In this document: in pieces, positions 1 through 64,000 of the stretch
How the letters are laid out: every line of letters starts with the position of its first letter
Position numbering within the stretch: the first letter of the stretch is position 1
NCBI GenBank assembly: GCA_002269645.1
Contig: NIVC01001857.1
Location: 111,664-175,663 of the forward strand
Direction: 5' to 3'
Length of the DNA stretch: 64,000 bases
Origin: Macrostomum lignano
Lineage: Eukaryota
Program-made: the position numbers and the translations under genes
Notes under the pieces: model-generated
What the model saw: only the letters and a program-made list of their open reading frames with translations
Database searches by the model: none
Told to the model about the DNA's origin: nothing

Positions 1-2088
1 GGTGCTGGCGCCCCTTGGTGCTGGCGCCCCTTGGTGCTGGCGCCCCTTGGTGCTGGCGCCCCTTGGTGCTGGCGCCCCTTGGTGCTGGCGCCCCTTGGTG
101 CTGGCGCCCCTTGGTGCTGGCGCCCCTTGGTGCTGGCGCCCCTTGGTGCTGGCGCCCCTTGGTGCTGGCGCCCCTTGGTGCTGGCGCCCCTTGGTGCTGG
201 CGCCCCTTGGTGCTGGCGCCCCTTGGTGCTGGCGCCCCTTGGTGCTGGCGCCCCTTGGTGCTGGCGCCCCTTGGTGCTGGCGCCCCTTGGTGCTGGCGCC
301 CCTTGGTGCTGGCGCCCCTTGGTGCTGGCGCCCCTTGGTGCTGGCGCCCCTTGGTGCTGGCGCCCCTTGGTGCTGGCGCCCCTTGGTGCTGGCGCCCCTT
401 GGTGCTGGCGCCCCTTGGTGCTGGCGCCCCTTGGTGCTGGCGCCCCTTGGTGCTGGCGCCCCTTGGTGCTGGCGCCCCTTGGTGCTGGCGCCCCTTGGTG
501 CTGGCGCCCCTTGGTGCTGGCGCCCCTTGGTGCTGGCGCCCCTTGGTGCTGGCGCCCCTTGGTGCTGGCGCCCCTTGATGCTAAAGCCCCTTGGTGCTGG
601 CGCCCCTTGGTGCTGGCGCCCCTTGGTGCTGGCGCCCCTTGGTGCTGGCGCCCCTTGGTGCTAAAGCCCCTTGGTGCTAAAGCCCCTTGGTGCTAAAGCC
701 CCTTGGTGCTGGCGCCCCTTGGTGCTGGCGCCCCTTGGTGCTAAAGCCCCTTGGTGCTGGCGCCCCTTGGTGCTAAAGCCCCTTGGTGCTGGCGCCCCTT
801 GGTGCTAAAGCCCCTTGGTGCTAAAGCCCCTTGGTGCTAAAGCCCCTTGGTGCTAAAGCCCCTTGGTGCTAAAGCCCCTTGGTGCTAAAGCCCCTTGGTG
901 CTGCCCCTTGGTGCTGGCGCCCCTTGGTGCTAAAGCCCCTTGGTGCTGGCGCCCCTTGGTGCTAAAGCCCCTTGGTGCTGGCGCCCCTTGGTGCTAAAGC
1001 CCCTTGGTGCTAAAGCCCCTTGGTGCTAAAGCCCCTTGGTGCTAAAGCCCCTTGGTGCTGGCGCCCCTTGGTGCTGGCGCCCCTTGGTGCTAAAGCCCCT
1101 TGGTGCTGGCGCCCCTTGGTGCTAAAGCCCCTTGGTGCTAAAGCCCCTTGGTGCTAAAGCCCCTTGGTGCTAAAGCCCCTTGGTGCTAAAGCCCCTTGGT
1201 GCTAAAGCCCCTTGGTGCTAAAGCCCCTTGGTGCTAAAGCCCCTTGGTGCTAAAGCCCCTTGGTGCTAAAGCCCCTTGGTGCTAAAGCCCCTTGGTGCTA
1301 AAGCCCCTTGGTGCTAAAGCCCCTTGGTGCTAAAGCCCCTTGGTGCTAAAGCCCCTTGGTGCTAAAGCCCCTTGGTGCTAAAGCCCCTTGGTGCTAAAGC
1401 CCCTTGGTGCTAAAGCCCCTTGGTGCTAAAGCCCCTTGGTGCTAAAGCCCCTTGGTGCTAAAGCCCCTTGGTGCTAAAGCCCCTTGGTGCTAAAGCCCCT
1501 TGGTGCTAAAGCCCCTTGGTGCTAAAGCCCCTTGGTGCTAAAGCCCCTTGGTGCTAAAGCCCCTTGGTGCTAAAGCCCCTTGGTGCTAAAGCCCCTTGGT
1601 GCTAAAGCCCCTTGGTGCTAAAGCCCCTTGGTGCTAAAGCCCCTTGGTGCTAAAGCCCCTTGGTGCTAAAGCCCCTTGGTGCTAAAGCCCCTTGGTGCTA
1701 AAGCCCCTTGGTGCTAAAGCCCCTTGGTGCTAAAGCCCCTTGGTGCTAAAGCCCCTTGGTGCTAAAGCCCCTTGGTGCTAAAGCCCCTTGGTGCTAAAGC
1801 CCCTTGGTGCTAAAGCCCCTTGGTGCTAAAGCCCCTTGGTGCTAAAGCCCCTTGGTGCTAAAGCCCCTTGGTGCTAAAGCCCCTTGGTGCTAAAGCCCCT
1901 TGGTGCTAAAGCCCCTTGGTGCTAAAGCCCCTTGGTGCTAAAGCCCCTTGGTGCTAAAGCCCCTTGGTGCTAAAGCCCCTTGGTGCTAAAGCCCCTTGGT
2001 GCTAAAGCCCCTTGGTGCTAAAGCCCCTTGGTGCTAAAGCCCCTTGGTGCTAAAGCCCCTTGGTGCTAAAGCCCCTTGGTGCTGGCGC
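1..2088. repeat. 16-bp satellite, ~130 copies: GGTGCTGGCGCCCCTT grading into GGTGCTAAAGCCCCTT
   Basis: Direct tandem periodicity. Pure GGCG variant to ~575, mixed to ~1120, pure AAAG variant to ~2075. Runs off the left edge. Confidence 0.98.
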
Positions 2089-3084
2089 CGGCTAAAAATC
2101 CTGGGTCATAACCGAGTCTAGTTTTAAAGTTTGTCTTTCAAGTTTTCAGAGTCTCAATCAAGAAAAACATACAGACATAAAATGTTCATTCCTTGACAGT
2201 AAAACTTATTGTTTCCCCAAAGAAGGAGCCTGTCGAGTAATGATTTTTTGATTCGCATCAGAAAATGCGACAAATGAGGAATAGTTCACTGTTCCAGATC
2301 CTGCTTCCAGGGTCTCCCTGGATGAGTCGAATAACCGCTGTTCCCGCCTAACACACACACACACTAGCTTGGCCAGCGCCTTGGGGATTCGACCTCTGGA
2401 CTGCATGGAAGCAATTCAATGTAGCGAGGTGGAGAATTGGACATTTTCATTTTCTCCCTTCACAGTCAGTATCCAATCCCCTTTTTCTTCCTATAGATTT
2501 TTATTATCCCTCGAGTCGTGAAATTCGCTGTTCAGGAAGCCATAATTAGCATGTTACACGAGTTGTTCCTTTAATGTTCGCAGAAAGTCATTATTTTCTC
2601 AGCCCCTCACCGTCTAATGGTCCAACTCATACCATACTGAAAGGTACTTAGCGGCCAGGGAGATAAGCTCGGCTTGGCCCAGGGTTAGTTTTATTTTCCT
2701 TGCATAATTAATGATTAACAGACTCTGTTGGCCAGTGTCTGGCCTGTGTGTGTGTGTGTGTGGGCACTGGGATCGGTGATAAGACTTAACTCAACCACGA
2801 GCTGTCGCAAATGCTGAGCCACTCTGTTCTGTCTTTTTTAATCTCTCCATTGACCGCACATTGCTGTTCGCTTCTTTACAGCAATGCACTGCCCCCTGTC
2901 TGCGCCTCTGCTGTCGCTTATCTCCGGGCCTGCTTGCCTGTTCTGGGCTGGATAGAGGGCGGTGGGGTGCATGCAGATATGTAGTGCTTAATAGTGACAG
3001 ATAGTTCACTTGGTAACTCATGAACTCAATTGACGAAAGCAGCTCACTCTTGAGCTCATTGACTCGGTGATTAACTCCTGAAAT

Positions 3085-4050
3085 CACTCCTGAACTCCTG
3101 AAATCACTTCTTAACTCATGAAATCACACCTGAACTCATGAAATCACACCTGAACTCATGAAATCACACCTGAACTCATGAAATCACACCTGAACTCATG
3201 AAATCACACCTGAACTCATGAAATCACACCTGAACTCATGAACTCACACCTGAACTCATGAACTCACACCTGAACTCATGAAATCACTTCTGAACTCATG
3301 AAATCACTCTTGAACTCATGAAATCACTTCTGAACTCATGAAATCACTTCTGAACTCCTGAAATCACTTCTGAACTCATAAAATAACACCTGAACTCCTG
3401 AAATCACTCCTAAACTCCTGAAACACTCCTAAACTCCTGAAATCACTCCTAAACTCCTGAAATCACTCCTGAACTCCTGAAATCACTCCTGAACTCCTGA
3501 AATCACTCCTGAACTCCTGAAATCACTCCTAAACTCCTGAAACACTCCTGAACTCCTGAAATTACTCCTAAACTCCTGAAATCACTCCTAAACTCCTGAA
3601 ATCACTCCTGAACTCCTGAAATCACTCCTAAACTCCTGAAATCACTCCTAAACTCCTGAAATCACTCCTGAACTCCTGAAATCACTCCTAAACTCCTGAA
3701 ATCACTTCTGAACTCCTGAAATCACTCCTGAACTCCTGAAATCACTCCTAAACTCCTGAAATCACTCCTGAACTCCTGAAATCACTTCTGAACTTACTAA
3801 TCAACTCGTGATTTCGCTCGTGATCTTAACTCACTCATGAACTCAATTTTGAACTCATGAACTCATTCATGAACTCACCCATAAACTCACTCTTAAACTC
3901 ACACGTAAAGTCACTCATGAAGTCACTCATGAAGTCACTCATAAACTCACTCATAAACTCACTCTTAAACTCACACGTAAACTCACTCATGAAGTCACTC
4001 GAGAACTCGCTTATAAACGCATTCGTGATCTCAGGGACAAAGCTCATGAA
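3085..4050. repeat. 20-bp minisatellite (TGAACTCATGAAATCACACC / TGAACTCCTGAAATCACTCC) followed by a degenerate ~12-bp ACTCACTCATGA tract
   Basis: Tandem copies visible 3095-3790; degenerate copies to ~4050. Confidence 0.93.
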
Positions 4051-4589
4051 CTCATTGACTAGATAATTTGTCAGTAGTCACTAGTTAGTCTTCCATGTAA
4101 AAGAATAGAAGCTGTTTACCAAGTTACCAAATAAATTAGATAAACAAAGCTAATGACCTGTCAGTTGATTACATTTCAGAGGGCCAAGTTCTAAACTTCA
4201 GTTTTATATTAGCAAATAGCCAGTCACATCAGGCTGTCAGATCTAATTAAAAATCTTTTTGAAGTTCACCGCCAAATTTACAGAATTTCTGTTTCATTTC
4301 GCTGCAAACCCCAACACATTCATTCGAGTTTGTGTACAGTGCAAGGCAGTCAGTGTTGTAGCGTTCCCGTTATTGGTGACCAAATGTCAATGCAGTATCG
4401 AAATCAAAATATTTTATACTAAAACAACTTCCTTTGCACATAGATGGCAAGGCATCTTTGTTTTAAAAAAAACATGTAGCAATTATTCCCTTCATAATCA
4501 TAACACCTCAAATTCTTTCTGCAAGCTTTTCGAACATTCCATATTGTGTTTACAAATATTAGAATTAGACTTAGAGATATTGTTACTCG

Positions 4590-5900
4590 TAATCTATCTA
4601 CCTACTTTTCTACAATCTATCTACCTACTTTTCTACTATCTATCTACCTACTTTTCTACAATCTATCTACCTACTTTTCTACAATCTATCTACCTACTTT
4701 TCTACAATCTATCTACCTACTTCTCTACAATCTATCTACCTACTTTTCTACAATCTATCTACCTACTTCTCTACAATCTATCTACCTACTTATCTGCAAT
4801 CTATCTAACTACTTCTCTTCAATCTATCTACCTACTTCTACCTGCAGCTGACTACTTATCTACAATCTATCTGACTAATTAACTACAATCTATCTACCTA
4901 CTTTGCTACAATTTAACTACCTACTTCTCTACAATTTAACTACCTACTTCTCTGAAATCTAACTACCTACTTCTCTACAAGCTAACTGCCTACTTCTCTA
5001 CAATCTATCTGACTACTTATCTACAATCTAACTGCCTACTTCTCTACAATCTAACTGGCTACTTCTCTACAATCTAACTGACTACTTATCTACAATCTAT
5101 CTGACTACTTATCTACAATCTATCTGACTACTTATCTACAATCTATCTGACTACTTATCTACAATCTATCTGACTACTTAACTACGATCTATCTACCTAT
5201 TTCGCTACAATTTAACTACCTACTTCTCTACAATCTATGTACCTACTTTTTTACATTCTATCTACCCATTTGTCTACAATCTATCTACCTCCTTTTCTAC
5301 AATCTATCTACCTACTTATCTGCAATCTATTGAACTACTTCTCTTCAATCTAACTACCTACTTCTCTGCACTCTATCTAGCTACTTCTCTACAATCGATC
5401 AACTTATTTCTCTACAATCTATCTACCTACTTCTCTACAATCTATCTGACTACTTATCTACAATCTATCTGACTACTTAACTACAATCTATCTACCTACT
5501 TCACTACAATTTAACTACCTACTTCTCTACAATCTATCTACCCATTTGTCTACAATCTATCTCCCTACTTCTCTACAATCTATCTACCTACTTCTCTACA
5601 ATCTAACCAATCTACCTACTTCTTTACAATCTATCTACCTAATTCTCTACAATCTAACCAATCTACCTACTTCTCTACAATCCATCTACCTAATTCTCTA
5701 CAATCTAACCAATCTACCTACTTCTTTACAATCTATCTACCTAATTCTCTACAATCTAACCAATCTACCTACTTCTCTACAATCCATCTACCTAATTCTC
5801 TACAATCTAACCAATCTACCTACTTCTTTACAATCTATCTACCTAATTCTCTACAATCTAACCAATCTACCTACTTCTCTAAAATCTATCTACCTACTCC
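4590..5900. repeat. ~24-bp minisatellite CTACAATCTATCTACCTACTTCTC with a 51-bp higher-order unit at ~5583-5890
   Basis: Tandem copies; the ORF-track repeat LQSIYLILYNLTNLPTS (17 aa) reflects the 51-bp unit. Confidence 0.93.
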
Positions 5901-6049
5901 CCCCAATCCTATGCATGTGCAGTAGCAAATTCAAGCTGCAACAGTCAACACACTGATGCTTCACAGCATTAGTTTATCAATCTACTATTACACTTGGCGT
6001 TGCATAAACAACAGTTTCGATACAAGTTAACACAGCCCCCTCTAAAACC

Positions 6050-6169
6050 CCTTAGCTCGTATCCGCTGTGTTTGTTTGCTCTTTTACACCGTTTTATCGG
6101 CGCCTTTTTCGGCATGGCGGCGACTGAACTTCAACAAATCGGTCTGGCTGGATTGTTGTTTTCGTAAGT
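6050..6169 (+). other. Candidate upstream (5' UTR) exon ending at a consensus splice donor TTC|GTAAGT (6163|6164)
   Basis: Non-repetitive CpG-rich stretch ending in a perfect GTAAGT. The nearest downstream gene on + is the LRR receptor, with acceptors at 11482 and 11500. No transcript evidence. Confidence 0.3.
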
Positions 6170-7439
6170 AAATGCTTTTCTTTCCTAAAAAAGAGTCTTA
6201 AAAACGGGTTTTACTCTCGCACTAAGTCGACCCCTGTTTTTCCTTTACTTGACTGGCCAATAGGACTGGCTGGCTGGCTCTGCTTGGTCTTGAGCGATTC
6301 TATAGGCTACTGGGCTGGGGGATTGGTGGTTGAGGAGGGGTGGGTGTCTGGGGGGGGGGTTGATGCTTTTAAAATCAGCTTCAAGATCCCCAACTCCACA
6401 GACCGCTATAGATAAAAGTCAAGAGAGACCGGAACAAGCACTGGGGCTTTAGTTGGCAGGTTGTTGTCCTCTCAGTGTTTTCGTAATTAGTCAATTGAGC
6501 GAAACAAACAATGTTGACGTCATTGACCAGTTAAGGCCGAGTAATTAACAGACAAACAGCTTGTTTTGGTAAGTTATTATTGATATGTGCATATAATATA
6601 TTTAATTATCTTATTTTCTTGGAAAGTCTGGAATAGAAAATGCTTGAAATTCTCTGCTACACGTGTCAGTCAAATGTGGGTTTTTCGATTGATTCCTATT
6701 ATAAAAAGTCAATATTTCTTGCTACTGATTGAGTTCCCAAATCTTTAAGAAGGGGGCTCTTCAACTAATCCAGAGTCGCTAAATCCTAAGTCCTATTCAA
6801 TAAACTCTCTTCAGAGAAGGGGAGTTAGGAAATCTAAAAAAATGGACTTTTAGAAGTCTTCTCAGTCAAACGTGTCAATCATTCGCCACTTCATTCGCCT
6901 CAGATTCCAATTACTGAGAGTCAAATGTTTAAATATTGGTATACTTAGAAGGCTTAAATGTGACTTAAAAGTTACAAGTTAGCCGTTTCTATTCTCTATA
7001 AGTAAAATGACATATGATGCCTGTATCTGTCTGTCTAGCTTTCAAAAAGCATTTCCATAGTGCACATCATAATTTATTGTAAGGCCCACCCACCAAGCAG
7101 AACTAAGGGATAATATAAGACATATGCTAGGTATGGATCGAGCCGTTCTGACAGCGCTGCAGGGGGTTATAAAATCTCAATCTGCATAACATGAGGAAAC
7201 TGGGAAACGATGGAGACTGTAAAGGGGGAGTTGAATTGAATATCGGGAAGCAATAAAAAGCATGGATACTATTAGACTCGAAGCGAGGCCCACAGCTCGT
7301 AAATTGAAAGATAGCTGCTTGGCGGAGAGAGAATGTTGCGTTTGACTTTGAAGCTGTTGCAACCATTCGATTATTAACCTACATTGACGCAAGGCTAACA
7401 CTGACAAGATAGAAAGATTCTGTTTTTATCTAGCATAGT

Positions 7440-7950
7440 GATATAGGGCGATTCTTTTAAGGTGAATCTCTATAGGGCGATTCTTTTGGGGCGATTCTCA
7501 AGAGCGATTCTATAGGGGCGATTCTTTAGAGCGATTCTCTATGGGCGATTCTTTTAGGGCTAATCTCTAGGGGCGATTCTTTTAGGGCTAATCTCTAGGG
7601 GCGATTCTTTTGGGGCTAATCTCTAGGGGCGATTCTCTAGGAGCAATTCTCTAGAGCGATTCTTTACAGCGATTCTCTATTGGCGATTCTCTTGGGGCGA
7701 TGATTCTTTTGATGCGATTCTCTAGAGCGATTCTATATGAACAATTCTCTAGGGCAATTCTCTAGGGGCGATTCTCTCGAGGCGATTCTCTAGAACGATT
7801 CTCTAGGGCGATTCTTTTAAGGCGATTCTTTTGGGGCGTATCTCTAGGGGCCAATATCTTTGAGTAGATCTCTAAGCGCGATTCTTTAGTTCGATTTTCT
7901 AGGGCGATTCTGTAAGTCTAGGGTGATTCTCTTGGAACGATTCTCTAATC
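7440..7950. repeat. Degenerate minisatellite with core GGGCGATTCT
   Basis: About 30 recurrences of (G)GGCGATTCT with variable spacing. Confidence 0.88.
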
Positions 7951-8407
7951 TCGAACGAAGACAGAGCAGCTACTCCGGAAGTCCAGAGACTTTGGGCTGG
8001 GCTTGTGTTCCATTTTCAACTTGCCAATTGGTCATTTCCGCTGGGCAATTCGGGTATTGCACCTTGAGCTCAACTACTTTTCTATTCAATTTTCTCACCA
8101 GCAGAGAGAGCCACAGAAACTAAAGGTCTATCCAGTTTAATATAATACTCGTATTAGCATTTTTAGGAACCCTGACTTCCCGTTGAGAGAAACTTAAAAC
8201 ACTACAGCATACAGGAATAGAAGAGAATTGGTGTTGCTACCCAAGTACCGGAATTTAATTTCGACTTCAAATGAAAGGGCCGCGGCTTAAGGTGACTTTG
8301 TAGGTGATTGCGCTGTGTTGCGTGCATAATTAATTCGATTATGCAGAGTTAAAAGTACAACTTGTACCCAAAATCCTGTAGAAACTTATTTTATTTATTG
8401 CATTAGT

Positions 8408-10207
<1,800 letters not shown>

Positions 10208-11184
10208 TAGCAAGCTAGGCTTCTGAGTCCAATCGGCAGCCGGAGAATCCCCAGCACTGCTCATGCCAGGCGAATTTCTCCTATTCAAAGCTGGCTCGGC
10301 ATTAGCAAATGAGGCCGAGACCGAGGGGGGGGGGGGCTATACAAAGGGAGTTCACCTTGAGGCCGAAATCCCACGCTATTCGAATCCACACGATAGTCGC
10401 GCCGTAAAATTCCCGTTCTATTTCTCATCCCCATATAGTTCCCATCTGCGCCCCGCCCCACCCCCCACCTGCGCATCCCCACAGAAGAAAATCCCAAACA
10501 GATCCCATGCATGCCACGGCTGATCACCGTGAAATCCCAATTTTCATCGCCAAGCGGACAGATAAGGCGGCCGAGCATCTGGTTTGGCTATATGGGATCA
10601 GATCCCCTTACCTATAGCTACAGATCCTACTTTTCTACCCCCTTTTTCGGCTTTGCTTGACCCTGCCCCAAGTATACAATTTGAACTCAGCTGGTTTGTG
10701 CAGGGCTCTGATGGCTTTTAGATACAGACTGTGCATTCTTACACTATCGAAGTCGGAACCGAGATCCCAAACACGCAGACGCTGTCCCCCCAATGTCGTA
10801 AATTTTGATAATAAATTTTCTATTTTACGACCCCCGCTGCACTGCCACTGCACTGAGAGGACCTGTTTTCCTGTGTTGTGTTTCATAATCATATTGAGGA
10901 TTAGAGTGGCTGGATTTTACATTTATATATATGGATATTAGGAGTCAGCTAGCAGCTTAAATTCTGAATTGCTCCACTTGATATTGATAAGAGCATTGTG
11001 TATACATTTTTCTGTATATAAAAGAGGATATGCTATTCTGTTTGAATTTTGAATCGATGGGTTAGTTGATCCAGCATTCCGGAATTTTTCATTCTTTTTT
11101 TAGTTTTCTTTAGTCCATCATTACTCGGCCTCTCCTGACTTTTTTCTGGGGAGGTCAACTGACTCCCTAAGCGACCACCTTAGG

Positions 11185-11395
11185 GAGCCCCCTAAGCGCT
11201 AGCTGACAATCTGCTAAGCACCCGACGGAGCCCCCTTAAGCGCTAACTGGCATTGTGCTAAGCGCTCGACGGAGCCCCCTAAGCGCTAGCTGACAATCTG
11301 CTAAGCACCCGACGGAGCCCTCTAAACGCTAACTGGCAATCTGCTAAGCACCCAATGGAGCCCCCTAAGCGCTAACTGGCACCATGTGCTTACAA
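11185..11395. repeat. ~43-bp tandem repeat, ~5 copies (GAGCCCCCTAAGCGCTAGCTGACAATCTGCTAAGCACCCGACG)
   Basis: Aligned copies about 110 bp upstream of the LRR gene start. Confidence 0.88.
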
Positions 11396-11502
11396 TGGCA
11401 CCCACTAAGCGCCCACAAAGAATGCTACGCAATCAGAATTGGATTGACTGTAATGCACATCCAACCATTTAATCCTACACAGGATTCAACTCGCTCTCAG
11501 CC

Positions 11503-13600
11503 ATGTCCATCAGTTCCCTGTTCGCCCTACTGCTATGCGCCTCGCTTCTGCCATCGCCAAGCGTCCAGCTGACCAACTGCGGCTACTGCATCTGCGATTG
11601 GCCCAGCATTACCTGCGACTTCCACAAGGTGAAAGACCAACTCCACGGCAGCAAGAACCTGGCCGAATTTGCGCCAAACAGTGGAATCCTCAGGGAATTG
11701 GATGTCGACCCGCTGGATTACCGAGAGCTGTACATTAATTGTAGGAATTCTCCAAAAATTAACAATCAGCGATTAACTCGCAGCCTTCTTAAAGGCTACT
11801 CGAATCTGACTCGGGTGGGGTTGGTCAACTGCGGCCTCATCGGCATCGAGCCGGACGCACTGGCCGACCTCCCGCAGATTCGCGAACTCGACCTTAGCAA
11901 CAACAGGCTGGAACGCCTGCCTGCGGCGCTGTTTCGCAACCGGGAAATGGCGGTGCTCACGCTTAGCGAGAATCCTCGACTAACGTTGACTGCAGAGACA
12001 TTTCTCAATTTCTCATTGGAACGTCTGGTGTTGTCGAAGTGCGGCCTGCAGGAGTTTCCCTGGGACAGCTTGCAGGTTATTCGAAACCTGCACGAGCTGA
12101 CGCTGTCGCAGAATTCTATCCAGGTGGTGCCGAGCGAAGCTATTCAGCTGGTGCGGCGTCTCCGGGTGTTCTACTTGGACGAGAATCCTTTGTCGTGCTT
12201 CTGCACTAATAAATGGATCAGCGAGAGCATCGATTGGAACAGAGTATCGCCACAAATCATTAAGGCAAGTCTATATTTTTCAGCAAGAGGCTCACACTGT
12301 AACAGTGCCTGATTGGCTGCTATTTTTAGCATCAAGTGCCCTATACACTGTACAATGGGCTATTGGCTGCTATTTTTAGCATCAAATAGCTCACGAACTG
12401 TACAGTAATTGATTGGCTAAAATTTATTGCCTTTTTTAGGCACTAACACCTGTTTTTACAGTCCAAATTAATTGGCGGTATAATTGGCGCTTATAACAAT
12501 AACAAATAACTGAGAAAAAAATAATTCAAACCCAATTTTTCTAAAACTTACAGTCGAGCAAGCTACCAAAGTGCGGCAGCCCTCCAACTCTACACGATGT
12601 CGAGCTAACTCGCCTATCGCCCAGCGACTTTCCCTGTCAGGCGCCGGAGATTCGCTCAGTCGACATCCGCCTGGAGCCGGACTCTGCTCAGCTGATCTGC
12701 TCAGCGTCCACTCACCAGTCTGGGCCGCTGGTTTGGACCTACCGTCACCTGGCAATCTACCCAGAGCTGCCCAACGCTTATCCAAGTCGCACCTATCAGA
12801 GCAGCGGCGCCACCTTCCGTCAGTCTGTTCATCGAACGCCGGGCTACGAGCGCGAGAAGTACACCCTGACAGCGCGTAGCGAAGACGGCCAGTTGACCAA
12901 TTTCTCTCTGACGCTGCACTGGCCGCCGGCTGTCGAGTCCGAGGGCGCCGCCTCGGAATCAAAGACTGGGTCAGGAGGCACCGATGATTCGGATTCCTCG
13001 TCGACATCGACCAGGCCGAAACTGCCGACGGAGCCGCAGAAACCGATAAGCGGTGACGGTGGCGTCGGCGGCGATTATTTTTCCCGAAAGCAGTTCACCC
13101 TGATCGAGATGATAATCGCAGTGGTTGGCACCTTCATGGCTACCAGCTTGGTCTTCCTGCTGGCTTGCCAGGCGATCCAGTGGTACAACAAGCGCGACAA
13201 AAAGCGCTGGGCCGCTGGCTACGCCGGGCCGCCCTATTCATACAGCTACAACTCGCACAGGCCGCCGTCGCACGAGTACGACGTGCCCCGAATCGACCAG
13301 CCCTGTCTGCTGCCGAAACAGCCGCCGCCGCCGACTCAGCCACCGCCTCCGCCGCCTCAGCACACGCTGCCAATGCCGCCGCATAATATGCCGACAGGCG
13401 CCGGCGTGTCGCTGTCTTCAACATCTTCGGGTTCGGGCGCGAGCGCCGCAGTGCAGACTTTGCTGTCCAAACACCAACAGCATCACAAGCAACAGCAGCA
13501 GCAACACCTGCCAATAACAACGTCTTCATCATCGAATGGAATGGGCGAGACCGAGTTCCTGGACTATACCGGTCACCGGATTGTCTTCAACCACACCTAA
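11503..13600 (+). CDS. Leucine-rich repeat and Ig-like domain single-pass membrane protein (LIG-type, no kinase), ~602 aa; join(11503..12264,12554..13600)
   Basis: Signal peptide MSISSLFALLLCASLL, Cys N-cap (CGYCICDWPSITC) and LRRs (LRELDLSNNRLERLP, LHELTLSQNSIQVVP). The LRRCT is completed across the splice: NPLSCFCTNKW..IIK|SSKLPKCGSPPTLHDVELTRLSPSDFPC. Then an Ig-like segment (AQLICSAS..LVW..YTLTARS), Ser/Thr stalk, TM (IIAVVGTFMATSLVFLLAC) and Pro/Gln-rich tail. Exon 2 is open and in frame with the 12893-13600 ORF. Confidence 0.9.
12265..12553 (+). other. Probable GC-AG intron (289 bp), donor AAG|GCAAGT, acceptor CTTACAG|
   Basis: Phase-0 join restores the LRRCT. A weaker in-phase GT donor (AGA|GTATCG, 12244) is the alternative. 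Confidence 0.65.
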
Positions 13601-14034
13601 ACTTGCGTTGAAACTGAAAAAAGCTCTGTGTACAGTGTTACTTGATCCGGCGTCTTTAGAAAGCATTTAAAATAGCGAAGCTGATCGAGATTTCGAGTCC
13701 ACGTGAGACTATTGATTACGACTTTGAAAATAATTCAATTGATAAATAACGGTCTGGGTATGTCACTGACCTCTCTTGTCAGTAAATTTTGACTCTGCGC
13801 TAAGAGATTGATTATGGTACAGCGTACAGTGTACAGCAAAATATTTTAGTAGCATAGAGTAAATTGCGAAACTTTAAATCTTGCCTTTTCCATTTACTTT
13901 GTCTGCTTGCACTTTTTTGCTAACTATTAGGTTTCGATTTTGTTTATTTGTTTATTTGTGCTCATTTTCTTAGCGTAGTACAACTACGGTTTTAGTATCC
14001 TGCTAACACTCAGCTCTTCAATAGCTATAAATTT

Positions 14035-14545
14035 TAGTATATTGGACTAGCACCCAGCCCTCAATAGGTGTGCAGTATAAGAATATAATGGTTTTAGCAC
14101 ATTGGACTAGCACCCGGCCCTCAATAGGTGTGCAGTATAAGACTATGAGGGTTTTCGTATATTGGACTAGCACCCAGCCCTCAATAGGTGTGCAGTATAA
14201 GAATATAATGGTTTTAGCACATTGGACTAGCACCCGGCCCTCAATAGGTGTGCAGTATAAGACTATGAGGGTTTTAGTATATTGGACTAGCACCCGGCCC
14301 TCAATAGGTGTGCAGTATAAGAATATAATGGTTTTAGCACATTGGACTAGCACCCGGCCCTCAATAGGTGTGCAATATAAGAATATAATGGTTTTAGCAC
14401 ATTGGACTAGCACCCGGCCCTCAATAGGTGTGCAATATAAGAATATAATTGTTTTAGCACATTGGACTAGCACCCGGCCCTCAATAGGTGTGCAGTATAA
14501 GACTGTGAGGGTTTTAGTATATTGGACTAGCACCCGGCCCTCAGT
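14035..14545. repeat. 60-bp minisatellite, ~8.5 copies, two interspersed variants
   Basis: ATTGGACTAGCACCCGGCCCTCAATAGGTGTGCAGTATAAG followed by AATATAATGGTTTTAGCAC or ACTATGAGGGTTTTAGTAT. Confidence 0.96.
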
Positions 14546-15114
14546 AGGTCCCGTGCGCATACACTGTTTGCGCCACTTGCATAGCATATCGATCTTGCTC
14601 CCTAGCACCGCAGCTCCCTTAAGTCGATATAATTAACTATTTTTAGTTTTCCTTTTTCTTGTTTCCTCTCCACTTATTTCTTGAGAACAACAAGTCCGAT
14701 AAGTGCGTGATCTCGCTTGGCTAAGTTGAGTTGCTTTGCCAGCTCCTTCGAGCAGCTTGAGCAGTGAGCTTGCCGGTGTATCTGGATGTCTATGCAATAT
14801 ACAAGTACTGCCAATATGCCATTGCTATTGCCACAGTTATAAATTTAAAAATGCATTCACCTTAATTCTACGAGTACTCTATAGCTGTTTGAGCGTTTCA
14901 CTGAGTGAATTATATATAATTTTTCTATGCAATACATCTACTCATAAATATAAAGCTGATAAAGTGAAACTCTTGCATATGCAGAAATACGAGTATAGAC
15001 TCTGATTCCATTTTTTCCGTGAAGAATGGCTTCTCTGATTGCAAAACTGAGGTTTGGAGTCATCGCGGTCTTCATCAGCTATTTTTATACCGTGAGCGCA
15101 TCCGTGATCCCCCT

Positions 15115-15755
15115 TCTTCCCCTCTAATCTCACTGCATCACACTCTTTCCCAATCTCACTGCATCCCACTCTCTCCATTTAATCTCACTGTATCCCACTC
15201 TCTTCCCCTCTAATCTCACCGTATCCCACTCTCTTCCCCTCCAATCTCACTGTATCCCACTCTCTTCCCCTCCAATCTCACTGTATCCCACTCTCTTCCC
15301 CTCCAATCTCACTGTATCCCACTCTCTTCCCCTCCAATCTCACTGTATCACACTCTCTTCCCCTCCGGCTCCAATCTCACTGTATCCCACTCTCTTCCCC
15401 TCCACTCTCACTGTATCACACTCTCTTCCCCTCCAATCTCACTGTATCCCACTCTCTTCCCCTCCAATCTCATTGCATCACGCTCTCTTCCCCTCCAATC
15501 TCACTGTATCACACTCTCTTCCCCTCCAATCTCACTGTATCACACTCTCTTCCCCTCCAATCTCACTGTATCACACTCTCTTCCCCTCTAATCTCACCGT
15601 ATCCCACTCTCTTCCCCTCCAATCTCACTGTATCACACTCTCTTCCCCTCTAATCTCACTGTATCACACTCTCTTCCCCTCTAATCTCAGTGTATCCCAC
15701 TCTCTTCCCCTCTAATCTCACTGCCTCACACTCTCTTCCCCTCCAATCTCACTCA
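15115..15755. repeat. 31-bp minisatellite CCAATCTCACTGTATCCCACTCTCTTCCCCT
   Basis: About 20 tandem copies. Confidence 0.95.
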
Positions 15756-16734
15756 CTGCAGCTTCTCATCCCTTTTCATTACTTTCAGCGGTTTCCTTTT
15801 TCAACAGACATTTATATTACACGAGCCATAATAATTGGCACACGTATGCAGTGCAAGTCAGTCAAAGCCACCCCCTGGCCCTGTTCAGTTTGTGACGAAT
15901 CTCTAGTATCCATATCTTATTTCTATCCCTATTCATAATCCATAGACGCAAAATGGCAAAGTTCATCCAAGAAGCGGCCAGGTGGTGCAAAAAAAATCAC
16001 TTCCCTGCGCGTGTTTATCTAATCGTTACTATAAACTTGAAACAACAAGTCATGCGTAGTTTCTCTTCCTCGTATATTAATGAGACGCGGCCCGCCGTAT
16101 ACCCTGATAATTTGGCGTGATACCCAGCTACGAGTATATGATTGATCTGCACGGGATTACGATATTTTTATAACTATAAAGAGTATAAATAGCTGATCGT
16201 GATGGGGTTTAGACACTTAGATACCTATACGGGATTTATAAACTGGGCAGGAAGAAGATCCCACATACTGTAAGTATTCATAAATAAACATTCCACTTGG
16301 CTTCAGTAGCGAAAAGGAATATACTCGTAGAAAATACGTATACCCTAGCCTAGGTCTATCGGGACTCGATGCAAGCGGAAACTCCGAAACAGAGAGGAAA
16401 AGGTATGGAATCGCAGGCCAGTTATACACTACATACGTCTGTTTTGAATTTCCGGCAGAAGAACAGAAGGCGAAGGTCGAGTCGAGTGGGATGAAGGGTT
16501 GGGAGCGGAGAGAGACTGCACCTGGACAGAGCGAGATCCTCAACAGCTGGTCGGCAGACCGAGCTGGAAGCTTCCTCTCTAGAAATTCGGTTTAGTAAGA
16601 CGCAGCTGACGAGGCACCAGAGACACAGAGGAGGTTGACAATCTACCTGTGGGCCACATTCGGCCCGCAAAGCCTCTCCATCCGGTCCTTGGGTCCTTTG
16701 AAACTTCACAATAGCAATCCGGCCCGAACGAGGT

Positions 16735-17350
16735 TTGTCTCTTCTCAGTTACCTTCTCTCTAATCTCCATTCTCTCCTCTCTCCCTTCTCGCCTCTCTCC
16801 CTTGTCTCCTCTCTCCCTTGTCTCCTCTCTCCCTTGTCTCCTCTCTCCCTTGTCTCCTATCTCCCTTGTCTCCTCTCTCCCTTGTCTCCTCTCTCCCTTG
16901 TCTCCTCTCTCCCTTGTCTCCTATCTCCCTTGTCTCCTCTCTCCCTTGTCTCCTCTCTCCCTTGTCTCCTATCTCCCTTGTCTCCTCTCTCCCTTGTCTC
17001 CTCTCTCCCTTGTCTCCTATCTCCCTTGTCTCCTCTCTCCCTTGTCTCCTATCTCCCTTGTCTCCTCTCTCCCTTGTCTCCTCTCTCCCTTGTCTCCTCT
17101 CTCCCTTGTCTCCTATCTCCCTTGTCTCCTCTCTCCCTTGTCCCCTCTCTCCCTTGTCTCCTCTCTCCCTTGTCTCCTCTCTCCCTTGTCTCCTCTCTCC
17201 CTTGTCTCCTCTCTCCTCTCCTATTTCATCTCTCCTCTCCTATTTCATCTCTCTCTCCTCTCCTCTCTTCTCCTTTATTCCCTCGCCCCACCTTTCTCTT
17301 ATCTCACATTTCTCATTTTTATTCCCTCTCCTCTCTTCCCTCATCTGGCC
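16735..17350. repeat. 16-bp pyrimidine minisatellite CTCTCCCTTGTCTCCT plus a degenerate CT tract
   Basis: Direct tandem copies at 16795-17210. Confidence 0.95.
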
Positions 17351-17761
17351 TGCAGTCTTGCGCTAGGTTCGCTATCTGGTCCCTCTTGGGGTAAAAAAGT
17401 TAGCTGACCCCTGATCTGCAACAAACGGCAATTGAGACGTATGACAGGCAGGTCATATACTGTTTGAATCCTTAGGCTCTGACCGTAAAAGTGGACCAGC
17501 CGGGCTTGCGATTGCCTCCTCTTCCGTGACCAGCTGCATTGTCACGCAAAAGGCAAGGGGGCCCATACGGATCGAATTGCTTTTTTTCCGGCCGAGGGAG
17601 GTGGGATTCGGGCATGGAGAGTGGGGCAATTAACGAGAGACGCGAGGGCGGTACTAAAATTAATTCGTAAAAAGAAAGGTCTCGAAAAAATTTTAGACCA
17701 TTTACTGTACATGTACGAGTATATATTCTTATAACAAAATATTTGTGGGGCATTGGGTCTT

Positions 17762-18712
17762 CTTCAGACACCTCACCAGACACCTCACCAGACACCTCAC
17801 CAGACACTGCATCAGACACCTCACCAGACACTGCATCAGACACCTCACCAGACACTGCAGCAGACACCTCACCAGACACCTCACCAGATCACCAGACACC
17901 TCACCAGACACTGCATCAGACACCTCACCAGACACTGCATCAGACACCTCACCAGACACTGCATCAGACACCTCACCAGACACTGCAGCAGACACCTCAC
18001 GAGACACTGCAGCAGACACCTCACCAGACACTGCATCAGACACTTCACCAGACACTGCATCAGACACCTCACCAGACACCTCACCAGATCACCAGACACC
18101 TCACCAGACACCTCACCAGACACTGCACCAGACACCTCACCAGACACTGCATCAGACACCTCACCAGACACTTCACCAGACACCTCACCAGACACTGCAT
18201 CAGACACCTAACCAGAGACTGCATCAGACACCTCACCAGATCACCAGACACCTCACCAGACACTGCATCAGACACCTCACCAGACACTGCATCAGACACC
18301 TCACCAGACACTGCATCAGACACCTCACCAGACACCTCACCAGACACTGCATCAGACACCTCACCAGACACCTCACCAGACACTGCATCAGACACCTCAC
18401 CAGACACTGCATCAGACACCTCACGAGACACTGCATCAGATACCTCACCAGACACTGCATCAGACACCTCACCAGACACTGCATCAGACACCTCACCAGA
18501 CACTGCATCAGACACCTCACCAGACACCTCACCAGACACTGCATCAGACACCTCACCAGACACCTCACCAGACACCTCACGAGACACTGCAGCAGACACC
18601 TCACCAGACACTGCAGCAGACACCTCACCAGACACTGCATCAGACACCTCATCAAACACTTCACCAAACACCTCACCAGACACCTCACCAGACACCTCAC
18701 CAGACACCTCAT
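17762..18712. repeat. 12-bp minisatellite with interspersed AGACACCTCACC / AGACACTGCATC units
   Basis: Direct; the source of many spurious ORFs. Confidence 0.96.
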
Positions 18713-19289
18713 CGTTTCTTTCAAAACCTCCAGATTTTGAAATGACACACTTGTTCTATAATTTTAATCACCTAACGAGTCACCCAGCAAACCGCCAATC
18801 ATTTAATTAGCAAACGCAGGCCTTAGCAACTGAGTATCAGGTAATAAAGTCACACTTATCTCGCTGTATAGTCGAGTACGCTGCACTTTGTTGAATAAGC
18901 AGTTATGAACCTGTCTGAAATTTCTTATCAACAGCCGTCATGAGATTAAACATACGCTCGTAGTTAGCATTGTATTTTTTATACATTGAGATTGTAATTG
19001 CGCATACATTGCACTAAAGGCCTTGAGAGCAAATACATGCCAGGGGTATCTTAGCTTTAGCAATACTCTTAGCGGTTCTTATTATATTAATACTTTTTTC
19101 TTTGGTTGACAACCAAAGTGAGCCCCGATCCTGTCTGTAGCCCCGAACAGAGGGAAACGGGACAGACAGAGGGCATCAAAGGGGCGTCAATTCCCTGCCG
19201 TTTGGTAGCGAAAAATAATGAAAACTGACCGCAGAGACACATTACCAGGCACAATCGGACAGTTAGGGAGAGAGGAGAAAGAAAGAGGA

Positions 19290-19870
19290 AAAGAGGACAA
19301 AGGGAGTGAGACAGAGTGAGACAGAGTGAGGCAGAGTGAGAAAGCAGAGTGAGACAGCAGAGTGAGACAAAGAGTAAGACAGCAGAGTGAGACAGTAGAA
19401 TGAGACAGCAGAGTGAGACAGCAGAGTGAGACAGAGAGTGAGACAGCAGAGTGAGACAGCAGAGTGAGACAGCAGAGTGAGACAGCAGAGTGAGACAGAG
19501 TGAGGCAGGGAGTGAGACAGCAGAGTGAGACAGAGAGTGAGACATTAGAGTGAGACAGCAGAGTGAGACAGGGAGTGAGACAGCAGAGTGAGACAGAGTG
19601 AGGCAGGGAGTGAGACAGCAGAGTGAGACAGAGAGTGAGACATCAGAGTGAGACAGCAGTGAGACAGCAGAGTGAGACAGAGAGTGAGACATTAGAGTGA
19701 GACAGCAGAGTGAGACAGGGAGTGAGACAGCAGAGTGAGAAAAACTGAGACAGAGTGAGACAGAGTGAGACAGAGTGAGACAGAGTGAGACAGAGTGAGA
19801 CAGCAGAGTGAGAGGAGGAGAGTGAGACAGCTCAGAGTGAGACAGCACAGAGTGAGAGGAGAGTGAGAGG
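19290..19870. repeat. 10/13-bp minisatellite GAGTGAGACA(GCA)
   Basis: Direct. Confidence 0.94.
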
Positions 19871-21289
19871 CCCGTCAGTCAGAGAGAGGAGATGGGATGC
19901 AAGAAGACAAGAAGACAGACATGAAGCAATTGGGAAAAAGCAACTAACTAAGTTGAGGCTGGGTTAGGCAGAAATTAGAGACAGGCTGAGCAGTCCAAAG
20001 TGGGAATTGCCAAGTGTCAAATATTATTTGCATACAAAACATAGATAGTAACAACTCAGTACTCAATCAATCAATCATGTTGCACATCGCCTATAGAGGA
20101 CGGACTCAGTCGGGCCCTAATGAACCAGTCAACTTGGACTGGCTGAGAATCTATCGATCGATCGTCAGGCAGCAGCGGTCAGGAGTCGGGGTTGCATCGA
20201 TTGATTTGCAGACTGGCAGCTATGCGTACAGGCGCTGCTCTGGTGGTGGCAGGCAGCTTCAAAGGAGGTTTCGTCACCGGCTGTCACTTTTGCCTCCGGG
20301 TGTATCCGGGAGGTTTCGGGGTTAGGGCGGTGGCGGCGGCAGCGGCTTATAGCGGTAGGCCAATTCCTGTGTCAGATGCTCAGAAATCAATATAAATATG
20401 CGCTGTGTGTGTGTGTACACAGAGGCTTGGCTTTCTCTCTCACTCTCGTCATCAACTCTATTTTATATTACACAACTTTTATTGTATTTCTACATTAGTC
20501 TATACAGTCAGTTGGTTAAAGCCGGTCTTTGTTGCAGCCCTCGTGGACCGCGCGGAATCCCTAATACGGGTTGATGGGATAATTCTAGCGGATTAAAGGG
20601 GGAGGGCTGGGGAGAGATTAAGCTCAGATGGTCCCCCAGGGTAAGTCGGTCAGTCTCGCGCTGTCTCACACGCCAGACAAAGCTGAGTTGTCTCTGAGTT
20701 TTTTTCAAAAGCTAGCGGCAGCCAACGCACTATCAGGTGACCAGAGGGGGAGGGGGAGCGATGAAGCGGAGAGTCTGTGTTACGCAACAACTTCGGTAGC
20801 GGATTACAGGGCGCCGATTCAATAGAGGGAGAAGACGGGGGGGCCAAGTGCGGGGTTATCGCAGACCAGCTGCTCTGCAATGGAAATTACTGGGGATAAA
20901 TAGTGGATGAGGGCCGGCAGCTTTGAGCTGATGGGGGGAGGCCCCAGCTTCAATTAGCTATCCTTGTCTCAATAGGCACACATCTGACTGAATGGAGACG
21001 AGTTGTCAGCTATTCAATTTTGAGAGAAATTCGATGCTTTACCCTTATTAGTTCAGTACTAATACTCATAATGCTACCATTACACTTGATGCTCAATAGT
21101 GTCTGTTCAGCTTGAGTCTGCGACCGACTCAGGACTGAAACTCATTAAACTTGTCTTGTGGAAGTAAAGAGCTGTTTTAGTAAATTATAGGGTTGAAATT
21201 GAATAATGAGGTGGTTGATGAGAATTGCCACGTCTCTGATGGCGCCTTACTAACTCCCGATATCTTGTCACTTCTTATTTTCACCTATC

Positions 21290-21510
21290 TCTTGTCCCTC
21301 CATTTCTCTTGTGGAGATCCCTCTATCCCTTGTCATTTCCTCTATCTCATGTCACTCTCTATCTCTTGTCACTCCCTCTATCTCTTGTCACTCCCCCTAG
21401 TTTGTCACTCTCTCTATCTCTTGTCACTCCCCCTATCGTTTGTCACTCCCTCTATCTCTTGTCATTCTCCCTATCTCTTGTCACTCCCTCTATCTCCTGT
21501 CACTTCTATC
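21290..21510. repeat. Degenerate ~20-bp minisatellite CTCTATCTCTTGTCACTCCC
   Basis: About 9 imperfect copies. Confidence 0.82.
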
Positions 21511-22184
21511 ATTATGCTGTCAATTTCATACAAGTCAATATAGATTGTGTAGTTGATCAATGTCAGCTACAAGTTTAAGATATTAAATGAGGACTGGTCT
21601 GCAAAACAGATTCACAAGGTTTTGGTTGCTGGGAGGATCTTGACCAGTCGGACAGGTAAAAAAAACAACTTGCCTATAGCAGGAAAGAGGTCATTCCTCA
21701 GTTACCCAAAACCCCAGTCAGTTAGGTTAAACAAACAACCAAGACATGAAGGAAGAAGTCAACCTGACCTCCTGATGAAGCTTTCAATTCACACTTTCTC
21801 CGATCCACTTTTCTAGACTGACTGCGGGCTCCCAGCCGAAATTTCGGTTTTCAATGTCGGGCGTGGGAAAGAGGGAGGGCTTAGGTGAAAAGGAGTTCGG
21901 CCAGCAACAGGGGGGGGGTGGGTTCGATTCTTGACCAGACTGAGACCAGCTCTTCTGTCGATTTGATTGGAAACGGATTTTCTTCTAGCAGCAGCTGCTG
22001 AAGCTTCTGCTGCTAGCAATATTCGAGTCAGCTGTCGAATCCTTTCAGGCACCGCGTCACCATGGCAACCGCAGGGATTTAGGCAATTGGCGTCGCCAAA
22101 GCGACCGAGAGACAGAGAGACAAGAGAGAGACATTCGCGCAATTGAATCGAACCAAGGACCTACGGATTTTCTTGTAAAAAACT

Positions 22185-22450
22185 TACTTCACAAACTATA
22201 ACAGAAACTTCACAAACTATAACAGAATCTTCACAAACTATAACAGAAACTTCACAAACTATAATAGAAACTTCACAAACTATAACAAACTTCACAAACT
22301 ATAACAGAAACTTCACAAACTATAACAGAAACTTCACAAACTATAACAGAAACTTCACAAACTATAATAGAAACTTCACAAACTATAACAGAAACTTCAC
22401 AAACTATAACAGAAACTTCACAAACTATAACAAAAACTTCACAAACTATG
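22185..22450. repeat. 21-bp minisatellite AAACTTCACAAACTATAACAG
   Basis: About 12 copies. Confidence 0.95.
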
Positions 22451-23847
22451 GACAATTCATATAGGACAGGATATTGCAGCGCTGTTTTGATAAGGATTCG
22501 GGACCCACTCGTAAGAGAGGATGTTGGCAGCTAAGGGATCGGTAGAGTGGAGCTGTGACTCACACCGGCTTGACAGGATCGCGGGTTTAGGCCGGGTCCG
22601 CGCGAGAAACAAAAAAAAACACAAGAAAAAAAACAGCAGGCAGCAGCAAAGCTCTTGCTGCTTCTTCTGCTAAGATTTTTCTGGCGTTTTTGACAAACTT
22701 GGATATAGCTACGGGGGATTATATCACTGAATGTTAGGACTAGACCCCAGGTGCCTGTGCAATGGAAGCTCAAGTGTCGGGGTCTGGATTAAGTTCCTTG
22801 CAATATGTTAGATAGATTATTTCTTATTGAATAATAAAATTCTTTGAGAAAGGGGGTCCAGATAGCTACTGGGATATTTATGATATTCTCTGTCTGTCTC
22901 TTTGGCGTCTTTGACACACACAGAGAAGGCTGGGTTGACTCATCATATTCCATATATTGCAATACACTATATAATGGCTACCAGCAGCTATATAGAGGGG
23001 CCACTTTTCTGCAGCAGCAGTAGCAGCTGGTGGCGGTGCCTGTCTGTGTGGGGGAGCTTCCTGTTCTAAGTCTCTGCCGATTAAAACGAGTTTTTGCCCG
23101 AAGGATTATAGGAAGGGGTTGAGAAGGGTGGGAAACAGCGGCCCTGCTACATGTAGGTGGCGTATTGGATTACTGCGGGTTTAAAGAGAGATTTTCGGGG
23201 AGATATGAAATGATAGTGAATGAGAAAGCATCCGCACTGGCATTGGTGTTTCAGGAAAATCAATTTTATATCTTTTACATTCTTTACTTCATCCCAATAT
23301 CCTTACATCTCATCCCATATCTTTAACTCTCATCTCATATCCTTCTGTCTCACTAAAGAATACCTCTTCCATTTCCATCACATCTCCCTCGCGACCAACT
23401 TCAGCAAAATGACAAGATGCATTTATGCCAATTCATGACAATTTATTTATTAACAATCATAAAGCTGACATCGGGTTTCAGTGGATTACCCCAGCCCGCC
23501 GGGCAGCCAGTCATACTCTATACAGGAAATCAGGCAGCCAAGGTCCGGACAGCTTTGCGCTTGAGTATAGAGAGAAGGATTGATGCTGGACTGCAAAGCA
23601 TTTCACTATGAATAGATTATATCCTCAGCTGTCGGGGAGGTCTTGATGAAGTACAAGGTTTGATGTGATTTGCTGTCAGGGTTGATTACTCATTTGAGGG
23701 CAGACGTCGAGGAGGCCACAAAAACATCCCAATAAAAATTTTCATGCACTTGGAAGCCACTGCGGTATCTGTTAATCTTTGGGGCTGTTTCAGCGGCTTT
23801 TTTACTAAATATCTATAGTAATCATAGTTTGTGTCCATAAGCGTTCC

Positions 23848-24398
23848 TTGGTGCTAAAGCCGCTGGTGCTGGCGCCCCCGGTGCTGGCGCCCCCGGTGCT
23901 GGCGCCCCCGGTGCTGGCGCCCCCGGTGCTGGCGCCCCGGTGCTGGCGCCCCCGGTGCTGGCGCCCCCGGTGCTGGCGCCCCCGGTGCTGGCGCCCCCGG
24001 TGCTGGCGCCCCCGGTGCTGGCACCCCCGGTGCTGGCACCCCCGGTGCTGCTAAAGCCCCTGGTGCTAAAGCTCCTGGTGCTGCTAAAGCCCCTGGTGCT
24101 AAAGCCCCTGGTGCTAAAGCCCCTAGTGCTAAAGCCCCTGGTGCTAAAGCCCCTGGTGCTAAAGCCCCTGGTGCTAAAGCCCCTGGTGCTAAAGCCCCTG
24201 GTGCTAAAGCCCCTGGTGCTAAAGCCCCTGGTGCTAAAGCCCCTGGTGCTAAAGCCCCTGGTGCTAAAGCCCCTGGTGCTAAAGCCCCTGGTGCTAAAGC
24301 CCCTGGTGCTAAAGCCCCTGGTGCTAAAGCCCCTGGTGCTAAAGCCCCTGGTGCTAAAGCCCCTGGTGCTAAAGCCCCTGGTGCTAAAGCCCCTGGTA
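23848..24398. repeat. 15-bp minisatellite GGTGCTGGCGCCCCC then GGTGCTAAAGCCCCT (same family as 1-2088)
   Basis: Direct; variant switch at ~24045. Confidence 0.96.
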
Positions 24399-25024
24399 TC
24401 CCTCCTAATAAAAGATCCTGGCTACACCCCCATTGCTGCATTCGGCGCCATGTCTTGGAGCCAGAGACAGTCAGCTACTCCAGGATCAGCTTCACGATCT
24501 CCATGGCTAAACTCCCTATTCTATAGGCTTTAATTAATTTGAGTCGGAGACTCAGAGAGAGTGAGTGAGTAGGGACGGTATCGGAGGCATCAATTGACGG
24601 TGAGATGCCACGAATTCAGCTGATTAGATTTTTCCATTTATTTTGTCTGTCAAAAAATCTTCTGCGGGTGCGCGCCGAACCCAAGCAGCGCTATCTCTGT
24701 CCATCTATACTCATAGGCTTGGGCATGCTAGTCTAGCGCTAAAAATGATTTTATAATCGACTCCCGTTCGTCACCAGACGCTTAGAAATTGATTGAGGAG
24801 GCCTCCAAATGGATTGTTCATTCGCCGCGGTCTGCCATGAAGCGACAGCTCATTGTGGGGGTTTCTGAGATTCTATTAAGCATCGCTGTTCCTGTTGGAT
24901 TTTTTTGGTAAAAAAGTCGAACTAAAAGAGAGAGATGGAGAAAGGAAATTTCATGTTTATTAATTTTGACTATGCGTGAGGGAGCCGTGGAGAGAAGGAA
25001 AAGAGGGAGACATGGAGAGGAAAA

Positions 25025-25548
25025 TAAAAATGAGAGGGAGAGGGGGAGAAGGAGAGGGAGAGGCGGAGAAGGAGAGGGAGAGGCGGAGAAGGAGAGGGAG
25101 AGGCGGAGAAGGAGAGGGAGAGGCGGAGAAGGAGAGGGAGAGGCGGAGAAGGAGAGGGAGAGGCGGAGAAGGAGAGGGAGAGGCGGAGAAGGAGAGGGAG
25201 AGGCGGAGAAGGAGAGGGAGAGGCGGAGAAGGAGAGGGAGAGGCGGAGAAGGAGAAGAAGAGGCGGAGAAGGAGAGGGAGAGGCGGAGAAGGAGAGGGAG
25301 AGGCGGAGAAGGAGAGGGAGAGGCGGAGAAGGAGAGGGAGAGGCGGAGAAGGAGAGGGAGAGGCGGAGAAGGAGAGGGAGAGGCGGAGAAGGAGAGGGAG
25401 AGGCGGAGAAGGAGAGGGAGAGGCGGAGAAGGAGAGGGAGAGGCGGAGAAGGAGAGGGAGAGGCGGAGAAGGAGAGGGAGAGGCGGAGAAGGAGAGGGAG
25501 AGGCGGAGAAGGAGAGGGAGAGGCGGAGAAGGAGAGGGAGAGGCGGAG
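25025..25548. repeat. 20-bp purine minisatellite GGAGAGGGAGAGGCGGAGAA
   Basis: About 26 near-identical copies. Confidence 0.97.
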
Positions 25549-25924
25549 CGTGTAGAATTAGTGAGCAAGAATAGGGCACGGGGAGAGCAACCATTTGGAG
25601 ACTCAAAATTTCTGCACTAAATCTAAAAGAAGTTGGAAAGGCTCAGAAAGAGTCCAATCGAATCATGAAGTCGACGACAGCAAATTCTCGTCAGTGACAG
25701 GCCGGGAGACAGAGCTAAATAGTTCAATCATTCAAATCAGGCAAGAATGCGATGAAAGAACCTCACTGCACTGCTGCAGACTTCGCTCATTAAATTTTCA
25801 AATTTGAAGTCGTGTCGACAAAGGAGCAGATCTGATGATGATCAAAAAGGTAATGGGAAGATTTCTGCTAAAAACTCACTTTCCCTTCTCTTAATCTCTC
25901 CCCATCCTTCGCCTAATCTGTCCA

Positions 25925-26222
25925 TCTCCTTCGCTTGATCTCTCCTCCCTCTCCTCTCTCTCCCTCTCCCTCCCTCTCCTCTCCTCCCTCTCCTCGCTTG
26001 ATCTCTCCTCCCTCTCTCGCTTGATCTCTCCTCCCACTCCTCGCTTGATCTCTCCTCCCTCTCCTCGCTTGATCTCTCCTCCCTCTCCTCGCTTGATCTC
26101 TCCTCCCTCTCCTCGCTTGATCTCTCCTCCCTCTCCTCGCTTGATCTCTCCTCCCTCTCCTCGCTTGATCTCTCCTCCCTCTCCTCGCTTGATCTCTCCT
26201 CCCTCTCCTCGCTTGATCTGCC
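25925..26222. repeat. 24-bp minisatellite CTCGCTTGATCTCTCCTCCCTCTC
   Basis: About 10 copies. Confidence 0.94.
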
Positions 26223-27162
26223 CTGGCTCTGAGTGTATCAGTTTTAAAGTTTAAAAGTTCCAGTTTCGAAAGGCCTGACTCGATGTTATATCGAGTGAAT
26301 TCTCCTAATTAACTTTCCCGCGTTATTATTCAATTAGCAATTAGCAATTCAGATCTTTTTTAGATATATTTATATAATATAATATCTGCCCCGCTGACAC
26401 GCAATGAGAGGACAGACCGGACCCGCGTTTTGAGAAGACTTCTCTTAAACTAGATTATCGCTCTGCCTGGGTCATTCCCCCCTATAGAGTCGGGCTGAGA
26501 TGACGCAACTTTGCAACCCAGATGGCAGATGGAGAGCCGCCATTTATCTGACATGGCCTGAGGGGGAGGGCTCAGACCCACTGAGACTGGTAGCACACTG
26601 ATTTATTGCTGCTAGTGAATCTGGGCTCTCAGTCTTATTTCTATGGCTATAAATGGTATATATTCCCCATTTATACCATCGGCTTCGCCTCGGTCAATAA
26701 ACAAGTCACTCAAGCATTGCCCTAGACACTTGGTATTAACGGGGAATAGGTGATGTATCCACCACGTAAACGTAGAAGCAGCGTAACAGGGAAAGCGGGA
26801 TCAAGGGGACGCCTAGCCCCCTTGCGGGGGTGTGGGGGCAGAGCCCCCACATTTAAAAACGTTAAGACAATTTTAAAAAATGATTTGATGTCTATGGTCT
26901 ATAGCAGAATTTCTATACCATATTCTGCAGATTCAGACATGCGGTGAATGTTTCAGAAAATTCTCTCTATGTAGCCAAGTGAGCAGTTAGAAGCAGCGTT
27001 TTATTATTGTCTTTGGGCGAGTGAAATAAACCGTTTATTTGCACCGATGCAAATAAATGAAATTTACACTGAGACCATAGACGTTCGCCCGGGGCAAGTG
27101 GGGGATACACGAATACGCAAACTGAGGGAAAGTCCAGTACATGACGTGAATTTATAAAACTA

Positions 27163-30100
27163 GGGATGCTTGCTATCTGGGAGATGCATGCTATCTGGGA
27201 GATGCTTGCTATCTGGGGGATGCATGCTATCTGGGGGATGCATGCTATCTGGGAGATGCATGCTATCTGGGAGATGCTTGCTATCTGGGGGATGCTTGCT
27301 ATCTGGGGGATGCTTGCTATCTGGGGGATGCTTGCTATCTGGGGGATGCTTGCTATCTGGGGATGCTTTTTGCTATCTGGGGGATGCTTGCTATCTGGGG
27401 GATGCTTCTTGCTATCTGGGGGATGCTTGCTATCTGGGGGATGCTTTTTGCTATCTGGGGGATGCTTGCTATCTGGGGATGCTTGCTATCTGGGGGATGC
27501 TTGATATCTGGGGATGCTTGATATCTGGGGGATGATTGCTATCTGGGGGATGCTTGCTATCTGGGGGATGCTTTTTGCTATCTGGGGGATGCTTGCTATC
27601 TGGGGGATGCTTCTTGCTATCTGGGGGATGCTTGCTATCTGGGGGATGCTTTTTGCTATCTGGGGGATGCTTGCTATCTGGGGATGCTTGCTATCTGGGG
27701 GATGCTTGATATCTGGGGATGCTTGATATCTGGGGGATGATTGCTATCTGGGGGATGCTTGCTATCTGGGGGGATGCTTGCTATCTGGGGGGATGCTTGC
27801 TATCTGGGTGGATGCTTGCTATCTGGGAGATGCTTGCTATCTGGGGGATGCTTGCTATCTGGGGGATGCTTCTTGCTATCTGGGGGATGCTTCTTGCTAT
27901 CTGGGGGATGCTTGCTATCTGGGGGATGCTTGCTATCTGGGGGATGCTTGCTATCTGGGTGGATGCTTGCGATCTGGGTGGATGCTTGCTATCTGGGGGA
28001 TGCTTCTTGCTATCTGGGGATGCTTCTTGCTATCTGGGGGATGCTTCTTGCTATCTGGGGGATGCTTGCTATCTGGGGGATGCTTCTTGCTATCTGGGTG
28101 GATGCTTGCTATCTGGGGGATGCTTCTTGCTATCTGGGGGATGCTTGCTATCTGGGTGGATGCTTGCGATCTGGGTGGATGCTTGCTATCTGGGGGATGC
28201 TTCTTGCTATCTGGGGGATGCTTCTTGGTATCTGGGGGATGCTTCTTGCTATCTGGGGGATGCATGCTATCTGGGGGATGCTTTTTGCTATCTGGGGGAT
28301 GCATGCTATCTGGGGGATGCTTGCTATCTGGGGATGCTTCTTGCTATCTGGGGGATGCTTGCTATCTGGGGGATGCTTTTTGCTATCTGGGGGATGCTTG
28401 CTATCTGGGGGGTGCTTGCTATCTGGGGGATGCTTGCTATCTGGGGATGCTTTTTGCTATCTGGGGGATGCTTGCTATCTGGGTGGATGCTTGCTATCTG
28501 GGGGATGCATGCTATCTGGGGGATGCATGCTATCTGGGAGATGCATGCTATCTGGGGGATGCTTGCTATCTGGGGGATGCTTGCTATCTGGGGGATGCTT
28601 CTTGCTATCTGGGGGATGCTTGCTATCTGGGGGATGCTTTTTGCTATCTGGGGGATGCTTGCTATCTGGGGATGCTTGCTATCTGGGGGATGCTTGATAT
28701 CTGGGGATGCTTGCGATCTGGGAGATGCTTGCTATCTGGGGGATGCTTCTTGCTATCTGGGGGATGCATGCAATCTGGGGGATGCTTGATATATGGGGGA
28801 TGCTTGCTATCTGGGGGATGCTTGCTATCTGGGTGGATGCTTGCTATCTGGGGGATGCTTTTTGCTATCTGGGGATGCATGCTATCTGGGGGATGCTTGC
28901 TATCTGGGGGATGCTTCTTGCTATCTGGGGGATGCTTGCTATCTGGGGGATGCTTTTTGCTATCTGGGGGATGCTTGCTATCTGGGGATGCTTGCTATTT
29001 GGGGGATGCTTGATATCTGGGGATGCTTGATATCTGGGGGATGATTGCTATCTGGGGGATGCTTGCTATCTGGGGGGATGCTTGCTATCTGGGTGGATGC
29101 TTGCTATCTGGGAGATGCTTGCTATCTGGGGGATGCTTGCTATCTGGGGGATGCTTGCTATCTGGGGGATGCTTCTTGCTATCTGGGTGGATGCTTGCTA
29201 TCTGGGGGATGCTTCTTGCTATCTGGGGGATGCTTGCTATCTGGGTGGATGCTTGCGATCTGGGTGGATGCTTGCTATCTGGGGGATGCTTCTTGCTATC
29301 TGGGGGATGCTTCTTGCTATCTGGGGGATGCTTCTTGCTATCTGGGGGATGCATGCTATCTGGGGGATGCTTTTTGCTATCTGGGGGATGCATGCTATCT
29401 GGGGGATGCTTGCTATCTGGGGGATGCTTCTTGCTATCTGGGGGATGCTTGCTATCTGGGGGATGCTTTTTGCTATCTGGGGGATGCTTGCTATCTGGGG
29501 GGTGCTTGCTATCTGGGGGATGCTTGCTATCTGGGGGATGCTTTTTGCTATCTGGGGGGATGCTTGCTATCTGGGTGGATGCTTGCTATCTGGGGGATGC
29601 ATGCTATCTGGGGGATGCATGCTATCTGGGGGATGCTTGCTATCTGGGGATGCTTGCTATCTGGGGGATGCTTGCTATCTGGGGGATGCTTCTTGCTATC
29701 TGGGGGATGCTTGCTATCTGGGGGATGCTTTTTGCTATCTGGGGGATGCTTGCTATCTGGGGATGCTTGCTATCTGGGGGATGCTTTTTGCTATCTGGGG
29801 GATGCTTGCTATCTGGGGATGCTTGATATCTGGGTGGATGCTTGCGATCTGGGAGATGCTTGCTATCTGGGGGATGCTTGCTATCTGGGGGATGCTTCTT
29901 GCTATCTGGGTGGATGCTTGCTATCTGGGGGATGCTTCTTGCTATCTGGGGGATGCATGCTATCTGGGGGATGCTTGATATATGGGAGATGCTTGCTATC
30001 TGGGGGGATGATTGCTATCTGGGGGATGCTTGCTATCTGGGTGGATGCTTGCGATCTGGGAGATGCTTGCTATCTGGGGGATGCTTGCTATCTGGGGGAT

Positions 30101-30660
30101 GCTTGCTATCTGGGGGATGCATGCTATCTGGGGGATGCTTCTTGCTATCTGGGGGATGCATGCTATCTGGGGGATGCTTGATATATGGGGGATGCTTGCT
30201 ATCTGGGGGGATGCTTGCTATCTGGGTGGATGCTTGCTATCTGGGGGATGCTTTTTGCTATCTGGGGGATGCTTGCTATCTGGGGGATGCTTGCTATCTG
30301 GGGGATGCTTCTTGCTATCTGGGGGGATGCTTGCTATCTGGGGGATGCTTGCTATCTGGGGGATGCTTGCTATCTGGGGGATGCTTCTTGCTATCTGGGG
30401 GATGCATGCTATCTGGGGGATGCTTCTTGCTATCTGGGAGATGCTTGCTATCTGGGGGATGCATGCTATCTGGGGGATGCATGCTATCTGGGGGATGCTT
30501 GCTATCTGGAGGATGCTTGATTTCTGGGGATGCTTGATATATGGGGGATGCTTGCTATCTGGGGGATGCTTGCTATCTGGGGGATGCTTGCTCGGGGATG
30601 CTTGCTCGGGGGATGCTTGCTATCTGGGGATGCTTGCTCGGGGATGCTTGCTCGGGAGAT
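27163..30660. repeat. ~18-bp satellite CTGGGGGATGCTTGCTAT, ~3.5 kb, with higher-order duplications
   Basis: Direct; variants with TCT/TTT insertions, GCAT, GGTG and GATAT recur in blocks. Confidence 0.98.
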
Positions 30661-31489
30661 TGCTACTTAGCATCTTAAGATGTCAAGGCTTGCTGGGGAG
30701 GGGGCCGTTGTACACCATGTGTGAGCGTGTTTATGAGTGCGTGCCTGTGTACAGTATTGGCACTTCTATGTGCTTAAAGAATAGTGTCTTTTTCCAATAT
30801 TGACATGATTTAGTTTCCAAGCTAAACAGGGTTTGCTTTTCATAAATGCTTTAGCTGTCAACGGTAAAAACTCACTTCAACTGACCGGGGAAGTTTTTGT
30901 TCGTAGGGCGAGAAAAGTAGCAATATTTTTCTTTGAGTAGAAAGCCAAGAAGACACTTCAATTCAATATCGCCCAAAAATCTGCACATGCACACACAGTG
31001 TTCGTAAGCCCAGAGAAGCATAGCAATGCCAAAATCTTATACTTACTAAAATAGTCTCAAATATATAAGATTTTTCTATACTTTGACAGAGAAACTTCTT
31101 CCAGACACTTCTTGATTGCGGAGAGGGGCTGCGTGCAGGCAGGGGTGGCGGGTGTGGGGGGGAGCACTGCTCTAAAGTGGCCATGGGGTCTGCTTAAAGC
31201 GAGTTGAGTCAGAAGCAACAGAGCTCCCAGTATAGCAACTCCGTTAATCCTCGTGGGAAAATAACTGAGGCAGAGGGGAGGAGCTGAGAGGCTAAGAGAG
31301 GGAAGCGCCGCGAATCAACGGCGCACACACTGGCTGTATGAGCTTTGCACATGTTCAAATTTGCTGTAGCTAACTATAGTGTATAAATATCAATGCTCTG
31401 CAATGAAACACAGGGAGGGGCAGGTGGGGGCATGGCCCTCACAAATCAGATAGTAAAAGTACATGGCGCTGTTTAGAGTATAGTTTTTT

Positions 31490-31867
31490 AGCACCCCTGG
31501 TGCTAGCGCCCCTGGTGCTGGCGCCCCTGTTGCTGGCGCCCCTGGTGCTGGCGCCCCCGGTGCTGGCGCCCCTGGTGCTGGCGCCCCCGGTGCTGGCGCC
31601 CCCGGTGCTGGCGCCCCTGGTGCTGGCGCCCCTGGTGCTGGCGCCCCTGGTGCTGGCGCCCCCGGTGCTGGCGCCCCTGGTGCTGGCGCCCCTGGTGCTG
31701 GCGCCCCTGGTGCTGGCGCCCCTGGTGCTGGCGCCCCTGGTGCTGGCGCCCCTGGTGCTGGCGCCCCTGGTGCTGGCGCCCCTGGTGCTGGCGCCCCTGG
31801 TGCTGGCGCCCCTGGTGCTGGCGCCCCTGGTGCTGGCGCCCCTGGTGCTGGCGCCCCTGGTGCTGGC
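31490..31867. repeat. 15-bp minisatellite GGTGCTGGCGCCCCT (same family as 1-2088 and 23848-24398)
   Basis: About 25 copies. Confidence 0.96.
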
Positions 31868-33034
31868 AATCGCATTTCCTACATAGCAGAGTGAGTTAAC
31901 TGAGGTCATTTCTTGGCCTGCAAGATTTAAAGAGTTGGCGAATGGAAACAAGGATGGCACATAATATGCTGGATGAGGATAGGAGGCTGGCTCTGACCCC
32001 TCCCCCAATAAATATTTAATGGCTTCTGTAAGCAGCAACGCTGACCTGCTTGTCCACTGCTTTCTCACGCTTGCGCCGTCCCGTCTGAGTGTGTGGAGCC
32101 CCCCGGCCCAGTAATGTGACGCGATGAAGACAGGAAGAGCCTGGGAGGGGAGAGTGTCTGACTCAGTGATGAAAAAAATGCATATATTGTCTGAGTTGCC
32201 CGCTATGCATTGCTGCTGCAGGCCATGGAATTGAATTGAAAATTGCAGCCTCATCAACTCCCCAGCTTACTATTCAGATACCAGATGCTAGATAGATGGA
32301 GAGACAGACGGGGGGAAGTGAAAGTTAGGGGAGCAGCTAGTGAGGAACAATGAGTATTCTGCTGTGCCTACAGCTAAAATTATGCTTGACAATAGGCGTA
32401 AAAGTTTCATTCTATGAAACTCCACCATGAGTAGTAGATCATCAACTCATATTTATGTTGTTTATGGACAACCGTCGTTTCCGTTATGGACCTCTGGAGC
32501 CGTTCTTGGACTGGAGGAGTACCCAAGCTCGATTTGGGGCTTTTGCGCAAAAAAATCAGAAAGTTATCGGGCGATTCACATGCCGCCGTATTTATCTTTA
32601 TAATATTATGTTTAATATACGAATGAGTATTACTAAACAGTTTAGTGTTAAGAAGATTAATTCTCATTTTTTAGCATTTGTCAACACTGACTTTTGCGGC
32701 TCGGTGCATGTACGTTACAAATGAAAAATGTTATATTTTTGAGTGAATTTTGCGCAGCAGAGCCTTAGCTGTATGTAAGAATGAGTGTTGCCGCTTATGC
32801 AGAAATTCCCAGGGTCCTGCAGTGAGGTCTGTCTGTTCGAATCAAATATTTTAATAATGCATACACACTACTATTAATTAATTATTTCTGTCACTTTCTC
32901 TTCTGCGCAGCCGCCACTGAGAAAGAATTTAAAGGAAAACTAGACGACTTTCTGCAACAAAACTTTTTCACTCGGATGAATAGGCAGTGCAAGCTAGATA
33001 GTAAATCAGATTGGTTAGGAACTTCATTTAGTCT

Positions 33035-33415
33035 TTAGTAGTCTTTGTTAGAGTCCATGGTAGAGTCTTCGTTAGAGTTTTAGTAGAGTCTTTGGTAGAG
33101 TCTTTGGTAGAGTCTTTGGTAGAGTCTTTGGCAGAGTCTTTGTAAGAGTCTTTGGTAGAGTCTTTGGCAGAGTCTTTGTAAGAGTCTTTGGTAGAGTCTT
33201 TGGCAGAGTCTTTGTAAGAGTCTTTGGTAGAGTCTTTGGTAGAGTCTTTGGTAGAGTCTTTGGTAGAGTCTTTGGTAGAGTCTTTGGCAGTGTCTTTGTA
33301 AGAGTCTTTGGTAGAGTCTTTGGTAGAGTCTTTGGCAGAGTCTTTGTAAGAGTATTTGGTAGATTCTTTGGTAGAGTCTTTGGTAGAGTCTTAGTACAGT
33401 CCTAATAGAGTCTGG
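33035..33415. repeat. 12-bp minisatellite GGTAGAGTCTTT (left part; resumes at 34161-34285)
   Basis: Direct; the same TAGAGTC core flanks both sides of the LINE fragment. Confidence 0.94.
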
Positions 33416-33422
33416 TATTCTG

Positions 33423-34160
33423 ATATATATATAGGGATGCAGAGAGTAGCACAGACAAAAAGAGATCTAGCTAGACTTTGCGCGGACGCGTTCGCAGAGC
33501 AACCGAGAGGGGCAAGTCATGGCGGACTGGGGGCTGAGCCCGATGGCCTGCAAGTCAGTCAGAAACGTATCATTTAGCGTCACAGTTCCGCCTTGGCCAC
33601 GGCGCAGGCGCTCGGTGGGCTGATGCAGGAGAGCCAGCGCCAGAGGATTTTGCTCGCCGCGGCCGTGGCTTCTTAGGCAGTGGCCAAGTAACATCTGACG
33701 GCGTTTACGGATAGTGCAGCTGAGCGCGGGAACACCAGCGCGAGTCATCAGGTCCCTGGTCGGCACAGTATCAGGGTAGTGCACGGCCAGGGCATAGCGG
33801 AGCAGCGACCTGTAGTGAGCATCCAGGGCTTGCTGTCGCGTCGCAGTCATTGGCACAGCCTCCATGCCATATAGGAGAATCGGCTCAACGGCAGTGCGGA
33901 AAAGGCGCATCTTTAGGTCGTCGCGAGCGGTTGAATTAAAGACGCTCCTGGGCATGCGTGCCGCACGCCAGGCCTTAGTCCTCCTGTCAGAGACAATGGT
34001 GTCGGGGTTCAAGACAAGGGAGCCGAGGTAGCGGAAGTCCTCGCACACCTTGACGACTTCTCCATTTGGAAGAGCTAGCGCAGGGGTAGTTGCAGCGCCC
34101 ACGTGGAGCACCTCAGTCTTGAATGCGTTGATCACCAAGCCAACTCGGGTGCCCTCTTCG
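33423..34160 (-). mobile_element. 5'-truncated non-LTR retrotransposon (RTE-like clade): C-terminal RT region, short 3' UTR and (TA)n tail
   Basis: Open frame EEGTRVGLVINAFKT..FRYLGS..KMRLFRTAVEPILLYGME..RRQMLLGHCLR matches the post-YADD/thumb motifs of non-LTR RTs. Stop at 33467; tandem tail TATATATAT at ~33423-33433. Clade assignment is tentative. Confidence 0.85.
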
Positions 34161-34285
34161 TAGAGTCTAGAAAGTCTGGTAGAGTCTTGTTAGAGTCTTA
34201 GTAGAGTCTGGTAAAGTCTTCGGTAGAGTCTTAGTACAGTCCAAGTAGAGTCTGATTAAGTATTTGGTAGAGTCTTAGTAGACAG
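34161..34285. repeat. Degenerate continuation of the TAGAGTC minisatellite
   Basis: TAGAGTCT(T/A/G) units to the right of the LINE fragment. Confidence 0.85.
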
Positions 34286-35004
34286 CAAACTCTTCTCTCC
34301 TAGAAGAGCTTTCAAGAAAGAAAACATTCCAGCCTCAATCCGAATTAAGATTAGCGGCGAGTGAGCATCGAGTCGGGTGCAAAATCAAATTGGCAAACTG
34401 AACGCTCATAACTCACCCATCCGAGCTCTTCGTCATCGCTTCTATCCAGCTTCCCCGTATCTTTCTCTCTTACAGCCAACAGACACACGCGCGCCTCATC
34501 GCCCCGGCTCCCCATTCACTTTCCCTCTCTCCATCTACTTCTATCTGGTCTATCTGTCTTCCATCTCAACGCGAAATCCGCCACTGCAAGAGAGAAGAGC
34601 GAGAGAGAGGCGGGCAAGAGGCCTCCCGAGCCAGCTTGCTTCGAAGTGAAGCGGCTTGATCTGCAATCAGCTTTAAGGCCTTGGCGAAATTTAATTTCCT
34701 TCTTTTTTGCTGAACCGCCCCAACCCTCTGCCACCCCCTCTCAGCCCTCCGCTCCTCTGGCGCCGATTTTGTGGCTTGCAGAATTATAATAAAAAAGTGA
34801 ATATTATTGATCCACCGATGCGAGAACGGTTGACTGGGGCAAAGTACGGAGATAGGATAGCCTGACTGCAGACTGGTTGCTCAACCGTGTCCGCCTGGCG
34901 CTCACTTTTTTAACTGGAAATCCGATAGAGTAGGGAGGGCGATCGGTATGCTAGCGACTATAAAAAGCAATGCTAAGTTGATTAGTTTGGGAGCCAAACC
35001 GTAA

Positions 35005-36017
<1,013 letters not shown>

Positions 36018-37554
36018 GGGTAGACACGTAGAAAAACAGGTAGACAGGTAAGATGCACAAGTCACCGCAGACGCATAATTATGAGAGCCTGTATGCTTTT
36101 AAACCGAATGCATTTATTTCTGCGGTTCTGTCGACGCTCCACAAGAAATGGGCAGCCAAGAGGCCGGCACAAATGAGAGAAACACTTAAAGCAGAAGACA
36201 CGGGCGCAGCCAGGTGGCCAGCAGCAGTAAATCACGCTTCAGCTGCCGGGCTTAGGTAAAAAAGAGAAGAGAGTCGAAGCAGGACAATAAAAGGCATTTT
36301 GCCTAGCAAGAAACTGCAACAACAAAAGCAGCAACAGAAGGAAATGGAATCTGCCATAATGGCAAAAGCGAAGCCATTTTACACCGGAGCGCCGCCGCAG
36401 GCCAAATGACTTTCAAGCGCTTGGCATGGCGGCCCCTCCATCTGCCCCCTCCCCCCTGGAATTGCATTGTGCTCCGAACCCATTTATCATAATAATAATA
36501 ATAATAATTTTTTATCTTTCCCCGGGAAAAAGCGGCTCCGTTTGTGGCATGCCGCCAGTCATTCCACTGTTGCTTCCAGAGCAACTCAAGCTCTCAATGC
36601 TTGCCTGGAAAAATGGCTGAGCTGGCTTGCTGAGGCCTCTGAGTAAAATTCTAGCTGTTGTGCATTCCCGTCTCCGCCATTCGCAACCTGTTTTACTGTC
36701 TTCCTGCCTGTCTCTTCCATGTCTTCCTACCTGTCTCTGCCATGTCTGCCTGCCTGTCTCTGCCCTGTCTTCCTGTCTGTCTCTGCCCTGTCTTCCTACC
36801 TGTCTTCTCCCCTGTATTTCTACCTGTCTCTTTCCTGTTTCCACCTGTCTTTGTCTTCTCCACAGACGCGCGTGCCCTTCCTTTTCTAATTGTTGCTTTG
36901 GGCCTTCCGAGGTGTCTGCGATCCACTATACAGACTTCCATCTGGCTCGTAGCCCTCTTCCTTTCATAATTTATCCTCTCCCCAGATCTCAACTTTAACG
37001 GCCTCCCATGCACTTCCTCTATCACTTCTAACATTCCCTAAACCTGGCTAAATCCAGTATCTCGTCTCCAAAAGTTATCCACTTCCCAATGTGTATTGAA
37101 TAATTAATCATTTAGCTGACAGACAGTGGCGGCGGCATATTCTATTACTATGGGAACTGAACTTCCTTGACGCGCGGGGCAGCAACGCTTTTGGGAATTG
37201 ACACTGCTGCAGCCGGCTGATCGGGCATGATTTATTACTGACTGGAGGCAGGAATAAAGAGAAACAAGTCGCTTTGTGCAGAGGCGACAGCAGCATCGAC
37301 TGGGTCATTGTTGTGCGGTTACAGCCTTCCAGGGCATTCAATAAGTTTACCAGCAAACAAAGAACAGCTCCCGTTCCTCTCATAGGACCAATTTTCAGTC
37401 TCAACGATAAGAGATGATTTGAGAGGAACTGCAGCTTTATGAACAAAGGCATGAGTGTATAATCCCAATACAATATGAAAAGGATCAAAACAAAGATTGT
37501 GCATTCCTTCCCCCACAGTCAATGTTCATATTGTAGCATAATTCTGCAGATCAG

Positions 37555-38605
37555 TCAAAGATTTTAGCGCCTATTTAGCGCCACAGTCAAAGATTTTAGC
37601 GCCAATTCAGCGCCACAGCAAAAAATTTTTTGCGCCAATTCAGCGCCACAGTAAAAGATTTTAGCGCCTATTTAGCAGATCAGTCAAAGATTTTAGCGCC
37701 AATTCTGCAGAACAGTCAAATATTTTAGCGCCAATTTAGCGCCACAGTCAAAGATTTTAGCGCCAATTCTGCAGATCAGTCAAAGATTTTAGCGCCAATT
37801 TAGCGCCACAGTCAAAGATTTTAGCGCCAATTTAGCGCCACAGCTAAATTTTTTTAGCGCCAATTCAGCGCCACAGTAAAAGATTTTAGCGCCAATTCAG
37901 CAGATCAGTCAAAGATTTTAGCGCCAATTCAGCGCCACAGTAAAAGATTTTAGCGCCAATTCAGCGCCACAGTAAAAGATTTTAGCGCCAATTCAGCAGA
38001 TCAGTCAAAGATTTTAGCGCCAATTCAGCAGATCAGTCAAAGATTTTAGCGCCAATTTAGCACCACAGTCAAAGATTTTAGCGCCAATTCAGCGCCACAG
38101 TAAAAGATTTTAGCGCCAATTCTGCAGAACAGTCAAAGATTTTAGCGCCAATTTAGCACCACAGTCAAAGATTTTAGCGCCAATTCAGCCGATCAGTCAA
38201 ATATTTTAGCGCCGATTCAGCGCCACAGTCAAAGATTTTAGCGCCAATTTAGCGCCACAGTCAAATATTTTAGCGCCAATTTAGCGCCACAGTCAAATAT
38301 TTTAGCGCCAATTTAGCGCCACAGTCAAATATTTTAGCGCCAATTTAGCGCCACAGTCAAAGATTTTAGCGCCGATTCAGCGCCACAGTCAAAGATTTTA
38401 GCGCCAATTTAGCGCCACAGTCAAATATTTTAGCGCCAATTTAGCGCCACAGTCAAATATTTTAGCGCCAATTTAGCGCCACAGTCAAATATTTTAGCGC
38501 CAATTTAGCGCCACAGTCAAATATTTTAGCGCCAATTTAGCGCCACAGTCAAATATTTTAGCGCCAATTTAGCGCCACAGTCAAAGATTTTAGCGCCAAT
38601 TTAGC
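37555..38605. repeat. 32-bp minisatellite TTTTAGCGCCAATTTAGCGCCACAGTCAAA(G/T)A, ~33 copies
   Basis: Direct; internal TAGCGCCA duplication. Confidence 0.96.
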
Positions 38606-39511
38606 TTTAATTGTAAAATTACTACAGAATAAAGCTGAGATATTAAAAAACTGAAGTATTTTCAGTGGAATGGAAATACTTTTTTATCACTGAAAACATT
38701 CTGGTTTTCCTCGGTCAGTGGAGACGACCGCGGGAACAAAGAGCGGCAAGAGTGGGGGGGGGGAGGGCAGTTGCTGCTTTCAGGAGCTGACGGGCTTTCA
38801 ATGGTTATTTAAGAAGCGGAGAATATTTTAAACGGCATGACAGCTTCCTCTCTTTTAAATATAGCGGAGTTCCGGCACATTAGTTGTGGGCTTTTGTATC
38901 AGCATAGGGCCAAGGCTAAGGGCTTAGGCAGGGTGACGGCAGCTGACTCACACCCTGCTGTATAACCCCTTTACCCACAATCGCCGCTTCTCTTCTTTGT
39001 CTTCTTATAGCAATACCGATGCAACCCGCAGTTAGTCAAAACACAACTGCTATACGTATTATATATACTCAGGACAGGATATTCCCCACTTCAAGCAAAT
39101 TTTGCAACACAACCAAATAATCCCTAATGGGCGCGGGAGGGATCTTAAGCAATAAAAAAGCGCGACTCTTCTTTCCTCGCTCAGACTTTATTTATTTTCA
39201 CAAGTCGCAACGCCAAGTACAGTGCAGAAGCAGAATGCAGCTGTTTCTGCTTCTGGCGGCTTTCCCCCCTAGCTAGAGAAAGAAGGGAAAGAATAATATA
39301 GCAAATTTGGGGGGGGGGAGTCTACTCAACCATAAACTCGCATGGCTTTTATTGATTTTTCTTCTTTAATGTGATTTGTGAGCCAGGCTCGCCGTTGTGT
39401 TAACTCTGGCATACAACTCTTCGTGCTCCGTATGCATATGCAAACCATAGGGGGGAGGCACACTGGTATTAATAAACCCTACTCTCATGTCACTACTGTT
39501 AACAATCGGTC

Positions 39512-39858
39512 GACTACCGATATGTAGCGAAGGAGACTTCTCTCAAACTAATCCATCAAATTGTCGGCGATCATCAATTTACATCAGACTGTATTGACTA
39601 CCGATATGTAGCGAAGGAGACTTCTCTCTCAAACTAATCCATCAAATTGTCGACGAACATAAAGTTATATTAGATTGCAATGGCTACCGATATGTAGCGA
39701 AGGAGACTTCTCTTAAACTAATCCATTAAATTATTAAATTATATTAGATTGCAATGGCTACCGATATGTAGCGAAGGAGACTTCTCATAAACTAATCCAT
39801 TAAATTGTCGACGAGCACCGAGTTATATTAGATTGCAATGGCTACCGATATGTAGCGA
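39512..39858. repeat. ~84-bp tandem repeat (4 units plus a partial) with an invariant hairpin-containing core
   Basis: Unit starts at 39512, 39596, 39682, 39756 and 39840; core CTACCGATATGTAGCGAAGGAGACTTCTC. Confidence 0.92.
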
Positions 39859-40197
39859 TGTAAATCTAATAAAATTCCAGAATCTAACGAAAACTTGTCC
39901 ATCAACTGAGCCATTGAAACACAGAGAATAAAAAATCCCTACTGAGGTCATTCTGATATCTGCGAGAAAATCGAAATTGGATTTCCAACAATCCTAGATC
40001 CTATATAAGCCTGTCTAAAACTTATCTGTGCATCGAATTCATTTAAAACTCGCACAGATCTACGCAAGCAGATCAATCAAACCAAATAAAGGAACCGAAA
40101 GTTTATAGATAGGAAATTCACTATTAAATATATTTAGGGCTCCGTGCAACACTGTTCCTCTACGTAGCTAAGCGGACCCAGACTCTTCATTTCAGGG

Positions 40198-40690
40198 GTG
40201 AGTCACTGCAGTCACTTGTGAATCACTACAGTCATTTGTGAATCACTGCAGACACTTGTGAATCACTGCAGTCACTAGTGAATCATTGCAGACACTTGTG
40301 AATCACTGCAGTCGCTAGTGAATCACTGTAGTCATTTGTGAATCACTACAGTCACTAGTGAATCACTACAGTCATTTGTGAATCACTGCAGACACTTGTG
40401 AATCACTGCAGTCGCTAGTGAATCACTACAGTCACTTGTGAATCATTACAGTCACTTGTGAATCACTGCAGACACTTGTGAATCACTGCAATCGCTAGTG
40501 AATCACTGTAGTCATTAGTGAATCACTGCAGACACTAGTGAATCACTGCAGTCACTTGTGAATCACTGCAGTCGCTAGTGAATCACTACAGTCACTTGTG
40601 AATCACTGCAGTCGCTAGTGAATCACTGCAGTCACTTGTGAATCATTGTAGTTACTTGTGAATTACTGCAGACACTTGTGAATCCCGATT
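40198..40690. repeat. 20-bp minisatellite GTGAATCACTGCAGTCACTT
   Basis: About 24 copies. Confidence 0.95.
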
Positions 40691-41409
40691 TAGTAGTGAA
40701 TCGCCAGCAAAGTCACCCGTGAATCAGCCCCATTCCTTTACAACTATCTAGGTAACTTGTAGGAATGTAAGAATAAAAAAATTCGCTTTACTTATCTTAC
40801 CTACGCTACTTATATCAGAGCCAATAGCATTTTGCCATACTAATGGTTAATAACTCGGAGAAAAAATCAATCAATCAAAAGTCCAAAAATTCTCAAAGTA
40901 GAAATTTATAATAATTAAATGAGCAATATAATTATTATTGGAAATTCAGACAGTTCACAATTACTTCCGTTCAGGAATATATATAAAAAACAAAATCAAA
41001 ATGAGAATACATGGCGTTATTGTGAAATTTATACATGTGCACTAATAACATTGTACTTTTCTTCCAGGGCTCAATGTTGCGCGGGTAAAACAACAGAAAA
41101 ACAGATAGATTTATTACTATCAAATAATAAAACACTTAACCTCAAATAGTCAGGAGTATTGCGTGCGTATCTCAAAACTTTTTTTACCGGATTCGAAATA
41201 AACAATAACATTAGTTACTTACTACTATACTTTTATTAGACAAAACTATTGTCACGTGACCAGCGACTCTGCGTTTGGTGCGGATTCGTCGCTTAATATG
41301 ATGAATAATTCATAATGATATCAAGGCAAAATGTGTTCGAAATGTTAGTTGTTATGCTACAGTTGTAAAAAATCGCATATGGTCAATTATCCGCCACTTC
41401 TGGATCATG

Positions 41410-42000
41410 TTTAGTCACGTTAGCACTATTTCAGTCACGTTAGCACTGTTTCAGTCACTCTAGCACTGTTTCAGTCACTCTAGAATCAGTTAAATCACCG
41501 TAAGAACCATTTCAATCACTCTAGCACCATTTCGGCCACCCTAAAACCATTCAGACACTCTAGAATCACTTCAGTCACTCTAGAACTAGTTAAGTCACTC
41601 TAGAACTATTTCGGTTACTCTAGAACCATTTCAGTCACTCTAGAACTATTTCGGTCACTCTAGCACTATTTCGGTCACTCTAGAACCATTTCGGTTACTC
41701 TAGCACTATTTCGGTCACTCTAGAACCATTTCAGTCACTCTAGAACCATTTCAGTCACTCTAGAACCATTTCGGTTACTCTAGCACTATTTCGGTCACTC
41801 TAGAACCATTTCAGTCACTCTAGCACTATTTCGATCACTCTAGAACCATTTCAGTCACTCTAGAACCATTTCAGTCACTCTAGCACTATTTCGATCACTC
41901 TAGAACCATTTCAGTCACTCTAGAACCATTTCGGTTACTCTTGAACCATTTCAGCCACTGTAGATCCACTTCAGTCAATGTAGAATTACTTCAGCCATTT
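41410..42000. repeat. 20-bp minisatellite ATTTCAGTCACTCTAGAACC
   Basis: About 28 imperfect copies. Confidence 0.94.
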
Positions 42001-42671
42001 TCTTTTCTAATTCGCATTAGTGTTACCTTAGATACCACCTCAGTCTATCTTTCATTGATCATAAATAACAATTCGATCTGTTAAACAAATAAAGAACGAA
42101 ACCGATTAGCAGAGAAAGAGCGAAGGCAAGAAGTTTGGAAAACGGGTTTTAAAGGGATTTAAAAGATTAGGAATGAACGCCAGGTTTAAAAAGTCTTGTA
42201 TACAGCAATCAATAGAGCCATATTTTATAATGAATAAAATAGTACAACTGACACTTAGATGCGACAATGTTAAAGAGGCATGGAAGATACCAAATGAATA
42301 GGATACAGAATTTATCAACCGCAAACCTACTGGATTCATAGAAAAGAACCAGAATACAAAACACAAATATTAGTATTGGTTTGAATTTAATTAATTATTT
42401 AATAGGTCAATAATGTGTGTCATTCTTATTCACAGCACCACAAAATCGGATTTAATCTCGAATAGATAACAAACATGATACTTGTAAGGTCGGTCCTATT
42501 GTTTCAGTTAAGCTTTAGTTAAGCTACTAGGACAGGTTCTTTGTCATTTCTACTACTACTAGTAGAAAATTTAGCGTTTTATCAAAAAATAAATAAAAGT
42601 ACTTTTCTCCTACTAGAAGTAGTGCAACGTAGAAAAAATTGTCATAGTTATTGGTAGATGGTTAAAATTTC

Positions 42672-45600
42672 TCAGTCGACAAGCTGAACATAATTAGCCG
42701 GAAACATGCCGCGCTCTCCGGCCTGGTTGATGCCGACCCACCAGCCTTCGTCGATCATCTCCACCTGGGTAATGGTTTCGCCCTCTGCTATTGTTAGCTC
42801 ATCGTCGTCTTCTGCAAATACAAACAGTAGTTGACAGAATTGGCATTGCATGTTGTCATGGTAACTAGCTGATAAAGGACAACCATTGACGCGTGTCTTT
42901 TGGTTGCCAAGCGCGATAATTTGCCTAAGGAAATTTTTTATTGTCTAGGGCGATTTTTATGAGTGTCTATGGGAGATTCTTATGACTGTCTATGGGCGAT
43001 TCTTACAACTGTCTATGGGCGATTCTTTTGACTGTCTATGGGAGATTCTTATGACTGTCTATGGGAGAATATTTTGACTGTCTATGGGCAATTCTTATGA
43101 GTGTCTATGGGCGATTTTTATGACTGTCCATGGGCGATTCTTACAACTGTCTATGGGCGATTCTTATGACTGTCTGTGGGAGATTCTTTTGACTGTCTAT
43201 GGGCGATTCCTATGAGTGTCTATGGGCGATTCTTATGACTGTCTATGGGAGATTCTTTTGACTGTCTATGGGCGATTCTTATGACTGTCTATGGGCGATT
43301 CTTATGACTGTCTATGGGCGATTCTTGTGACTGTCTATTGGCGATTCTTATGACTGTCTATGGGCGATTCTTATGACTGTCTATGGGCGATTCTTATGAC
43401 TGTCTATGGGAGATTCTTTTGACTGTCCATAGGCGATTCTTATAACTGTCTATGGGAGATTATTTTGACTGTCTATAAGCGATTCTTATGACTGACGACG
43501 ATTTTTTGACTCACCGGCAATGTACTCGTACAAAGCCACAGCGGTCCGGTACTGCACTATGTCTGTGTTAGCATAGATTGCTTCATCATCATCCTCATCG
43601 ATGGCAGTCTCCGTTGGCTCCTGCGCAGGCGCTGGCATCGGCGGCACCACCTCGGGCACCGGAGGCTCGGCAGACGGCATCTCGGGTTCGTCAGCCTCAG
43701 CATAGATCTCCTCCTCCCAGTCTTCCTGCGGCTCAGGCTGCTGCTGCGGTTCAGGCTGCTGCTGCGGCTCCTGGCGCCTCGGTGGGGGCAGCTGCGGAGG
43801 AACGGGCGGCGATTCAGGCTGCCGTCTTGTGTCTTCTTCTTCGGCAGCACCGGAAATTTCCGCTCGAGGATCGACCCGCTGATAGCTGCTTGGTTGAGGC
43901 TCTGATTCTTCTCGTACAGTTTCAGCCTGCTGTCTTTCAATTTCTGCGCGCGGATCAACGCGCTTATAATTGGTGCCAACCGGCTGTGGCGGGTCCTGCG
44001 CGTGACCGCGCGTCAGGTTTGCGATTTCTGCGCGCGGATCAACGCGCTTATAGCCGCTGCCTACTGTCTGAGGCGGCTCCTCCGCGTGACCGCGCGTCAG
44101 GTTTGCGATTTCTGCGCGCGGATCAACGCGCTTATAGCCGCTGCCTACTGGCTGTGGCGGCTCCTCCGCGTGACCGCGCGTCAGGTTTGCGATTTCTGCG
44201 CGCGGATCAACGCGCTTATAGCCGCTGCCTACTGGCTGAGGCGGCTCCTCCGCGTGACCGCGCGTCAGGTTTGCGATTTCTGCGCGCGGATCAACGCGCT
44301 TATAGCCGCTGCCTACTGGCTGAGGCGGCTCCTCCGCGTGACCGCGCGTCAGGTTTGCGATTTCTGCGCGCGGATCAACGCGCTTATAGCCGCTGCCTAC
44401 TGGCTGAGGCGGCTCCTCCGCGTGACCGCGCGTAAGACTGGCAATCTCAGCTTTAGGATCGATTCGTTTATAACTGGTGCCAACTTTCTGCGGTCCCACG
44501 TCTTCGGCTTTGCTGTCTTTGGTTAGACTTTCAATTTCTGCTTTTGGATCGATTCGTTTATAGCTGGTGACAGTCCTTTGCGGAACGTCCTCGGTTTTAT
44601 CCTTAGTTAGGCTGGCAATCTCAGCTTTAGGATCGATTCGTTTGTAGCTCGTGCCGATCCGCTGCTGACCAACTGCCTCATCGCCCGCCGGCTTCTCCTT
44701 GGCCAGACGGGCCAGCTCTGCGCCCGGGTTCACCCGCTGATAAACGCTGGCTGCCGGCTTCTGCGGCTTCATTGGCGCTTCGCGTCGCTGAGTAGCCAGA
44801 TTTTGCACCTCAGTCTGGCGCTGACGGCGAAGCTCCTCGGCGCGTCGGCGACGCTCTTCGGCGTCGCGCATAGCTGCCGCTTCGGAGTATTCGGCGCCCT
44901 GTTTGACTGCGCCAGCCGCGTAGTTCGAGCCAGATGAGCCACCCACCTTCTTCAGCACGTCCTGCGGGTTGGAAGGGGTGCTTGCAGTGACCCTCTCCTG
45001 ACTTCTCAGTGACCCCTCCTGACTACTCAGCTGACCCTCTCCTGACTAGTCAGCTGACCCTCTCCTGACTAGTCAGCTGACCCTCTCCTGACTAGTCAGC
45101 TGACCCTCTCCTGACTAGTCAGCTGACCCTCTCCTGACTAGTCAGCTGACACTCTCCTGACTAGTCAGCTGACCCTCTCCTGACTAGTCAGCTGACCCTC
45201 TCCTCCTGACTAGTCAGCTGACACTCTCCTGACTAGTCAGCTGACACTCTCCTGACTAGTCAGCTGACCAGTGACCCACTTAATCTGGGATTTCCGCCCA
45301 TCAAACCTTCTCGTCCAAATCGTCCTCATTGCGAGCCTCCAAGCGCACGTGAATCGCCGGACAGAGCCGCTGCACCTCGTTTGTGTGAGAGCTGCTCATG
45401 GCTTTGATTTTCTCGAGCGCTCCCTCGCCTTGCCAGGTGATGAAAACGAACTTATTCAACTTGGTGTTGGGGTCTTTGACCCGGACGAAGCCGTACTGCA
45501 CTTTGCTGCCGTTGAATTCGTCAGCCATGCCGGAGATACCGTCGTCTATGGGGGATGGTAGTTGGCGGATTCGCTGTTCGAATTCCAGGTTTGAGTAGCT

Positions 45601-46760
45601 CTGCTGGCCCAGCAACTGAAGATCTGGGAGCCTGGCCCAGCAACTGAGGATCTGGGAGGCTGGCCGAGCAACTGAGGATCTGGGAGGCTGGCCCAGCAAC
45701 TGAGGATCTGGGAGGCTGGCCCATCAACTGAGGATCTGGGAGGCTCTCAGGATGGCCCATCAAGTGACACTCTGGGAGACTGGCCCAGCAACTGAGGGTC
45801 TGGGAGGCTGGCCCAGCAACTGAGGATCTGGGAGGCTGGCCCAGAAACTGAGGATCTGGGAGGCTGGCCCAGAAACTGAGGATCTGGGAGGATGGCCCAG
45901 CAACTGAGGATCTGGTAGGCTGGCCCATCTACTGAGGATCTGGGAGGCTGGCCCAGCAACTGAGGATCTGGGAGACTGGCCCAGCAACTGACACTCTGGG
46001 ACGCCGGCCCAGCAACTGAGGATCTGGGAGGCTGGCCCAGCAACTGAGGATCTGGGAGACTGGCCCGGCAACTGAGGATCTGGGAGGCTGGCCCAGCAAC
46101 TGAGGATCTGGGAGGCTGGCCGAGCAACTGAGGATCTGGGAGGCTGGCCCAGCAACTGAGGATCTGGGAGGCTGGCCGAGCAACTGAGGATCTGGGAGGC
46201 TGGCCCAGAAACTGAGGATCTGGGAGGCTGGCCGAGCAACTGAGGATCTGGGAGGCTGGCCCAGCAACTGAGGATCTGGGAGGCTGGCCGAGCAACTGAG
46301 GATCTGGGAGGCTGGCCCAGAAACTGAGGATCTGGGAGGATGGCCCAGCAACTGAGGATCTGTGAGGATGGCCCAGCAATTGAGGATCTGGAAGGCTGGC
46401 CCAGCAACTGACACTCTGGGACGCCGGCCCAGCAACTGAGGATCTGGGAAGACAGAGACATGCCAGAAACTGTCAAGGTTCACTCACCGCCTGTTTCAAC
46501 CACCTTCAAATCGAAGGTCTGTCCTTCGTAGCCAAAGACTACCCTGTAGGAAATAAATGTTAGAGCATGTATAAGAAATTACTAATAAGATGACAAGTAA
46601 AATACAGCATAGTTACTCGCTGTTTACCCCAGCAAATCCTGTATGAAAACGATAAAAAAGGCTAACTAATTTACCAATTGATTTTTCCTTCCTGGGCGGC
46701 AACATCGGCAATGGCCGATCTGATTTCGTTTCCATGTCGGTTCAGATTCAGGTTTGCCAT
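42672..46760 (-). CDS. DBNL: Drebrin-like protein / Abp1 (ADF-H + repeat region + Pro-rich/acidic + SH3), 655 aa; complement(join(42672..42811,43515..44961,45307..45545,46488..46543,46675..46760))
   Basis: Five exons with GT-AG boundaries give one continuous 1968-nt frame. ADF-H: MANLNLNRHGNEIRSAIADV..W|VVFGYEG..|DDGISGMADEFNGSKVQYGFVRVKDPNTKLNKFVFITWQGEG..ARNEDDLDEK|DVLKKVGGSSGSNY. SH3: ALYEYIA|EDDDELTIAEGETITQVEMIDEGWWVG..GMFPANYVQLVD. The domain order is diagnostic of Abp1/DBNL. Confidence 0.95.
42945..43495. repeat. 23-bp minisatellite CTATGGGCGATTCTTATGACTGT filling DBNL intron 4
   Basis: About 23 copies, ending ~15 bp from the donor. Confidence 0.95.
43850..44750 (-). repeat. Coding tandem repeat in DBNL exon 4: 11 copies of Y[KQ]R[VI][DN]PxAE[IL]; five central 84-bp units nearly identical
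   Basis: Translation of the 43486-44958 ORF; 84-bp nucleotide periodicity at ~44000-44430. Confidence 0.95.
44985..45270. repeat. 23-bp minisatellite CTGACTAGTCAGCTGACCCTCTC in DBNL intron 3
   Basis: About 11 copies; each contains the perfect 12-bp palindrome CTGACTAGTCAG. Confidence 0.95.
45600..46450. repeat. 28-bp minisatellite GGCTGGCCCAGCAACTGAGGATCTGGGA in DBNL intron 2
   Basis: About 30 copies. Confidence 0.96.
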
Positions 46761-46904
46761 TTATTCAGTCGGTTTTGTTTCAAATTTGACAATTATAAAG
46801 TCTGTGTTAGCAATGAGCATGAATTTAGAAATTATTCAATTCAAAATATTTTCTAAACTTTATTATAAGAGTTGAAAAGGATTGATTATGGACAAAAAAT
46901 CTAC

Positions 46905-47305
46905 AGGTGAGATTCTAGTTGGGACTGTCTATAGGTAAGATTCTAGTTTAGACTGTCTATAGGTGAGATTCTAGTTTAGACTGTCTATAGGTGAGATTCT
47001 AGTTGAGACTGTCTATAGGTGAGATTCTAGTTGAGACTGTCTATAGGTGAGATTCTAGTTGAGACTGTCTATAGGTGATATTCTAGTTGAGACTGTCAAT
47101 AGGCGAGATTCTCAGTGAGACTGTCTATAGGCGAGATTCTAGTTGAGACTGTCTATAGGTGAGATTCTAGTTGAGACTGTCTATAGGTGAGATTCTAGTT
47201 GAGACTGTCAATAGGCGAGATTCTCGGTGAGACTGTCTATAGGTGAGATTCTAGTTGAGACTGTCTATAGGTAAGATTCTAGTTTAGACTGTCTATAGAT
47301 GAGAT
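46905..47305. repeat. 28-bp minisatellite CTATAGGTGAGATTCTAGTTGAGACTGT
   Basis: About 14 copies between SCOC and DBNL. Confidence 0.95.
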
Positions 47306-48249
47306 TCTTAAGCGATGTACAGCTGAAATTACTGAGGCTACTCAAATTTGGTATATCTATAAAAAAACAGCGCACGTCGAAGCTGTCAGTCAGATGCGAA
47401 TTAATTAAGAGTATTTAATATATTTAGATACTAAATCATGATCTTTAACGATAAAAACTTGCGAGTGGCAGCAATAATGTCTTTACTAACGCGAAAGAAA
47501 TTTATATAAACAAAAGCTTTACAAATATTAAAACAAATTTATAATATATAATAAACATGAGAAACAAATTAAAACAAACTGTAAAAAGAGTTCGAACAAA
47601 GGAAGCCTAAGAAAGTAGCAAAGCATAGCTAATTATGCCTACTTGCAGTAGCTTGTAAGTATTGCACAGGCTAAATTGCAAATATATATATATATTGTTT
47701 TACTGCATTAGAATGAATTAAATCTACATCGTACATGCGGTGTTAACCATGGTAAGACAAAACTATTAATGTGGAGATAATAAATGAAAAATATTGTTAT
47801 TATATACAAGCTAATGCATAGCAGATTATAGTTAGCAACAAGAAAAAAAATGGTATATAAAGCGAATGAAACTACAATGAGGGATGTAAAAGTTATTTGT
47901 CTTAAAAAAATTCCCACTTTACTTAAGAGAAGCTTATGTAAAAAAATACTGATCAGTGAGTGAAATACAAGACAACGGACACAAAAAAAACGTTTTGAAA
48001 TACAAACGTTCAAATGTTTTTGTTAACTCGAAATCATGCGACAGCGCTTGATTATATGTTTGATTATTGATTGTTCTCTGACTTTATCGTCAGCACCTGC
48101 AAGTTAAGCAAAGCTGGCCGCGGTTAGTACGCATCTGCTAATTATGCATCTCAGAATGCAACTCATTTAGAATTAGTTCAACACAGTTTCTATATTATCT
48201 ATAGACCATGAATCTAAGTGTCCCCGTCCATCTGCTACAATCTAGTTAT

Positions 48250-48618
48250 CTATGGCTCCGCCCGCTTCTTTCCAATCGATGGCTGAGCGGCGGCAGAAGC
48301 GCGGCCCCGTTTGGACTTGGGACTGCCGGCACTGAACACGGAACTGGCGGCCATCAGGTTCTCAATGTACTGGCCAAGGACTCTGTTCTCGTTTCTTAGT
48401 TTGAGATTCTCTTCTTTGACGCTGTCAACTCGGGAGCCCAGGTCTTCTAAAGTGTTCTGCAGTTCGAGTATCTGCGATACTAACCGGGCTTTCTCCTCTT
48501 CGTCCGCTTCATCGCAGCAGCCGCCGCCGCTTCCCAGCTCCGACCATCGGATGGTCGAAGCTTCATCTTCCTCAGTGTCTGTTGCTGCTGCGGCTGCCGC
48601 TGCTTCAGAGTCGGACAT
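48250..48618 (-). CDS. SCOC: Short coiled-coil protein (SCOC / UNC-69 family), 122 aa, single coding exon
   Basis: [56 protein letters not shown] is the characteristic SCOC/UNC-69 coiled coil. ATG at 48618; the track's longer start is a non-ATG codon. Confidence 0.95.
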
Positions 48619-48769
48619 AATGTACTCTTTTCTTCTTCTTTTAATAAACGATTTTTTCAGCAAATGAGATTCTAATAGCATGCAATACAGATGGTAATTT
48701 AGTCAATTAGAAATTTTATGGAATTCGGTTAAATATTATAAGGATTCCGCAAGTGTCCTGCGACAAAAT

Positions 48770-49365
48770 GTCCTGTGATCTTCAGGGCGCTACAATAACC
48801 TGTCCTGTGACCGCCAGGTGCTACAATAACCTGTACTATGACCTTCAGGTTGCTACAACAACCTGTCCTGTAACCTTCAGGTAGCTACTACAGCCTGTCC
48901 TGTGATCTTCAGGGTGCTAAAACAACCTGTCCTACGACCTTCAGGTTGCTACAACAACCTGTCCTGTGACCTTCAAGGTGCTACAATAACCTGTACTATG
49001 ACCTTCAGGTTGCTACAACAACCTGTCCTGTAACCTTCAGGTAGCTACTACAGCCTGTCCTGTGATCTTCAGGGTGCTACAACAACCTGTCCTACGACCT
49101 TCAGGTTGCTACAACAACCTGTCATGTGACCTCCAGGGTGCTACAACAACCTGTCCTGTGACCTTCAGGGTGCTACAACAACCTGTCCTATGAACTTCAG
49201 GGTGCTACAACAACCTGTTCTCTGACCTTCAGGGTGCTACAACAACCTGTCCTATGAACTTCAGGGTGCTACAACAACCTGTTCTCTGACCTTCAGGGTG
49301 CTACAACACCCTGTCCTATGAACTTCAGGGTGCTACAACAACCTGTCCTCTGACTTTCAGTGTGC
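48770..49365. repeat. 32-bp minisatellite CTACAACAACCTGTCCTGTGACCTTCAGGGTG
   Basis: About 18 copies. Confidence 0.95.
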
Positions 49366-49724
49366 AAGAACCTTTAGAACCTTTAGAATGCTACAAAAGT
49401 TCTCCGGCCTCATGGGTCACATACTTGGAGTATATATCCTTGTCCAATCTTAAAGGTGGTTACACTGGATATTACAAATTAAATCATTAATATCACTAAA
49501 TTTAATAATAGCACAAAATCGTTATACAAACACGAAAGTATACAGACAAGACTCTATATAGGAAGCAAGCAATATATACGAAACAGATTGTTTACATTTC
49601 AGCAACTTCACAGAGCCGTATCAACCTAATTGGACCAGAACTAATATATACAGACAATTCGATTCTAAAACAAATAAAATATTAAAATGCGTTTCAATGG
49701 TAATTAATTTTGTAAGCTAGTAAG

Positions 49725-50013
49725 GTTGAGCGATTTTCCAGACTGTCTGGGGCGATTTTCTAGACTGTCTCGGGCGATTATCTCGAGACTGTCTGGGGGG
49801 GATTTTCTAAACTGTCTGGGCGATTTTCCAGATCGTCTGGGGCGATTTTCTAGACTGTCTCAGGCGATTTTCCAGATCGTCTGGGGCGATTTTCTAGACT
49901 GCCTCAGGCGATTTTCCAGACTGTCTGGGGCGATTTTCTAGACTGTCTCGGGCGATTTTCTAGACTGTCTCGGGCGATTTTCTAGACTCTCCTGGCCGAT
50001 TTTCTAGACTGTC
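49725..50013. repeat. 22-bp minisatellite CTGGGGCGATTTTCTAGACTGT, last unit overlapping the NME6 stop codon
   Basis: About 13 copies; the unit GATTTTCTAGACTGTC at 49998-50013 includes the CTA (minus-strand TAG) at 50004-50006. Confidence 0.93.
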
Positions 50014-51976
50014 CTGGTTGACGAAGCTGAACAAACATTGATTTGAAATTCATCTGATAATGAAAATTTTGTCCTAAAAAATTTCGCCTCAATAGCGGCC
50101 GTCTCAACCGAGTCCGAGCCGTGGAAACCGTTTCTAGTGTCCGACAGGCCAATGGCGGCTCGCAGACAGTCTGGCCGCTCTATTAGGGCGCGATACACCT
50201 GCGGGAATGAGGGATTAGAGAAGGGATAAGGGAGGGTTCTCTCAGAGTGGGATTAGGGACGGTTCTCTCAGAGTGGGATTAGGGACGGTTCTCTCAGAGT
50301 GGGATTAGGGACGGTTCTCTCAGAGTGGGATTAGGGACGGTTGTCTCAGAGTTAGATTAGGGACGGTTCTCTCAGAGTGGGATTAGGGATGATTCTCTCA
50401 GGGTTGGATTAGGGATGATTCTCTCAGGGTGGGATTAGGGATGATTCTCTCAGGGTTGGATTAGGGATGATTCTCTCAGGGTGGGATTAGGGACGGTTCT
50501 CTCAGAGTGGGATTAGGGACGGTTGTCTCAGAGTTAGATTAGAGACGGTTCTCTCAGAGTGGGATTAGGGACGGTTCTCTCAGAGTGGGATTAGGGATGA
50601 TTCTCTCAGGGTTGGATTCGGGATGATTCTCTCAGGGTGGGATTAGGGATGATTCTCTCAGGGTGGGATTCGGGATGATTCTCTCAGGGTGGGATTAGGG
50701 ATGATTCTCTCAGGGTTGGATTCGGGATGATTCTCTCAGGGTGGGATTAGGGATGATTCTCTCAGGGTGGGATTAGGGATGATTCTCTCAGAGTGGGATT
50801 AGGGATGATTCTCTCAGGGTGGGATTAGGGATGATTCTCTCAGAGTGGGATTAGGGACGGTTCTCTCAGAGTGGGATTAGGGACGGTTGTCTCAGAGTTA
50901 GATTAGGGACGGTTCTCTCAGAGTGGGATTAGGGATGATTCTCTCAGGGTGGGATTAGGGATGATTCTCTCAGAGTGGGATTAGGGATGATTCTCTCAGA
51001 GTGGGATTAGGGATGATTCTCTCAGAGTGGGATTAGGGACGGTTCTCTCAGAGTGGGATTAGGGACGGTTGTCTCAGAGTTAGATTAGGGACGGTTCTCT
51101 CAGAGTGGGATTAGGGATGATTCTCTCAGGGTGGGATTAGGGATGATTCTCTCAGAGTGGGATTAGGGATGATTCTCTCAGAGTGGGATTAGGGATGATT
51201 CTCTCAGAGTGGGATTAGGGACGGTTCTCTCAGAGTGGGATTAGGGACGGTTCTCTCAGAGTGGGATTAGGGACGGTTGTTTCAGAGTTAGATTAGGGAC
51301 GGTTCTCTCAGAGTGGGATTAGGGATGATTCTCTCAGGGTTGGATTCGGGATGATTCTCTCAGGGTGGGATTAGGGATGATTCTCTCAGGGTGGGATTCG
51401 GGATGATTCTCTCAGAGTGGGATTAGGGAGGGTTCTCTCAGAGTAGGATTAGGGACGGTTCTCTCAGAGTGGGATTAGGGATGATTCTCTCAGGGTGGGA
51501 TTCGGGATGATTCTCTCAGAGTGGGATTAGGGAGGGTTCTCTCAGAGTAGGATTAGGGACGGTTCTCTCAGAGTGGGACTAGGGACCGAGTCTCACAGTG
51601 GAATTGTCCCAACTTTAAATGGGCAAGCGATTTACTCTAAAAACAAGCTTCGAACCTTAGTTGGCCCAATAATGTGTCGCCAGCGTTGCACAGCGAGCTC
51701 GCCAGCAAGTAGATAGACGCCAGTATCGCCACACAGTAAATAATTAGTCAGCCGATTATAGAAGAACTTGTTCCTGTGCTCAGCATAGAATTCCATAGCC
51801 AATTGGCGAGTGAAACGAACTTCAGCCCGACTGACAATGTCTATGCCTTCTGCTGCTAATTTAGACTCAACAAATGCTACAAGAGGCTTGAACCTGTAGA
51901 CATCTGGCTTGAGCAGGGCTAGTGTAACCTGCCAAGCCTGACTCCTGGCAGTTGTGGGCAGGTTTACTGATGGCGG
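50004..51976 (-). CDS. NME6: Nucleoside diphosphate kinase 6 (NME6); complement(join(50004..50198,51656..51976)), no genomic ATG at the 5' end
   Basis: Manual translation: PPSVNLPTTARSQAWQVTLALLKPD..EFYAEHRNKFFYNRLTNYLLCG..WRHIIGPTK|VYRALIERPDCLRAAIGLSDTRNGFHGSDSVETAAIEAKFF. TLALLKPD, FYxEHxxKFFY and GLxDTRNxxHGSDS (catalytic His) fit the NME6 subgroup. Donor AAG|GTTCGA, acceptor CCCGCAG|GTG, phase 0. Exon 1 is absent from the ORF track. Confidence 0.93.
50222..51600. repeat. 26-bp minisatellite GGGATTAGGGACGGTTCTCTCAGAGT (~53 copies) filling the NME6 intron
   Basis: Direct; most units contain TTAGGG. Confidence 0.97.
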
Positions 51977-53284
51977 CTAAAACATTGACAAAACACTAAA
52001 ACATTGACTGGACTGCATTACAAAATAAATTTAGAACATAAAGAGAAGATAAAATGAAATTTTCAAACTGATTTAATTTAAATACCAAACACAAATATTT
52101 CTAGTAAAAAATTATGCCTATCTCACTACCTTACAATTAGCCAGTAGTGCTAATTTATGGTTGAACAAATTTATTCTAGATAAATTGCTATCAAAGCAAT
52201 TATAAATGTGGACTGACTTTCATTACTCAATTCTTAATGTTTCAATTCTCCCTAAAGCAATAACACATCAAATCTATCTGAGCACAATATATTCAAAATT
52301 GCTCAAACACCCTTACCTTTCCTTAAGATGTGTTATATATTGTCCAATCCTTAATTATCTTATTTCATTTATGAGCCACAAGCTCACAACCCTTAAAACT
52401 CTCAACTTTTCAAACTAAACTTCTCCATGCTTTCTAAACTCTTCTTAAATCTTAACACAATATGCTTGATTGCTATATCTCCAATCTCTTTACCTGTACT
52501 TACAACACAACTATCCTTAATTATTTCTCTATTTATAAGCCATAGCACTAATATCCAACCTGACTTATCCTAAATCTTTGCCTTACATTAAAGCAATTAT
52601 TTGGTATTTAGATCATTCACTTTTTTATTTTAATTCAAACCATACATTTGGTTGATTTAGTTTGATTCTAAGGTGTCCAAAAAATTAGATTTTTGATTTC
52701 TAGATCTTTAGGGCTTTTAAGAATTCTTATAGGTTAAATCTAGAATATTTCCAGATTAGATTTTTATAGGTTTTAAATAATTGTTTGATTTAAATACAAA
52801 AAGATTATCAATCAATATGACAAAAGCATAGATTTACAAATCTAAATATAATGACTTTAAAACATTTTATAAGAGTTCTATTGGTTTAGCAAAATATAAG
52901 TCTAAGTTATGAGTATAATGTCTAATAAATATACCTATTGTTCTTTCATGAACTTAATCAAAAGTTTTTATTTTACATTGATTTAACTTTACTTTAATGC
53001 TTTCAAGGGTTTTCTAGGTTTTTCTAGGTTGCAAATACCTAGAAATTCTATCTTTATTAGAATATTAAACATAAGATAACAAGAAAAGATCTAAGAAATT
53101 TTTGAAAGAGAAGGCTAAGCTATACCTTACTAATAATTATATTGATCTTTTTTTATAATTTAAGACTAGGCTAGGCCCTAATATTAATTTAAAATTAAAG
53201 GTAGGCCTAACTAGCCTAGAAAAGTTTATGGCAATTTGTGAATATAAAATATACTATAAAAATATTATATTCTGCCTCATACAT

Positions 53285-53330
53285 GCGCAACCTTGGGAAT
53301 CACTCGGCCGGGTGAATCCCTAGGTTGCGC
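53285..53330. other. 46-bp near-perfect GC-rich palindrome
   Basis: GCGCAACCTTGGGAATCACTCGG|CCGGGTGAATCCCTAGGTTGCGC; 23-bp arms with 3 mismatches and no loop. Confidence 0.85.
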
Positions 53331-53896
53331 CTAAGCATGTTCTGCCTTTGGAGTTGATTGCTAAGCTAGATAAAATATAATCATCAATTCATTTGTGGTA
53401 GATTTAGGGGAAGGCACACAAGGTGTGTGTCTCTCTTTATGTAATTAGAATTTTTTCTTTTATGGAAAATACACAACACATGATTATAATAATATATAAT
53501 ATGCATTAAACATATACTTTTAAGTCATCTGCATCCCTTATTTAAAATTTTCTGGATCTATATATGAGTCATTTAGCCTTAACTAGGCCTAACCTAAGCC
53601 TAGGCCTACTATAAAAAAATATAGTATAAAAATTTCAATTAAATAAATAAGATCAAGATTCTATCATAGTATCAGTTTCATACAAATTTTCTATAGTTAA
53701 AATATTAGTCAACATGCTTATTTTAGCATCAGTGATCAGTTGAATACTATAGGCCCAGGCCTACTGAATAATTTATGTCTACTCACTTATTCTTAAGTAC
53801 AGCCCATGTTAATTATTAGGCTTTAGCTTTGAGGCCACTTAGCTAGGTCAAAATATATAAAATAAATATGAATATCATTATCAATCAACAATCAAT

Positions 53897-54340
53897 GGCG
53901 ATCCTACAATTTTCCACTTTTAATTATTTTTCGGTTTTTTTCTGTATTTCAGCTAAGCCACAATGGCCAGTCATCTATCTGCACCAACAACAGTCATCCC
54001 ACCTGTAGAAATTGAACCTGCCAGTGCCAATGCATTGGCTGCCCTGGATGTCAGTCATCGGGAGCTGGTACTGCTGATACCAGACACGCAATCGGCAATG
54101 CGCTGGCTCAGTCGTTATGGGCTAATCTGAAAGACTGAAACTCTTTGCAGTGCGAGAACTGCAACATTGCTATGAGCCTATGTTGCCACAAAGTTGCTGA
54201 CTGTAGCAATGTCAGGCAAGTGGCGTTGGGCCTACAAGATGTGTCAGCAACATAGGGCCATAAGTTTATCGTCATTTCTTATTCCTGCTGTGCCATAATT
54301 TTTCGAAAAATAATTAAAAGCGGAAAACTGTAGGATCACC
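53897..54340 (+). mobile_element. Internally deleted Merlin/IS1016-like DNA transposon (444 bp)
   Basis: ~37-bp TIRs (GGCGATCCTACAATTTTCCACTTTTAATTATTTTTTCG and its inverse at 54304-54340). 8-bp TSD CAATCAAT/CAATCAAC. Internal decayed frame LIPDTQSAMRWLSRYGLI*..QCENCNIAMSL resembles the N-terminal zinc-finger region of eukaryotic Merlin transposases. GG-starting TIRs and an 8-bp TSD fit Merlin. Confidence 0.7.
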
Positions 54341-55196
54341 CAATCAACATGCCATGTTTTTTAGTTAGGCCTATCAATCAACATGGTCCATGGAGATGGA
54401 GGCCTATAATTTGCAAGGTGAAAGTTAATATTTTTATACCCACATTTTCATTTCCACAAAGGCCCAAAGCCATACATAGGTCGACTTTACTTCTTAAGTT
54501 CTTATTCTAGATTCCTAGGACCTAGACTAGACCTACTAACCTAATAATAGTCACAAATATTAACACTACAACTACAAGTACAACTACAAATACTATCCGT
54601 AAGCCCAATTAAAAAAAGATCAAGGATTGGTAAATCTACTCTGATGGTTTAAAGCTGGCAAAACAGTGATGTCTATTAATTTTTCAGTAGGGAGTTTGTG
54701 ATTTTGTAGAGGGCCGAGGCGCATGTGTAGTTGATGTTGGATGTTGCGTGGAAGGAACTCTCAACGCCTTCTGTGATTTTGGCTAGTTTTATTAAGCCTG
54801 ATAAAAAAGGATAAAGAACTAATTCTAGACCCTATTTATTTATATTCCGTTTACCTAGTGCTCTTATAAAACAATCGACTTTAAATGGCTCTATTAGTTT
54901 TACCGAAATACTTTTTTATTTAAATCTAAAACAAGTTGACCTAAAAACGAAAATTTAAAAATTCTAGAAGATTTATTATAAAATTCTTGACGCCCTTTCA
55001 AATACCTTACTTAATACAAATATCGTGTAGTACTCGTTTTCAGCGACCGTGTAAATTTTAACCTTTTGAATAAATACTAAATAAATCGGATCATACTGGC
55101 ATAACAGGCTCCTTAAGCCTGAGCCAAATTTACTACTACTACTACTACTACTACCGTTTTTATTTTTGGTGCGTCAGGCCTATACAAATGTCTCTT

Positions 55197-55453
55197 GGCC
55201 TTTTCATATTGCTTGTTCTGGTTCCAGAACCAGAACCAATTTGTGAAGTATAACTTTTTGTCTCCATAACTAGAGGGAAATACGTGCTATAAAGTTTTAT
55301 CATTGAATGACAATCGCCAACAAGAAAGTGAAAAATTGTGCTAAGTTAGGTTGTTAGGGCAGTCAAATATTAACAGAGTTTAATAGTTATACTGCTGTTT
55401 TTCTTGGAATTCCGAACCGATTCTGGTTCTGGAATAGGTAATATGAAAAGGCC
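55197..55453. mobile_element. MITE-like element with terminal inverted repeats GGCCTTTTCATATT..TTCCAGAACCAGAA
   Basis: Inverted pair at 55197-55240 and 55415-55453; no TSD identified. Confidence 0.55.
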
Positions 55454-56433
55454 CACTATGTGCTATAGTTTTCTAATCTAAAGGGTACTGTTTATATTCA
55501 AACTGGGAGGTATGATACCATAAATAATATGTACCAGTCAATTTGACATGTACGATGTACCCCCTAATTGTGCTTGTGCATATGCCCTACTATTCTCTGT
55601 GCAATGTGCATGACATACAACTCTCTTGCTCTCTTTTGTCTAATAAACATAGCTAATATCATAGAATTTTTTAAATTTACATTGTATCACTGTCACTGAT
55701 TCACTGAAAAGCAATTTGTGCAAACATAATATATACATGTTTTTATGATTATAGTGGGGCCTATAGGGCTATAGGCCTATCTATAGTGTTAGACATAGGC
55801 ACCAGTCTATTTAGCATTCAGCCCTAATCTATTAATAATTGTTGATAAGCATTTAGATTTTTCATTAACATTAATGAACTGCTGTTCAGATTTTTTGTGC
55901 TAGGCCCTAATAAATTAGTGGCCTAATAAATTTGTTAATATTTTTTGTGAGTTAAATAACAAATTTAGCATTGACAAGTCATTAATGTTAATGACAATAT
56001 CAATAGCCAAGATGCAAATAAAGAACAAAAGTATAAGTTTGATGACAAAAAGTTGCAACATTACTAATGTTTTTTTATTTTATTTAAGTGCCTAATTAAT
56101 CTTTTTAATTTGTTTATAACAAATAAGCATAAAAATATAACAACTTTGTCTTTGTATAAAAACTTTAAGGAATTAAAATTGTGAACTTTATTGCTTGCAC
56201 ATATAAGCATCCCATTATTTTGATTCAATTTTTTCTAAATCTTTTTAAATTGTAACTTTCTATTATACATAGGCCTATTAACTAATGCAACTAAAATAAC
56301 ATTGTTTGTCAATTATTGTTAACTAATTATATGTGCAACTCCCCTGATTTACATTAGCTATGCAACTTATTTTTTGACTAAAAATGCAACTTACCTATAA
56401 ATTTATATGTTCTAATTTTATCAATTAAATTCA

Positions 56434-56445
56434 TATCTTAATTTC

Positions 56446-56495
<50 letters not shown>

Positions 56496-56645
56496 CCAAT
56501 AATTGTAAATTATTATAAGTGGTTATTTATATATAGGTATTCATTGTAGCTTATTTATAGGTATATAAGGTATGTATAAATAACCACTTATATAATAATT
56601 TACAATGTATAGGCCTATATATATATATGCCTTGAAATTAAGATA
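56434..56645. repeat. AT-rich foldback (inverted repeat) containing (TA)n
   Basis: The arm TATCTTAATTTCAAGG(TA)nGGCC..ATTGTAAATTATTA..AAGTGGTTATTTAT is mirrored on the opposite strand with a ~35-bp spacer. Confidence 0.8.
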
Positions 56646-57076
56646 CAAGTTACATATAACTATTGCATATATTTTCTGATTATAAGCCTAGCAGTATGCA
56701 GTTCTACAAAAATACTATGAAATAATTTTAACAAATCCAAATATTTTAAATAATTATACAAATAGGCCTAACTAATGATATCATTGGATAGGGCCTAGTA
56801 ATATACTTCTAAATCTAAGTAAAAAAGGTAAGCAAAACTTTTAAAAAATTATCTGTAAGGTTTTTTTAATTAATATTTGCACTTATAATTGCAAAACATT
56901 TTATTAATGAAAAAGATCTTTTTTATACTTTTCTTTTTATTGTACTCCTTTCTTATCTTTTCTGTTTGTTAACAGCAAGGGGAGCATTTAAATCTTCTAT
57001 AATAAAAAGAATATTGCAGGTCAGTTAAGAGCTGCAGATCTATCTCAGGGTTCTATAGAGATTGACAATGGTATTA

Positions 57077-57410
57077 CAAGGGTCATCCCAAAAGTTTCAG
57101 CAAATGCCTATTAATTTTCAACAAACAAATGTCAGAACAATGAACATGTCAAAAACCTTCAAAATAACTTCCGTTGACTTGAATTGTGCGCTCCCAGTGG
57201 CCAGGCAACTTCTGAACACCGTCAGCAGCACCAGATTCACATAGGTCTTTTGCAATGCAGCCAACCTTGCTAAATAGGTCATCCAGGCAATGGAAATGAT
57301 GCCCTTGGAGCTGGTTCTTGAGCTTTGGAAAAAGGTTGAAATCGTAGGGACTGAGGTCTGGGGAGTAAGGAGGATGAGGCAGCACTTCCTGAGGCAGAAA
57401 TGATTCTTGG
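57077..57410 (-). mobile_element. Mariner transposon 3' fragment (transposase C-terminus and TIR)
   Basis: EVLPHPPYSPDLSPYDFNLFPKLK..GVQKLPGHWERTIQVNGSYFE carries the YSPDL motif. TA followed by CAAGGGTCATCCCAAAAGT at 57075 resembles a mariner TIR end. Confidence 0.85.
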
Positions 57411-58049
57411 ATTATTCTAAGATTGATTAAACTCATAATTTATTAATAGGATAATCCTGGTGGCAGTTACCAACATTTATAAAACAGGAGTTTAGCCCTT
57501 TGACAATTTTAGTGACAGCTGTGGAATCATTTGAAGAAACAGAAGAAACACCCCTTTGACAACTTTGGTGGCAGCATAAGGACTAAGCAGAGGCTCAGAA
57601 TTAGGACTTTATAAGACAGAGATAAGAGGCCTAGCACAGCTTGGTGGCATTAGGGGAATAGCTAAAAAGGGAAGCAACACCCCTGTTACAGCTTGGTGTC
57701 TCAGCGGTGGGATTCTCAATGTACAGGAAACACCACTAGCACAAAGGTTTTAGCAAAATTATCAATATACTCTAAAAGCTATTAGTCATTGCTTAACATA
57801 ATAGCCCTTGTTGATGTAAGTCTATAGCCTTTTTTAAGCTACTAAGACTATTGATAGCAGTCTACTAGGATATCTTACATGTATACTTTAAGCTAAAATA
57901 TAGTAAATATGTCAAATAATGAAATACTTTTTAATACAACTGCTATAACTTCATGCTTATTGATAAAAATATTCAGTTGAAGGGAAAGTTCTTGCCAATT
58001 TGAAAAACTTAAATTGTATTAAGTTTTTATAGAACTGAAGCAACTTCAC

Positions 58050-58950
58050 AAAGTGAAGTTATTTTAAGTTGCTCATTACTATCATATTTGATGACTTTCT
58101 GCCATCATTTGTGCAGACTCATGATGCCATCCTTATAGAACTTAGAGCTTGTTTTGAGGCAAAGAAGTTGTCCAGCCAAAGTTCATGCTCATCATTGAAC
58201 AATTTCTTTGCCATGGTGCTAGATAGGAATAGGAAGTTACAAGTATGAACAAGTGGTAATCCAATGGTGCAAGGTCCAGTTAATAAGGTAGATAAGGTAA
58301 AACCTCCTAGCCTAGATCAAGTAGCTTTTGCCAAGTAACCTTCACCATATGCGGCCATACATTGTTGTAAAAAGACAGACAGATCATGATTTAGGCATTT
58401 TTCTTTGATCTTTGCTACCAAATCATCTAGTTGCTAATAGTACTTGTTAGCTATAATTGTCAGGTTTAATGGCAATAGCTCATAGTGAATGTTGCCATTG
58501 CAGTCCCACCAGATACTGAGCATCACTTTCCTGACTTTTGAGTGGTGCTTTCAGTTGGCTGTGGTTTTGGCAATTTTTTTATCTACCCACAAAGCACAGC
58601 ATTTCACATTGATATATAAATACCACTTTTTGTCACTTATCATTATGGATGTTAGCCAATGGGTTGTGCAATAGTAGGATAGAAAAAAACATTGCAGCAT
58701 CAGTACAATGCCAATGCTCCAACTTGGTAAGGTTGTGGGATACCTATTATGCCACCTTGTACACCTTACCTAGCTGGCGTAGATGATCAATGATGGTCTG
58801 GTGTACCCCGAGGACATCTGCTATTTCATGCAAGGTTTGGTGGGGATTGGCTTCTATGAGCTAGTGCAGCTGCTCATCATCTACCCCCAATGGTTGACCT
58901 GATTGGGGCTGGTCTTTGAGTTTAAAGTTTCTATTACAGAAATGAAAGAA
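58050..58950 (-). mobile_element. Heavily decayed near-full-length mariner transposase pseudogene
   Basis: Manual translation: KDQPQSGQP..LIEANPHQTLHEIADVLGV..HLRQLGKV..*VSHNLT..SDKKW..; YNNVWPHMVKVTWQKLLDLG*EVLPYLPY*LDLAPLDYHLF; FYKDGIMSL.*WQKVI. These correspond to the mariner HTH, WVPH, GDEKW, HDNARPH and YSPDLAPSD motifs, with stops. Confidence 0.88.
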
Positions 58951-61107
58951 ATAGTCCTAGGCAGTTCTGTTAGACATGGTCCCCTCTCTAAATGCAGAGT
59001 TAATGTGACATACCACTGCTGGACATGCGTGGTACCTGCAGTTTAGGTTTACTGGTTTTGTCTACTTTAGAACTTAGTGGATTTTTGGGGTATATTGGTA
59101 GATTTCGCTGCCACCAGGTTCCTGCTGTTCCCTAATTCTAGCTTTAAGTTAAAGAACTGAGTCAGGACACCAATTCAGATTTGGTTAACACAAAAGTCTT
59201 AATAATAATAAACAGAAATGGTTATTTGTTTGTTGGTCTAAAGACCAACAAAAGTTGGTCTTTACATTAGTTCCTATCTTAAGTTTCCCCATTTTGTGCA
59301 TTAGGCAACACTCCCAGTTAGAGGCAAGACTCCTCTTGTGCAGGCCTAAGTATTCCCCTTTATATTTTCCCTTCTTACTGATTCTTAGCTGAGTTTCTAA
59401 GACAGGTTGCCACGGGATGCTTTCCCAAGAGCCCAACTGCTCTGTAGTTCTAAAGGATCCTGAAAACTAGCGATTTACCCCTGCTCTAATTATTTCCCCA
59501 GGTTGAAACTACTGATAGTAGGCAAAAAGCATGTTCGAACCTGCAATAATTCCCATTCCTAAAATTATGCCCTACTATACTGCCAACATATTAAGACCAG
59601 ATTTAAAGGTCATAGAGCAAATATCCACAGATATAGAGTTTTGAAATTTCCATTTTCTAGTGCTATTCTGAAGAAAATAGAAGGCAATGACTATGAAATG
59701 ATGCCCACCCATCCTGCTTTATAGCAATGGAAGGTTCTAGAACTTCAGAATTTGCCTTGTACTATATATTTTTTTAAATGGGCAAGAACTTTCCCTTCAA
59801 CCAAATATAAGATATTTAGGTAAACTATTAGTCAAACAAGATTTAAACAGGTAAAGTTTAGCCCTATTCATCAACCTACTGAAGAGAAAACTCAGTTATC
59901 TAGGAAACCTTCCTAGACCACTTTGCATATATATACCCTATCTTTTGTATTTCATGGTTTTTATGATTAGGGCTACTAGGTATATCTAGTCAGGTGGTAT
60001 AAATTTTGGTAAGATTTTTTCAAAACAAACTGATTATTGTCTTAATTTTTTTTTTAATTAGTGGTATAAGCTTGTGTAGACTGCAAAGCTGATAAAAATG
60101 GGCATTCAAAATGTGCTAGATATGAGCTTTAAAATATTTTGTCCCACCAAAGTTTTCCTACCTGGTACTATGTATAATTTGTGTAGTGTCCTGATTTTTA
60201 AAAGTTTGATAGGTCTACGTATCATTTGGAATTGCATCTTATCCTATCATAATTTCAGGTTAATTTCTATAAAAGAGATGATACCATTGGGTGTATATGC
60301 CGAATCTTCAAAGACACCTGGTCCTGATTAACAAATTCAACATTCTATCAGTGCTAATGTACATAGAAAAGTAAGTAAAAAATTCATTTTTTGTCTCATT
60401 TGTCATAAAAATATTTGTTTCTGTTTTCTACTTTCTACTTTTTCTACTGACAGTAGTGTTCGTGGTCTTATTAGTAAGCCATTCATTTCAAACATTTTAA
60501 AATGTTTTTTTGTATTTTCTGCTAACTAGGAAGCAGCATTTAGAATTTTATTTGAAGTGGCAAGTAATAACTTTAATACAAGTAATAATGTTATATTAAA
60601 TTTCATTTTTGAATTGTGCAAATTCACATTGTCAATCAAACTAATTTGTGTTGTTACAAATCCTTGTGTGTGCAGACAAAAAACATTATTTTACAAGTTT
60701 AAAAGTGCTTCTTTCAATGGGTTAGGTACACACTTTATTTGGATTCATCGACAAAAAAATTGATCTAAGTTGACAAAAATTAAGTATTTTTTGTACAAGC
60801 AACTTGTCTAAAACGGTTTGTAGAGCATGAATGAAGGTATAATTTATAGATGAAAAATTATATTTAAATAAGCAAAATTCAGGATTTCAAAATTCAATCA
60901 TCTTATCTGTTCTAAACTCATTCATGCTCATTAGACATAAATTTCAGGGTACAAGGTACTCGTAACAATATAAAATATTGTCAGATTCGTTAATATTTTC
61001 CTTGATTAGCTAAGCTCATTGGTAGTTTCTCAAAAATAGCTATAGAGATAATGAAAAAGTTATAAATTTCACTTGCATAGAAACCTAATAGATTGAAATT
61101 ATTTCTG

Positions 61108-64000
61108 TTAGATTGTGTAGATGTTGTGAAAGCGCACTGGCTGCTCCATGATTATAGGGAAGATGACTATTGACATTATACAGACGAGCAGCGCTATTTT
61201 TTGGTTGCTAATTGTCCTCATGGCTGAGTTAAAGTCGCACGGTATTGTAACATTGCGCAGTGCCGGGCAGTACTTCTCTGCGCCGCCGTCTGAACTCTCG
61301 TGGGCGCAGGTTCCATTAATGATGCGATAAGCGCCAGATGCAACCAGTTTTCGCATTAGTTTACAATTGAAGTCGAATGCATTTAGCTTGCGCTCACGCC
61401 AGTTCTCAATGACCAATAGAAACAGGTTTGTGTCCTTTAGCGAGGTCACGTAATAGAAGCCTTGCATGCAGGGTCCAGAGACGTTGCCAACTAGCATGCG
61501 ACTTTTGCCTAGTGCTGTCTCGTTTACCTCAAACGAGATTACATCCTGGATGCAGCCATACGAATTAGAGAAACCCGGTATTGGGCCCCTGGTTTTGTAT
61601 AGATCGTCGCTCTCCTCAGGTGTAGTCGGTATGCCGTTCATTGTAACCTTTGGCGCGCTGCCGGTGAAACTGCAAGTGCCCTGAAAATCTACGGACTCGT
61701 CGCGTTGGATTAGACTCTGTCGAATACAAGATTCATCATCACTTCGCCCTCTTTCTGGCCCAAAGTTACGCCTTTATACTTGCCTTCGTCCAGATCGGTT
61801 GCGGAGATAAAGTCCGGTGCCATTATAACGTTGACGCGATTGTCAAACAGATAGCAAAGCGTACTGCACTTGTTCTTAGTGCCGTCTGGACACGTGTATT
61901 TGGCGTTGCACGATTTAACTCCGTCCGAAGCTTGCATTAGATTATAGACTTTCCGATGGAAGTTATTGTAGTTGAGATCTAAGCTTGTAATAGCCTCGAT
62001 GCGCTCTGTTGCGCACCGCTTGCCGTGTTCGATATCCCTGCTTGGTCCCTTGGCCGCGCTAATGTAGCAGTAACCGCTAATGCACTCGATGCCTTCCTCA
62101 CATGGGCAGCCGCCTGGCTTGGCCTTTGTCGTGTTTGAAACTTCACAATCGGATAGGTTTTTATTCTCCATGCCTTCAAATACGGCCTGAGAAATTGTGA
62201 TAATTTTACCGCTGCCTGCCGAGTCGAAGTACGGCGTAGATATCGAAGTCTTCGTTGGCGAACTCTTTGTTCGACTGTACCAGGGCCGAGTAGTGGGATC
62301 GTACAACCTTACTGACCGATGTCCGGGATACGTTCTGAACACGCCGCTGCGCATGCCGACGTAGGTCCAGATAACCTCGTCTATCCAGCTGAACTGCCTG
62401 TCGCGCCATCTCTCTTCGATTGGTTGCGTTACTAGAATATAGGCGCGCACGCCTTTCTCGTATCTGCTACCATTTTCGCAGCTATCGTCGCTCGTGTTAC
62501 CCGTCATGTACTTGTGCGCCTCGAGAGTTTTACCAGCAAGATCGTCGTCGAAAAAGTATTCCAATGGTTCGCAGTAGCACTTTGGGGCTAGGAATATGCT
62601 TGAGTGTAGCTCAGTTACTCGCAGTTTCAAGTATTTCGACATGTTAAATTTGACGTTTAAATATTTGAAAACGTTTGGATAGACGCTGAGCACTTTGCTG
62701 CTATTGTATTCAATTAGCAGATTAAAGTAGCTAGTATTGCGAGGCTTTAGATATGTAAAGTCAACCTTCGGCTCGATCAATCTTCTGTACACTTTATCGG
62801 TCCTGGATAGAACAAAGGCCACTGAGTAGTCTGTATCGTTCACTTTGCTGTAGTAGTACTCTAATGGCATTGTTTCGTACTTAACTCCGGCCCTGTGGTC
62901 GCCTTTCGGAATGCCGCGTCTACCATTCTTTATTTCAACCATACCAGTTTTTCCGCTTATCATATTGCGAAACACAGTGTTAAACTCTTTTGGTACGCCT
63001 TTTTTGCTTTGCTCCATCCTTTGAATGTGAATGAATATTGGGTCGTCCTTCAGGGTTGCACTGCCTTTCAGTAGTGGATGGTAGATAGTTTGTCCTTCTT
63101 TATCGATCAGGAAGGATGTCACTGAGCCCCATTGCTTTCTTGTAACATAAGTTTCGATCTCTTCTAGCGTGGCATCGACTCCAACCACACCGATGGTTTT
63201 TTGCCTGCTCCCTTCAATTTTGCTAATTACTGGTACAGCGTGTGTAACCATAGTTCCTAGGCCAAAGGCGTCAATATAAGGTGAGGTCCACAGTCCTTCC
63301 GTGTTTGGAGAAATTCGAGCTAGAAAGTCAAAATAGTTATCCATACGCGAGATTAAATTTTCGCCGTTCTCTAATTTGCGTAAACTGCCACTGTGATTGC
63401 AGGCAAGTGCACCCGGGAACATTTGACCGTCGTCCTTAATGAGGTAGCTGAATATTCTTGCTTGCGGTCTTGTATTAAGATTAGTCGAGTTGACGATAGA
63501 CCAGACCCGTGTCCAATTGTACTTGCATACTGGACCGGGCACGTAGCCAGATCTTGTGTAATAGCCTGGTCCGCAACGCACTGTCTCGCCATCGGTATCT
63601 TTACCATCCGTAATAAAGATTAGAATAGATAAGCATCCAGTTCTAGCTGTAGAATTTAGAAGATCGAATGCCATTTGAAATCCGTGCTCCAATTCGCTAG
63701 TTCCGCCCGGTATGAGTCCATCAATTTTCTCCATCAGATCTTTTCTAAACTCGATTGTCGCTGGTACCATTTTGTTCACTTGACAGCTAAGCACTTCAGA
63801 TTTGAAGGAGTGCCACTTGCCGACTTCGTCCCAGTGGCTCGCTCGTGCACAAACAACATTTAAATAATCCTGCTTTGTAAGTGTCTTAATTACTGCCTTG
63901 GCAACTGATCTGGCGATGCCGAACTTTTCTCCAGCCATGCTGGCACTGCAGTCTATCACAATGACAACATCTTTTGGCGCCACTTGTAGCAGCAATGTAC
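61108..64000 (-). CDS. Alpha2delta / CACHD1-like VWA and Cache domain protein, 5'-partial, with a frameshift at ~61713-61722 (possible pseudogene or assembly error)
   Basis: VWA: PKDVVIVIDCSASM..GGTSE..IFITDG. Cache motifs: WTSPYIDAFGLGTMVTHAVP, VVGVDATL, FLIDKEGQTIYHP, GVFRTYPG..YDPTTRPWY, STPYFDSAGSGKIITISQAV. ORF1 stops at 61710; an overlapping frame (LIQRDESVDFQGTC..) continues to a hydrophobic C-terminus and stop at 61108. Confidence 0.88.

What the first reader, a model, noticed from the sequence alone, without database searches (positions are those of the whole stretch)
51656..51990. NME6 has no start codon; its acceptor is exactly in frame for a spliced-leader AUG
Seen: the NME6 frame begins right after TTTTAG| at 51976 (CCG CCA TCA..), and there is no in-frame ATG before the conserved TLALLKPD. 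The only nearby in-frame ATG reads ATG-TTT-TAG, so it is closed by the acceptor's own TAG. Known: flatworm spliced leaders end in AUG, which can serve as the initiator Met. Inference: trans-splicing SL-AUG onto 51976 gives MPPSVNLPTTARSQAWQVTLALLKPD (172 aa), an N-terminus of normal NME6 length, so the protein could depend on the SL for its start codon. The acceptor motif GTCAATGTTTTAG is present twice in tandem.
Basis: partly seen in the sequence, partly recalled or inferred. Interest (0 to 1): 0.8.

Follow-up and report, generated by a model that had tools for sequence, protein, structure and literature searches.

The report
Flatworm NME6 borrows its start codon
A Macrostomum lignano NME6 kinase gene has no start codon of its own and almost certainly gets its AUG from the spliced leader RNA joined to its first exon, which is a real but already well-known flatworm mechanism.

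Summary
On the minus strand, a two-exon NME6-type nucleoside diphosphate kinase gene (51976..51656 and 50198..50004) opens directly after TTTTAG. The codon before it is that TAG. The first genomic in-frame ATG is codon 61, inside the kinase domain. The 13-nt acceptor motif occurs twice, 19 nt apart.

The organism is Macrostomum lignano. Its 35-nt spliced leader (SL) ends in ATG. NCBI holds two paralogous gene models, both labelled "partial". One starts exactly at the homologous AG|CCG, and there the acceptor TTACAG matches the published trans-splice motif. That annotation set gene 5' ends from SL-containing RNA-seq reads. Across the three copies there are 5 synonymous changes to 1 non-synonymous (P=0.004), so the gene is under purifying selection and needs a start codon.

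I could not reach SL-junction reads or translation data for this gene, so the support is indirect. Use of the flatworm SL AUG as initiator has been known since Cheng et al. 2006 and is acknowledged for Macrostomum. This is therefore a new example of a known kind, of low interest.

In passing: the SL's last 9 nt sit in the genome just upstream of the next gene (DUF2205). This is most simply a footprint of polishing the assembly with RNA-seq reads.

The parts
51977..51989 (-). Proximal copy of GTCAATGTTTTAG. Its AG (51978-51977) is the proposed SL trans-splice acceptor, and its TAG (51979-51977) is the in-frame stop that closes the frame upstream; contains ATG-TTT-TAG (51985-51977).
51996..52008 (-). 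Distal copy of the same 13-mer, 19 nt upstream. An SL-AUG joined here (first exon base 51995) would be out of frame and give a 43-codon ORF, MCFVNV...
51656..51976 (-). NME6 exon 1: 107 codons, PPSVNLPTTARSQAWQVTLALLKPD...IIGPTK, with no initiator ATG; donor AAG|GTTCGA.
51959..51961 (-). In-frame CTG (codon 6, A at -3): a candidate near-cognate start under the rival explanation.
   Evidence: read from the sequence
51794..51796 (-). First genome-encoded in-frame ATG (codon 61, LAMEFY). A start here would remove the first ~45 residues of the NDK domain, including the LLKPD strand.
50199..51655 (-). Single intron (1457 nt), almost entirely a 26-bp satellite (50223-51586, ~52 copies). The paralogues have 935- and 728-nt introns.
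50004..50198 (-). NME6 exon 2: VYRALIERPDCLRAAIGLSDTRNGFHGSDS...STRTV plus stop (50006-50004); acceptor TTCCCGCAG|.
48253..48618 (-). Next gene on the same strand (DUF2205 / short coiled-coil protein), with its own ATG at 48618. The gap to NME6 is largely satellite, so this is probably the next cistron of the same SL-processed cluster.
48679..48687 (-). TATTGCATG, identical to the last 9 nt of the SL, at the position where paralogue L001 has the acceptor TATTTCCAG|CTATTAG.

Best explanation
The gene is a functional M. lignano NME6-type nucleoside diphosphate kinase. Its pre-mRNA carries an outron that ends in the acceptor TTTTAG (51977). The 35-nt spliced leader, which ends ...UUGCAUG, is trans-spliced onto 51976. 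The SL's terminal AUG is then the first AUG of the mature mRNA (32-nt 5' UTR) and lies in frame 0 with CCG CCA TCA..., giving MPPSVNLPTTARSQAWQV followed by the NDK fold (172 aa). Shown here: the gene anatomy, the lack of any usable genomic AUG, the frame, purifying selection, and the coincidence of the RNA-seq/SL-read-guided paralogue model with the homologous AG. Taken from the literature: the SL sequence, the frequency of SL trans-splicing in this species, and the competence of flatworm SL AUGs as initiators. Inferred: that this particular acceptor receives the SL and that ribosomes start at that AUG.
For: (1) The frame opens directly after AG and is closed upstream by the acceptor's own TAG; the first genomic in-frame ATG is codon 61, inside the NDK domain.
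(2) The organism is M. lignano (100% identical PAA81703.1). [quoted passage not shown]
(3) NCBI models of both paralogues are 5'-partial. Mlig013839.g2 starts exactly at AG|CCG. TBONE set such 5' ends from SL-read peaks, and '.g2' indicates a gene cut out of a longer transcriptional unit (PMC5730564).
(4) In L002 the acceptor is TTACAG, the only AG between -120 and +75 that matches the published trans-acceptor motif [T/C]TNCAG.
(5) The window and L002 differ at 7 of the 12 bases before the junction, yet both place AG at the same in-frame position, while the 75 nt after it are identical in all three copies.
(6) There are 5 synonymous to 1 non-synonymous changes among the three copies, P=0.0044 under neutrality, and the HGSD catalytic motif is intact.
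(7) In the SL-spliced mRNA the next AUG after the SL AUG is out of frame (CCAGATGTC; 8 codons before the stop).
(8) SL-AUG initiation has been shown in Schistosoma and inferred in Echinococcus. [quoted passage not shown]
(9) The next gene carries an SL footprint at its acceptor, so this gene cluster is SL-processed.
Against: No SL-junction read, cDNA or peptide for this gene could be retrieved. The exact MPPSV... protein is not in the 15-billion-protein collection, and no held supplement lists the gene. The window acceptor TTTTAG has T instead of C at -3 of the published motif. Paralogue L001 has TG instead of AG at the junction, and its model starts 2 nt after the next AG (CAG|TAAACC), where an SL-AUG would read AUG-UAA; at least one copy may therefore be spliced unproductively, or the site may be less fixed than assumed. 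Other in-frame AGs (+39, +48) and an in-frame CTG exist. 'Partial' in this annotation only means the ORF is open to the transcript's 5' end; the L001 DUF2205 model is also partial although it has its own ATG.
Confidence: 0.75

Rival explanations
1. The SL is trans-spliced, but to a different in-frame AG inside the annotated N-terminus: 51937 (CAG|GCT, giving MAWQVTLALLKPD) or 51928 (CAG|GTT, giving MVTLALLKPD). The protein is still SL-AUG dependent but shorter.
For: Both AGs are in frame and conserved in all three copies, including L001, which lacks the AG at the main site. The resulting N-termini (4 or 1 residues before VTLALLKP, counting the Met) resemble the short orthologue N-termini, median 8 and minimum 3.
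Against: Both have poor pyrimidine tracts (8/17 and 7/17) and do not match [T/C]TNCAG. The L002 model starts at AG|CCG, not at these sites.
Confidence: 0.07
2. Translation starts at a non-AUG codon, for example the in-frame CTG at 51961-51959 (codon 6, A at -3), on the trans-spliced or unspliced RNA. The SL AUG is not used.
For: The CTG is in frame in a reasonable context and gives 11 residues before the VTLALLKP strand, a normal length. In L001 another CTG sits directly before CCG.
Against: On an SL-spliced mRNA a cap-proximal AUG precedes the CTG in the same frame, and flatworm SL AUGs are competent initiators (Cheng et al. 2006). No evidence for CTG use could be obtained.
Confidence: 0.08
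3. An undetected upstream exon with an ATG is cis-spliced to 51976.
For: The acceptor could serve cis-splicing as well; sharing of acceptors between cis- and trans-splicing is reported for parasitic flatworms (PMC12582326). The 9.1-kb upstream spacer has 88 ATG...|GT phase-0 combinations.
Against: None of the 88 has a GT[GA]AG donor or at least 8/9 consensus match. This filter is weak, because NME6's own donor scores only 6/9. The RNA-seq-guided models of both paralogues have no upstream exon, and no CDS is annotated within 10 kb upstream. The nearest same-strand gene is a separate VWA/Cache protein that ends about 9 kb away.
Confidence: 0.06
4. This copy is an untranslated decaying duplicate (pseudogene) in a polyploid genome, so the missing ATG has no functional meaning.
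For: M. lignano is a hidden polyploid with about 79% duplicated BUSCOs. This copy has no deposited protein model. L001 has lost the AG.
Against: The two-exon ORF is intact in all three copies, with 5 synonymous to 1 non-synonymous changes (P=0.0044), and the coding sequence diverges far less (0.6-1.2%) than the flanks (4-9%). The catalytic HGSD motif is present. None of the three copies has an ATG, so the lack of one is ancestral and not decay.
Confidence: 0.03

Closest known systems
Flatworm mRNAs that use the spliced leader's 3'-terminal AUG as initiator methionine (Cheng, Cohen, Ndegwa & Davis 2006, J Biol Chem 281:733; Schistosoma mansoni and S. japonicum; extended to Echinococcus granulosus in PMC3510090)
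   Same: The SL ends in AUG. The acceptor is in frame with a conserved ORF. There is no genomic AUG that would preserve the conserved N-terminal domain. The SL AUG is the first AUG of the mature mRNA.
   Different: The species is different (a free-living macrostomorph, an early-branching flatworm) and so is the gene (NME6). No NDK-family member is mentioned in the held literature on SL-AUG use. SL addition and initiation are inferred here, whereas Cheng et al. showed them experimentally.
slORFs: ORFs created by SL-donated start codons in nematodes, ascidians and euglenozoa (slORFfinder, PMC9851317)
   Same: The start codon is supplied in trans by the leader.
   Different: Those are mostly near-cognate NUG starts creating new or alternative ORFs. 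Here a canonical AUG completes the main, conserved ORF.
Metazoan NME6 (group II nucleoside diphosphate kinase)
   Same: Pfam NDK domain at 3e-27. The best named hits are NME6 of arthropods and cnidarians at 40-47% identity. The LLKPD and HGSD motifs are present. Size is about 170-190 aa with a short N-terminal extension.
   Different: The orthologues retrieved all begin with a genome-encoded Met. The C-terminal tail is unrelated and ends inside a 22-bp satellite.

Membership tests
SL-AUG-initiated flatworm mRNA (Cheng et al. 2006 class) | The organism's spliced leader ends in AUG | tested here: met
   The organism was identified as M. lignano. The SL is CGGTCTCTTACTGCGAAGACTCAATTTATTGCATG (PMC8629364). 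No SL RNA gene lies in the window, so this rests on the paper.
SL-AUG-initiated flatworm mRNA (Cheng et al. 2006 class) | The mRNA is SL trans-spliced at the acceptor in question | not testable with these tools
   Only indirect evidence: paralogue model Mlig013839.g2 starts exactly at AG|CCG in an annotation that sets 5' ends from SL reads. No reads or cDNAs were reachable.
SL-AUG-initiated flatworm mRNA (Cheng et al. 2006 class) | The SL AUG is in frame with the main ORF, with no intervening stop | tested here: met
   ATG+CCG CCA TCA... is open through both exons to the stop at 50006-50004.
SL-AUG-initiated flatworm mRNA (Cheng et al. 2006 class) | No genome-encoded in-frame AUG would preserve the conserved N-terminus | tested here: met
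   The upstream codon is TAG. The first in-frame ATG is codon 61, while the NDK domain starts at about residue 17. The same holds in both paralogues.
SL-AUG-initiated flatworm mRNA (Cheng et al. 2006 class) | Translation demonstrably initiates at the SL AUG | not testable with these tools
   Needs Ribo-seq, N-terminal proteomics or a reporter.
NME6 / group II nucleoside diphosphate kinase | NDK domain (PF00334) above the gathering threshold | tested here: met
   95.5 bits against a cut-off of 27, residues 17-148.
NME6 / group II nucleoside diphosphate kinase | Closest named relatives are NME6 rather than NME1-4, 5 or 7 | tested here: met
   Named hits are 'nucleoside diphosphate kinase 6' from many arthropods and Actinia, E 1e-33 to 1e-24. 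PDB hits are group II NDK domains. No phylogeny was built.
NME6 / group II nucleoside diphosphate kinase | Catalytic histidine in the N-x-x-H-G-S-D motif | tested here: met
   TRNGFHGSDS aligns with trnacHGSDs of 8g2z.
M. lignano operon (Ustyantsev & Berezikov criterion: adjacent same-strand SL-spliced genes less than 1 kb apart after subtracting repeats) | Repeat-adjusted distance to the neighbouring SL-spliced gene is under 1 kb | tested here: inconclusive
   From the NME6 stop (50004) to the DUF2205 junction (48678) is about 1.3 kb, of which about 870 nt is satellite, leaving about 0.45 kb. The SL status of both genes is inferred and the NME6 poly(A) site is unknown. The upstream VWA/Cache gene is about 9 kb away.

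The most novel reading that the evidence does not exclude
Two readings beyond a routine SL-AUG example are not excluded. (a) The SL-identical 9-mer TATTGCATG upstream of DUF2205 (48687-48679) may be real genomic sequence written by cDNA-templated conversion from a trans-spliced mRNA. That would turn an SL-donated AUG into a genome-encoded one and destroy the acceptor. (b) The NME6 paralogues may really differ in acceptor state: a duplicated acceptor here, TTACAG in L002, and the AG lost in L001 with the next AG giving AUG-UAA. A single acceptor base would then act as a start-codon switch that silences individual copies in a polyploid genome.
Probability: 0.1. Interest if true: 0.6.

Novelty: new member of a known kind. 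Interest (0 to 1): 0.2.

Why it matters
For biology the finding is modest. It adds a conserved mitochondrial-type kinase gene from an early-branching, free-living flatworm to the list of mRNAs that depend on the spliced leader for their start codon. This is consistent with the mechanism extending beyond the parasitic flatworms (Neodermata), where it was shown.

For annotation it has practical value. It explains why both deposited M. lignano NME6 proteins are labelled "partial"; they should be completed with an SL-encoded Met.

M. lignano has working transgenesis, so the acceptor variants among the three copies (in frame, out of frame, AG lost) provide a ready-made design for testing SL-AUG dependence in vivo.

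The side observation is a caution for any SL-trans-splicing organism: polishing an assembly with RNA-seq can overwrite acceptor sites with the SL's 3' end and create spurious genomic ATGs.

Tried and rejected
(1) I looked for SL-bearing transcripts. The exact MPPSV... 172-aa protein is not in the collection, and the >90% identity cluster holds only the two NCBI genomic models.

(2) Logan-derived 'orthologues' P0012, P0019 and P0028 turned out to sit on compact, intron-less genomic contigs from unrelated organisms, with no SL at their 5' ends. I dropped this line.

(3) No flatworm NME6 orthologue other than M. lignano appeared among the 50 significant hits, so conservation of SL-AUG use across flatworms could not be tested.

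(4) Searches for the gene by name or ID in the main texts and held supplements of the M. lignano papers found nothing. Cheng et al. 2006 is not held.

(5) No SL RNA gene is in the window.

(6) The upstream ATG-exon scan found no consensus donor, but the filter is weak.

(7) I considered whether L001's AG->TG was an SL polishing footprint. TG<->AG differences between copies occur at about 15 distinct sites (22 pairwise hits), and an SL read cannot align past -1 at that site, so this is not supported. It remains either a real difference or an unexplained error.

(8) The exact DUF2205 protein of the window is not on record, so I could not establish which assembly or scaffold the window comes from.
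Full report
**What is there.** The feature lies on the minus strand. Reading that strand, a two-exon gene runs from 51976 to 50004.
- Exon 1 is 51976..51656: 107 codons, with donor AAG|GTTCGA.
- The intron is 1457 nt and consists almost entirely of a 26-bp satellite (TRF 50223-51586, about 52 copies).
- Exon 2 is 50198..50007, followed by TAG at 50006-50004, behind the acceptor TTCCCGCAG|.
- The 171-codon product has a Pfam NDK domain (PF00334, 95.5 bits, residues 17-148).
- Its best named relatives are NME6 proteins of arthropods and a sea anemone, at 40-47% identity.
- The catalytic HGSD motif aligns with solved group II NDK domains.

**The observation.**
- The frame opens at 51976 directly after TTTTAG.
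- The in-frame codon upstream is the acceptor's own TAG (51979-51977), preceded by TTT and ATG.
- The first genome-encoded in-frame ATG is codon 61 (51796-51794). A start there would delete the first ~45 residues of the NDK domain, including the LLKPD strand.
- GTCAATGTTTTAG occurs exactly twice in the window, at 51989-51977 and 52008-51996. No shuffle out of 100 reached two matches.
- The spacing is 19 nt. An SL-AUG joined at the distal copy would therefore be out of frame, giving a 43-codon ORF.

**Organism and paralogues.** The protein is 100% identical to PAA81703.1 (Mlig010698g1) of Macrostomum lignano. A second model, PAA74336.1 (Mlig013839g2), differs by N69D. NCBI labels both "partial". 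I fetched their loci: L001 (NIVC01000516.1) and L002 (NIVC01000955.1). The window is a third copy, 91-96% identical to them over many kilobases, which fits the known hidden polyploidy of this species (PMC10468722).

The alignment of the 5' regions (A1) is the most informative internal evidence:
- All three copies share ...GTCAATGTTTTAG, then diverge over 15-19 nt, and are identical again from CCGCCATCAG onwards for at least 75 nt.
- L002 reads TGCGCATAATTACAG|CCG. The window reads TGTTTTGTCAATGTTTTAG|CCG. The two differ at 7 of the 12 bases before the junction, yet both place an AG at exactly the same in-frame position.
- L002's TTACAG is the only AG between -120 and +75 that matches the published M. 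lignano trans-splice acceptor motif [T/C]TNCAG. The deposited L002 model begins at the first base after that AG.
- L001 reads TTACTG CCG, with no AG. Its model starts 2 nt after the next AG (CAG|TAAACC), where an SL-AUG would read AUG-UAA.

**Is the gene functional?** Among the three copies there are six distinct codon changes, five of them synonymous. With 126.7 synonymous and 386.3 non-synonymous sites, at least 5 of 6 being synonymous has P=0.0044 under neutrality. Coding divergence (0.6-1.2%) is far lower than that of the flanks (4-9%). None of the copies has an ATG, so the lack of one is ancestral and is not a sign of decay. A translated gene with no start codon of its own needs one from elsewhere.

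**What the literature supplies.**
- The M. lignano SL is CGGTCTCTTACTGCGAAGACTCAATTTATTGCATG. [quoted passage not shown]
- The Mlig_3_7 annotation used the TBONE pipeline. It maps SL-containing reads after trimming and cuts transcriptional units into genes at those peaks; ORFs were then called with TransDecoder (PMC5730564).
- A '.g2' model that starts at an AG with a 5'-open ORF is what that pipeline produces at an SL site.
- "Partial" alone is not proof of SL-AUG dependence. The L001 model of the downstream DUF2205 gene is also 5'-open although it has its own ATG 19 codons in.
- Cheng et al. 2006 established that the flatworm SL's terminal AUG can act as initiator Met. [quoted passage not shown]
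- E. granulosus shows the same, with conservation of SL-AUG use within the Neodermata (PMC3510090).

**Mechanism proposed.** The outron is removed and the SL is joined at 51976. The SL AUG is the only AUG in the leader and the first in the mRNA. It reads straight into PPSVNLPTTARSQAWQV and then the NDK fold. If it were skipped, the next AUG (CCAGATGTC) is out of frame and stops after 8 codons. The resulting 17 residues before the first beta-strand motif fall within the orthologue range: 39 orthologues, median 8, mostly 3-16. That length argument does not separate this model from a CTG-6 start (11 residues) or from SL addition at the in-frame AGs at +39 or +48.

**What could not be done.** No SL-junction read, cDNA, Ribo-seq or peptide evidence for this gene is reachable with the tools.
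- The exact MPPSV... protein is not in the protein collection.
- The Logan 'orthologues' I followed are from unrelated compact genomes.
- No other flatworm NME6 appeared among the hits.
- The gene is not named in any held text or supplement.
- The scan for an upstream ATG exon found no consensus donor among 88 phase-compatible candidates in the 9.1-kb spacer. NME6's own donor is weak, so this is only mildly informative.

**Context.**
- Upstream on the same strand, about 9 kb away, is a VWA + Cache-domain gene. It resembles a calcium-channel alpha2delta subunit; that resemblance is my own reading, while the domains come.
- Downstream is a DUF2205 gene (48618..48253). Satellites make up about 870 nt of the ~1.3-kb gap. 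After subtracting repeats, the pair would meet the published <1 kb operon criterion, but the SL status of both genes is inferred.

**An unplanned finding.** At the 5' end of DUF2205, L001 has the acceptor CTGTATTTCCAG|CTATTAG. The window has CTGTATTGCATG|CTATTAG and L002 has CTGTATTTCATG|CTATTTG.
- The window differs from L001 by three substitutions within 5 nt, in about 180 nt that are otherwise identical.
- All three substitutions go toward the SL base, producing the SL's last 9 nt (10/12 identity to the SL 3' end). This is the strongest such site among all TG/AG differences between the copies.
- The Mlig_3_7 methods state that the assembly was polished with Pilon using Illumina DNA and RNA-seq reads mapped by STAR.
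- A simple +1/-1 extension shows that an SL-bearing read would align into that upstream sequence as far as -9, with mismatches exactly at -2, -3 and -5. Those are the three altered positions. Positions -10 and -12, which lie beyond the extension, are unaltered.
- At both NME6 acceptors the SL cannot extend past -1, so no overwriting is expected there, and the AG is intact in the window and in L002.
- The simplest reading is a polishing footprint. That in turn implies SL-junction reads exist at CAG|CTATTAG. Real cDNA-templated conversion is not excluded.
- L001's A->T at the NME6 junction is not explained this way, and it is not statistically unusual: such differences occur at about 15 distinct sites (22 pairwise hits).

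**Verdict.** The mechanism is long known, so this is a new member of a known kind. Confidence in the SL-AUG explanation is about 0.75, plus about 0.07 for the variant in which the SL is joined at another in-frame AG. Interest is 0.2.

Noticed in passing
window 48679-48690 (minus strand); L001:12638-12649; L002 ~12590-12600: The SL's last 9 nt (TATTGCATG) sit in the genome where paralogue L001 has the acceptor TATTTCCAG| of the DUF2205 gene. There are 3 substitutions in 5 nt, all toward the SL, and the flanks are identical. The Mlig_3_7 assembly was polished with RNA-seq, and a simulated SL-read extension predicts exactly these three positions. This is probably a polishing footprint that destroys an acceptor and creates a spurious in-frame genomic ATG.
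   Followed up: partly
L001:9974-10003 compared with window 51995-51962: Paralogue L001 has TTACTG instead of an AG acceptor before CCG. Its NCBI model starts 2 nt after the next AG (CAG|TAAACC), where an SL-AUG would give AUG-UAA. This may be a copy silenced by a single acceptor base, or an assembly error.
   Followed up: partly
window 50223-51586, 49730-50013, 48769-49365: Three different satellites (26-, 22- and 32-bp units) fill the NME6 intron, its 3' end and 3' UTR, and the gap to the next gene. The NME6 stop codon (50006-50004) lies inside the first 22-bp unit. Intron length varies among the paralogues (1457, 935 and 728 nt) through satellite copy number.
   Followed up: partly
window 61710-63995 and 61108-61641 (minus strand): A long ORF with VWA and dCache_1 domains (calcium-channel alpha2delta-like) runs off the window end. 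It lies on the same strand, about 9 kb upstream of NME6, and may be the '.g1' of the same transcriptional unit.
   Followed up: partly
window 57149-57436 (minus strand), within the AT-rich spacer 52000-61100: A 95-aa ORF containing ...PPYSPDLSPYDFNLFPKLK..., which looks to me like the C-terminal part of a mariner/Tc1-type transposase. It had no Pfam hit at E<=0.01. The spacer is 28-38% GC and conserved among the paralogues.
   Followed up: no
L001:12650-12712; window 48678-48616: For DUF2205, an SL-AUG at CAG|CTATTAG would be in frame in L001 and the window, adding 21 residues ([21 protein letters not shown]) before the gene's own Met. In L002 a 5-nt deletion puts it out of frame. The SL AUG is therefore probably not the functional start for that gene.
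   Followed up: no
window 60126 region (plus-strand orientation relative to L002 minus strand): A second site where one copy reads ...ATACATG| and another reads ...ATATGAG|, with 3 of 3 differences toward the SL's CATG. It may be an indel shift rather than an SL footprint.
   Followed up: no
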